Assembly: GCA_017882055.1 (NCBI GenBank)
Contig: JADGQE010000001.1
Location: 1 to 36,016, forward strand
DNA: 36,016 nucleotides
Reading direction: 5' to 3'
DNA from: Thermoflexales bacterium
Lineage (GTDB): Bacteria > Chloroflexota > Anaerolineae > Fen-1058
Shown: one piece after another, positions 1 through 36,016 of the stretch
Position numbering within the stretch: position 1 is the stretch's first letter
Layout: the number at the start of each line of letters is the position of its first letter
Notes under the pieces: generated by a model
What the model was told of the DNA's origin: nothing
The model's database searches: none
The model's input: only the letters and a program-made list of their open reading frames with translations
Position numbers and translations under genes: made by a program

Positions 1-1725
1 GAAGGCATCGTCGACGCGGCCCGCACCATCGGCGGCAAGCAGGTCGATGCCAACGCCGTCAAGCAGCTGGTCGATGCCAAACTCGACGGTGCGCTGCGTG
101 ACGTGGCCGCCACGTTTACTTTGATGAGCCTGCATCAGGAACGCGAGAAGTTCATCCAGGAAGTGCAGAGCCGTTTGAAGACCGACCTGGAAGAGAACGG
201 CCTGATGCTGGAATCGGTTTCGATCCTGACGCTGCGCGCGGCCAAGCAAGGCTCGTTCGGCACGGACGATGTCTTCGGCGCGCAAGTGGCCCGCGCGAAT
301 GCGCAAGTCATTCAACAGGCGCTGCGTGAGCGCAATGACATCGAGCGCAAGACCGAGATCGAAATCAAGCAGCGCGACATCGGCACGGCCAAGCTGCGGC
401 TCGACCTCGATCGCGACCTGGCGCTGGCCTCGGCCACGCAGGAACGCGAAGTGCGCACGCTGCAAGCCACCGAGAAAGCCGTGGCTGATCAGAAGGTTTA
501 CGAAGAGGCGCAGAAGGCCGAACTGGCCCGCGTTTCAAAAGAACGCGCCGTGGCATTGGCCGAACTCGAACGCGAGCAGCAGCTCGGTATTCAGGGCGAG
601 CGCAAACAGCAGGAAGTTCTGGCCGCTGAAGTGGTGCGCCGCCAGGCCATCGAACTGGCCGAGCAGCAGCGACAGGTCATCGTGTTACAGGAACAGCAGA
701 AACGCGCCACTCAAGAAAAGGAACTCTTCATCGTCTCCGCTCAACGCGAAGAGGCCAATCAGGCGGTGAAAACCGTCGAGGCCACGCAGCAGGCTCAACG
801 CGAAGCGAAGATTCGCGTGATCGAAGCCGAGCGCGAAGCGCAGAAGCAGATGATCGAGCAGAAGAATAAGATCGAACTGGATGCGCTCCGCAAGCAGCGT
901 GAAGCCGAAGCGCAGGCCAAGGCCTTGAAGGAAATCGCCGGGGCCGAAGCCGAAGCTGCCTTGAAGCAGGCCGATACGCTCCGCACGCAGGCCGCCGCCG
1001 AAAAAGAAGCCGAGCAACTCCGCGCCGAAGGCGCGCGCGCCAGGGAATCTGCCACCGGCTTGGCCGAAGCCGAAGTGATGAAAGCCAAGGCCGATTCTGG
1101 TATGCGTGAAGCTGAAGCAGTGAAGGCGAAGGGTTTGGCCGAGGCCGAGAGCCAGAAAGCCAAGGCCGAAGCGCTGGCCGCCTACGATGGTGTGGCGCAG
1201 CGAGTCGAGATTATCAAGTTGCAGCTCGACGCGCAGGTGCGCATCGAAGTCGCCAAGTCGCAAGCGCTGGGCAATGCGCTGGCCTCGATGAACATCAAAC
1301 TGATTGGTGATCCACAATCGGCGTCCACGCTGCTGAGGATGGTCACCCTGGCCGATGGCATCGGCGAAGTCGTCAAAGCCGCGCCGCAGCCGGTGCGCGA
1401 GATCGGGCAGCAGCTCATCAACAAAGCCACCGGCGGCGATAGCGACAGCCTGATCAAGTTTGGCGAAGTCGTCGCCAAAGAGCAAGCGTCTGACTTGACT
1501 GAACTGGCTCTGCTTGTGCCGGAGATCATCAAGATCACCGAGAAGACGCTCGACGTGAATAAACTCAAGGGGCAAAGCGTCGGACAGGTTTTGGCTACGC
1601 TCAATCAGCGTGTCCGAGTTGAAGACAAGTCGACCGTCGAGAAGGCGCAGAAAGCGATCGCGCTGCTGCCCATCCTCAACGACCTGCCGTTTGAAGATAT
1701 GTATCTGCGAGCGACGGCGAAGTAA
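1..1725 (+). CDS. Flotillin / SPFH (band-7) family protein, 5' end cut by the window edge
   Basis: The frame is open from base 1 (EGIVDAARTIGGKQVDANAV...) and continuous with ORF 103..1725. A long Ala/Glu/Lys/Gln-rich coiled-coil (flotillin-type EA repeats) follows the end of an SPFH domain. The C-terminal tail is typical of YqiK/FloT-like proteins. Confidence 0.85.
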   Translation, partial: EGIVDAARTIGGKQVDANAVKQLVDAKLDGALRDVAATFTLMSLHQEREKFIQEVQSRLKTDLEENGLMLESVSILTLRAAKQGSFGTDDVFGAQVARANAQVIQQALRERNDIERKTEIEIKQRDIGTAKLRLDLDRDLALASATQEREVRTLQATEKAVADQKVYEEAQKAELARVSKERAVALAELEREQQLGIQGERKQQEVLAAEVVRRQAIELAEQQRQVIVLQEQQKRATQEKELFIVSAQREEANQAVKTVEATQQAQREAKIRVIEAEREAQKQMIEQKNKIELDALRKQREAEAQAKALKEIAGAEAEAALKQADTLRTQAAAEKEAEQLRAEGARARESATGLAEAEVMKAKADSGMREAEAVKAKGLAEAESQKAKAEALAAYDGVAQRVEIIKLQLDAQVRIEVAKSQALGNALASMNIKLIGDPQSASTLLRMVTLADGIGEVVKAAPQPVREIGQQLINKATGGDSDSLIKFGEVVAKEQASDLTELALLVPEIIKITEKTLDVNKLKGQSVGQVLATLNQRVRVEDKSTVEKAQKAIALLPILNDLPFEDMYLRATAK

Positions 1726-1732
1726 TTTGAAA

Positions 1733-1779
1733 CGTATTGCGTAGTGCGTATTACGATTCAACTCGCACTACGCAATACG
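1733..1779. repeat. Perfect 16-bp inverted repeat (CGTATTGCGTAGTGCG / CGCACTACGCAATACG) with a 15-nt loop
   Basis: Read directly: arms at 1733-1748 and 1764-1779. It lies between the flotillin stop (1725) and the PspA-like start (1794). No T-run follows it. Confidence 0.9.
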
Positions 1780-1793
1780 GAATATGCACTACG

Positions 1794-2384
1794 ATGAAGT
1801 GGATCGACCGCGTTCTGACTGCTCTACGTACCGCCGCGCGTGATCTGACCAGCGAAGAAGACGCAGCCGCTGAAGAGGATCACGTTGTGGCCCTGCTGGA
1901 CACCGCCCAGGCTCGGCTGAATGTGCTGCGCGATGAGCTGGCCACGGCCATCGCCCGCGAGAAACGCGCCGAGATCGAATGGCACGCAGCCGTCGCACAG
2001 GCCAATGCACTGGACGTGGGTGTCGATGCCGCACTGCGTACCGGGCAGGATGAGGCGGCCCGCGCCCAGATCGTACAGGCCTCGCGGGCGCAGATCAAAG
2101 CCGACGAGCTCAGCGAGCATTATCAGGCCTGCGTGCGCGTCTCGACCCGGCTGCGCGAAGAAGTCATGGCGCTGCAAGATCAGATCGATGAGACGCACGA
2201 CCGGTACACTCACTTAAACGATCGCGACCGCAGTGCCCAATCGCTAGAAAGTCTCAATCAGCTGCGGCGCGAACAACGCAAAGACACGCGGGCGCTCCAC
2301 AGCGAATTGGACGAACGCAAAGAGCAAGTCGCCAAACGCGAAGACCAGATCGCCGCGCGCGAAGAAATCGACCGCAAGCCGTAA
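1794..2384 (+). CDS. PspA/IM30-like coiled-coil protein
   Basis: ATG at 1794 (MKWIDRVL...). The upstream part of ORF 1737..2384 is the hairpin repeat. The protein is all-helical and rich in Arg/Glu/Ala/Gln, with a PspA-like layout (LLDTAQARL..REKRAEIEW..A..AL..G.DE.AR). Confidence 0.6.
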   Translation: MKWIDRVLTALRTAARDLTSEEDAAAEEDHVVALLDTAQARLNVLRDELATAIAREKRAEIEWHAAVAQANALDVGVDAALRTGQDEAARAQIVQASRAQIKADELSEHYQACVRVSTRLREEVMALQDQIDETHDRYTHLNDRDRSAQSLESLNQLRREQRKDTRALHSELDERKEQVAKREDQIAAREEIDRKP

Positions 2385-2425
2385 AGCGTATAGGCGTCGC
2401 TGACGTATCATCCAACCGATCTACT

Positions 2426-2872
2426 ATGACCCTCACATCCGAACAACAACAAGCCTTAGACGAATTGTTTGCGCAGGTGCCAGGCGCATCACGCCCGACT
2501 CATGAAGCGCCCGACATTCTGAAAACATGGCTGGGCGTTTCGGGCAGCGAACTCAAAGCCAAATTCTTCACGCTGCTCGATCGGAAAAATGATTTCGAGC
2601 GCCAGTTGATCGATCTGGCCGAGAGCAATCCGCTCGATTCGGCCTTCGGATTTCTCGCTGCGGCTTCGATGGCCTTCTACTCAGCCGAAAAAGACGTCAA
2701 TCCCAAGATCAAAACGTACATCGACGCATTTTATTACATTGCGACTTGCGCCTCAGTCGGTTATGCCGACATCTTCGCCGCCACGCAGGCTGGCCGCGCC
2801 ATCGCCGGATTGGTGATGGTCGTCGGGCCGGCCCTGACCAATCGTGCGCTCGATCGACCCAAGCAACCGTAA
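2426..2872 (+). CDS. Small two-TM ion-channel-like protein (K+ channel pore-loop fold)
   Basis: The C-terminal half reads TM, then pore helix (YIDAFYYIATCAS), then a filter-like VGYAD, then a second TM (AIAGLVMVVGPAL). It resembles the TVGYGD signature with Gly replaced by Ala. Confidence 0.55.
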   Translation: MTLTSEQQQALDELFAQVPGASRPTHEAPDILKTWLGVSGSELKAKFFTLLDRKNDFERQLIDLAESNPLDSAFGFLAAASMAFYSAEKDVNPKIKTYIDAFYYIATCASVGYADIFAATQAGRAIAGLVMVVGPALTNRALDRPKQP

Positions 2873-2888
2873 GGCCATCCTCCGAGCA

Positions 2889-2917
2889 TTGACGATTTCG
2901 TACTCCGCCGTTATAAT
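2889..2917 (+). promoter_or_regulatory. Near-consensus sigma-70 type promoter
   Basis: TTGACG (2889-2894), a 17-nt spacer, then TATAAT (2912-2917). Read directly. Confidence 0.6.
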
Positions 2918-2926
2918 CTTGCCACG

Positions 2927-3022
2927 ATGTATTTCTTAACTGCCAACACCATTGTCATCTGCACCGCCACCCGCGGCCCGATTGTGCCCCTTCCTTGTCG
3001 TATTGCGCCTCGTAACCGGTAA
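2927..3022 (+). CDS. Candidate leaderless 31-codon leader peptide (MYFLTANTIVICTATRGPIVPLPCRIAPRNR)
   Basis: The ATG lies 10 nt after the -10 box, so the transcript would be essentially leaderless. The ORF ends at TAA 3020-3022, 20 nt before the terminator stem. It is below the ORF-track length cutoff. Confidence 0.3.
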   Translation: MYFLTANTIVICTATRGPIVPLPCRIAPRNR

Positions 3023-3041
3023 CAGACTGATTGACTTTCTC

Positions 3042-3075
3042 AACCGCAGGCGCATGGCCTGCGGTTTTTATTTTT
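3042..3075 (+). terminator. Rho-independent terminator
   Basis: Stem AACCGCAGG (3042-3050) / CCTGCGGTT (3058-3066), followed by TTTTTATTTTT. Confidence 0.75.
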
Positions 3076-3088
3076 GTGGAGTTCGAAC

Positions 3089-4717
3089 ATGATTGCCGTA
3101 AACCTGACCCATCTCAAACTCGATTTGTTTGCCCGCCCGATCTTAACGGACATCGATTGGGAGATCCATGACGATCGCTGCGTCGGCCTGATTGGCCCCA
3201 ACGGCGCAGGCAAATCGTCACTGCTGAAATTGATCGCTGCCGAACTGGTTCCCGATGGTGGATCGATCACGCGCGCCAGGGGCCTGACGATCGGCTTTCT
3301 GCAGCAAGAACCCGTGCTTGATCCGGAACAGACCGCGCTTGACGAAGTCCTCACCGCTCATGCCGAATTACATTCCGTTGAAGCCGAATTGCAGCGGATC
3401 GAAGCCAAGCTTAGCGACCCGGATGTCTACGGCGACGAAAAAACGTTGGCGCGTGCGCTCGATACGCAACATCATTTGCTGGAGAAGTTCGAGGAACTCG
3501 GCGGCGCGACCTACGAGAAACACGTGCGCGAAACGCTGCGCGGACTCGGCCTCGACGAGCATGATTTTGAAACGAAGGTCGCCGCGTTGAGCGGCGGACA
3601 AAAGAAACTGGTGGGCCTGGCAAAGTTATTGATCACTCAGCCCGATCTGCTGCTGCTCGACGAGCCGGACAATCACCTCGATCTCAACGGCAAAGCGTTT
3701 CTCGAACGGACGATCAACAACTATCACGGCGCGGTCGTCATCGTGTCGCACGATCGTTATCTGCTCGATCGCGTCGTCGACGAAATCGCCGACCTGGAAG
3801 CGGGCCGTGTCGCCGTGTATCCAGGCACCTATTCTGAGTATGCTTTTGAAAAGCAAATGCGTCTCGCTCGCGCCCAACAGCTGTACCACGTCCAACAGCG
3901 CGAAATCAATCGCTTGCAGGCAGCGGCCAAGCAGCTATTGATTTGGGGTCGCACTTACGACAACAATAAGTTCATTCGGCGCGGCAAAGCGATTCTGGGT
4001 CGCATTGAAAAAATGGATAAGATCGACCGGCCTGTGATCGAGCCGAAGCGCATGGGCTTGCAGATCAACGGCTGGCGCGGCAGTAACAAGGTGCTGGAGA
4101 CTAAGAATCTAGGCAAATCATTTACGGATGAGGCGCTCTTCAACAATCTTGATCTGCTCATCCGTCACGGCGAGCGCGTCGGCCTGGTCGGGCCGAACGG
4201 CGCCGGCAAATCAGTCTTGCTCAAAGTGGTGCTGGGCGAGATCGAGCCGGATCACGGCGAGATCATGATCGGGCCGAGCGTCGCCGTGGGTTACTACGCT
4301 CAACAACATGAAACGCTCGATCGATCGCAGACGTTGATCGACGTGATTCGCCATGCCAAAGAATGCGGCGAAGGCGAAGCCGTTGCATTCTTGATCAAGT
4401 TCTTGTTCAGTTATACGCAGACGCGACAGCACGTGGGCGAGCTATCCGGCGGCGAACGCAGCCGCCTGCAACTTGCGCTGTTAATGCTAAGCGCTGCCAA
4501 TTTTCTACTACTCGACGAGCCGACCAACAACCTCGACATCGCTTCAGCCGAGGTGCTGGAACAAGCCCTGGATGATTTTGAAGGCACGGTGTTATGCGTC
4601 TCGCACGATCGCTATTTTCTCGATCGCATCGCCACACGCATCGTCGAACTCGATCGCGGCCAATGGATGGAGTATACGGGCGGGTATTCGGATTACGCTG
4701 AGAAGAAAAGCCGTTGA
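3089..4717 (+). CDS. ABC-F family ATPase (two ABC domains, no TM domain)
   Basis: ATG at 3089 with GGAG 8 nt upstream. Two Walker A motifs (GPNGAGKS twice), two signatures (LSGGQ, LSGGE) and two Walker B motifs (LLLLDEP). A helical interdomain linker is typical of ABC-F translation factors. Confidence 0.9.
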   Translation: MIAVNLTHLKLDLFARPILTDIDWEIHDDRCVGLIGPNGAGKSSLLKLIAAELVPDGGSITRARGLTIGFLQQEPVLDPEQTALDEVLTAHAELHSVEAELQRIEAKLSDPDVYGDEKTLARALDTQHHLLEKFEELGGATYEKHVRETLRGLGLDEHDFETKVAALSGGQKKLVGLAKLLITQPDLLLLDEPDNHLDLNGKAFLERTINNYHGAVVIVSHDRYLLDRVVDEIADLEAGRVAVYPGTYSEYAFEKQMRLARAQQLYHVQQREINRLQAAAKQLLIWGRTYDNNKFIRRGKAILGRIEKMDKIDRPVIEPKRMGLQINGWRGSNKVLETKNLGKSFTDEALFNNLDLLIRHGERVGLVGPNGAGKSVLLKVVLGEIEPDHGEIMIGPSVAVGYYAQQHETLDRSQTLIDVIRHAKECGEGEAVAFLIKFLFSYTQTRQHVGELSGGERSRLQLALLMLSAANFLLLDEPTNNLDIASAEVLEQALDDFEGTVLCVSHDRYFLDRIATRIVELDRGQWMEYTGGYSDYAEKKSR

Positions 4718-4765
4718 TTCGTGGTCTGGAACTTCGCAACATTCTGAAACCACGCTGAGGCATTA

Positions 4766-4824
4766 ACCGCCGAGCAACGCTGAGGGCGCGGAGAGAAACA
4801 ACAAAACTCAGCGTCCTCGGCGGT
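4766..4824. terminator. Long hairpin between convergent genes (possible bidirectional terminator)
   Basis: ACCGCCGAG (4766-4774) plus ACGCTGAG (4777-4784) pair with CTCAGCGT (4807-4814) plus CTCGGCGGT (4816-4824). The flanking T-runs are weak. Confidence 0.5.
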
Positions 4825-4837
4825 AAAAGAGATTCGA

Positions 4838-5818
4838 TTACTTCAGGCTGACCAGCTTACCAGTCTGTGCCGACTCCAGGAGCGCCTTGATCAAAGCCAC
4901 ATTGGCGCGGCTGTCTTCGAGCGGCACACGTTGGGGTTTGCCGCCCAGCGCGGCGTTCTCCATATCTTCGATCTCACCCTGGTATAAATCCTGGCTCGGC
5001 GCTTCGATCGACTCGACCCGATCGCCGTGCTTGATCACAATCCAATTATCCGTCTCAGGCTTAAACGGTTTGCTCAGCCACATCGTTCCGGCCGTGCCGA
5101 CGATCTCCATCCACGCGCGATAGGGTGAACGGAAGCCGCACTCGAACTGCGCGAGCAAGCCGTCGGCAAAACGCAGCTGCCCGACAAATACCTCATCGAC
5201 GCCCGTCAAGCCCAATACCTGCCAGCCGAGCGCTTCGATCGGTTCCTCACCCGCAACCAGGCGCGTATAGCTGATCGGATAGCAGCCCACATCCCAGATC
5301 GAGCCGCCGCCCATTTCAGGCAGCGAACGCACATCGCCTGATCGAGCCAGGCTGAAAGTAAAGGCACCCTTGATGACCAGCAGATCGCCAATCACCCGCT
5401 GCTTCAACAACTCCAACACCTTCAGCGTCTGCGGATGATGCTTGTACATGAAGGCTTCGGCGATGACGACGCGATACTGTTTGGCTGCCGCGATCATTCG
5501 ATCGACATCAGCCGTCGACAACGCCAGCGGCTTCTCGCACAGGACATGCTTGCCGGCGGCCGCACACTTGATCGACCACTCCGCGTGCAAGTGATTGGGC
5601 AAGCCGATATAGACCGCATTGATGTCCGGATCGGCGAGCAGCGCTTCATACGAGCCGAACGCGCGCGGAATATCCCACTCGTTGGCATAGGCCTCGGCAT
5701 TGGCCTGACTCCGGCTGGCGACAGCCACTAACTCCGATCGCTTCGAGGCGCGAATCGGCGAGATGACCGCTCGATTGATGCGCGCCGTACTCAACAGGCC
5801 CCAACGCAATTTATCCAT
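4838..5818 (-). CDS. Gfo/Idh/MocA family NAD(P)-dependent oxidoreductase
   Basis: N-terminal Rossmann region (LRWGLLSTARIN), an EKP motif (VLCEKPLA) and the family-typical C-terminal alpha/beta domain. Confidence 0.9.
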   Translation of the reverse strand: MDKLRWGLLSTARINRAVISPIRASKRSELVAVASRSQANAEAYANEWDIPRAFGSYEALLADPDINAVYIGLPNHLHAEWSIKCAAAGKHVLCEKPLALSTADVDRMIAAAKQYRVVIAEAFMYKHHPQTLKVLELLKQRVIGDLLVIKGAFTFSLARSGDVRSLPEMGGGSIWDVGCYPISYTRLVAGEEPIEALGWQVLGLTGVDEVFVGQLRFADGLLAQFECGFRSPYRAWMEIVGTAGTMWLSKPFKPETDNWIVIKHGDRVESIEAPSQDLYQGEIEDMENAALGGKPQRVPLEDSRANVALIKALLESAQTGKLVSLK

Positions 5819-5828
5819 GCGATTCCTT

Positions 5829-5861
5829 TCAATAAGAGGCCGCTCCGAAATGGGAACGGCC
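5829..5861 (-). terminator. Putative terminator after lipA
   Basis: On the minus strand, GGCCGTTCC pairs with GGAGCGGCC (one G-U pair), followed by TCTTATTG. Confidence 0.45.
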
Positions 5862-5879
5862 AGTTTGATGTGGCAGACT

Positions 5880-6812
5880 TTAAGCCGCCATGAGCCGCAG
5901 GCCCGGTGCGACGAGTGCCCGGGCCTGTTGATCGGCGTTATACGATGATCGAACGAGCGGCCCGCTTTCGACCCAGCGGAAGCCTAGCTCCAAACCGATC
6001 TGCTTCAGCTCAGCGAACTCTTCAAGCGACACGTAACGATCGATGGGCCTGTGCTGCTGGCTGGGCTGAAGATATTGGCCCAACGTCAAAATATCCACTT
6101 TGCGATCGACCAGGTCGCGCATCACGGCGATGACTTCTTCCTTCGTTTCGCCGAGGCCGAGCATGATGCCGCTCTTGGTCACTTGATCGGGACTCAGCGC
6201 CCTGGCATTGCCCAGCGTCTTCATCGCCCAGTCGTACTTGTCCTGCGGTTGAACTTGCTTGAACAGGCGCGGCACGGTCTCGACGTTGTGATTCAAAATC
6301 TCCGGCGCGGCATCGGTCACCATCTTCAACGCATCGATGTTGCCTTTGAAATCCGGAATCAGCACTTCGATGGTGCAGCCAGGCTGAATCTCACGGATGC
6401 GGTGAATCACCATCGCGAAAATCGGCGCGCCGCCGTCTTGACGCTCATCACGATTGACCGATGTGATCACCGCGTGCCGCAGATTCATCGCTTTGATCGC
6501 CTGCGCCACCCGATTGGGTTCGTCCCAGTCCATCGGCGCGGGCCGGCCGGTCTTGATATCGCAGAACGCGCACGAGCGCGTGCAGACATCGCCCAGCATC
6601 AAAAACGTGGCTGTGCCGCGTCCCCAGCACTCGCCCAGGTTGGGGCACAGCGCTTCTTCGCAGACGGTATGCAGCGTCTTGACGCGCATCAAGCGCTTGA
6701 GGTCTTCGTACGTTTGGCCCTGCGGCGCGCGGACTTTCAGCCATTCGGGCCGGCGCTGCGGGCGAGGTTTGTCTTCAACTTGAATCGCTTCAATTTCAAT
6801 CACATTATCCAA
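5880..6812 (-). CDS. lipA: Lipoyl synthase
   Basis: Has CPNLGECW, the radical-SAM CxxxCxxC motif ([10 protein letters not shown]) and SSY near the C-terminus. The start is uncertain. The ORF-track start at 6887 overlaps the Uma2 gene. TTG at 6812 has GGAG 7 nt upstream and gives about 310 aa. Confidence 0.9.
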
Positions 6813-6831
6813 AATCCAACTCCATCGAACA

Positions 6832-7416
6832 TCATTCCGTGGCAAACAATTCGGCGACCGATACGCTAAATCCCGGCAGCACATCATCGCCGGGTAGCAT
6901 GTCGTGCTCGGTAAAACGTTTCACGTCTGTAACAGAGCGATAGACATAGACTTGCCGTGTACGTGGATCGGCTACCCAGACCGCTTTCACGCCGATGGCG
7001 AAATATTCGTCCAGCTTGTCCATCAAGTTGCCCCACGTGTCATCGGGTGACATGACCTCGACGACTAACTCCGGAGCGACGTCAAGGTAACTGAGCGACT
7101 TCACCTGCGCCATACGCTCACGCGAAACATACGCCACATCGGCCGCCCGTACGGTATCCGGGTTGCGATGAGTGTAGATACCCACTTCGCCGCCAAACAC
7201 TCGGCCTAGTTTGCGTTCGCGCACAAAGGACTTCAACACCAACGAAAAGTTGCTTTCAATATCTCCGTGTGGGTACCCGGTGGGCGACATGTAAACGATC
7301 TCTCCTTTGACAAGCTCGGTGCGGCCAATATCACCAATCTTATTAAGTTCTTCGCCGGTGAGAGGCGTCGCTTTCTCGCGAGTGACGGGGGAAGTTGTTA
7401 GCGTCTGCACAGCCAT
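6832..7416 (-). CDS. Uma2 family (DUF820) restriction-endonuclease-fold protein
   Basis: Typical Uma2 pattern: ELV.GEIV.MSP, HG..., PD.AYV and [15 protein letters not shown] lies 8 nt upstream of the ATG. Confidence 0.85.
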
Positions 7417-7444
7417 GTTAGCTGCCTCACTTTCTGCTTCAATT

Positions 7445-9679
7445 CTACGCCATCATGCCTGATCCGGCAATGGCTCCTGCATCATCGTCGTGATAATGAA
7501 TGGGCGCAGGCTGTAACAGCAAATCGCGTCGATCGCCCCAACGATGCAGGAAGCGATAGAAATTGCGCTTGCTCTTGCGATCACGCTCGTCGGGCGGCGT
7601 GTTGTTCCAGATGCGATGCTCGTGCTGAATCGTCGCCGCTTTCAATTCTGGAATCACGATCACGCGCTGCCCCAAATCCGAAAAGCGCAGGCTGAAATCC
7701 AGATCGAGATGGCGATAGAAGCGGTACTTTTCATCGAGTAACTTGACCCGCCGGAGATCCGCGCGCCGAAAGGCCATGAGATAAGCCTCGACCGCGTCCA
7801 CATCAGGACCAGGCGCTGATTCGAAGTTGCGCAGATCGCCCGAGCGCACGCCCCAGCCGCCGCACACGCCGACTTCAGGATCAGCCAACGCTGTGGCAAT
7901 CGGCGTGAAAATGTCGCCGGCCACTTCGACGTTGTTGCCCAGCATGATCACAATTCGACCTTGACTACGCAGCAAGCCCGCATTGCGCCCGGCCGCTTCA
8001 CCCACCCAGTGATCGATCCATAACGGGTGGACTTCAGAATGCGCCTTGGCCAATCGCTCGACGATCTCCGCCGTGCCGTCGCTGGAACCGTTATCGATCA
8101 ACACAATCTCAAGCGAGCGATCGCCCCTGTGCCTCAGTACGCCCTCAACACCGCGCTCGATCTCATCGGCATTGTCCCAGGCTAGCAAATTGACCGAGAA
8201 CTCAAAACGATCGGACTGGTCCAATAACGACTTCACTTCCGAAATCTTGGTCACCACATTCGGGCGCGTTATCGGATCGAGCGTGCCGCGATAACGCGTG
8301 TGCCCATTGTCACGACTATCTAATACTCTGAAGCCTTCAGACTCAATCGAGGCACGCAGTCGATCGCTGTCTGCATACTGCCGCTGCTTACGCAAGTCGC
8401 CATGTTGAACGACCTGCACCGCAATCGGCCGGGGCAAATCTCGATGCGGCGCCAACCACTCGCGCAAGCCAAGCCCCAACACTTCGTCGAACTCAAATAC
8501 CAACTGAAGCTTGCTCGCCGCAACCAGATCGGACTTCAGCATCGCCCACATCGCAGCCAGTGCCATCGGCAGATTCGCATCATCGGCGAGTGCCTCGTCA
8601 AACGCCTGGCGATGTTCGGCCTCAGCGAATTGATCGCGTGCGCTATCCGCTTGCACGCGATCGAGTTCGATCGCCCACTCACGCAATCGTCCCAAAGCAC
8701 GCTGTGCACCGCGCAAGGCATCAAATGTGAAATTGAGTCGCGTTCGATAGTGCGTCGTGGCATACAAGTAACGCAGTGACAACGGATCGAAGCCGCGCGC
8801 CATCAAATCGACCAGGCGATAATCGTTACGCGTGGACTTCGCCATCTTCAAGCCATCGACCAACAGATGTTGGCCGTGAATCCAATAGTTGACGAAGGGC
8901 CTGCCCGTCGCGCCTTCACTCTGCGCGATCTCGTCCTCGTGGTGCGGAAAGATCAGATCGACGCCGCCCGTGTGAATATCGATCTGTTCGCCAAGGTGCT
9001 TGAATGACATCGCGCTGCATTCGATATGCCAGCCGGGAAAGCCGTCGCCCCACGGGCTGGGCCACTTCATCACGCGGCCCGGCTCAGCCGCTTTCCACAG
9101 CGCAAAATCTTCGGTGGCCAGCTTATCCGTAGCGATGTCGCCACGCACCCCGCCGAGCAAGCCGGTCAATTCGTTGCGCGACAGACGGCCATAGTTTGGG
9201 AATGCGGATACGTCGTAATAGATCGTGCCATCGACTTCGTAGGCCAGCCCTTTCGCCAACAACCGCCGGGTAATGTCAATCATCTCGGGGACATGATCGG
9301 TCGCACGCGGAAAGACGTGCGCGGGCAAAATATTGACTTTGGCTTCGTCCTCCATAAAAGCCTGCGTATAAAACGCTGCGATTTCCAGCGGCTGCTTGCC
9401 TTCTTTGCGCGCTGCCGCAATCATCTTGTCCTCGCCGCGATCGAGCATCTCCTGCCGCATGTGACCGACATCGGTGATATTCTTGACATGCCGCACTTCG
9501 TAGCCGAAATGCACCAGCGTCCGCCGCAGCCAGTCGGCCAGCATGAACGAGCGCAAATTACCGATGTGAATGAAGCGATAGACCGTCGGCCCGCAAGTGT
9601 ACAGTCGCACTTTGCCCGGCTCGATCGGACGAAAGACGTCTTTAGTGCGCGTGAGTGTGTTATAGAGACGCAGTTCCAT
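7445..9679 (-). CDS. cysS: Cysteine--tRNA ligase fused to a C-terminal GT2-type glycosyltransferase domain
   Basis: ATG at 9679 (MELRLYNTLTR). CysRS motifs are CGPTVY..HIGN, WHIECS, KMAKS, the anticodon-domain DDANLP and a C-terminal helical tail. About 250 further residues carry VLIDNGSSDGT and other GT-A-like features. The GT2 part spans roughly 7445-8215. Confidence 0.9.
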   Translation of the reverse strand: MELRLYNTLTRTKDVFRPIEPGKVRLYTCGPTVYRFIHIGNLRSFMLADWLRRTLVHFGYEVRHVKNITDVGHMRQEMLDRGEDKMIAAARKEGKQPLEIAAFYTQAFMEDEAKVNILPAHVFPRATDHVPEMIDITRRLLAKGLAYEVDGTIYYDVSAFPNYGRLSRNELTGLLGGVRGDIATDKLATEDFALWKAAEPGRVMKWPSPWGDGFPGWHIECSAMSFKHLGEQIDIHTGGVDLIFPHHEDEIAQSEGATGRPFVNYWIHGQHLLVDGLKMAKSTRNDYRLVDLMARGFDPLSLRYLYATTHYRTRLNFTFDALRGAQRALGRLREWAIELDRVQADSARDQFAEAEHRQAFDEALADDANLPMALAAMWAMLKSDLVAASKLQLVFEFDEVLGLGLREWLAPHRDLPRPIAVQVVQHGDLRKQRQYADSDRLRASIESEGFRVLDSRDNGHTRYRGTLDPITRPNVVTKISEVKSLLDQSDRFEFSVNLLAWDNADEIERGVEGVLRHRGDRSLEIVLIDNGSSDGTAEIVERLAKAHSEVHPLWIDHWVGEAAGRNAGLLRSQGRIVIMLGNNVEVAGDIFTPIATALADPEVGVCGGWGVRSGDLRNFESAPGPDVDAVEAYLMAFRRADLRRVKLLDEKYRFYRHLDLDFSLRFSDLGQRVIVIPELKAATIQHEHRIWNNTPPDERDRKSKRNFYRFLHRWGDRRDLLLQPAPIHYHDDDAGAIAGSGMMA

Positions 9680-9721
9680 TGCTCGTTTCTCGTGATCCGC
9701 AAATTGACGCGAATCTGCGCG

Positions 9722-9763
9722 AATAAAAACGCGGAGCACATGCTCCGCGCTTGATTGTAACAT
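9722..9763 (-). terminator. Rho-independent terminator with a conserved 18-nt 5' flank
   Basis: Minus strand reads ATGTTACAATCAAGCGCG, then stem CGCGGAGCA / TGCTCCGCG (9730-9749), then TTTTTATT. The 18-mer at 9746-9763 is identical to the one at 11670-11687. Confidence 0.7.
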
Positions 9764-9775
9764 GTTCCGTCCAGT

Positions 9776-10255
9776 TCATCTATTTTTCAGTTCCCGCAGA
9801 GACCGCACGGGCGAACGATAACCGGCCTCGACCATCTCCGTTAACAACTGATCGGCTAGCGCCAGATCAAGATATTCCTCGTCCACTGACGCCTGCAAAA
9901 TACCCAACGTGCCGGAAATCGGAATCACCATGAGTTGAGCCAGCCGCCGCGCATCACGGTCATCCGTCAGAAACATCCAATTGCGCGCCGAAGCGACGGC
10001 CAGACAGGCGGCTTCTCCCGCATCGACAGTCCGGCGCAGGCGGGCAGCCAAAGCGCGCTCTCCACTTGTTAATTGTACTTGTCTTAACCAGGACCACTGG
10101 CCTTCCGGAATGCGGTGCAGTCGCTCACCCGCTTTGAGTTCGGTCAGCACTTCGCCGGGAGCAACCACTTCAGGGTCAAACAGGCGTCGCAACAAATCAG
10201 AACGCCGTACATTGGCCAGGTTGCTTAAAACGGTGTTATTGACGATGGCGCGCAT
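9776..10255 (-). CDS. DUF3368-type PIN-like protein (putative toxin)
   Basis: ATG at 10255 (MRAIVNNTVLSNL). It has the PIN-like acidic pattern (..D.GEA..L.. and LTDD..AR). It pairs with an upstream UPF0175 gene, which is the usual arrangement. Confidence 0.7.
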   Translation of the reverse strand: MRAIVNNTVLSNLANVRRSDLLRRLFDPEVVAPGEVLTELKAGERLHRIPEGQWSWLRQVQLTSGERALAARLRRTVDAGEAACLAVASARNWMFLTDDRDARRLAQLMVIPISGTLGILQASVDEEYLDLALADQLLTEMVEAGYRSPVRSLRELKNR

Positions 10256-10586
10256 GCGGCTTTTTATCCTGTGTCTTCTTGATCGTCCGCCATTGACGAA
10301 GCGCGTCAACTTCAGCTTTGGCCTCCTCGCGCGTCGCTGCGCCCACCCGAATGGGGATGCCTAACCCGGCAAAACGCTCTTGTAATTCAAGCCGATGCAT
10401 CCCTAATAGTTCTGCGGCTTTGCCCAAGTTGATCACTTCGTCCAAATACGCACTGACCACGAGCGACCATTGCAACGCGCTATCCTCGCGCAGCGTTTTC
10501 TCAAGCGCAGATTGCACGAGGTCGGGTTGTCGTTGATGCAGTTTGACCAGTTCGGTCAAAGCCCAGTCATAAGATTGAACGGCCAT
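10236..10586 (-). CDS. UPF0175 family antitoxin-like protein
   Basis: Has the characteristic LG.AAELLG....L segment. A strong GAGGAGG Shine-Dalgarno sequence precedes the ATG. The gene overlaps the downstream PIN-like gene by 20 nt. Confidence 0.7.
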   Translation of the reverse strand: MAVQSYDWALTELVKLHQRQPDLVQSALEKTLREDSALQWSLVVSAYLDEVINLGKAAELLGMHRLELQERFAGLGIPIRVGAATREEAKAEVDALRQWRTIKKTQDKKPHARHRQ

Positions 10587-10607
10587 TTACGCCTCCTCAT
10601 TAGCGGT

Positions 10608-10649
10608 GGATGAATCAGTACCGTAATTATAACGCAAAGCGATTCATCC
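10608..10649 (-). promoter_or_regulatory. Probable autoregulated promoter/operator of the UPF0175/DUF3368 pair
   Basis: A perfect 9-bp inverted repeat, GGATGAATC (10608-10616) / GATTCATCC (10641-10649), brackets a minus-strand TATAAT (10626-10631). The -35 box is weak. Confidence 0.5.
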
Positions 10650-11588
10650 TAACACCGCCTCAATTTGCTCCACCACGCTCTTTTGTGCCGTCCCGTCTCC
10701 TGGCTCGCGCTCACGTGCGATACGCTCCGCTTCCAAGAGCGGGATGCCTTCGGGAATGGGTGAAATCGTGTCCGGGCGCGGCGTGCCGATGTCGTTGACG
10801 CCCGTCTTCCACCAATCGCGCAACGCGATCAACATCTGCCGTCCTTCTTCGCCGCATTCCAAACAGTACGGAATGATAGGTCGCAGGGGCGACCCTTGTG
10901 GTCGCCCGCTCAACACCTCGTCTAGCAAGAAGCGATTGTAGCGCAAGGCATAGACCATTGCCTGCTTGAAATAGTCGAGCGCGGTGAGACCTTCGAGGTT
11001 TCGCGCCAGCGCCTCGAAGGTCTGGGCTTGCGTCAGCCGCAGCGACGCGAAATGATCGTTGTATTCGTACTGCTGTGCCAGTTGCTCCGCCTCCGCGAGC
11101 AGTGACGGGATGGCGGCATAATCCCCCTGTGCGTGCTTGACGCGGACGAGACCAGTGAACGCACCGCCTGCCGCCTCTGCTGTTTTCGATGTGGCTTTGC
11201 CCGCAATGTCCGCCATTCGACCGCGCGCGTCTTTTGCCTTTTTCGACTGCTCATCCACCTTCGCCTGAATCGCGCAGTAATGCTCGAGCGTTTTGCCGAA
11301 TGACAGGAACGCGACGCCGTCTGCTTTCAAATCCTCCGTCCAACGCGCAAGAATGTCGAAGGCAGATTTCGCCTCATCGCCCGACGCGAGCGCGACGGGG
11401 ACATTCACGCTTTTGCAGTGCAAGCGAAACATTCGCAAGAGTGACGACTTACCCACTCCGCCAACGCCGTGAATGACGAGCAATCTTCTATCAAGTGTTG
11501 GTGTAGCGACAGAATTCTTGAACGCGTCGCGCAAGCGTACAACATCGGTGAAATAGGCGAGCAGGTCTTCGTCAAATGTGGAGGGCAT
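10644..11588 (-). CDS. P-loop NTPase resembling a shortened STAND/NB-ARC-type ATPase with a helical-repeat C-terminus
   Basis: ATG at 11588 (MPSTFDEDLL). The 85-codon upstream extension in the ORF track overlaps lpdA and is rejected. Walker A is GVGGVGKSSLL. I could not find a clear Walker B. Confidence 0.7.
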   Translation of the reverse strand: MPSTFDEDLLAYFTDVVRLRDAFKNSVATPTLDRRLLVIHGVGGVGKSSLLRMFRLHCKSVNVPVALASGDEAKSAFDILARWTEDLKADGVAFLSFGKTLEHYCAIQAKVDEQSKKAKDARGRMADIAGKATSKTAEAAGGAFTGLVRVKHAQGDYAAIPSLLAEAEQLAQQYEYNDHFASLRLTQAQTFEALARNLEGLTALDYFKQAMVYALRYNRFLLDEVLSGRPQGSPLRPIIPYCLECGEEGRQMLIALRDWWKTGVNDIGTPRPDTISPIPEGIPLLEAERIAREREPGDGTAQKSVVEQIEAVLG

Positions 11589-11644
11589 ATTCTTCCTCGA
11601 GTATCTTACGGAAAATCTTGCAGGCCACCGAGACTTGCAAGAGA

Positions 11645-11687
11645 AGACAAAAGCGCGAGGCAGGTGCCTCGCGCTTGATTGTAACAT
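11645..11687 (-). terminator. Rho-independent terminator with the same 18-nt 5' flank
   Basis: Minus strand reads ATGTTACAATCAAGCGCG, then a GAGGCA..TGCCTCGCGCTT stem, then TTTGTCTT. It lies after the lpdA stop. Confidence 0.65.
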
Positions 11688-11713
11688 AGAACCGATCCAC
11701 GAATGCATGCGCA

Positions 11714-13117
11714 TTATTGGTGAATCGACTGTCCCTCCACTGCCTCTGCGGCCTCCATCATGGCTTCGCCGAGAGTCGGATGGGCATGCACCGATCGAGC
11801 CACTTCGTGCGGCGTGAGTTCGTAATTGCGCGCCAGCACCCATTCGGGCAGCAGTTCGGTGACTTCAGGGCCGATCATGTGTACGCCCAGGATTTCACCG
11901 TACTTCGCATCGGCGATGACTTTGACAAAGCCATAAGCTTCGCCCAGGCCAAGGGCTTTGCCGTTCGGCTGGAAGTTGAACTTGCCGACCTTAATTTCGT
12001 GGCCCTTCTCTTTCGCCTGCTTCTCGGTCAAACCCATCGACGCGATCTGCGGCTGGCAGTAGTAGCAGCGCGGCATTGCGTCGTAATCCAACTCGACCGT
12101 TTCCGCGCCTGCGATCGTTTCCGCCGCGACGATGCCCTGCGCCGATCCGACGTGCGCCAGCATCAGTTTCGCATTCACATCGCCGATGGCATAAATATTC
12201 GGCACGTTCGTATGGAAGTGATTGTCGACGACGATCGCGCCGCGTTCGACTTTGACGCCGGCCTTTTCCAGTCCGATGTTTTCGCTGTTCGGCGCAAACC
12301 CGATCGCGATCAATGCCTTATCGGCCTTGATCGTTTGGCCGCCCGCCTTGACTTCGACGCCGCCTTCGACTTGAGTCAGTGACTCAACTTTCGTATTGGT
12401 CAACACCTGAATGCCCTGCTTCTTGAGGTGCCTGGCCAGTTCGGCGCTGACTTCCTCGTCTTCGAGCGGCACGACATTCGGCAGCATCTCGATAATCGTC
12501 ACGTCCGATCCGTACGCTCGAAACACGTAGCCGAACTCTACGCCGATCGGCCCGGCGCCGATGATCACGATCGATTTCGGCGGCTGCGTGATCTCCAGCG
12601 CGTGGCGATAGGTGATGATGGCTTCGCCGTCGATTGTCACACCCGGAATGCTGCGGGCGCGCGCACCGGTGGCGATGATAATATTCTTTGATTCGATCAC
12701 GCCATCAAACTTTTGGCCGTTGACGGCGGGCGCATCGGGTGCCGAAGCGATCTCGATATGTGTCGCGTCTTTGAGTTTGCCTGTGCCCTGATACACCTCG
12801 ATCTTGTTCTTCTTCATCAAGAACTGCACGCCCTTGACGAGTCGATCGGACACCTGGCGGCTGCGTTTATGCGCGACCGAGTAGTCGAGCTGGAGGTTCT
12901 CGAACGTGAAGCCGAACTCTTTGCCGCGCGTCAACAAGTTGGCCAGCTCGGCATTGCGCAGCAGCGCCTTCGACGGAATGCAGCCCCAGTTCAGGCACAC
13001 CCCGCCGAGATGTTCTTTCTCGACAAGCGCCGTTTTCAGCCCCAACTGCGCGGCGCGAATCGCGGCGACGTAGCCGCCCGGCCCGCCGCCAATTATCGTT
13101 ACATCGTAAGTCGTCAT
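11714..13117 (-). CDS. lpdA: Dihydrolipoyl dehydrogenase (E3)
   Basis: Has GGGPGGY, the redox-active GGVCLNWGCIPSK disulfide motif, a second Rossmann fold (GAGPIGVE) and the C-terminal HAHPT..E motif. Confidence 0.95.
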   Translation of the reverse strand: MTTYDVTIIGGGPGGYVAAIRAAQLGLKTALVEKEHLGGVCLNWGCIPSKALLRNAELANLLTRGKEFGFTFENLQLDYSVAHKRSRQVSDRLVKGVQFLMKKNKIEVYQGTGKLKDATHIEIASAPDAPAVNGQKFDGVIESKNIIIATGARARSIPGVTIDGEAIITYRHALEITQPPKSIVIIGAGPIGVEFGYVFRAYGSDVTIIEMLPNVVPLEDEEVSAELARHLKKQGIQVLTNTKVESLTQVEGGVEVKAGGQTIKADKALIAIGFAPNSENIGLEKAGVKVERGAIVVDNHFHTNVPNIYAIGDVNAKLMLAHVGSAQGIVAAETIAGAETVELDYDAMPRCYYCQPQIASMGLTEKQAKEKGHEIKVGKFNFQPNGKALGLGEAYGFVKVIADAKYGEILGVHMIGPEVTELLPEWVLARNYELTPHEVARSVHAHPTLGEAMMEAAEAVEGQSIHQ

Positions 13118-13159
13118 CGTAGCTCCTGACAGAATAATGTTTTCAAAATCAAATGAGGT

Positions 13160-14479
13160 TCAGCGCACCTTGCGAATCTTGCGAACGAACACAGTGCCCA
13201 GCACAAAGTAGAGCACCGCCACCGAGAAGATAACAGTATAGCCGAGATTCGGCGTACCTTGCTGCTGCCCAACGCGCTGGAAGTTATCGAGCAGGAAACC
13301 GGCAATCGGCGTAGCCACCACCTGCGGGAAGGTATCGGCCACGTGCCACACGCCCATGTCCTTGGCGTGATCTGCTTCGGATGGCAGCGCATCGCTGGCC
13401 AGCGCCCAATCGACCGAGCTATAAGCCCCGTAGCCCAGACCAAACACAATGCCAAGTCCAACCATCAAGCTGAACGGTCCGCCGAAGATCAGGATAAATG
13501 GCACGATTGCCTGCAACGCACTCGAAATGTAGATCATCTTTTTGCGGCCAAATTTATCAGACAAGATACCGGCCGCCAGCGAGCTAGGGACTGCACCGGC
13601 CAGCAGCGCAATGAGAAAGAAGGATACTGCCGACTCCGGATTCTCCGCCATGCGACTGCCGAACAGCGTAAAATCTTTCACGACATCACGCGCGTAATAC
13701 TGCAAAAATTCCTGCACCGTGAAAGTGCCCATAATGATCAAGAAGCGCGTCCAGAATACCCAGCGAAAATCATGGTCACGCAGCGGCGAGATAAGACTGC
13801 GCGCGAATTCGCCCCACTTGAGCGGTGGGGGTGTCTGCGTGACTAATGGCTCTTTTACAAAAGCGACCGTGCCGAGCATACCCAGCAGCATGATCGCCGC
13901 GGTGAAGTAATAAATGCTGGTGATATTCACCACCCCCTTCTGAGTGAATATCAAAGCGGCTGCGCCGCCGACAAAACTGCCCAGCATGTTCATCAGGCCA
14001 TACCAGCCCGAGGCGCTACCGCGTTGTTCGGGTGGAACGAGGTCGGGAATCAATGCTGCGTAAGGCGCAGTTGCTACGTTATTCCAGAACTCCACCCACA
14101 TGAACGCGAGGATGAACAGCGGCAGCGAAGACAGATCGTTCTGGCGCGGAAAGTGGGCCAATCCGAACAGCCCCAGGATGTTCATCAGCGTGCCGATGAC
14201 GAGCCAGGGACGGCGTCGCCCCCAGCGCGTAACCCATCGATCACTAATCGCTCCAAAGATCGGGGCAACTACCATCGAGACGAACGCGCCGACCAACAGC
14301 ACGGTGCCGAGCGTCTGGCCTTTGATTTGATCGCCGCCGATGAAGAAAGATTGATTGGGCAGCGTCGTGATCAGAATCGCTGCCCACTGCATGTTGGTCG
14401 CAAACCAGAACAGCGACAGCATGGCTTGCCGAAAGTGACTGAGGCGGGGACGTGGGGCGAGGCTGGCAGTTGTCGTCAT
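13160..14479 (-). CDS. MFS-type transporter
   Basis: About 12 predicted hydrophobic helices. An RWGRRRP loop follows TM2, which is an MFS signature position. Confidence 0.85.
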   Translation of the reverse strand: MTTTASLAPRPRLSHFRQAMLSLFWFATNMQWAAILITTLPNQSFFIGGDQIKGQTLGTVLLVGAFVSMVVAPIFGAISDRWVTRWGRRRPWLVIGTLMNILGLFGLAHFPRQNDLSSLPLFILAFMWVEFWNNVATAPYAALIPDLVPPEQRGSASGWYGLMNMLGSFVGGAAALIFTQKGVVNITSIYYFTAAIMLLGMLGTVAFVKEPLVTQTPPPLKWGEFARSLISPLRDHDFRWVFWTRFLIIMGTFTVQEFLQYYARDVVKDFTLFGSRMAENPESAVSFFLIALLAGAVPSSLAAGILSDKFGRKKMIYISSALQAIVPFILIFGGPFSLMVGLGIVFGLGYGAYSSVDWALASDALPSEADHAKDMGVWHVADTFPQVVATPIAGFLLDNFQRVGQQQGTPNLGYTVIFSVAVLYFVLGTVFVRKIRKVR

Positions 14480-14526
14480 GATCTCTCACATGAGCCGGGG
14501 CGCACGACTACCCTCCCCGACAAGCT

Positions 14527-15849
14527 CTACACCCAGTTTTCCAATACCTGTTTGATGGCGGTCACGAAGTTATCCGCCGAATTGCCATCGAGAATGCGAT
14601 GATCGAAGGTCAGTCCGACGTAGACCATCGGCTTAATGGCGATTGAATCGACGCCGGCCTGTGTCACCACGACGACGCGCTTTTCGATTTTGCCAACCCC
14701 AAGGATACCACATTGCGGCTGATTGATGATGGGCGTGGCAAACAAACTGCCTGAAGCACCGTGGTTCGTGATGGTGAAGGTACCGCCCTGCACCTCATCC
14801 GGCTTGAGCTGTTTGCGCCGCGCCCGATCGGCCAGATCATTCACCGCGCGCGCCAGCCCCAGCAGATTCATCGAGTCAGCATTTTTGATCACTGGCACGA
14901 TCAAACCGTCCGCGCCTAAAGAGACTGCGATGCCGAGATTGATCGCGCGGTGCAAAACGATGCCGGTATCCGTCCACGCTGAATTGACCAGCGGATTCTG
15001 CTTGAGCGCCGCGATCGTCGCCGCCACGAAATAGGGCGTGAAAGTGAGGTTCACACCATCGCGTTCGAAGAGCGCTTTGTTAGCCGTGCGATGCGCCACC
15101 ACCTTCGTCAGATCGACTTCAAACACCGTCGTAACATGCGGGCTGGTGCGCTTCGACGCCACCATATGCTCGGCGATCGCGCGGCGAATGCCCGTCAGCG
15201 GCACAGTCTCACCAGGCAGAAGCGCAGGTGCAGCCGGAGTAGTTGGTTTGCCAAAGACTTCTTCGCTGGGGCGGAAGAGTTCGCCAAGGCCAGGTTGTTC
15301 CCACGGTTCGAGCTGTGGCTCGACCCTTGCCCGTTGACCTTCGCCCTGCGCAGGCTGAGAAGAACTCTGCTTTTCGATATAAGCCAGAATGTCTTTCTTA
15401 GTGACGCGGCCACCTTCGCCTGTGCCAGAAATTTGCGACACATCGACATGATATTCGGCGGCGATGCGGGCCACGACCGGCGAGATGCGCGCACCTGCGC
15501 CTTTACCATTGCCGTTGCCTGTTGTCCCGGCCACCGCACTCGCTTGAGCGATACCGGCCATAACCGGCTCCAGTGCGGGGGTGCCTGATGCGCCGCCCGG
15601 CGGAGTTTCACCTGCTGCACCAATGAAGGCGATTTGTGTGCCGGCCTTGACGACGTCACCTTCTTTGAAGTATAGCTTGAGCACCGTGCCCTCGGTTGCT
15701 GCAGTGACTTCCGTCGTGACCTTGTCGGTCTCCACTTCCAGAATCGGCTCATACAGTTTGACCTGATCGCCGACTTTCTTCAACCACTGGCTGATCTTGC
15801 CTTCGACAACACTCTCCCCGAGTTGAGGCATGATAACTTGAGTTCCCAT
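14527..15849 (-). CDS. Dihydrolipoamide acyltransferase (E2) of a 2-oxoacid dehydrogenase complex
   Basis: ATG at 15849 with GGGAGAG upstream. Has a lipoyl domain (VETDKV), a peripheral subunit-binding domain (SPVVARIAAEYHVD) and catalytic DHRILDG. Confidence 0.92.
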   Translation of the reverse strand: MGTQVIMPQLGESVVEGKISQWLKKVGDQVKLYEPILEVETDKVTTEVTAATEGTVLKLYFKEGDVVKAGTQIAFIGAAGETPPGGASGTPALEPVMAGIAQASAVAGTTGNGNGKGAGARISPVVARIAAEYHVDVSQISGTGEGGRVTKKDILAYIEKQSSSQPAQGEGQRARVEPQLEPWEQPGLGELFRPSEEVFGKPTTPAAPALLPGETVPLTGIRRAIAEHMVASKRTSPHVTTVFEVDLTKVVAHRTANKALFERDGVNLTFTPYFVAATIAALKQNPLVNSAWTDTGIVLHRAINLGIAVSLGADGLIVPVIKNADSMNLLGLARAVNDLADRARRKQLKPDEVQGGTFTITNHGASGSLFATPIINQPQCGILGVGKIEKRVVVVTQAGVDSIAIKPMVYVGLTFDHRILDGNSADNFVTAIKQVLENWV

Positions 15850-15877
15850 GAGTCTCTCCCTCACACTTGCATTATCG

Positions 15878-15923
15878 AATGTAATGCGTACTGCGTAATA
15901 CGTATTTCCTTACGCATTACATT
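15878..15923. repeat. Perfect 13-bp inverted repeat (AATGTAATGCGTA / TACGCATTACATT) with a 20-nt loop
   Basis: Arms at 15878-15890 and 15911-15923. It fills the gap between the E1 beta stop and the E2 start. It shares the TACGCAWTAC word with the 1733-1779 hairpin. Confidence 0.85.
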
Positions 15924-16907
15924 TTAATACGCTGCCAATTTTCGCATCGCGTCCGCAATCTTCTTCGGACCCGGCATAAACCAATCCTGCAGCGGATGGC
16001 TGTAGGGCACGCCCGGCACATCCGGGCCGGCCAACCGCATGATGGGCGCGTCCATGTAATTGAAGCCCTCGTCCGCCAGAATGGCGGCGATCTCTGCACC
16101 ATAACCGAGGAAGCGATTGTCTTCGTAAACGATTAGCGCTTTGCCCGTTTTCTTAAACGAGTTCAATACCGTGTCTTTGTCGAGTGGATTGAGCGTACGC
16201 AGATCGACCAGCTCAACGCTGATACCTTCTTTGCCTACTTCCTCGGCCGCTTGCTGACAGTAGAAGTGCATCATGCCGTAGGCATACACGGTAAGATCAG
16301 TACCCTCACGCGTGACGTTGGCCGGACCGATCGGCACGGTGTAGTCGCCTTCGGGTACCTCGCCTTTGATCAGCCGATAGCCTTTCTTGGCTTCGAGGAA
16401 CAACACCGGGTTATTATCGCGGATCGCGCTCTTGAGCAGGCCCTTGGCATCATACGGATTCGATGGAATCACCACTTTCAGGCCCGGCACGTGAGAGTAA
16501 GTGGCTTCGATCGATTGCGAGTGATACAGCCCGCCGCCGATGCCGCCGCCATAGGGCGCGCGAATCACCATCGGCACGGTGAACGTCCCGCCGGTGCGAT
16601 AGTAGATGCGGGCCGCTTCATTGACGATCTGGTTGTAAGCGGGCTGAATAAAATCCGCGAATTGGATCTCGCAGATCGGGCGCAAGCCATTCATCGCCGC
16701 GCCGATGCCGACCGCCACGATCGACAACTCGGCCAGCGGCGAATCAATGATGCGCGTGGGGCCATATTTGGCAAACAGGCCCAGCGTCGCGCGGAACACG
16801 CCGCCGCGCGGGCCGACATCTTCACCCGTAATGAACACCTCAGAATTGCGGGCGAGCTCTTCGTCCATCGCCTCGCGGATTGCTTCAATGAGAGTCTTCT
16901 CAGACAC
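15924..16907 (-). CDS. 2-oxoacid dehydrogenase E1 component, beta subunit
   Basis: GTG at 16907 follows GAGGGAGAAG. The sequence (KTLIEAIREAMDEEL...) is typical of transketolase-like E1 beta. Confidence 0.92.
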   Translation of the reverse strand: MSEKTLIEAIREAMDEELARNSEVFITGEDVGPRGGVFRATLGLFAKYGPTRIIDSPLAELSIVAVGIGAAMNGLRPICEIQFADFIQPAYNQIVNEAARIYYRTGGTFTVPMVIRAPYGGGIGGGLYHSQSIEATYSHVPGLKVVIPSNPYDAKGLLKSAIRDNNPVLFLEAKKGYRLIKGEVPEGDYTVPIGPANVTREGTDLTVYAYGMMHFYCQQAAEEVGKEGISVELVDLRTLNPLDKDTVLNSFKKTGKALIVYEDNRFLGYGAEIAAILADEGFNYMDAPIMRLAGPDVPGVPYSHPLQDWFMPGPKKIADAMRKLAAY

Positions 16908-16950
16908 TGTTGCTTCTCCCTCTGACACAGTTGCCGGTGACTGACGAGTA

Positions 16951-16984
16951 ACGAGTGAAAAGTGAACTATCACTCTTCACTCGT
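16951..16984. repeat. 15-bp inverted repeat (ACGAGTGAAAAGTGA / TCACTCTTCACTCGT, one mismatch) with a 4-nt loop
   Basis: Read directly. It lies between the E1 alpha stop (16991) and the E1 beta start (16907). Confidence 0.8.
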
Positions 16985-16990
16985 CAATTC

Positions 16991-17998
16991 TCACGGAGCA
17001 TACACCGGCCCTGCCCCCCACTCGACATCCGGATATGGCGCGGCTTCAGCGGTCTGATGCGCGTAATCGACTTCGGCCATGGCTTTGGCGCCGAATTCGG
17101 TGTCCTGCTGATCCGTCAAAATACCGGCCTGCATCAAATGCTCTCTGAACTTCGGCAGCGGATCAGAAGCCTTCAACGTGACCTTGTCTTCTTTCGATCG
17201 ATACGTCGTATCGTCGTCGTCGGAGGAGTGAGGCGTCAATCGCACGACGCGCACTTCAAACAACGTCGCGCCCCTGCCCGCTCGCGCAATGTCGATCGAT
17301 TCTTTGGCTGCTTTATACGTCGCAATCGGATCAAGCCCGTCGACGGTTACACCGCGCACGCCGTATGCCCCGGCCCGATCGGACACGTGCAAGATCGCCA
17401 TCTCTTGCACCATCGGCACCGAGATCGCGTAGCCGTTGTTCTCCACCACGACAATCAACGGCAGCTGATGCACTCCCGCCCAGGTCAAGGCTTCGTGAAA
17501 ATCGCCTTGATTGGTCGAGCCTTCGCCGAGGCAAGTCACGGCCACGCGATCGCCGCCTTTCAATTTTTCGGCCAGCGCAACGCCGGCCGCTTGTGGAACT
17601 TGCGTCGCAACCGGGCTGGAGACGCTATAAATGTTTTTGGAACGCAATGAGAAATGTTCGGGCATCTGGCGCCCGCCCGAACTGGGATCGTCCTTCTTGC
17701 CGAACACGCCCAGCATGACGTCGAGCGACGTCAGGCCACAGGCCAGAACCATCGCCAGGTCGCGATAGTATGGCAGGAAATGATCTTCACCGCGCCGCAT
17801 CGCAAAGGCGATGCCGATCTGCGCGGCTTCGTGGCCCATACCGGAAATGTGGAAAGCGATCTTACCCTGGCGATGGAGTAACCAGCAGCGTTCGTCCAGG
17901 CGGCGCGCGCGGAGCATCGCGTAATACATGTCCAACAACAACTCGGCGGGCAAGCCGTCGAGTGTCCGCGGCGCAGTTTCAGCGACCGTCATGACCAT
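16991..17998 (-). CDS. 2-oxoacid dehydrogenase E1 component, alpha subunit (ThDP-dependent)
   Basis: ATG at 17998 with GGGGGAAA 5 nt upstream. Has a ThDP-binding GEGSTNQGDF...ENNGYAIS motif. Confidence 0.92.
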   Translation of the reverse strand: MVMTVAETAPRTLDGLPAELLLDMYYAMLRARRLDERCWLLHRQGKIAFHISGMGHEAAQIGIAFAMRRGEDHFLPYYRDLAMVLACGLTSLDVMLGVFGKKDDPSSGGRQMPEHFSLRSKNIYSVSSPVATQVPQAAGVALAEKLKGGDRVAVTCLGEGSTNQGDFHEALTWAGVHQLPLIVVVENNGYAISVPMVQEMAILHVSDRAGAYGVRGVTVDGLDPIATYKAAKESIDIARAGRGATLFEVRVVRLTPHSSDDDDTTYRSKEDKVTLKASDPLPKFREHLMQAGILTDQQDTEFGAKAMAEVDYAHQTAEAAPYPDVEWGAGPVYAP

Positions 17999-18235
17999 AG
18001 ATGTTTCCCCCTGACTGATGGATCCGCGCATAAATCGCCCCTCTCATGCGCAGACAACTTTGGCTGAGTTGTAATAAAAGTATACCGCAAATCGATTGAA
18101 AATCGAAAGACACACGGGCTACGCGATCCGCTTCAGTCCTTTTGGATAACGCACCGACGCGAGTTCGGCATATTTGTCTTTGTAGTATTGCCACTCGATT
18201 CAGTATCTCTATCGTTCAATCAGTCCCAGCGCTCT

Positions 18236-18397
18236 TCAACGCTGCAAAGAAATTAGCCCAATCAGCCGGCAGAGTTCCATCTGTTTCGACAACTTCAAAC
18301 GTCGTGTTGCGCGCCGCTGGTTGATGCGCAGCAACTTCTGCACAATATGCTGGCCCAGGCCACCCGTCGCACCGGCGATCAAAACAGTGTCACTCAC
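18236..18397 (-). pseudogene. Remnant of an NmrA/SDR-like NAD(P)-binding gene
   Basis: A strong GGGAGGAG sequence and a GTG start precede VSDTVLIAGATGGLGQHIVQKLL, a Rossmann GxxGxxG N-terminus. Similarity is lost after about 23 residues and the ORF stops at 53 aa. Confidence 0.4.
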
Positions 18398-18490
18398 GAA
18401 ATCTCCTCCCTGTTCAAAACAAACGCGGAATGTCGGATCGAGATTCACATTCCGCTTTCTCGCTATTCAATTATATCAGCTGGAAGTCGC

Positions 18491-20080
18491 TTATTTGGGC
18501 GGGGCAGGCGCTTCGACCGGCGCGGGCGCGGCGGTATACTGCCAGACCTGATGCGCCATCTGCGCGATGGCGATACCGGACGGCGCCGTGGGGCTGAGTT
18601 GATAGATCGCTACGCCCTTGAGGCCGGACAGCGGCATTTTGGGATCATCAGGAATCGTATAGATATGCGGCAGCGTGAATAGTTTTTGGATTTGTTGGGG
18701 CGGCAAACCGCCCGGCACCGTCGCGCGATTGATCACCAGCGCGAAGCGATCAGGCTTGAGATCCAGCGCAAAAGCCAGGTCGAGAAACAATCTGGCATTC
18801 TTCACCGACGGCAGATCGGGCGTGATGACGAGCAGCGTCAGATCGGCCGCTTCCATCACCGCCAGGTTGTGATCAGTCAGATAACTGGGCGTATCGATCA
18901 CAATCGCCGACGCCTGCGACTTGACAGTGCGGATGACCTGAATCATCGTATTGGCCGTGATGAGAGCGGCCATTTCCGGCTTCTGGGGGGCCAGCAGCAA
19001 TTTGATGCCGGAGGAATGAGGCAGCAACGTATCCGGCAGCAGATCAGGCTCGGGCCGGCCCCTGGGAATCAGATTTTCGATCGTAGCGGTGGGCGGCATG
19101 TTCAGATCAATGGGAATGCCGCCCCATTGCAAATCAGCATCGATCAATACCACACCGGGATGTTCATGTTCCAGCGCCACCGCCAGGTGGATCGCAATGG
19201 CTGATTTACCCGAACCGCCGCGCGGGCTGTACACTGCGAAGACCGGCACGTCGGGCACGTTGATCGGGCCAGTCACGATTGCCACTTCGGTCGAGGCCGC
19301 CGATATGGTAGCCGCGGTGCCAGCCGCTTTGATCTGCTGGTAATTCGGCCGCGCAGCCTGATAGACACGCCGGATGCAGTTGATCAATTCGTCGCCAGTG
19401 AACGGCTTAGTCTGATAATCACGCGCGCCGGCCAGCATGGCATTGCGCATGTACTCACGCTCGATCTGCACCGACATCATGATGACCTGACAATAGGGCG
19501 CTCGAATCGACATCTCGCGCGTCGCCGTGATACCGTCCATATCCGGCATGTTGATGTCCATCATCACGATCTCGGGCTGCAGCTCGAGCGCCAGCTCCAG
19601 GCCCTTGCGCCCATTGTAGGCCTGACCGATGACTTCCATGTCCGGCTCGAAGGCGATCAGGCGGCTGATGTTTTCGCGCGTGCCGCGATGATCGTCGACC
19701 ACCAGAATGTGAATCTTGTCAGCGGTACGACTCGCACTCGAAGGCGGTGTGATCTTTGGCACCGGCGGCGGTTCGGGGGCAACTGGCGGGGGAACTGGAA
19801 TTTCAGGCAAACGCTTAGACGTCGGCTCGGGCACAGCCATGGACACAGTGGGATGAGCACTGGCTGTCAGGCTGGCAATCAACTGTTCGTCTTCATCAGG
19901 CGTCGCAGGCGCAGAAGAAACCTTAGCCCTGGCGCGCCTGGCCGCCGCCCGCTGCACCGCACGCCGGCGCGATCGACGCAACAGCAGCACAATGAGTACA
20001 AGCAAGATGAGTACAACAAGAACAGGCAGTAGAATAGGTAACAAGTTGTCCAGTGACATGCGCGTACGCCCGATCCGCAT
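18491..20080 (-). CDS. Membrane-anchored response-regulator receiver fused to a CpaE/MinD-like P-loop ATPase
   Basis: Domain order: N-terminal TM helix (LLPILLPVLVVLILLV) and RRSRRR, a Pro-rich linker, a REC domain (VVDD, MDINMPDMDG, KPF), then a deviant Walker A (SPRGGSGKSAIA). An alternative start is ATG 20059. Confidence 0.85.
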   Translation of the reverse strand: MRIGRTRMSLDNLLPILLPVLVVLILLVLIVLLLRRSRRRAVQRAAARRARAKVSSAPATPDEDEQLIASLTASAHPTVSMAVPEPTSKRLPEIPVPPPVAPEPPPVPKITPPSSASRTADKIHILVVDDHRGTRENISRLIAFEPDMEVIGQAYNGRKGLELALELQPEIVMMDINMPDMDGITATREMSIRAPYCQVIMMSVQIEREYMRNAMLAGARDYQTKPFTGDELINCIRRVYQAARPNYQQIKAAGTAATISAASTEVAIVTGPINVPDVPVFAVYSPRGGSGKSAIAIHLAVALEHEHPGVVLIDADLQWGGIPIDLNMPPTATIENLIPRGRPEPDLLPDTLLPHSSGIKLLLAPQKPEMAALITANTMIQVIRTVKSQASAIVIDTPSYLTDHNLAVMEAADLTLLVITPDLPSVKNARLFLDLAFALDLKPDRFALVINRATVPGGLPPQQIQKLFTLPHIYTIPDDPKMPLSGLKGVAIYQLSPTAPSGIAIAQMAHQVWQYTAAPAPVEAPAPPK

Positions 20081-20085
20081 TAGCT

Positions 20086-20209
20086 AGACTTGGCAGGTTT
20101 AAGGGCAATACTGTTTAGATAAGCGTAGTTTAGCCCCTTGTGGGCGGGCACGAGGCCCGATGCTACGGCTAAACTAAACAGTATTGGGTTTAAGGAGCCG
20201 ACCAAGTCT
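20086..20209. repeat. 124-bp composite long palindrome
   Basis: Inverted pairs at 20086-20093/20202-20209 (8 bp), 20106-20118/20174-20186 (13 bp) and 20126-20135/20167-20176 (10 bp). A direct repeat GGTTTAAGG lies at 20096-20104 and 20187-20195. Confidence 0.8.
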
Positions 20210-20233
20210 GATTTGTTAAGGTGGATTTTATCA

Positions 20234-20341
20234 CATTGCTGGATATCTTCTCAACATTCCGGGGCCAGCAGGCCGGGCTCCCACGCTCGGCAACTGGCGG
20301 CATGGGAGCCGCCCCCGCTTATTGAGAAGATACATTGCTGG
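20234..20341. repeat. Second composite palindrome overlapping the DUF4129 gene stop
   Basis: Inverted pairs ATCTTCTCAA (20245-20254) / TTGAGAAGAT (20322-20331) and GGCTCCCA (20276-20283) / TGGGAGCC (20303-20310). A direct repeat CATTGCTGG lies at 20234-20242 and 20333-20341. Confidence 0.7.
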
Positions 20342-21794
20342 TTTGTAAACGAATGAGGGATGCCTGAGCAAGGCGGGCATCATCGGGCGGAACCGGATCG
20401 ACGGCGTAACGGGCGCGCACATAGGTTGCGGTTAACGCCGCAATCGGCTCGCGCGACTCGGGCATCGCCGCGGTCAATGCGTCAGCATAGGTCGATGGCG
20501 TTTGATAAGGGAAGCGAGCATAGCCCATCGATCGCGCCCAATCCAACATCAATTGATAGGTGCGGCGAACGATCAGGCGCGGATCATCCGCCGGGCCGCT
20601 CAGCCCTAAATAAGGCTGCGGCGGCAGCGTGGCCGGGCGGGACCTGAAGCGGGCCAACAACGCCCGGAGTTGATCGAGCAGCAGTTGGCGTGTGGCGATG
20701 TTTTCGCGTGTTTCATCCAGCTCTTTCTTGCGCGCTCGATCCCAGCGGCGCAACGCCCAGATCGATATGACCACAAAAATAAGTAAAACCACCAGCACCG
20801 TCACGCCGCGCGTCAGCGTGAAGAATTCGGGCGAGTTAAGAAAACTATCGATCTGCTTCTGCGCCTTGAGTTGATCGACCATTAAGCCCAGCGAGTGCAG
20901 CACGGATAGTCCGCCCATGACGGCCTTGAGCAGCAGCCGGGCAATCGCCTGGAGGATGGGGATGAGCGGCGTCACCAGCCAAAACAAGGCGGCGAACAGC
21001 GCAGCGAGGATCGCCACGACGGCCCCGCCGAGAGATTCGATCAACGGACGAACAATCTCGATAAATCGATTGAGCGTTTCGGGCGAGATGATGCCGGTCA
21101 GGCTAAGCCCGCCGAGCAAAATTGCGCCCACGACGGCCGCAATCGTCGCCAGCCAGTGACGGTTGAACGTCGCCCGCGGACTGGCCGGTTCGATCTGCCG
21201 CAGACGTGTATGCTCGATGTTGAAGATCGTCAAGGCACTCAGCGCGATGGCAAAAAAGGCTAGCACCGAAAGCAACATATCGGCGGACGGTACAAACTGC
21301 GTATAGTTATTGAAGATCAGGAGCAAAGCCAGGGCGGCAATGCCGTTGTAAAACGTGCGTTCCAGCGTCTCGTCGCTGAGTGTTTGCACGCGGCCCAGCA
21401 AGATGCCGCGCCACCACGCCAGCGCGATGGCGATCAGCACAATCAATTCGGGCGCGATGGAATTCTGCCAATCGATCAGGCCGCGCGCATAATCGAACGG
21501 GAAACGATCGCCGTAGGTCAACCACGCCGCGCCAAAGATCGCGACGAATCCGGCTACGACGATCAATGCTTTGGGATGAAGCCTCGCGCGCCGCTCGCCG
21601 TTCACGTAGCGCGTGATAAAGGTCGCAAGAAGGATCACCAGCGCAATCGCCAGGGATGACGGCGCAGGACTCGAAGCATCGCGCCCGGTCGCTCGAATGA
21701 TCCAGCGTGCCCACGGCCCCAGCCACGCCGCGATCAAGATCGCGATGGCAGTGGGCAACAGAATCGATTGAACCAGATTAGATCGTTTGAGCAT
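20319..21794 (-). CDS. Polytopic membrane protein with a C-terminal DUF4129-like domain (TgpA-like scaffold lacking a recognisable transglutaminase core)
   Basis: Multiple TM helices precede a C-terminal IVRRTYQLMLDWARSMGYARFPYQTPSTYADAL...ARY segment typical of DUF4129. The gene sits downstream of MoxR and DUF58. Confidence 0.75.
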   Translation of the reverse strand: MLKRSNLVQSILLPTAIAILIAAWLGPWARWIIRATGRDASSPAPSSLAIALVILLATFITRYVNGERRARLHPKALIVVAGFVAIFGAAWLTYGDRFPFDYARGLIDWQNSIAPELIVLIAIALAWWRGILLGRVQTLSDETLERTFYNGIAALALLLIFNNYTQFVPSADMLLSVLAFFAIALSALTIFNIEHTRLRQIEPASPRATFNRHWLATIAAVVGAILLGGLSLTGIISPETLNRFIEIVRPLIESLGGAVVAILAALFAALFWLVTPLIPILQAIARLLLKAVMGGLSVLHSLGLMVDQLKAQKQIDSFLNSPEFFTLTRGVTVLVVLLIFVVISIWALRRWDRARKKELDETRENIATRQLLLDQLRALLARFRSRPATLPPQPYLGLSGPADDPRLIVRRTYQLMLDWARSMGYARFPYQTPSTYADALTAAMPESREPIAALTATYVRARYAVDPVPPDDARLAQASLIRLQTSNVSSQ

Positions 21795-21795
21795 T

Positions 21796-21844
21796 CAGCA
21801 CTCAGCAGTCAGCATTCAGCAATCAGTGTTCAGTCATCAGCGTG
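21796..21844 (+). repeat. Tandem heptamer array, 7 units of CAGYNNT
   Basis: CAGCACT CAGCAGT CAGCATT CAGCAAT CAGTGTT CAGTCAT CAGCGTG. It abuts the DUF4129 start codon. Confidence 0.85.
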
Positions 21845-21857
21845 ACAAGATCATTCA

Positions 21858-22033
21858 CGCAATGTGCAACTCTTTCGAAAGAGAATAGTCATGTCACCCT
21901 GAGCAGAGCGAAGGGTCTCTACCACAGTCAGCATCCGGTGCTGAGCGGCGCAGAGACGGGAGCACTGCACCGCATGTGTTCTTCGGCAAAAAGCGCCTCA
22001 GAATGACACCACAAAAAGAGTTGCACATTAGGC
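21858..22033. mobile_element. MITE-like 176-bp element carrying a GTCAYYCTGAGC...GAATGAC palindromic core
   Basis: A 15-bp perfect terminal inverted repeat, AATGTGCAACTCTTT (21861-21875) / AAAGAGTTGCACATT (22015-22029). It is flanked by the 9-bp direct repeat GATCATTCA (21849-21857 and 22034-22042). The core spans 21893-22009. Confidence 0.5.
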
Positions 22034-22039
22034 GATCAT

Positions 22040-23377
22040 TCATATCGCTGATGACTGACGACCAAAGGTAAAGTCCAGCGACTTCAGTTCAGTCCAGTTT
22101 TCCAGCACGCACTGCATCGGCAGTTCGGGCGGCACCGGCCGATCGGGTTGGCGGCCAACAACAATCAAGGCCACCGGATGACCGGCCAGCCGCAAGTCGA
22201 GCAACGCCGTCAGGATCGGCTCGGTCACGATCGGCGAGACGGCCAGCAGCGTCGCACCGTAAGGCAGCTGCGGCGCTTCAAGTCGCAGCAGGTTTTCAAA
22301 TGACAACAGGGGTTGAGCATTCAACTGCGCCAGCGCTTCGAGAATGCGCATCTGCTGCAGATCATGCCGCGACGCGGGTAGATGCAGCCACTGCTCCGCA
22401 TTGCGGATCGCGCTATTGGCCGACAGCCCGACCGATCGGCGCGCATCGAGGCCGGCGTGCGCGACCGAAGCCGCCACGACAATCGCCGTCTCAAGGAAGT
22501 CAACGACAGTCCCTTCATACAGCCGTTCGAGCGTTTGCGTGTTAAGGCAAATCACCAGGTGCTGCGACGCACTCGGATCGAACACTTTGGTTTGCAGCAG
22601 ACTCCGCCGCGCCGTCGCTTTCCAATGGATGTGCCGAATGCTATCGCCGGGTTGATAATCGCGCGTGCCGGCCAAACGCAGCGGATCTTCGACGATGCGC
22701 CGCTCGGCGCTGAATTCACCCAGCGGCCGCGCAGCGCGCAAGTCCAATCGTTCCAGCGGCACGATCTTCGGATAAACCAGCAACGTCTGCTGCTGATCGA
22801 GATCGGCCTGGCGGCGGCGAAAGCCAAACAGATCGCCGGACGAGATACTCACCGGCCCGATGTCGTACACGCCGCGCCGATTGCCCACCACCCGATAGCG
22901 CCGCCGCACTCGTTCGTACCAGCGCAGGCTATACAGATTAACCATCGTCCGTCGCAGCAGGTTGCTAGAGTAACCCCATTCCACGCGCTGAACTTTGAGT
23001 TCTTTCGGAAACTCATCCTCGGCTTTGAACCACGTCAACGGCAGCGGCTTGGCATTGACCACTTCGATCCACAGATCGGTTTCTTCGCCGAAGAACAAGC
23101 GCTCGTTCTGAAAGCTGCGGGCATAGCTGACACCCGCCAGGCAGTAGCGGCCCCACAGCCACGACGTGCCCAACGCGATCAACACCAGCACATCGAGCAA
23201 AAAGAGCATGGGATTGTGAACGAGGAGACTCAGGATCAGCAACACGACGAGCATGATCCGGCCAAGGCGGCGTGCCAGGCCACCACTGTCGGTCAAATCG
23301 CGTGATGGCAAACTGCGGCCATCCGGCGCAACGTTAGACGGGTTCAGACCAACTTTCTTCCACGGGAACCGGAACAT
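22040..23377 (-). CDS. DUF58 domain protein (MoxR-associated, vWA-like)
   Basis: N-terminal TM hairpin, then the typical GD..R.IHWKATAR motif. The gene overlaps the end of the MoxR gene. The start is uncertain. Confidence 0.85.
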   Translation of the reverse strand: MFRFPWKKVGLNPSNVAPDGRSLPSRDLTDSGGLARRLGRIMLVVLLILSLLVHNPMLFLLDVLVLIALGTSWLWGRYCLAGVSYARSFQNERLFFGEETDLWIEVVNAKPLPLTWFKAEDEFPKELKVQRVEWGYSSNLLRRTMVNLYSLRWYERVRRRYRVVGNRRGVYDIGPVSISSGDLFGFRRRQADLDQQQTLLVYPKIVPLERLDLRAARPLGEFSAERRIVEDPLRLAGTRDYQPGDSIRHIHWKATARRSLLQTKVFDPSASQHLVICLNTQTLERLYEGTVVDFLETAIVVAASVAHAGLDARRSVGLSANSAIRNAEQWLHLPASRHDLQQMRILEALAQLNAQPLLSFENLLRLEAPQLPYGATLLAVSPIVTEPILTALLDLRLAGHPVALIVVGRQPDRPVPPELPMQCVLENWTELKSLDFTFGRQSSAI

Positions 23378-24302
23378 GCTCGATCACTTCGCGTAAAACG
23401 GCCGACAGCGCTTTGCCATGCAGCCTCGATTGGCTGGAGAGGATCAATCGATGCGCCAGCGTTGGAATCACGAGCGGCTGGACATCATCGGGGACGACGA
23501 ACGATCGGCCGCGAATCGCGGCCAGGGCCTGCGCGGTGTGATACAGCGCCAGCGATCCGCGCGGACTGGCGCCCAGTGACAGTGCCGCATTTTCGCGCGT
23601 GGCCCGCACCAGGCCGAGGATGTATGTTTCGATGGCGGGACTGACATACACGCTGCGGCACATCGCCATCAACGCCACGATTTCTTCGCCCGACACGACC
23701 GGCTTCAGTTCAGTCAATGGATCGACCTCACGGAAGCGGCGCAGCACTTCGCGCTCGTCTTCGAGTTCGGGATAGCCGATAGAGAGGCGCATCAAAAATC
23801 GATCGAGCTGCGCTTCAGGCAAAGGAAACGTGCCTTCCAGTTCGATCGGGTTCTGCGTGGCGATGACGAGAAAGGGCAGCGGGATCGATCGCGTCACACC
23901 GTCGACCGTGACCTGCCGCTCTTCCATCGCTTCCAGCAGCGCCGATTGGGTGCGCGGCCCGGCCCGATTGATCTCGTCGGCCAGCACGATCTGCGCCATG
24001 ATCGGCCCGGCGCGAAATTCAAAATCACTGCTCTTCTGATTGAAGACGTTGACGCCGGTGATGTCGGACGGCAGCAGATCGGGCGTGAACTGCACCCGCT
24101 GAAACGAGCAGCCGAGTGACTTCGCCAGCGACTTGGCCAGCATCGTCTTGCCGAGACCGGGCACGTCTTCGATCAGCACGTGGCCCTGCGTCAGCAAAGC
24201 AGCTAACAACAGCTCGATCGTCTGCGGCTTGCCGACGATGACTTTTTCGATGTTGCACTGGATTGCATTGGCAGTCAATTGAATGCGAGAAATATCGGTC
24301 AT
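23334..24302 (-). CDS. MoxR-family AAA+ ATPase
   Basis: Walker A GLGKT and Walker B VLADEINRA, plus typical MoxR blocks (ATQNPIE.EGT.PLPEAQLDRF). ATG at 24302. An alternative TTG start lies at 24326. Confidence 0.92.
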   Translation of the reverse strand: MTDISRIQLTANAIQCNIEKVIVGKPQTIELLLAALLTQGHVLIEDVPGLGKTMLAKSLAKSLGCSFQRVQFTPDLLPSDITGVNVFNQKSSDFEFRAGPIMAQIVLADEINRAGPRTQSALLEAMEERQVTVDGVTRSIPLPFLVIATQNPIELEGTFPLPEAQLDRFLMRLSIGYPELEDEREVLRRFREVDPLTELKPVVSGEEIVALMAMCRSVYVSPAIETYILGLVRATRENAALSLGASPRGSLALYHTAQALAAIRGRSFVVPDDVQPLVIPTLAHRLILSSQSRLHGKALSAVLREVIEHVPVPVEESWSEPV

Positions 24303-24349
24303 TGATGATTTCTGATTTGATAGCAAATTCCAGTTTCGTTTACGGGCGT

Positions 24350-24457
24350 GTCATTCCGAGCGTAGCGACGCCTAGCGGCCCACCGGCGCACTGCACCGGA
24401 CATGGGCGGAATCTCTACTATTGTCGTAGAGACCCCTCGCTATGCTCGGGGTGACAC
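24350..24457. repeat. 108-bp nested palindromic repeat element (copy B)
   Basis: GTCATTCCGAGCGTAGCGA ... TCGCTATGCTCGGGGTGAC form 19-bp termini. An inner palindrome (GCCCACCGGCGCACTGCACCGGACATGGGC) is inserted in the left arm. It is about 80 percent identical to copy C at 33628-33735 by hand alignment. Confidence 0.85.
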
Positions 24458-24476
24458 CGTAAATCAACTCGGAAAC

Positions 24477-24505
24477 CACTCAGATTGCAGCCCGATCTCT
24501 GAGTG
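24477..24505 (-). terminator. Hairpin downstream of the aldo-keto reductase gene (possible terminator)
   Basis: CACTCAGA (24477-24484) / TCTGAGTG (24498-24505) with a 13-nt loop. The T-rich tail on the minus strand is modest. Confidence 0.35.
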
Positions 24506-24551
24506 ACTGACTCCCGACCACTGACGACTGACCACTGATTACTAATTACTG
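24503..24551 (-). repeat. Tandem heptamer array, 7 units of CAGTNNT on the minus strand
   Basis: Minus strand reads CAGTAAT TAGTAAT CAGTGGT CAGTCGT CAGTGGT CGGGAGT CAGTCAC. The first units overlap the last codons and the stop of the aldo-keto reductase gene. Confidence 0.8.
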
Positions 24552-25498
24552 CTCACCTGCGCACTCGCCTTTTCCAACGCCGCCACTTCGTCCTCACTCA
24601 ACTTCCAACCCAACGCCCCGAAGTTTTCCTGCGCCTGCCGCAGATTCTTCGCGCCCGGAATGGGTACCGCGCCTTTGCACATCACCCAGTTCAACGCGAC
24701 TTGCGACGGCGTCTTGCCCGCATGCCCCTGCCCAACTTCCTTCATCAAGCCGATCAACGGTTGGACCTTGCTCAGATATTCGCGGTTGTACTGGCGGCTG
24801 CGGCGGCCGGGCGGAACATTATCGGGCGTGTACTTGCCGGTCAGGATGCCTTTAGCAATCGGGCTGTAAGCGATGATCGTCACGCCAAGCTCGCCGCACA
24901 CCTTCATCAGGCCGCTCGTCTCCGGCTTGCGATCGAGCAAACTGTATTCGACTTGATTCGACGCCAGCGGAACACCGCGCTTCGCCAGGGCCGCGTGCGC
25001 CCGCATGGTCTGCTGGACGTTGTAGTTCGACACGCCGACCGTGCGCGTGAGGCCCTGCTGAACCGCATCGGCCAACGCATTCGCCCACGTTTCGACCGAG
25101 ATCAGCGAATACGGGAAGTGAACTTGATACAAGTCTACTTTCGAGACGCCCAATCGGTTCAAACTGTTGTGCAGCGCGTTTAGCAAACTGCCGCCACCCC
25201 AGCGCCACGGCAGCGGCGCGAACTTGGTAGCGAGGACGATCTGATCGCGCGTCTGCGTGTCACGCATGAAGCCACCCACCACCGTCTCCGAGCGGCCGCG
25301 GCCATAGATCTCGGCGGTGTCGATGAAGTTGATGCCCGCCGCTAAGGTGGCATCGTATACCGGTCGTAGATCGGCGTCGCCATACGATTTGCCGTAGCCC
25401 CACATCATCGTATCCCCCCACTGCCACACGCCCAGTCCCAGCGGAGTGACGCGCACATCGGTCTTGCCCAGCGGAATCGTTTCGAGTTGAATGGTCAT
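24542..25498 (-). CDS. Aldo-keto reductase family oxidoreductase
   Basis: ATG at 25498 with AAAGGAGAA upstream. AKR landmarks are LGLG.W.WG, D.AE.YG, a catalytic-tetrad context and a C-terminal IPG....Q..EN. Confidence 0.92.
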   Translation of the reverse strand: MTIQLETIPLGKTDVRVTPLGLGVWQWGDTMMWGYGKSYGDADLRPVYDATLAAGINFIDTAEIYGRGRSETVVGGFMRDTQTRDQIVLATKFAPLPWRWGGGSLLNALHNSLNRLGVSKVDLYQVHFPYSLISVETWANALADAVQQGLTRTVGVSNYNVQQTMRAHAALAKRGVPLASNQVEYSLLDRKPETSGLMKVCGELGVTIIAYSPIAKGILTGKYTPDNVPPGRRSRQYNREYLSKVQPLIGLMKEVGQGHAGKTPSQVALNWVMCKGAVPIPGAKNLRQAQENFGALGWKLSEDEVAALEKASAQVSSN

Positions 25499-25500
25499 AT
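25445..25500. repeat. 56-bp direct repeat, copy 1 (the real 5' end of the AKR gene)
   Basis: 53 of 56 positions are identical to 26429-26484 by hand alignment. Confidence 0.9.
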
Positions 25501-25513
25501 TTCTCCTTTGAAT

Positions 25514-25550
25514 GAAAAGTGACGAGTAAGCCTTGGAATCACTCGTCACT
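25514..25550 (-). terminator. Rho-independent terminator at the end of the three-gene cassette
   Basis: Minus strand reads AGTGACGAGT, a 13-nt loop, ACTCGTCACT, then TTTCATTC. It ends about 17 nt before the AKR start codon. Confidence 0.6.
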
Positions 25551-25583
25551 CAGTTTAATCGTCTCAGAAACCGGAGGTCTCCA

Positions 25584-25847
25584 TCAAGCCATTGCAGCGG
25601 TCGCAGCCGGCTCAGCCTCCAGTTGATATAGAAAGTCTGGCGCGAAGTCCGCTCCGTTTGGCCAGGTTATCGTGCGTGAGTCGGGATCGAGGTAGACACG
25701 GGCAAAGTAGTCCGGGTCGCGCAACGGCTCAAAGATCGGGCCATACAATTCGCGGCGCAGGTTGACGCGCTTGCGAGCACCATCATCAAAAGCCACTTCG
25801 AGTGAGAAAGGGCCGACGACTTTAACCTGGGTCACATGAATGATCAT
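25584..25847 (-). CDS. DUF2442 family protein
   Basis: Pattern V..V......L.V.F.DG....V.L, then P.F.PL.D...F..V......TI.WPNGADF.PD.LY. GAGG lies 5 nt upstream of the ATG. Confidence 0.85.
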   Translation of the reverse strand: MIIHVTQVKVVGPFSLEVAFDDGARKRVNLRRELYGPIFEPLRDPDYFARVYLDPDSRTITWPNGADFAPDFLYQLEAEPAATAAMA

Positions 25848-25859
25848 CTTGACCTCGCT

Positions 25860-26120
25860 TCAATCCAGCGGCTCAATGGAATGCAACGGCTGATGGCCAC
25901 GCGCCAGTTCCCAGTTCGCGCGGAGTTCAGCCTGATGAATGGCCGCCCATTCGAATACTTTGGCTCGCACGTTCCGCGAGAGTGAACCTTCCAAGATCAT
26001 GATCGGGTCAATGCTAACTTCCGCTGCTTCATCGCCATGTTCCGCATGAAAGTGCGGTGGCAAATGATCACGGTAAAACAACATGATCTTGATTCCGTCA
26101 AAGATACAGATAGTAGGCAT
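25860..26120 (-). CDS. DUF4160 family protein
   Basis: MPTI..FDGI.I..Y..DH.PPHFHAE.G..EA...I, then L....EWA..H..EL..NWE. These are hallmark residues of DUF4160. Confidence 0.85.
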   Translation of the reverse strand: MPTICIFDGIKIMLFYRDHLPPHFHAEHGDEAAEVSIDPIMILEGSLSRNVRAKVFEWAAIHQAELRANWELARGHQPLHSIEPLD

Positions 26121-26126
26121 TACGAA

Positions 26127-26315
26127 TCACTGCGCGCCAGCGGACGCCCGGCTCAAATCATATAAATCCTGCTGGCTCCAGGCGTCATTTGAATCCACCA
26201 CCCAACCAGACGCGGACTCGGCCAGGTCGTCCATGATTAATCGTGCCAGGCGCAAACGTTCAATTGCGGGCAGCCGTTTGATTTGATCCTGATAAATGGA
26301 TTCGAAGGTATTCAT
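26127..26315 (-). CDS. Small addiction-module-component-like protein (Unstab_antitox-like)
   Basis: ATG at 26315 lies 5 nt after GGGAGGG. The GTG at 26321 in the ORF track overlaps that Shine-Dalgarno sequence. The LPAIERLRLARLIMDDL motif resembles the LP..ERL.L...L.DSL antitoxin-component motif. Confidence 0.55.
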   Translation of the reverse strand: MNTFESIYQDQIKRLPAIERLRLARLIMDDLAESASGWVVDSNDAWSQQDLYDLSRASAGAQ

Positions 26316-26355
26316 CGTCACCCTCCCGACAATCTTCGCGTCTCATTCCACAAGA

Positions 26356-26364
26356 ATTATAGCA
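26356..26364 (-). promoter_or_regulatory. Extended -10 element (TGCTATAAT) upstream of the cassette
   Basis: Minus strand reads TGC-TATAAT, about 35 nt upstream of the 26315 start region. I found no convincing -35 box. Confidence 0.35.
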
Positions 26365-26482
26365 CAGCGTTGTTTGACGCTTTCGCGCTGGTGAATGACT
26401 GATGAACAGCGTAGGGGCGACCCTCGTAAGTGATGCGCACATCGGTTTTGCCCAGCGGGATCGTTTCGAGTTGAATGGTCAT
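26357..26482 (-). pseudogene. Duplicated 5' remnant of the aldo-keto reductase gene
   Basis: It encodes MTIQLETIPLGKTDVRIT, matching the first 18 residues of the intact AKR with one V-to-I change. It then diverges and stops after 41 codons. Confidence 0.75.
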
Positions 26483-26484
26483 AT
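26429..26484. repeat. 56-bp direct repeat, copy 2
   Basis: 53 of 56 positions are identical to 25445-25500. Confidence 0.9.
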
Positions 26485-26610
26485 CACTTTCCATGTGTCG
26501 GAGAATAAAGCGCAGAGTCGCTGAGATTGTATCACCTTCTCTGCAACCCTGCGGTGAGTTGGCATTCGTGCGGGCGAATGGAAAGCAGTCTTCAACGGAT
26601 GATTCGCACT

Positions 26611-26649
26611 CGGATAAACGGATGCTATCCGTTCACGTCCGTTTATCCG
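26611..26649. promoter_or_regulatory. Palindromic unit 1: 11-bp arms CGGATAAACGG / CCGTTTATCCG enclosing a perfect ACGGAT-GCT-ATCCGT palindrome
   Basis: Arms at 26611-26621 and 26639-26649. The inner 6-3-6 palindrome is at 26618-26632. Additional ACGGAT/ATCCG words flank it. Confidence 0.6.
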
Positions 26650-26747
26650 TTTTACATCCGCTGAAAGCCTCTCACCCGCTGCGATAAGTTTCATCGGCCA
26701 TAGGTTCCTCCACGACAAATACCGGAGTTAAACCAAACGCACCGCAG

Positions 26748-26785
26748 CGGATAAACGAATGTGTATTGCGTCATCCGTTTATCCG
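26748..26785. promoter_or_regulatory. Palindromic unit 2 with the same arms (CGGATAAACGA / CCGTTTATCCG)
   Basis: Arms at 26748-26758 and 26775-26785 with a 16-nt spacer. The spacer contains GTATTGCGT, the word also found in the 1733-1779 hairpin. Confidence 0.6.
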
Positions 26786-26829
26786 TTGCCTATTCGTTGC
26801 CTATTCGTTGCCTATTCGCTGCCTCACGC
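26775..26829. repeat. Five phased 11-bp units: three perfect TTGCCTATTCG copies flanked by two related units
   Basis: CCGTTTATCCG | TTGCCTATTCG x3 (26786-26818) | CTGCCTCACGC. It starts 1 nt after the stop of the HdrD-like gene. Confidence 0.85.
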
Positions 26830-26830
26830 A

Positions 26831-28855
26831 TTACAACTGTTCCGCCACAATCTCCGCCACGTCCTTGACTTGCATCTCACTCTTAGCCGCTTTGGCCGCA
26901 TCCGTCAGCATGACCATGCAGAACGGGCAGCCGACGGCCAGCGTATCCTTGCCCGTCGCCATTGCTTCCGCAAAACGATTGGCGCTGACGCGTTCGCGGC
27001 CATGCTCCTCTTCCTTCCACATTTGCGCGCCGCCCGCGCCACAGCAGAACGAGTTATTGCGATGACGCGGCAGTTCGGTGATCGACGCGCCGGTCGAATG
27101 CAATACGTTGCGTGGCGCATCGTAAACTTGATTGTGCCGACCGAGGTAGCAGGGATCATGGAAGGTCACATCGGCTCGCGCCGCTTCATACGGCTTGAGT
27201 TTACCCAGCGCGTACAGTTCTTCGATCAACTGCGTGTGATGAATCACGGTGTAGTTGCCACCGAACGCCGGGTATTCATTCGATAGGGTATGCAGGCAAT
27301 GCGGGCACGTCGTCACGATGCGCTTCGGCGCGATTTCATTCAACATCTCGACATTGCCCGTTGCCAACTCGAAGAACAAAGCCTCGTTGCCTGCGCGCCG
27401 CGCCGAATCGCCGGTGCAGCGTTCGTTCTTGCCCAAGACCGCAAAGTTCACACCAGCCGCGTTCAGAATCTTCGCGAACGACTGCGCCGTCTTTTGCGCG
27501 CGAGCATCAGTCGATGGCGCGCAGCCCACCCACCACAAAATATCCGGCTCCGGGTTCTGCTCGATCGTAGGCACGCTGAGTCCCTTCGCCCAGTCCATTC
27601 GAGATTCGGGCGAGATATTCCACGGGTTGCCGGTGCGCTCCATGCCACGGAAGGCTGGCTGCAACTGCGGCGGGAATTGATTGTCCATCAGGACCAGGTT
27701 GCGGCGGATATCGAGGATGTCGCGCATCGGCTCGTTGTTGACGGGGCAAACCTCGACGCACGCGCCGCAAGTCGTGCACGCCCACACCGCTTCGGCGCTG
27801 ATAGCAAAATCGAGCAGGCTCACTTCCGATTCTTTGCCTGCCGCCAACTTCGCGCCTTCTTGATTGATCTGATAACGCTTGTTGATCTCCAGCGCCGACG
27901 GCGACAGCACCTTGCCAGTGTGGTTGGCCGGGCAGACATCCTGGCAGCGATTGCACATGATGCAGGCGTAGGCATCCATCAACTGCGGCTGCGACAGATG
28001 CTCCAATTTCGCCGCGCCGAATTGTGTAAGGCTTTCGTCGTCGAAGTTGATCTTGCTCAATTCGCCCATCGATTTGCGCCTGGGCTTGAGCATGAAGTTC
28101 AACGGCGCGAAGAAGATATGGATGTGCTTCGAGTAGAGGAAGTAGGGCACGAACAGCAGAATCGATCCGAGCGCGCACCAAAAGAAGAAATGCTGGAAAA
28201 ATATGAGCGTCTCATGCGGCACGGACCATATCTGGCTTAGAAAAGTAGCGAAGGGCTGCCATGGATCGCCGACACGACACCCAACACAGAGTAAAGAACC
28301 ACGCTGTGCAATCTGGGTACTCTCGCCCAGGAACCGCGAACCGACATGGAACAGAATGAACAATCCAACGATCAACGAATCGCGCTTGATGCCGAATGCC
28401 GCTTTGGGATGCAACAGCGTGTTTTTGTTAAAGCCGAAGATGTGTTGGCCCTTGACCAATCGGCGCAGCAACATCGACGCCATGCCAACCAGCACGCCCA
28501 CGGTCAACAGATCGGCGATCAGACGATAGAGATTGCCGATGAGGTCGGTTCCCAGGAAAACAAAGCCGGAGAAGAACGCCTGCAAGCCATCACCGACGTT
28601 GACCAGCAGATAATACGTGAAGCCCCAGGCGATGAAGGCGTGGGCGATGCTCGGCCACAAACGGCGCTTCAACACGGTGCGCTGCGTGACAAAGACACTA
28701 AGACCGGCACGCAAGCGTGAGCCGAAGTGATCGGTTGCCAGACTGCCCGTGCCGCGCCGGATGATGCGGATGATTCGATCGGCGGCGCGATAAGCCGCAT
28801 AGGCCGAAGCCAAGGCCAACAACGTAAAGAGTATCTTCTCGACGGTTGTGAGCAT
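26831..28855 (-). CDS. Membrane-anchored (Fe-S)-binding oxidoreductase, HdrD/GlpC-like (two 4Fe-4S motifs plus two CCG domains)
   Basis: The N-terminal polytopic domain ends in SKHIHIFFAPLN. It is followed by CIMCNRCQDVCP and CTTCGACVEVCP. Cys-rich CCG-type segments follow (WWVGC, TCPHC, DPCYLGR, FCCGAGG, GCPFC). Confidence 0.88.
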   Translation of the reverse strand: MLTTVEKILFTLLALASAYAAYRAADRIIRIIRRGTGSLATDHFGSRLRAGLSVFVTQRTVLKRRLWPSIAHAFIAWGFTYYLLVNVGDGLQAFFSGFVFLGTDLIGNLYRLIADLLTVGVLVGMASMLLRRLVKGQHIFGFNKNTLLHPKAAFGIKRDSLIVGLFILFHVGSRFLGESTQIAQRGSLLCVGCRVGDPWQPFATFLSQIWSVPHETLIFFQHFFFWCALGSILLFVPYFLYSKHIHIFFAPLNFMLKPRRKSMGELSKINFDDESLTQFGAAKLEHLSQPQLMDAYACIMCNRCQDVCPANHTGKVLSPSALEINKRYQINQEGAKLAAGKESEVSLLDFAISAEAVWACTTCGACVEVCPVNNEPMRDILDIRRNLVLMDNQFPPQLQPAFRGMERTGNPWNISPESRMDWAKGLSVPTIEQNPEPDILWWVGCAPSTDARAQKTAQSFAKILNAAGVNFAVLGKNERCTGDSARRAGNEALFFELATGNVEMLNEIAPKRIVTTCPHCLHTLSNEYPAFGGNYTVIHHTQLIEELYALGKLKPYEAARADVTFHDPCYLGRHNQVYDAPRNVLHSTGASITELPRHRNNSFCCGAGGAQMWKEEEHGRERVSANRFAEAMATGKDTLAVGCPFCMVMLTDAAKAAKSEMQVKDVAEIVAEQL

Positions 28856-28873
28856 AAGTCACCTTGCAGAGTC

Positions 28874-28926
28874 TCCCTCTCCCTTTCAGGGAGAGGCTGC
28901 GCGCTAGCGCGTGGGTGAGGGTGAGG
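28874..28926. repeat. REP-like GC-rich repeat (CCTCTCCCT-TTC-AGGGAGAGG ... GGGTGAGGGTGAGG)
   Basis: 9-bp hairpin at 28876-28896, then the palindrome CGCGCTAGCGCG, then a GGGTGAGGGTGAGG tail. It is related to the in-CDS copy at 34055-34091. Confidence 0.6.
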
Positions 28927-28931
28927 CGTAC

Positions 28932-28966
28932 AATAAAAAGGCTGCCCGTTATAACGCGGGCAGCCT
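28932..28966 (-). terminator. Rho-independent terminator after the peroxiredoxin gene
   Basis: Minus strand reads AGGCTGCCCG, an 8-nt loop, CGGGCAGCCT, then TTTTATT. Confidence 0.8.
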
Positions 28967-28977
28967 GAGTCGATCAG

Positions 28978-29430
28978 TTACTTCAATTTTTCCAGCGCCT
29001 CGAACACCGGATTGTTGTCGGGCACTTCGCCGATCGCATTCACGTGCGCGTAAACAATCTGGCCGCTTTTGTCGATCACGAACAACGCCCGTTCGGCAAA
29101 GCCGCCTTCGCGCAGCACGCCGTAGGCTTTGGTCACTTCTTTATTGAAATCACTCAGCAGCGGAAACTCCAGCTTCAGATGCGTGGCGAATGCTTCGCTG
29201 CTGTGCTTGCTGTCCACGCTGATACCCAGCACTTCGGTATCCAGGCTTTGAAAGCGCGGCAGGTTCTCCTGGAGACCCGGCAATTGCAAACTGCACACCG
29301 GGCTAAACGTGAACGGGTAAAACGCCAGCAGCACGTTCTTCTGGCCGCGATATTCGTTCAACTTGATCATGCGATTGCCCGACGCCGGCAGTTCAAAGTC
29401 GGGCGCTATAACGCCAACTTGCAATGCCAT
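28978..29430 (-). CDS. Peroxiredoxin (AhpE/Bcp-like, thioredoxin fold)
   Basis: APDFELP...LLAFYPFTFSPVC peroxidatic Cys motif. GAGGTGAG precedes the ATG. Confidence 0.92.
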   Translation of the reverse strand: MALQVGVIAPDFELPASGNRMIKLNEYRGQKNVLLAFYPFTFSPVCSLQLPGLQENLPRFQSLDTEVLGISVDSKHSSEAFATHLKLEFPLLSDFNKEVTKAYGVLREGGFAERALFVIDKSGQIVYAHVNAIGEVPDNNPVFEALEKLK

Positions 29431-29531
29431 ATGATCTCACCTCATTCAAGTATGTAACTTCACGCTTAGTAGTCTAGCACAACCGATAGACCGCCGCAAG
29501 CACTGCCACTTCAACCTCGCACGGCTGCGGA

Positions 29532-30659
29532 TTACAACAAATCCCACGGCGCAGAACGGATCGATCCACGCAGCGAGTCGAAGATCAGATCGGCGTGCTC
29601 GGGATACCGATCGGCGTAGGCGCGCAGCAAGCCGACGCAGCCTGCGATCATCATGTCGCCGAACGGCACGGCCAGATACGGTCGATGCCTCGAATCACGC
29701 AGCAGCGATCGACGCGGACCGACAATGGTGACAAACCGATCGGCGGTAGACATCGGCTCGCGATTGAACACGAGCGCGCCATGTCCCTGCGTGTCAAACA
29801 CTTCGCGATGCTGCAGCGTGCCCTCGATCAATTTGTCGATGAAGCCGTCGAGTTGGCTGAGTGTAATCTCGCCGGTGTGATGCTCGAACAGACCTTCGAT
29901 GCCGCCCGGCCCCAATCGAAACGCCAGCGTGTGGAAGTTGCCAACATTCGAGACGATTAACTGTTCGTGCTGGACCACATTCGGATCGAGCAGCGCGCCC
30001 AGTACGGCGGCCGGGGCTGTGTCCATCAACAGCACTTCGCCGTCGAAATCCGCCGTGGCCTCAACCGCCTGCAGGCGAGTGAGGTTCGGCGGCAATTCGC
30101 CGCGCTTGTAGGCAAAGGCCGACAAACGATTCTCGACACGAATACGTTCCTCAAGATAATCGAACCGGAACTGCCGATCGGAATAACCGGCGGGCGCGTT
30201 GCCGTGATCGAACACGGCCAGCGCCAGGCCATCAGGCTTGAGATCGATCCCGAAGGCCGTGAAAGCCGATCGGATGGCGTCGAAATCAAAGTCACGCAGC
30301 GAAATCAATTGATCAGATTCATCCAGCCGCCGGGCTTCTTCTTCGGCGATGACGGCGATGCCCATCCGCTCGACTTTGTCCAACTCATCGTCGAAGGTGC
30401 GCGCGGCTTCAGGCGTCGCATATACTTTGTGACCCGCCTTGATGTGATCCATCACCGCCCAGTGACTCGGCCCGCCGCCCATCGTGACGCCGGTCAAAAT
30501 GATCGAGCGGCCTGCACGCGTGGCCTGTTTCACTTCACGCGCCACCCGCAGCGTCGGCGAGGGCATCACCAGCTTCAGGCAATTCTCGATCTCCTGGTCG
30601 CTATTGTACAGCAAGATGTCCTGCGTGCCCGTGCCAATGTCTACACACAGAATCTTCAT
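29532..30659 (-). CDS. DUF1786-like protein (ASKHA / sugar-kinase-fold, function unknown)
   Basis: ATG at 30659 (MKILCVDIGTGTQDILL), an actin-like ATPase phosphate-1 motif. The 27-codon upstream extension in the ORF track is a repeat region. Confidence 0.6.
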   Translation of the reverse strand: MKILCVDIGTGTQDILLYNSDQEIENCLKLVMPSPTLRVAREVKQATRAGRSIILTGVTMGGGPSHWAVMDHIKAGHKVYATPEAARTFDDELDKVERMGIAVIAEEEARRLDESDQLISLRDFDFDAIRSAFTAFGIDLKPDGLALAVFDHGNAPAGYSDRQFRFDYLEERIRVENRLSAFAYKRGELPPNLTRLQAVEATADFDGEVLLMDTAPAAVLGALLDPNVVQHEQLIVSNVGNFHTLAFRLGPGGIEGLFEHHTGEITLSQLDGFIDKLIEGTLQHREVFDTQGHGALVFNREPMSTADRFVTIVGPRRSLLRDSRHRPYLAVPFGDMMIAGCVGLLRAYADRYPEHADLIFDSLRGSIRSAPWDLL

Positions 30660-30744
30660 CGTCTCTCCTTCTCCCCGTCTCTCCGTCTCCCTATCTCCCG
30701 ATCGAATGAGGGATGGAGAGATGGAGCGAAAATACTTCATCAGA

Positions 30745-31995
30745 TTATACCCGTTCTTCCGGCGGTTTAATCGATCGAAAACTGCGATACAACAAGAGAT
30801 CGTAAACGATCTTCACGCCACCTGCAATGAAGAACGGCGCATTCAACAACAACGGATTGCCCAGCAGCGCGCCGGTGAAGATCGGTGCGAGCGACGCGCC
30901 CGTCGTGCGCGCCACACTCGTGACACCGGCTGCGGCCGATCGCTCGTCGGGCGTCACAACCGCCAGCGTATACGATTGACGCGCCGGCACATCCATCTGC
31001 GAGATGCTGAAGCGCAGCAGCAGCATCAAGATCGCCAGCGGCAAATTGGGCATGAGCGGCACGAGCATCAACAGGATGTTTGACGGGATATGCGTATAGA
31101 CCATCGTGTTGATGAGCCCAATCCGGGCCGCGACCCGCGCGGCCGTCAACGCCGAGATGCCGGCCAGGATATTCGCGCCGAAGAAGATGCTGCCCAGCAC
31201 CGCCGGTTCGACGTTGAAGCGCAGGCTGAACCAATAGGCCACAAAACTTTGCACCACAAAGCCGCCCGCGAAGGCATCCATTGAAAACAGCGCCGACAAT
31301 TTGAAGACGACGCGGCGCGAGCGATGCAGGCCGACCCTCATGCGGGGTGAAGGGAGTGGATTGGGAGAAGGTTGATGCACTTCCACATTCGACGACAATC
31401 GGGTAAACAGGATCATCAGCAGCAATCCAACTGCCGCGTAACCAATCACAATGACCCGGTAACTATCAAGTGGCGGCAACCCTCTACTCTGCAAGACCTG
31501 CGCCAATCCGCCGCCGCATAACGCGCCAGTCGCCGTGGCGAACGAGCCGACGAGGTTGTACCAGGCAAAGACGTGTGTACGCCGATTGCCCGCCACAATC
31601 TGCGACAACGCCGCCTGCTCGATCGACAAGAACGGACCAACCTCGTTGCCGCTGGGACTGATCACACCAATCGTGGCGGCAATGAGCAGCAACGCAAAAT
31701 CTTTCGTCAGCGCGAAGATCACACCGGCGAAGATCATCAAGCCCGCGCCGATAATCAACATGCGCTTGCGGCCAATGCGATCGGCCGAGGTGGTGAGCCA
31801 CAACGAGATGGCCGTGTCGCCGATCAGCGTCAGCGTCAACAGCAAACCAATCGAATCGGTGCTCAGTCCGGCCTGCGTGAGATACAGCACCAGCACGACC
31901 GACAGAAAACCGTAGGCAAACAGGCGGGCGATGCGCGTGCCAAAGAGGAGACGGCCGTCGAATGTCAGCGCGGCTGAAGAGTTGGACGCGGCCAA
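30745..31995 (-). CDS. MFS transporter
   Basis: About 12 TM helices and a DRIGRKR loop after TM2. The apparent start is TTG at 31995, 3 nt after the upstream stop. The start is uncertain. Confidence 0.85.
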   Translation of the reverse strand: MAASNSSAALTFDGRLLFGTRIARLFAYGFLSVVLVLYLTQAGLSTDSIGLLLTLTLIGDTAISLWLTTSADRIGRKRMLIIGAGLMIFAGVIFALTKDFALLLIAATIGVISPSGNEVGPFLSIEQAALSQIVAGNRRTHVFAWYNLVGSFATATGALCGGGLAQVLQSRGLPPLDSYRVIVIGYAAVGLLLMILFTRLSSNVEVHQPSPNPLPSPRMRVGLHRSRRVVFKLSALFSMDAFAGGFVVQSFVAYWFSLRFNVEPAVLGSIFFGANILAGISALTAARVAARIGLINTMVYTHIPSNILLMLVPLMPNLPLAILMLLLRFSISQMDVPARQSYTLAVVTPDERSAAAGVTSVARTTGASLAPIFTGALLGNPLLLNAPFFIAGGVKIVYDLLLYRSFRSIKPPEERV

Positions 31996-31998
31996 ATG

Positions 31999-32436
31999 CT
32001 ATTGACCTTTCGCTGCTTGCAAGCGGCACCAGGCATACAGCGCATCGTATACTTCAAATTGCCGCGCCAGGTTTTCTTCGTCTTCGGGATAGCGCAGGCT
32101 ATAGCCCGAGGCGATGGCTTCCAACCCACGCGCAATCGGATCGGTGTCGATGTCAGCTGCGACATCGGCCGCGTGGACGATCTTTGCCAGCCGCAACAGA
32201 CCGGGGTCAACCAGCCCATATTTGGCTATGATGGACTCGAATGAGCAGCGGCCTTCGTGATGGCCCAACTCGACGCCGGGTGCATCGAACGGGATCGCAC
32301 CGGTTTCGGCCACTGCTTTTTCGATTTGATTCTTCGGCACAAACAAGAACTCCGCTTCATTGTCGATGAAGCGCGTAATCAACCAGGGACAGGCAACTCG
32401 ATCGACATGCACATGAGAACGCGTAATCCATTTCAT
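31999..32436 (-). CDS. Chromate-resistance (ChrB C-terminal-like) domain protein
   Basis: ATG at 32436. MKWITRSHVHVDRVACPWLITRFIDNEAEFLFVP matches the W.TR....DR.ACPWLI.RFID..A.F motif as I recall it. Confidence 0.75.
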   Translation of the reverse strand: MKWITRSHVHVDRVACPWLITRFIDNEAEFLFVPKNQIEKAVAETGAIPFDAPGVELGHHEGRCSFESIIAKYGLVDPGLLRLAKIVHAADVAADIDTDPIARGLEAIASGYSLRYPEDEENLARQFEVYDALYAWCRLQAAKGQ

Positions 32437-32748
32437 GGGTGTCTCCCTTTTTGAATCGGCTAATCTCTTACGGCGGCTCAATCCAACCCAGCGCTACTTA
32501 CCCTTTGAGGGTAACATATCCTGCTCATAACGCAATACCTTCGCTGAAAACCGTTTGGGCACTGGCGGTGTCGGTGTTGATTTAATCGGATGCAGCAACG
32601 GGTTGGGGCAAATTCCACGCAGCTGCTTTGAGCGGCGGCTCTAGACAACGCTCCGCCCCCCGATCGATACACTCGAATCACACAGACTCAATATCGACCA
32701 GAAACAGTGTGGTATCATTTGAGCATCCTCCACTTCAGGAAAACGACG

Positions 32749-33615
32749 ATGACACTTGGTGAACATGACGCGGTTCTAAACGGAATCCGCATTCACTACA
32801 CGCTTCGAGGCACCGGCCCGGCGCTGATTGCGATCTCCGGCGGACCGGGCTTCGATGCGCGCTGCTGGGATGATTTCGCCCGGATCGATCAGTTCGTAAC
32901 GATCATCGCCATGCATCCGCGTGGATCGGGTTTGTCCGATCCGGCCCCGAGTGACGCCGACTATTTGTTGCCCAACTACGCCGCCGATGTGGAAGCGCTG
33001 CGCCAACATCTTGGACTTGATCAGCCGATCGTGCTGGGCTGGTCGCATGGCGGCATGATCGCGCAGCAATTTGCCTCCACTTACCCTGACTCGCTGTCGA
33101 AACTGATTTTGCTCGATACGGCGGCCTATTTCGGCGAATTCCTCAACGACCTTGAAGCCGCCGTCAAGGAATTCAAATCTCAACCCTGGTTCGAGGCGTC
33201 GTTCGCCGCGCTGCAAAAAGAATGGGCGGGCGATTATCAGACCGACGAGGATATGGCCAGGTTGTGGTCAGGCGAGATGAAGTTTTACTTCAAGCACTTT
33301 GGCGCGCGTGAAGAAGCCTATCATGCGCGCACGAAAGATCTGCCGATCCGCCTTGCGCCGTTGAAGTGTTTCAACGAACGTGAAGCGCCGACGATGGATC
33401 TGCGTTCACAGTTAAGCCAGGTCAAAGTGCCGACGCTCGTCATCGTCGGGCGGCATGATTTCATCACCAACGTCGCCATGGCGGAAGAAATGGTCAAGCA
33501 CATTCCGCAAGCCCGATTGGAAATCTTCGAAGATTCCGGCCACTTCGCCTTGATCGAAGAGCCTGAGAAGTTTCATCGAGTGATCAGAGACTTCGTCACT
33601 ACGGCAGATTCCTAA
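32749..33615 (+). CDS. Alpha/beta hydrolase (proline iminopeptidase-like)
   Basis: ATG at 32749 follows AGGAAA. Has an oxyanion GGPG motif, a GWSHGG nucleophile elbow and C-terminal D...GH. Confidence 0.88.
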   Translation: MTLGEHDAVLNGIRIHYTLRGTGPALIAISGGPGFDARCWDDFARIDQFVTIIAMHPRGSGLSDPAPSDADYLLPNYAADVEALRQHLGLDQPIVLGWSHGGMIAQQFASTYPDSLSKLILLDTAAYFGEFLNDLEAAVKEFKSQPWFEASFAALQKEWAGDYQTDEDMARLWSGEMKFYFKHFGAREEAYHARTKDLPIRLAPLKCFNEREAPTMDLRSQLSQVKVPTLVIVGRHDFITNVAMAEEMVKHIPQARLEIFEDSGHFALIEEPEKFHRVIRDFVTTADS

Positions 33616-33627
33616 TTGGTTTACAAT

Positions 33628-33735
33628 GTCACCCTGAGCATAGCGACGCCTGGCGGCCCACCGCCGCAATGCGGCGGACATGGGCAGGGTCTCTACGACT
33701 ATCGCAGAGATTCCTCGCTTCGCTCGGAATGACAC
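33628..33735. repeat. 108-bp nested palindromic repeat element (copy C)
   Basis: GTCACCCTGAGCATAGCGA ... TCGCTTCGCTCGGAATGAC termini. The inner perfect palindrome is CCGCCGCA-A-TGCGGCGG. It generates the spurious ORFs 33412..33735 and 33699..33989. Confidence 0.85.
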
Positions 33736-33803
33736 TGGTGTACATCAAAACTGGAATTCACTCTAATTGACCAATCATCCACGCGAAGCGACCAGCTGAC
33801 CCT

Positions 33804-35075
33804 ATGAGCACCGACATCCGCGATCGTCTCCGCAAACTCGGCGTGCACAAGGGCGCCGCCCACGTCACCTCGAAGCCCAAACGCACACTTCACGCCGGTC
33901 TCGAAGCACTGATCGACGGCGAAGTCATCGAGACGGACTACGGCCCGATTTTCGTTCACGCTGAACGCTACGCACCCGACCACGCACACGGACGATACGC
34001 GCTGGGAGCGGCACTATCGCAATCACCGAGCGTCGCCGCACAACTCACCGAACGCCCCTCGCCTTCCGGGAGAGGGGTTCAGGGTGAGGGTCTGCATCTG
34101 CGCCGCGCTGCTTTCATCGATACCGAAACAACCGGACTGGCCGGCGGCACGGGCACACTGGCCTTTCTAATCGGCGTCGGCACCTTCGATCCAGATAACG
34201 CGTTTACCGTCCGGCAATATTTCTTGCGTTCCCCGGCCGAGGAACCGGCCGCCCTGCTGCATCTGGCGGATTGGCTCGATCAATTCGACGCCGTGGTTTC
34301 ATTCAACGGGCGCGGCTTCGATCTGCCGCTGCTTCAAACACGCTTCACCCTGCAGCGACTGCGCCCGCGCATTCTAACCGTGCCGCATCTCGATTTGCTC
34401 ACGCCCGCGCGGCGCGTGTGGCGCAATCGGCTGGAATCCTGCCGCCTGTCATCACTCGAAGACCACATCCTTGATGTGCATCGCGATCAGGCGGATGTGC
34501 CCGGCTTCCTTATCCCGCAGATGTACTTCGATTACTTGCGCACCGGCGATGCCAGCGAGATGCCGCGTGTGCTCTATCACAACACGTATGACATCTTATC
34601 GATGGTCACGTTATCGACGCATTTGATCCAGTTATTCGATCAAGCGCAGATCGCCGATCGGAACGCGGGCGATCTGTATGCACTGGGCAAGTGGCACGCC
34701 GATCAGGATCAGATCGAACAGGCGGAAACGTATCTGCGGCAGGCCATGGCTTCCGCCGAGGATGTCGAAACGCGCCACGCCGCGGCCCTGCGCCTGGCGC
34801 TGATCTACAAGCAAATCGATCGACGCAGCGAGGCGCTGCCGTTGTGGGAAGCGGCTACCGATCAGGCCACGACTTTAGCGGTTGAGGCTTGCATCGAACT
34901 GGCCAAGCACTACGAATGGCACGATCGGCAACTGAAACGCGCCCTGAAATGGACACAGCAGGGATTGAAACTTGCTGCCAGGTTGCCGGACGCTTTCGCG
35001 CGCGATGAAGCCGAGGCGGCGCTGGAACACCGCCAGGAACGGCTGGAACATAAACTGAAAGGTGAAGCCGAATAA
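33804..35075 (+). CDS. RNase H-like (YprB-type exonuclease fold) domain protein with a C-terminal TPR-like region
   Basis: FIDTETTGL, SFNG..FD.P.L and YH...D motifs of the DnaQ/RNase H-like fold, followed by helical repeats. Confidence 0.75.
   Translation: MSTDIRDRLRKLGVHKGAAHVTSKPKRTLHAGLEALIDGEVIETDYGPIFVHAERYAPDHAHGRYALGAALSQSPSVAAQLTERPSPSGRGVQGEGLHLRRAAFIDTETTGLAGGTGTLAFLIGVGTFDPDNAFTVRQYFLRSPAEEPAALLHLADWLDQFDAVVSFNGRGFDLPLLQTRFTLQRLRPRILTVPHLDLLTPARRVWRNRLESCRLSSLEDHILDVHRDQADVPGFLIPQMYFDYLRTGDASEMPRVLYHNTYDILSMVTLSTHLIQLFDQAQIADRNAGDLYALGKWHADQDQIEQAETYLRQAMASAEDVETRHAAALRLALIYKQIDRRSEALPLWEAATDQATTLAVEACIELAKHYEWHDRQLKRALKWTQQGLKLAARLPDAFARDEAEAALEHRQERLEHKLKGEAE
34055..34091 (+). 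repeat. REP-like repeat embedded in frame in the coding sequence
   Basis: CCCCTCGCCTTCCGGGAGAGGGGTTCAGGGTGAGGGT is translated as PSPSGRGVQGEG. It has the same word structure as the intergenic repeat at 28874-28926. Confidence 0.6.
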
Positions 35076-35077
35076 AC

Positions 35078-35106
35078 AAAAACCCCGCTCGATTGGGGCG
35101 GGGTTT
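35078..35106. terminator. Terminator hairpin between convergent genes
   Basis: AAACCCCGC (35080-35088) / GCGGGGTTT (35098-35106). The T-run is good on the minus strand (TTTTTGTTTATT) and weak on the plus strand. Confidence 0.7.
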
Positions 35107-35122
35107 AAGTGGTCGTTTGAAC

Positions 35123-35290
35123 CTACGAGAAGCACTTCTTGTGATAGAACATCATCTTCTTGCGCAGGCCGTCTTTTATCGGGAACATATCGCCCACGGT
35201 GATGACCTGGCCGCACTTGTGGCACAAATGCTTCGTCGGCTGCTCCATCCGCTTGGCTTCTTCTTTGGATTTCTCGCCTGTCTTCGCCAT
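35123..35290 (-). CDS. Small 55-aa Cys/His-containing basic protein (possible zinc-ribbon)
   Basis: Absent from the ORF track because it is under 60 aa. ATG at 35290 has GGAG 7 nt upstream, and a terminator follows. Sequence: MAKTGEKSKEEAKRMEQPTKHLCHKCGQVITVGDMFPIKDGLRKKMMFYHKKCFS. Confidence 0.55.
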   Translation of the reverse strand: MAKTGEKSKEEAKRMEQPTKHLCHKCGQVITVGDMFPIKDGLRKKMMFYHKKCFS

Positions 35291-35379
35291 CGTTCTGCTC
35301 CTTCAGCATCAAACTTGCATATTATGGAATCGCGTTGATAATAATCCCACAAACCCAAAACTCTGTCAAGGAAGGCATT

Positions 35380-35874
35380 TTGAATCATATCCCGACCGTG
35401 TTATTTGTCTGCAGCGGCAACTACTGCCGCTCGCCCATGGCCGAAGCGCTGGCCCGCAAGCATCTGCGGCTTGCCGGTTACGATAGCCGGATCGCCGCTT
35501 GCAGCGCCGGTACCCGAGACGTCTATGCCGGGCAGCCTCCCGCCCCGTTAGTCGTCGAAGTTTTGCGCGAATGCGATAGCGACGGCGCCGCCCACCGCCC
35601 GCATTTGATCACATCCGACGAGATCGCGCAAGCCGATTTGATCCTGGGCGTCGCAGGCGAACACGTCGAGTGGCTGGCGCAGAATTATCCCGAAGCCGCG
35701 GCGCGCACTTATTTGCTAACCGATCTGATCGGCGAAGCCTGGGACATGATCGATCCCGGCGTGCAGGCCCTCGATCCGCTGCGGCAATGCGCCGGCACGA
35801 TCGAACAGGTGATTACGTCCGGGCTAAGCGAAATGATCCAGCGCGTCCAATCCACTTCAAAGGCCAACCGATGA
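35380..35874 (+). CDS. Low-molecular-weight protein-tyrosine phosphatase / ArsC-like
   Basis: VLFVCSGNYCRSPMAE is a CX5R(S) P-loop. The start is uncertain: TTG at 35380 follows AAGGAAGG, or TTG at 35335 as in the ORF track. Confidence 0.85.
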   Translation: MNHIPTVLFVCSGNYCRSPMAEALARKHLRLAGYDSRIAACSAGTRDVYAGQPPAPLVVEVLRECDSDGAAHRPHLITSDEIAQADLILGVAGEHVEWLAQNYPEAAARTYLLTDLIGEAWDMIDPGVQALDPLRQCAGTIEQVITSGLSEMIQRVQSTSKANR

Positions 35875-36016
35875 ATACGACCCATATCCTGCTCTTCGAC
35901 GTCGACGGCGTGCTGGTCGAGGATCGCGGTTATCGCGCCGGCGTCATCGCCACGCTGAATCATTACAGCCACTTGATGGGTCTTGTGAATGCAGCGCCTG
36001 ATCCGGCCAGCCTGGA
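35871..36016 (+). CDS. HAD-superfamily hydrolase, 3' end cut by the window edge
   Basis: ATGA start/stop overlap with the upstream gene. MNTTHILLFDVDGVL carries HAD motif I (DxDGV). Confidence 0.55.
   Translation, partial: MNTTHILLFDVDGVLVEDRGYRAGVIATLNHYSHLMGLVNAAPDPASL

Follow-up and report, generated by a model that had tools for sequence, protein, structure and literature searches.

A cysteinyl-tRNA synthetase fused to a GT-A glycosyltransferase-like domain in Chloroflexota and Dormibacterota

The gene described in this work encodes a cysteinyl-tRNA synthetase (CysRS) that continues into a GT-A glycosyltransferase-like domain. It is located in a 36,016-nucleotide stretch of a Thermoflexales bacterium genome (contig JADGQE010000001.1) that was analysed as a whole and is referred to here as the window. 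Judged from its sequence, the fusion gene looks like a catalytically competent accessory CysRS. The chances are about even that it is an accessory CysRS whose GT-A domain, placed directly behind the anticodon-binding domain, acts, or is switched, in dependence on tRNA-Cys binding, and that it is not an enzyme of the MshC type. Across the homologues compared, the constant evolutionary partner of the GT domain is the anticodon-binding domain and not the cysteine-activating body.

The ORF listing and translation exhibit a single unbroken minus-strand ORF of 744 amino acids and a stop codon (Table 1). The original prediction of one 744-codon ORF with a CysRS part and a GT2 part was confirmed by the ORF, Pfam, NCBIfam, and Foldseek results, and every motif it had quoted was found (CGPTVY, HIGN, WHIECS, KMAKS, DDANLP, and VLIDNGSSDGT). 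The HMM searches it had proposed returned tRNA-synt_1e at 329 bits and Glycos_transf_2 at 53.6 bits, the GT2 match being above threshold. The start at position 9679 fits all homologues, each of which opens with M(E)LRLYNT. A longer ORF from the ATG at position 9763 is unlikely because a terminator-like hairpin and T-run lie downstream of that ATG, and the homologues start with M(E)LRLYNT. The leader between this hairpin/T-run and the start codon of the fusion is only about 40 nt. A search for T-boxes and riboswitches was negative in the window, at the canonical cysS locus, and at five related loci.

Table 1. Features of the CysRS-GT-A fusion gene and its upstream region, with positions in the window.
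Feature	Residues	Positions	Strand	Basis or remark
Whole gene, CysRS-GT-A fusion	1-744	7445-9679	minus	744 codons; stop codon 7445-7447
CysRS catalytic (Rossmann/CP) domain	16-325	8705-9634	minus	Pfam PF01406 tRNA-synt_1e, 329 bits
HIGN	38-41	9557-9568	minus	CysRS catalytic domain
KMAKS	278-282	8834-8848	minus	CysRS catalytic domain
Zn ligands	C29; C221; H246; E250	9593-9595; 9017-9019; 8942-8944; 8930-8932	minus	
CysRS helical stem-contact/helical-bundle region, with DDANLP	326-415	8435-8704	minus	TIGR00435 alignment
CysRS anticodon-binding domain (CysS_C type)	416-463	8291-8434	minus	Signature residues; superposition on 1u0b_B
Linker, anticodon domain to GT-A domain	464-490	8210-8290	minus	pLDDT 74-85
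GT-A (GT2-like) domain	491-720	7520-8209	minus	PF00535; Foldseek GT-A fold
Nucleotide-binding DNGSSD		8078-8095	minus	GT-A domain, intact in window protein
DXD-equivalent GNNVEVAGD		7913-7939	minus	GT-A domain
HEH		7616-7624	minus	GT-A domain
C-terminal tail (IHYHDDD...)	721-744	7448-7519	minus	Low confidence; pLDDT <50 for 729-744
Terminator-like hairpin and T-run, 3' of upstream PIN-like gene		9722-9763	minus	TGTTACAAT precedes; sequence reading

Residues 1-463 constitute a complete CysRS: HIGN, KMAKS, and the anticodon-binding domain are present, together with all four ligands (Cys, Cys, His, Glu) of the cysteine-selecting Zn site. The NCBIfam model TIGR00435 (cysS) scores 413 bits against a cut-off of 340, and its positions 1-462 of 466 are covered. 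The HIGN, KMAKS, and Zn-ligand residues are invariant in the fused CysRS (19/19), in the canonical CysRS (16/16), and in the CysRS of other phyla (17/17). The anticodon-domain signature (R430, D439, R442, G449, and D454) is conserved as in 33/33 unfused CysRS, and its conservation is 100% in canonical CysRS and about 97% in the stand-alone CysS_C-GT proteins; residue 426 is H in the window protein and R in the others. The full-length AlphaFold model (pLDDT 86.1, pTM 0.80) exhibits helices at residues 319-412, and the PDB entry that it matches best is the chain of E. coli CysRS with tRNA-Cys (1u0b_B; E 1e-38, TM 0.84 taken over the whole 461-residue chain). Solved CysRS have 35-39% identity and TM 0.79-0.88 to the window protein. 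The original prediction had cautioned that the retained anticodon-binding regions argue for a real tRNA ligase, and this caution was right.

The window protein shares with canonical CysS (TIGR00435; 1U0B) the full domain set, HIGN/KMAKS, the four Zn ligands, and the anticodon signature. It also has the NITDxGH insertion of the CysRS subtype represented by 6UJD and 3SP1; this signature is also found in unfused CysRS from many other phyla. Unlike canonical CysS, the window protein has about 280 extra C-terminal residues (linker, GT-A domain, and tail), and its gene is a second copy alongside another cysS.

The survey of taxonomic spread that had been suggested for this architecture gave more than 100 protein clusters (51-93% identity) and many assembled genomes. 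The carriers are Chloroflexota and Dormibacterota, and the clade is confined to these. All 19 fused CysRS bodies group together in a single clade (SH-aLRT 99) with unremarkable branch lengths; by this tree, the fused CysRS have a single origin and normal evolutionary rates. The source genome is a MAG fragmented into 495 contigs, and one relative (L136, genome G210) has a frame break within the GT domain; both would fit an assembly or sequencing artefact in which adjacent cysS and GT2 genes were wrongly joined. Such an artefact is scarcely conceivable here, as the uninterrupted architecture is shared by more than 100 clusters and is seen in complete genomes as well as long contigs, and the junction sequence is conserved among homologues. 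The same recurrence excludes the earlier worry that a frameshift conceals two separate genes. Literature searches found no paper that describes a CysRS-GT architecture.

The source genome also has a separate canonical cysS (contig C294, 505 bits) that adjoins a PIN-TRAM gene, so the check for a second stand-alone cysS that had been proposed was positive. All of the approximately 25 fusion-carrying genomes sampled have two to three cysS-like genes, and a separate full-length cysS was confirmed in 5/5 genomes checked in detail (G000, G085, G127, G014, and G094). The canonical cysS type is also present in 5/5 fusion carriers of the window's own family. The unfused second-type CysRS of this family were rejected as orthologues of the fusion, having 42-45% identity to the fused body. 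Genome G009 seemed to be without a full-length cysS, and this was also rejected, one "truncated" hit being its canonical enzyme. The main identity elements of tRNA-Cys are the GCA anticodon and U73 (PMC9976931). A second or unusual tRNA-Cys was sought and rejected, as the source genome has only one ordinary tRNA-Cys(GCA). This single ordinary gene counts against a role on or through tRNA-Cys, and the absence of a T-box counts against it likewise.

The C-terminal part is recognised as a GT-A domain by profile and by fold. The Pfam model PF00535 (Glycos_transf_2) matches residues 502-624 with 53.6 bits against a cut-off of 23.3, and the model of the C-terminal module (pLDDT 88.2) has Foldseek matches to GT-A enzymes at E of about 1e-12, led by ppGalNAc-T2 and WrtF. 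The fold is common with GT2/GT27 GT-A enzymes (PF00535; ppGalNAc-T2, WrtF, and PcManGT), although identity to the top fold matches is only 14-21%, and the profile and fold matches include no characterised close relative. Like these enzymes, the window protein has the nucleotide-binding Asp in DNGS (D529 of VLIDNGS, after the second beta-strand) and a conserved H686 further downstream, as in DXH-type enzymes. Unlike these enzymes, the GT-A domain of this module always has a CysRS anticodon-binding domain ahead of it. Their DXD motif is represented by D-[TS]-S-x-E in most module members and by G-N-[HN]-x-E in the window's clade.

At the position of a DXD/DXH metal-binding motif, the window protein has G581-N582-N583. 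Within its clade, 37 of the 43 clusters have G-N-H, and the remaining six, the window protein included, have G-N-N; D-[TS]-S is found in other fused members. The His of the G-N-H variant presumably occupies the position of the His in DXH-type GT-A enzymes, on comparison with ppGalNAc-T. Conservation across the fused forms is high for D529 (97%), E585 (97%), D589 (92%), D628 (97%), and H686 (98%), and by this residue conservation the GT-A domain is maintained in them. The alignments exhibit linkers of differing length and, in many homologues, a long His-rich tail at the tail position. A compact arrangement is predicted, with the pTM of 0.80 extending over all 744 residues and the linker modelled at pLDDT 74-85. 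The GT domain is acidic (pI 5-6), and a basic surface was sought on it and not found. This pI does not suggest a large RNA-binding surface on the domain and thus counts against a role on tRNA-Cys.

The GT domain also has free-standing relatives (310-430 aa), including those in cultured Ktedonobacteria such as Dictyobacter vulcani (KDW_02030) and Ktedonospora formicarum (WP_220194942); a cultured member of the same family (f27) carries a fused form. In 8/8 free-standing relatives from the scanned genomes, CysS_C (Pfam) is followed by the GT domain. L018 is a ninth case, with CysS_C directly before GT2; its 778-aa protein with an unknown N-terminus ahead of CysS_C and GT is probably an ORF-calling artefact, as the opposite strand carries a rhomboid-family ORF of the same cluster as the Pfam-confirmed rhomboid gene L022. 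Three genomes (G171, G080, and G039) have the free-standing module with canonical cysS only, and the module tree has the free-standing state at two or more positions. A profile search for the module gave 1330 clusters at E<=1e-30, a number that includes fragments and generic multi-GT proteins. The window protein itself has CysS_C immediately N-terminal to the GT-A domain. Because the free-standing relatives all begin with CysS_C, the conserved unit is the anticodon reader followed by GT-A, and these two domains form, on their shared occurrence in the sequences compared, a self-contained evolutionary module that exists on its own, too, at about 320 aa.

One locus raised the idea of a split gene. 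In family f15, a 419-aa CysRS without an anticodon domain is encoded 6 kb upstream of the free-standing CysS_C-GT gene. It was rejected as the missing half of the fusion since it has no NITDxGH insertion, matches the MshC model from end to end (374-382 bits), and belongs to a separate clade. The idea is further weakened by other genomes, where the MshC-like and CysS_C-GT genes are megabases apart.

The free-standing forms conserve the CysS_C signature at 90-98%, better than their GT motifs. Among the genome-derived free-standing forms, 6/9 have lost the nucleotide-binding Asp, and so have about half of the free-standing representatives. These observations are in line with an explanation in which the GT-A domain has given up transferase activity and become a ligand-, metal-, or protein-binding appendage through which CysRS activity or the availability of tRNA-Cys is modulated. 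Such an appendage may be a nucleotide-sugar sensor, or it may bind metal jointly with the His-rich tail. In the window's clade, the DXD-equivalent has been remodelled (G-N-N or G-N-H), and many fused members have His-rich tails; both also speak for this explanation. We consider this explanation unlikely, as the fused proteins conserve their typical GT-A polar residues at 92-98%, the G-N-H variant is conserved inside its own clade, and DNGSSD is intact in the window protein. The missing first Asp of the DXD-equivalent in the window's clade and the loss of the nucleotide-binding Asp in the free-standing forms count, on these alignments, against the even-chance reading of a domain that works on or through tRNA-Cys. 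Against that reading, too, the conserved CysS_C residues could serve fold stability instead of RNA contact.

Under that preferred reading, the N-terminal 460 residues would bind and charge tRNA-Cys in the ordinary manner, and the GT-A domain would be positioned close to the anticodon end of this tRNA. What the GT-A domain does, or what switches it, would then depend on the binding of tRNA-Cys, with nucleotide-sugar-dependent transfer as the expected default chemistry. Appended domains on aminoacyl-tRNA synthetases usually signal extra functions.

The leading fold matches are protein and oligosaccharide glycosyltransferases, the surface of the GT domain is acidic, and a Peptidase_S51 gene adjoins the fused gene in 7/33 loci. 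All three are in line with a GT-A domain that is active on an acceptor unrelated to tRNA (a protein, a small molecule, or a lipid-linked sugar), the anticodon domain being a leftover scaffold or docking piece. This is distinctly unlikely. A 50-residue leftover is not expected to hold the CysRS signature at 90-98% in several families or to outlast at least two independent changes of architecture, and glycan or cell-wall gene context is not conserved. An ABC-F gene was also considered as a possible recurrent neighbour; only 3-4/33 loci have one close to the fused gene, with copies that are about 35% identical, and this was taken as coincidence. YqeY is another neighbouring gene.

The original prediction had preferred an enzyme of the MshC/MshA kind with a cysteine-glycoconjugate or thiol function. 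Its domain assignment and its ligase caveat held, its check for a second cysS was positive, and this preferred interpretation was not supported. MshC (TIGR03447; PDB 3C8Z) shares a homologous cysteine-activating Rossmann body with the window protein, and it is the precedent for a CysRS paralog tied to sugar chemistry. It acts in mycothiol synthesis and is described as tRNA-independent (PMC2922099). A pair of this kind, whose GT domain would make an amino sugar for the CysRS body to join to cysteine, would follow the same logic, and MshC structures are among the structural matches of the full-length model. The window protein scores only 211 bits on the MshC model, whose cut-off is 485. Both the 411-position MshC model and the solved MshC chains of 413-414 aa match residues 2-380 only and stop before the anticodon-binding domain, which is complete in the window protein.

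The module also persists without a cysteine-activating body. MshC-like truncated paralogs of about 400-420 aa (TIGR03447, 374-382 bits) form a clade of their own and occur in many of the same genomes; the source genome itself is without one. No deacetylase, acetyltransferase, or other conserved operon partner was found around the fused genes examined. The conserved pairing of the GT domain with the anticodon reader argues against an MshC-like cysteine-sugar ligase. Its occurrence as a separate protein makes a job tied to tRNA-Cys more likely than a cysteine-sugar thiol role. An MshC/MshA-like pair is thus very improbable, and the fusion protein would not be a tRNA-independent ligase of the MshC type.

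A more specific form of the tRNA-Cys reading is that the module is a tRNA-Cys-directed glycosyltransferase. The CysRS domain would guide it to the GCA anticodon, a sugar would be placed onto tRNA-Cys or onto the cysteinyl group of Cys-tRNA-Cys, and the fused form would couple this to charging. We regard this form as quite improbable. If true, bacteria would, to our knowledge, have their first described glycosylated tRNA species and also their first anticodon-addressed glycosyltransferase; we know of no sugar-modified tRNA nucleoside in bacteria. An aminoacyl-tRNA synthetase paralog that modifies a tRNA instead of charging it is exemplified by GluQRS (YadB), a GluRS paralog that modifies tRNA-Asp. 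Glycosyltransferases that act on a tRNA anticodon-loop nucleoside have a precedent in animal QTGAL (B3GNTL1) and QTMAN (GTDC1) (PMC11755703). Their substrate nucleoside is queuosine, in tRNA-Tyr and tRNA-Asp, and they are likened to the window protein as a precedent only. Queuosine is carried by the tRNAs of His, Asn, Tyr, and Asp, and tRNA-Cys (GCA) does not belong to this set; sugar-modified tRNA nucleosides are placed in vertebrates by PMC10690763.

The current names of these proteins, "cysteine--tRNA ligase" or "glycosyltransferase family 2 protein", both hide the link between the fused and free-standing forms. The fusion represents an enzyme-fold appendage that is conserved in two phylum-level lineages and kept with the anticodon-reading piece alone in cultured Ktedonobacteria. 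Should the domain be inert or have nothing to do with tRNA, this would be a well-documented but ordinary case of aminoacyl-tRNA synthetase duplication and domain accretion. A module that does act on or through tRNA-Cys would represent new tRNA-linked chemistry or regulation in bacteria and also a small, portable anticodon-specific targeting domain.

The fused gene was read from 9679 as one open frame, and its domains agree with the original prediction of a single ORF that holds a cysteinyl-tRNA synthetase (CysRS) and a GT2 glycosyltransferase domain. The PIN-like gene is followed by a terminator-like hairpin and T-run, and an alternative ATG at 9763, which would lengthen the protein by 28 residues, lies upstream of both. 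M(E)LRLYNT is the N-terminus of every homologue in the alignments. The position 9679 was therefore assigned as the start codon on both grounds. The Pfam domains tRNA-synt_1e (residues 16-325, 329 bits) and Glycos_transf_2 (residues 502-624, 53.6 bits against a cut-off of 23.3) were identified. The NCBIfam cysS equivalog TIGR00435 scored 413 bits (cut-off 340) and was covered from model position 1 to 462 of 466. The full-length AlphaFold model that was built from a 40-sequence alignment has a mean pLDDT of 86.1 and a pTM of 0.80. Its top PDB match is E. coli CysRS with tRNA-Cys (1u0b_B, 461-residue chain, E 1e-38, TM 0.84). Residues 400-744 that were modelled separately (pLDDT 88.2, pTM 0.77) match GT-A enzymes at E ~1e-12, including a Leptospira glycosyltransferase, the WrtF fucosyltransferase, and ppGalNAc-T2.

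Coordinates of the fused gene, its neighbours, and related cysS genes
Feature	Position	Strand	Remark
Fused cysS-GT gene	window 9679 to 7445	minus	single open frame, 744 codons + stop
UPF0175/PIN-like pair and AAA_16 (AAA-type) gene	window 9776-11843		upstream of fused gene
Uma2 nuclease gene	window 6832-7416		downstream of fused gene
ABC-F type ATPase gene	window 3074-4717	+	2.7 kb from fused gene
Second cysS of the window's genome	contig C294		481 aa, 505 bits; 3' of PIN-TRAM gene
Truncated MshC-like CysRS paralog	L022:2303-3559	+	
Truncated MshC-like CysRS paralog	L023:2074-3333	+	
Peptidase_S51 neighbour of fused gene	L009, L012, L016, L035, L054	same as fused gene	downstream
Peptidase_S51 neighbour of fused gene	L042, L043	opposite to fused gene	upstream

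The residues of the CysRS body were compared among 19 fused, 16 canonical Chloroflexota, and 17 other-phyla sequences. The Zn site (C29, C221, H246, and E250), H38 and G40 of HIGN, and W217 are invariant in all three sets. K278, M279, and S282 of KMAKS are invariant across the fused bodies and almost so in the other two sets. The anticodon-domain signature consists of R426, R430, D439, R442, G449, and D454, which would be the counterparts of the residues that read G34, C35, and A36 in E. coli CysRS (1U0B). In unfused CysRS the only departures from this signature are one G449N and a few R430K; in fused CysRS it is almost fully conserved, and the window protein has H at 426. Judged by these residues, the fused CysRS body looks fully functional.

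The genome that holds the window (a 3.76-Mb MAG, 92% complete) also encodes a separate stand-alone cysS, the existence of which had been left to be checked. The phylum was sampled with 201 genomes, almost all with a completeness of 90% or more. In 52 of them the GT domain has a relative, which is fused to cysS in ~25 of the 52. All of the ~25 sampled fusion carriers have two to three cysS-like genes, and those studied in detail pair the fusion with a canonical cysS, frequently alongside a truncated copy of ~400 aa. The fused gene is thus never the sole cysS in the sampled genomes. Of the 12 genomes in the window's own family, five carry the fusion, all five together with the canonical type, and the remaining genomes have a third CysRS type, which is unfused and shares only 42-45% identity with the fused body. 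The canonical type, the unfused second type, and the fusion are patchily distributed across this family (G201-G212), with the second type alone in some genomes. One fused gene of this family (L136, G210:C18) exhibits a frame break within the GT domain at about residues 657-670 of the fused protein, which reflects either pseudogenisation of the GT domain or a fault in the assembly.

The fused architecture is neither an artefact nor rare. Among 5.8 billion proteins, the search recovered more than 100 clusters with both tRNA-synt_1e and Glycos_transf_2 at 51-93% identity, which are labelled Thermoflexales, Anaerolineae, Dehalococcoidia, Roseiflexaceae, and Chloroflexota and, where named, only as "cysteine--tRNA ligase". 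In the taxonomic survey, which covered a single genome per species, full-length matches were found only in Chloroflexota (Anaerolineae, Chloroflexia, and Dehalococcoidia), Dormibacterota, and one MAG labelled only "bacterium" (L040). The NITDVGHM signature is also present in unfused CysRS (41-53% identity) of many other phyla, such as Patescibacteria, Actinomycetota, Clostridia, Planctomycetes, Bacteroidota, and DPANN archaea. The maximum-likelihood tree of 59 CysRS bodies exhibits one clade that holds all 19 fused bodies (SH-aLRT 99), and their branches are no longer than the canonical ones.

Relatives of the GT domain without the cysS fusion are proteins of 310-430 aa from eight genomes in five families. 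All eight open with the Pfam CysS_C domain, the anticodon-binding domain of CysRS, with GT-A directly after. Across free-standing proteins, conservation of the CysS_C signature is 90-98%. A ninth locus (L018) exhibits the same order within a probably mis-called ORF. The free-standing form is present in cultured Dictyobacter, Ktedonospora, and Ktedonosporobacter, where it is annotated as "hypothetical protein" or "glycosyltransferase family 2 protein". Besides this module, three genomes (G171, G080, and G039) have no cysS other than a canonical one, and some genomes have both the fused and free-standing forms. The free-standing state occupies at least two separate places in the module tree, and one such group branches from within the fused proteins (SH-aLRT 96). 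Cluster counts of the free-standing form are inflated since the short representatives in the clustered library include pieces of fused proteins encoded on ~1 kb contigs; the genome-derived cases are unaffected. As all eight free-standing relatives open with CysS_C and the signature is largely kept in such proteins, the domain orders and alignments identify an anticodon reader followed by GT-A as the conserved evolutionary unit, with or without the cysteine-activating body. A rhomboid-family protease gene adjoins the free-standing gene at L018, L021, L022, L023, and L026, in two genome families and in differing orientations; the rhomboid and TPR domains are Pfam-confirmed for L022 only.

The reading that had been preferred originally, an MshC-like enzyme of cysteine-sugar or thiol synthesis, is not borne out. 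The fused protein scored 211 bits against the NCBIfam MshC model (cut-off 485), and the reading is contradicted both by the architecture of the anticodon reader-GT-A module and by the truncated, MshC-like CysRS, which group as a distinct clade in the 59-body tree. These truncated paralogs of 400-420 aa lack the anticodon domain, are present in many Chloroflexota (also in G085, G127, G014, G111, and G007), and match the MshC model TIGR03447 end to end at 374-382 bits, under the cut-off. They may hint that a thiol or cysteine-ligase pathway exists beyond Actinobacteria.

The polar positions of the GT-A domain are highly conserved across 127 fused sequences: D529 of DNGS (97%), E585 (97%), D589 (92%), D628 (97%), H686 (98%), and H688 (97%). 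The DXD-equivalent is D-[TS]-S-x-E in most lineages. Among the 43 clusters nearest to the window protein, which are labelled Thermoflexales where named, it is G-N-H-x-E in 37 and G-N-N-x-E in six, the window protein included. The conservation of this variant within the clade argues that the domain is under selection. In G-N-H members, the His located two positions downstream of the missing Asp recalls DXH-type GT-A enzymes, whereas the window protein has Asn there. The nucleotide-binding Asp is lost in six of nine genome-derived free-standing forms, and the GT-A domain is acidic (pI 5-6). Many fused members (L008-L013, L016, L017, and L020) carry a long His-rich tail (HxHxHQHWPDHxHxHPH-like) at the C-terminus, of which the window protein has only IHYHDDD. 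The tail may bind metal; CysRS is a Zn enzyme.

The fused gene in the window is located between lpdA (the E3 gene of a 2-oxoacid dehydrogenase cluster) and lipA, an arrangement shared with a Thermoflexales relative. The UPF0175/PIN-like pair, AAA_16, and Uma2 genes that flank it look mobile; none is present at L006, the syntenic locus in Thermoflexales, where a P450 gene takes their place. No partner gene conserved across lineages was found beside the fused or free-standing form in the neighbourhoods of related loci. A Peptidase_S51 (cyanophycinase/PepE-like) gene adjoins the fused gene in 7 of 33 loci, in two subclades that include Dormibacterota. A YqeY-like gene is directly 5' of, and co-oriented with, the fused gene at L010 (8519-9079), L011, L020, and L031, at least three of which belong to genome family f27, the sampled members of which match named Ktedonobacteria. 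These loci have a LON substrate-binding-domain gene downstream of the fused gene, and the YqeY-like protein is homologous to the tRNA-binding tail of GatB. The ABC-F gene near the fused gene (window, L007, and L008) was rejected as a linked gene; its copies are only ~35% identical and its proximity is probably a coincidence. No T-box or riboswitch was found before the fused gene. The window's genome has one ordinary tRNA-Cys(GCA); ARAGORN also reported a tRNA-Ser with anticodon ACT, an odd call, and a tRNA-Sec on contig C484.

The best-supported reading of these sequence comparisons is that the fused protein would be an accessory, competent CysRS, where the GT-A domain carried by the anticodon-binding end acts on, or is controlled by, the bound tRNA-Cys. 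That the module transfers a sugar to tRNA-Cys or Cys-tRNA-Cys is improbable given the eroded GT motif and acidic surface. The tRNA anticodon-nucleoside glycosyltransferases, QTGAL and QTMAN, are known only from animals (PMC11755703). The literature search found no published description of the fusion or the free-standing module. The fusion represents an aminoacyl-tRNA synthetase paralog with an accreted domain, and it poses a testable functional question.

Follow-up and report, generated by a model that had tools for sequence, protein, structure and literature searches.

A DhiTA-type cassette bracketed by a 56-bp duplication of an aldo-keto reductase 5′ end, and hints of an undescribed movement of 'addiction' genes

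Chromosomal toxin-antitoxin modules are exchanged horizontally and occupy 'regular' chromosomal positions and, to our knowledge, no mechanism of mobility is known for them beyond hitch-hiking on plasmids, phages and integrons. For restriction-modification (RM) modules, insertion without the help of mobility genes is on record, the target being duplicated over a long stretch of variable length (PMC2853133; PMC3874152), a process designated 'insertion with long target duplication' (Nobusato et al., 2000, Gene 259:99; Furuta, Abe and Kobayashi, 2010, PMC2853133; reviewed in PMC3874152). In the literature we found long target duplication described for RM modules only, with no report for toxin-antitoxin modules. 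[quoted passage not shown] Models for both DhiT and DhiA are included in NCBIfam.

The locus described here lies in a 36,016-nt stretch of DNA from a Thermoflexales bacterium (hereafter the window), with the genes for the aldo-keto reductase (AKR), the cassette and an Fe-S oxidoreductase all on the minus strand (Table 1). A repeat search revealed a 56-nt direct repeat (25445-25500 versus 26429-26484; 53/56 identity, 984-nt spacing), which is the sole match of the region within the window by blastn (E 2e-19); the computed alignment returned the same coordinates and identity as a previous sequence-only reading of this DNA. Copy A contains the AKR ATG (25498-25496) with 2 nt upstream and 18 codons (positions -2 to +54), and the copies differ at three sites, ATT/ATC (Ile), AAG/AAA (Lys) and GTC/ATC (Val/Ile). 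That reading had counted two synonymous changes and one Val/Ile, as found here, but its deduction of a coding past for both copies lacks statistical support, since there are only three differences. The 41-codon dead-end ORF that it saw opened by the upstream copy was located as well (26482 to 26357).

Table 1. Coordinates, strand and supporting evidence for features of the AKR locus.
Feature	Position in window	Strand	Evidence
AKR, intact, 318 aa	24542..25498	-	Pfam E 7e-66; 92% identical to L264 protein
Repeat copy A, duplicated AKR 5′ end joined to the functional gene	25445..25500	-	Repeat search, blastn, L264 alignment
Inserted segment, 928 bp, without terminal inverted repeats	25501..26428	-	Absent from L264, L084, L004
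AAGGAG Shine-Dalgarno serving AKR, within the last 10 nt of the insert	25503..25508	-	Sequence reading, L264 alignment
Hairpin, 13-bp stem, then UUUCAUU; terminator-like cassette end	25517..25551	-	RNA fold
DUF2442 protein (PF10387), DhiA-like antitoxin, 87 aa	25584..25847	-	Pfam E 1.6e-12, NCBIfam DhiA E 1.5e-4
DUF4160 protein (PF13711), DhiT-like toxin, 86 aa	25860..26120	-	Pfam E 1.5e-17, NCBIfam toxin_DhiT
orf62, small antitoxin-like protein, 'addiction module component' type	26127..26315	-	Weak Pfam/TIGR02574 matches
Extended -10-like TGCTATAAT, preceded by small palindrome AGCGTcaaacaACGCT; candidate cassette promoter/operator	26356..26364	-	Sequence reading
Dead-end ORF, 41 codons, from the orphaned AKR ATG; MTIQLETIPLGKTDVRIT then unrelated residues	26357..26482	-	ORF list, sequence reading
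Repeat copy B, original AKR 5′ end (-2 to +54), severed from the gene	26429..26484	-	Contiguous with native upstream region in L264 alignment
Native Fe-S oxidoreductase/AKR spacer with native AKR upstream region	26485..26830	-	L264 alignment
Fe-S oxidoreductase (CCG and 4Fe-4S domains), conserved neighbour upstream of AKR	26831..28855	-	Pfam; synteny with L004, L084, L264

Comparison with three relatives (loci L264, L084 and L004) revealed the corresponding empty site. In L264, whose AKR is 92% identical in amino acids and about 90% in nucleotides, the Fe-S oxidoreductase is separated from AKR by a 161-nt spacer that holds no cassette, and MoxR follows; L084 (AKR 74% identical in amino acids) and L004 (63%) are likewise empty, with the Fe-S oxidoreductase directly before AKR. 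Positions 1600-2561 of L264 align to 25499-24538 of the window, positions 1484-1536 to 26714-26662 and positions 1539-1653 to 26544-26430, the window spacer carrying about 117 nt (26545-26661) missing from L264, and both repeat copies converge on one L264 stretch of 54 nt (1600-1653). Since the single AKR 5′ end of L264 aligns to both copies, and L084 and L004 are empty, these alignments show an insertion of 928 bp at AKR codon 18 with duplication of 56 bp of host sequence. The sequence-only reading had proposed a search among relatives for AKR in its uninterrupted state, and the three empty sites, with AKR directly following the Fe-S oxidoreductase, bear out its view that a self-contained cassette entered the 5′ end of this gene.

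It had also proposed that the element supplied a replacement 5′ end to AKR, by analogy with integrative elements, and in this it is contradicted on two counts. Compared to L264, six differences are common to copies A and B, and the L264 state at the three discordant sites is found in A at two and in B at one. Because the copies have these six differences in common and disagree at only three sites, split two and one, the alignment shows that the repeat arose in situ, by duplication of sequence belonging to the host itself. Native copy B and copy A are equally diverged from L264, so there is no sign of co-imported donor DNA and we rejected an origin of copy A in imported AKR sequence; the first 450 nt of AKR are more diverged from L264 than the remainder, and copy B equally so. 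The second count concerns the analogy itself, in that homologous modules elsewhere are flanked by repeats of unrelated sequence, for which reason the repeat is best described as a target duplication and not as an element-borne att site.

Three intact genes lie within the repeats. The first, orf62, has a called 62-aa counterpart in both L001 and L003, and its matches to Pfam Unstab_antitox (E 0.008) and TIGR02574 (E 4e-4) are both below cut-off. The DUF4160 protein scores 64 bits versus a Pfam cut-off of 23 and 57.5 bits versus NCBIfam toxin_DhiT, under the 100-bit equivalog cut-off, and is a homologue, not an equivalog; the match of the DUF2442 protein to DhiA is weak, with 22 bits of a 200-bit equivalog cut-off. 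We collected 212 DUF4160 homologues, and the window protein retains all of their invariant residues (H-x-P-x-H-F-H, D and H-Q-x-E). Its AF2 model (pLDDT 96.6) had no Foldseek match in PDB (best E = 1), in agreement with PMC12065111, and because of this a toxin activity cannot be assigned; an HUH-type nuclease reading of the 'HFH' motif was likewise rejected, the model being confident and yet the search against PDB empty. DUF2442 lies downstream of DUF4160 after a gap of 12 nt (25859-25848). The same toxin-first order is found in all related loci, and in most of the other close-subfamily loci DUF4160 is followed by a DUF2442 partner 71-85% identical (60% in L178). With a DUF4160 gene and an adjacent, tightly spaced DUF2442 gene downstream, the cassette has the predicted make-up of a DhiTA-type module. 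The earlier recognition of the DUF4160/DUF2442 pair was correct, but not the statement that such pairs have no established function, which is outdated by the validation of DhiTA (PMC8198452).

[quoted passage not shown] The extended -10 (TGCTATAAT, 26364-26356) and the GGGAGGG Shine-Dalgarno before orf62 (26327-26321) were found as previously described, although a strict consensus scanner called neither promoter nor terminator in 25300-26950. The terminator had been described with a 10-bp stem; the hairpin exists (25551-25517), but its stem has 13 bp by fold, and with a loop of more than 8 nt it escaped the strict scanner. By its z of -1.19, the 92-nt fold is unexceptional. We consider promoter, Shine-Dalgarno and terminator-like signals for the cassette plausible. 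The hairpin ends 18 nt upstream of the AKR ATG, and the Shine-Dalgarno of AKR (AAGGAG) comes from the insert; since the native upstream region adjoins copy B in the L264 alignment, both signals ahead of copy A are placed by this alignment among the DNA that arrived with the insert. A 10-mer common to the L084 spacer had pointed to a native origin of this hairpin and was overruled by the L264 alignment. AKR, a housekeeping gene, has been rewired, being severed from its native upstream region and thereby from a conserved small ORF situated there, and standing now behind the cassette hairpin with a Shine-Dalgarno supplied by the insert. Its reliance on read-through from the cassette is plausible. 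That the insert happens to provide a well-spaced Shine-Dalgarno for AKR is a point against the account of the insertion given below. There was no Rfam match in 25300-27000, no nucleotide match of the 928-bp insert in plasmid and phage collections and, by blastn, no further cassette copy within the window.

The nearest cassettes, P0002 and P0004, are 83-84% identical in amino acids. Close DUF4160-DUF2442 homologues (about 75-85% amino acid identity) occur in unrelated contexts with their own, unrelated repeats: 74 nt in L164 (89% identity), 67 nt in L165-168 (90%), with an orthologous site in L259-261, and 50 nt in L262 (86%). Their local alignment scores were 33-54 versus a shuffle maximum of 14, and the targets include a gene 3′ end and an intergenic hairpin, among others. 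Flanking repeats are present in four of the eight independent close-subfamily contexts, window included, and lacking in L170, L174/175, L178 and L263. Distant homologues contributed two further tight repeats (26 and 38 nt) in 44 contexts; nearly all distant or plasmid-borne homologues are without them. Six plasmid-borne homologues have no tight flanking repeat, the single plasmid candidate being a 39-nt repeat that spans three genes in a Thermus plasmid. The signature is either quickly lost or not universal, which also counts against the account below. Across 1.75 Mb of compared loci, isolated repeats (40-80 nt, at least 85% identity, 300-2500 nt spacing) were found almost exclusively around DUF4160-DUF2442 modules, with a background close to nil; that the sample is small and that the AKR case itself prompted the search for recurrence are further points against. 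In two cases the repeat border falls at a gene terminus: in L165 it coincides exactly with a stop codon, and in the window it lies 2 nt ahead of the AKR ATG. Borders of this kind, another point against the account below, are not predicted by random staggered breaks unless selection explains them.

The repeats of the window, L164, L165, L262, L186 and L256 are mutually unrelated, and the modules have no ends in common. The best terminal inverted repeat was no better than shuffles in six of six inserts, no end motif was shared between modules, whose DNA homology stops at the ORF borders, and beyond the ORFs the loci had no conserved sequence in common, hence no attC-type shared site. GC content is 5-7 points lower in the inserts than in their flanks, and Pfam revealed no recombinase or transposase domain in 25501-26428. 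A transposon or MITE was rejected for lack of terminal inverted repeats and shared ends and because the duplications vary (26-74 nt); an integron gene cassette was rejected for lack of an attC-like sequence common to the loci.

We consider it probable that a DhiTA-type cassette entered AKR at codon 18 in a single illegitimate, end-independent insertion that duplicated 56 bp of the target, and that such events recur in the subfamily. The comparisons show the insertion, a single-copy target in the empty site, copies formed in situ, recurrence at unrelated targets and no mobility genes or defined ends; the molecular mechanism we infer as follows. A promoter-bearing DUF4160/DUF2442 cassette with an extra antitoxin-like gene would have entered an Anaerolineae-like chromosome, where breaks or nascent strands with a stagger of about 56 nt would have received the two ends of the foreign fragment before gap filling, in a process resembling the target duplication of transposons but with a long and variable stagger. 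The orphaned original 5′ end would keep the native upstream region, and the second copy would complete the AKR frame behind the insert. Persistence might be due to the toxin-antitoxin pair penalising its own loss, and to survivors being limited to insertions whose duplication preserves the host gene. Additionally, the repeats could render the insert excisable by homologous recombination as a circle (module plus one repeat), which would make spread to the same site in relatives possible. Set against the criteria of Furuta et al. (2010), the locus has a complete module in a 928-bp insert (<20 kb) without mobility genes, a flanking direct repeat longer than 30 bp (56 nt) and repeat copies that both align to one empty-site sequence, that of L264.

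Homologous recombination could instead have brought the cassette and one repeat copy from a very close relative already bearing a repeat-flanked insertion, either as an excised circle, Campbell-style via the 56 bp, or as a linear fragment anchored in AKR with one illegitimate join. The linear route amounts to homology-facilitated illegitimate recombination. The repeat copies are indeed non-identical (53/56), as allelic copies would be, but A and B have in common 6 of their 7-8 differences from L264, so that any donor would have been nearly identical to the recipient, and no copy-A-specific divergence step is seen along AKR. In L165, four of the seven differences between copies are synonymous and the remnant retains the stop codon; the synonymous excess among 10 differences is nonetheless not significant (estimated P about 0.05-0.3, model-dependent). 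Borders at start and stop codons, where inter-genome homology would begin or end, the site common to the two related lineages of L165 and L259, and the fact that the RM cases of long target duplication in the Furuta repeat-flank screen come mostly from naturally competent species (PMC2853133) all agree with such spread. However, a duplication-generating insertion would still be required to create the initial repeat at every one of the four unrelated sites, and overall we regard this route as unlikely. A diversity-generating retroelement was also considered for L165 and rejected, as the differences show no adenine specificity and a reverse transcriptase is lacking.

The lengths of the close-subfamily repeats (50-74 nt, n = 4) span a suspiciously narrow range for an unguided repair accident, which speaks against the account of the insertion given above. 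It is quite unlikely, in our judgement, that the Chloroflexota DhiTA-like modules are minimal autonomous mobile elements, whose own proteins, or a recruited host pathway, would cut staggers of about 50-75 nt. If they were, the invariant residues of DUF4160, in a fold without a solved relative, would form a DNA-processing active site, the long duplication would later allow circle excision and re-invasion, and the life cycle would be like that proposed, never demonstrated, for RM modules.

We give very little credence to a site-specific integrative element or its remnant, with the surrogate AKR 5′ end as att and integration carried out in trans by a recombinase of the tyrosine or serine type. 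Direct repeats of 50-70 nt at gene ends are typical of attL/attR, the distant homologue L186 adjoins an integrase-like ORF in a viral contig, and 'recombinase family' genes adjoin some of the plasmid copies; nevertheless, the 928 bp hold no recombinase and none is evident in the called neighbours (Fe-S oxidoreductase, peroxiredoxin and MoxR), a common att core is absent, the repeats being unrelated per locus, and both copies come from the host lineage, by which an element-borne att with its integrase is largely refuted. Such elements would also have to have been trimmed four times independently to a bare toxin-antitoxin pair lying 10-310 nt from an intact att, which is implausible.

Decay of a tandem AKR paralogue, with the cassette replacing most of the upstream copy, is hardly credible in spite of the AKR 5′ fragment upstream of an intact AKR: none of the three relatives has the two full tandem paralogues that the sequence-only reading had allowed for, but one AKR only, immediately following the Fe-S oxidoreductase, so that these empty sites refute it, the sequence before copy A is unlike the DNA downstream of AKR, where a tandem junction would require similarity, and the same architecture is found at non-paralogous targets.

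The AKR locus thus offers a clean before/after pair, with an empty site at about 90% nucleotide identity, and belongs to a signature that recurs in one toxin-antitoxin subfamily, with four unrelated targets each duplicated over 50-74 nt. [quoted passage not shown] The duplication signature can be surveyed across genomes, and circles and empty sites can be traced in reads.

Among known systems, integron toxin-antitoxin cassettes are similarly small, integrase-less units between repeats, but their attC sites are cassette-owned and related, whereas the repeats described here are target-derived and unrelated between loci. IS1634 is a DDE transposon with unusually long, variable target duplications. 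Such duplications, of 19-26 bp for Mycoplasma IS1630 (cited in PMC2853133), are a feature in common with the cassettes, although these transposons have a transposase and terminal inverted repeats, neither of which is present here. Phages, ICEs and genomic islands with att sites in tRNA or protein genes likewise leave direct repeats at a gene end and the target gene intact; unlike them, the modules described here have no recombinase, and their repeat is host-derived instead of element-borne and differs in sequence at every locus.

The cassette shares with DhiTA (PMC8198452) and the Thermus pairs (PMC12724237) the two Pfam domains, the toxin-first order, the tight spacing and a promoter of its own, here a candidate. 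It differs from DhiTA in that its proteins, with 57.5 of 100 and 22 of 200 bits, do not reach the equivalog cut-offs, in the length of the antitoxin (87 aa here versus 160 aa for DhiA) and in the extra upstream orf62. [quoted passage not shown] Both involve a small post-segregational-killing module without transposase, integrase or inverted ends, flanked by direct repeats of more than 30 bp and variable length that align to one copy in an empty-site genome and often overlap gene ends. Unlike the RM systems, the type II toxin-antitoxin pair carried here has no known DNA-cleaving activity on which an explanation could draw; further differences are that the bacteria concerned are Chloroflexota, that recurrence is seen inside a single protein subfamily, and that the repeats are shorter and narrower in range, 50-74 nt versus 45 to over 400 for RM modules.

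All genes in the neighbourhood of the cassette are on the minus strand. As claimed in the sequence-only reading, a repeat search found a direct repeat (copies A and B; 56 nt, 53/56 identical, spacing 984 nt). It was the single one reported, and blastn of the region retrieved no further copies in the whole window (E 2e-19 for the pair). That reading was also correct in that the copies differ by one Val/Ile and two synonymous changes, that a dead-end ORF of 41 codons starts in copy B and, from Pfam, in the identities of the DUF4160, DUF2442 and aldo-keto reductase (AKR) genes. Copy A spans 18 AKR codons plus 2 nt 5′ of the ATG. The similarity of orf62 to "addiction module component" families was sub-threshold only. 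The promoter-like TGCTATAAT and the hairpin that had been described are both in the sequence, although a strict consensus scanner called neither. Elsewhere in the window, a 54-nt direct repeat (81%; 3180-3232 and 4176-4228) is internal to a 547-aa ORF.

Features of the cassette neighbourhood, in order of transcription
Feature	Position	Strand	Pfam E value
Fe-S oxidoreductase with CCG domains	28855-26831	minus	
Spacer, 346 nt	26830-26485	minus	
Repeat copy B	26484-26429	minus	
orf62	26315-26127	minus	
DUF4160 gene	26120-25860	minus	1.5e-17
DUF2442 gene	25847-25584	minus	1.6e-12
Hairpin	25551-25517	minus	
AAGGAG	25508-25503	minus	
Repeat copy A	25500-25445	minus	
AKR (copy A forms its first 56 nt, counting 2 nt upstream)	25498-24542	minus	7e-66
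MoxR ATPase	24326-23334	minus	

The best genome matches of the AKR were from Anaerolineae and other Chloroflexota MAGs. The filled arrangement also occurs in three identical metagenome contigs (L001-L003), and the comparison with relatives that had been proposed as a check revealed three loci without the cassette. In L004 and L084 (AKR 63% and 74% identical in amino acids), the Fe-S oxidoreductase is followed after 57–68 nt by the AKR, and in L084 then by MoxR. Judged from the alignments, the decisive empty site is that of L264, whose AKR shows 92% protein and around 90% DNA identity to that of the window, with the oxidoreductase stop at 1439 and the AKR start at 1601. Positions 1539-1653 of L264 align with window 26544-26430 (copy B and the native sequence upstream of it) and positions 1600-2561 with window 25499-24538 (copy A plus the AKR), both alignments overlapping on one 54-nt stretch of L264. 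This indicates an insertion of 928 bp (25501-26428) at AKR position +54 with duplication of −2 to +54. It follows that the original 5′ region of the AKR is copy B with its upstream DNA, and that the hairpin and the Shine-Dalgarno sequence preceding copy A are insert DNA. The proposed insertion of the cassette into the 5′ end of the AKR therefore stands, whereas the replacement 5′ end thought to be borne by the element is instead a host-derived target duplication; the analogy with integrative elements failed its defining tests and was rejected.

Relative to L264, copies A and B have six differences in common; of the three sites at which the two copies disagree, A retains the L264 state at two and B at one. 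Both copies thus descend from the sequence of their own lineage, with slight drift in each since duplication. Divergence of the AKR from L264 is higher over its first 450 nt than further downstream in the gene; since the native copy B is equally diverged, this comparison gives no sign of donor DNA imported with the cassette.

Other differences occur in the spacers. Around 117 nt of the oxidoreductase-AKR spacer (window 26545-26661) are absent from L264 and contain GGATAAACGGA / TCCGTTTATCC palindromes, and another copy of the motif forms a hairpin right after the oxidoreductase stop codon; this sequence could represent a small repeat element of the palindromic type. The window also contains three to four copies of an 11-nt tandem repeat, GGCAACGAATA, its L264 counterpart being a 7-nt tandem repeat, TAATACG (further motif and repeat coordinates, 26744-26789 and 26780-26823). 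A 35-codon upstream ORF in L264 (1498-1605), whose stop codon overlaps the AKR ATG, keeps its start (MADETYRSG) and C-terminal part (EKVIQSQRLCALFSDT) in the window (26699-26670 and 26540-26479), where it is interrupted by the extra 117 nt and severed from the AKR by the cassette. The AKR-MoxR spacers (215 nt, 24327-24541, vs. 62 nt in L264, 2558-2619) do not align and constitute a second indel separating these close relatives. The 10-mer TGACGAGTGA is common to the hairpin (25549-25540) and the oxidoreductase-AKR spacer of L084 (293-302) and was reached in 0/300 shuffles; because the L264 alignment assigns the hairpin to the insert, this sharing is unexplained or due to chance.

Hundreds of homologs of the DUF4160 protein share 70–84% identity with it, mostly on Chloroflexota metagenome contigs. 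In all seven further independent genomic contexts retrieved for close homologs, the DUF4160-DUF2442 pair is flanked by unrelated housekeeping genes, and three have their own long flanking direct repeats (four of eight with the window). The repeat of L164 (74 nt, 89%) duplicates intergenic sequence; that of L165-168 (67 nt, 90%), the last 22 codons plus stop of an upstream 785-aa gene; and that of L262 (50 nt, 86%) encloses 776 bp. L259-261 share the L165 repeat at their orthologous site, where the remnant copy contains a 5-nt indel. The inter-repeat segments of L164 (3973-4570) and L165 (3955-4552) are both exactly 598 bp, with different gene and arm lengths. Local-alignment scores of the repeats were 33–54, against a shuffle maximum of 14, and self-comparison of 1.75 Mb of collected loci found similar short, high-identity, isolated repeats at such spacing almost nowhere else, the sole exception being a repetitive array (L089). 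Among distant homologs (34–53% aa identity, IMG/VR contigs), the pair is tightly flanked by repeats in 2/44 distinct contexts (26 and 38 nt). In one, L186 (2459-3186 and 3285-4313), the duplicated 26 nt are a terminator-like hairpin and the module is immediately 5′ of a tyrosine-integrase-like ORF. Six plasmid copies had no such tight flanking repeats; the one candidate is a 39-nt repeat (85%; 1418-1455 and 2841-2879) on Thermus thermophilus plasmid pTthSNM3-3d (L266), which encloses DUF4160, DUF2442 and one hypothetical gene. In L178, a lone DUF2442 gene (287-607) is on the opposite strand, 2.4 kb from the pair.

The statement that the pair has no established function is outdated: DUF4160/DUF2442 constitute DhiTA of Dickeya dadantii, an experimentally validated type II toxin-antitoxin system (PMC8198452), and the window proteins match the NCBIfam DhiT and DhiA models with scores under the equivalog cut-offs. 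Such ORF pairs raise plasmid persistence in Thermus (PMC12724237), and Menshen systems, too, include DUF4160 as an effector domain (PMC12065111). The AF2 model of the DUF4160 protein was confident (pLDDT 96.6) but had no fold neighbors in the PDB.

The repeat sequences are mutually unrelated across loci, similarity between modules ends at the ORF borders, and no terminal inverted repeats or common end motifs were found among the compared inserts. [quoted passage not shown] Because repeat length is variable and the ends are undefined, our best inference for this locus is an illegitimate repair or replication route rather than a dedicated transposase: both ends of a foreign DNA fragment bearing the cassette would have been joined, at a stagger of around 56 nt, to breaks or nascent strands, with filling of the gaps. 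Addiction and survivorship would retain the cassette, and insertion this near a gene end would be tolerated only where duplication restores an intact gene. Through RecA, the repeats should further allow a circle to be excised and then to re-enter the same site in related genomes, which could explain the site common to L165 and L259.

Some observations leave room for a homology-assisted route and, with low probability, for active involvement of the module's own proteins: the narrow length range of close-subfamily repeats (50–74 nt), the absence of repeats from half of the contexts, the origin in the insert of a well-spaced AAGGAG for the AKR, and, in two of the four loci, repeat borders that coincide with gene ends. 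These borders (window 25500, 2 nt 5′ of the AKR ATG; L165 3954, exactly the stop of the 785-aa gene) could result from selection that keeps genes intact or could hint at the mechanism.

In the literature searched, we found no report of long target duplication for toxin-antitoxin modules. The pattern, drawn from sequence comparison of eight contexts, offers a concrete, surveyable handle on their entry into chromosomes. The closest known phenomenon to the illegitimate insertion favored here is that of restriction-modification gene complexes, for which "insertion with long target duplication" was defined by genome comparison (PMC2853133, citing Nobusato et al., 2000; PMC3874152). There, a complete addiction module with undefined ends and no mobility genes is flanked by repeats that exceed 30 bp, vary in length and both match a single sequence in the empty-site genome (PMC2853133; PMC3874152). 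Double-strand breakage has been suggested for the insertion of restriction-modification modules. Every testable feature of this insertion mode was found at the window locus, whose architecture, as far as sequence can tell, matches it.
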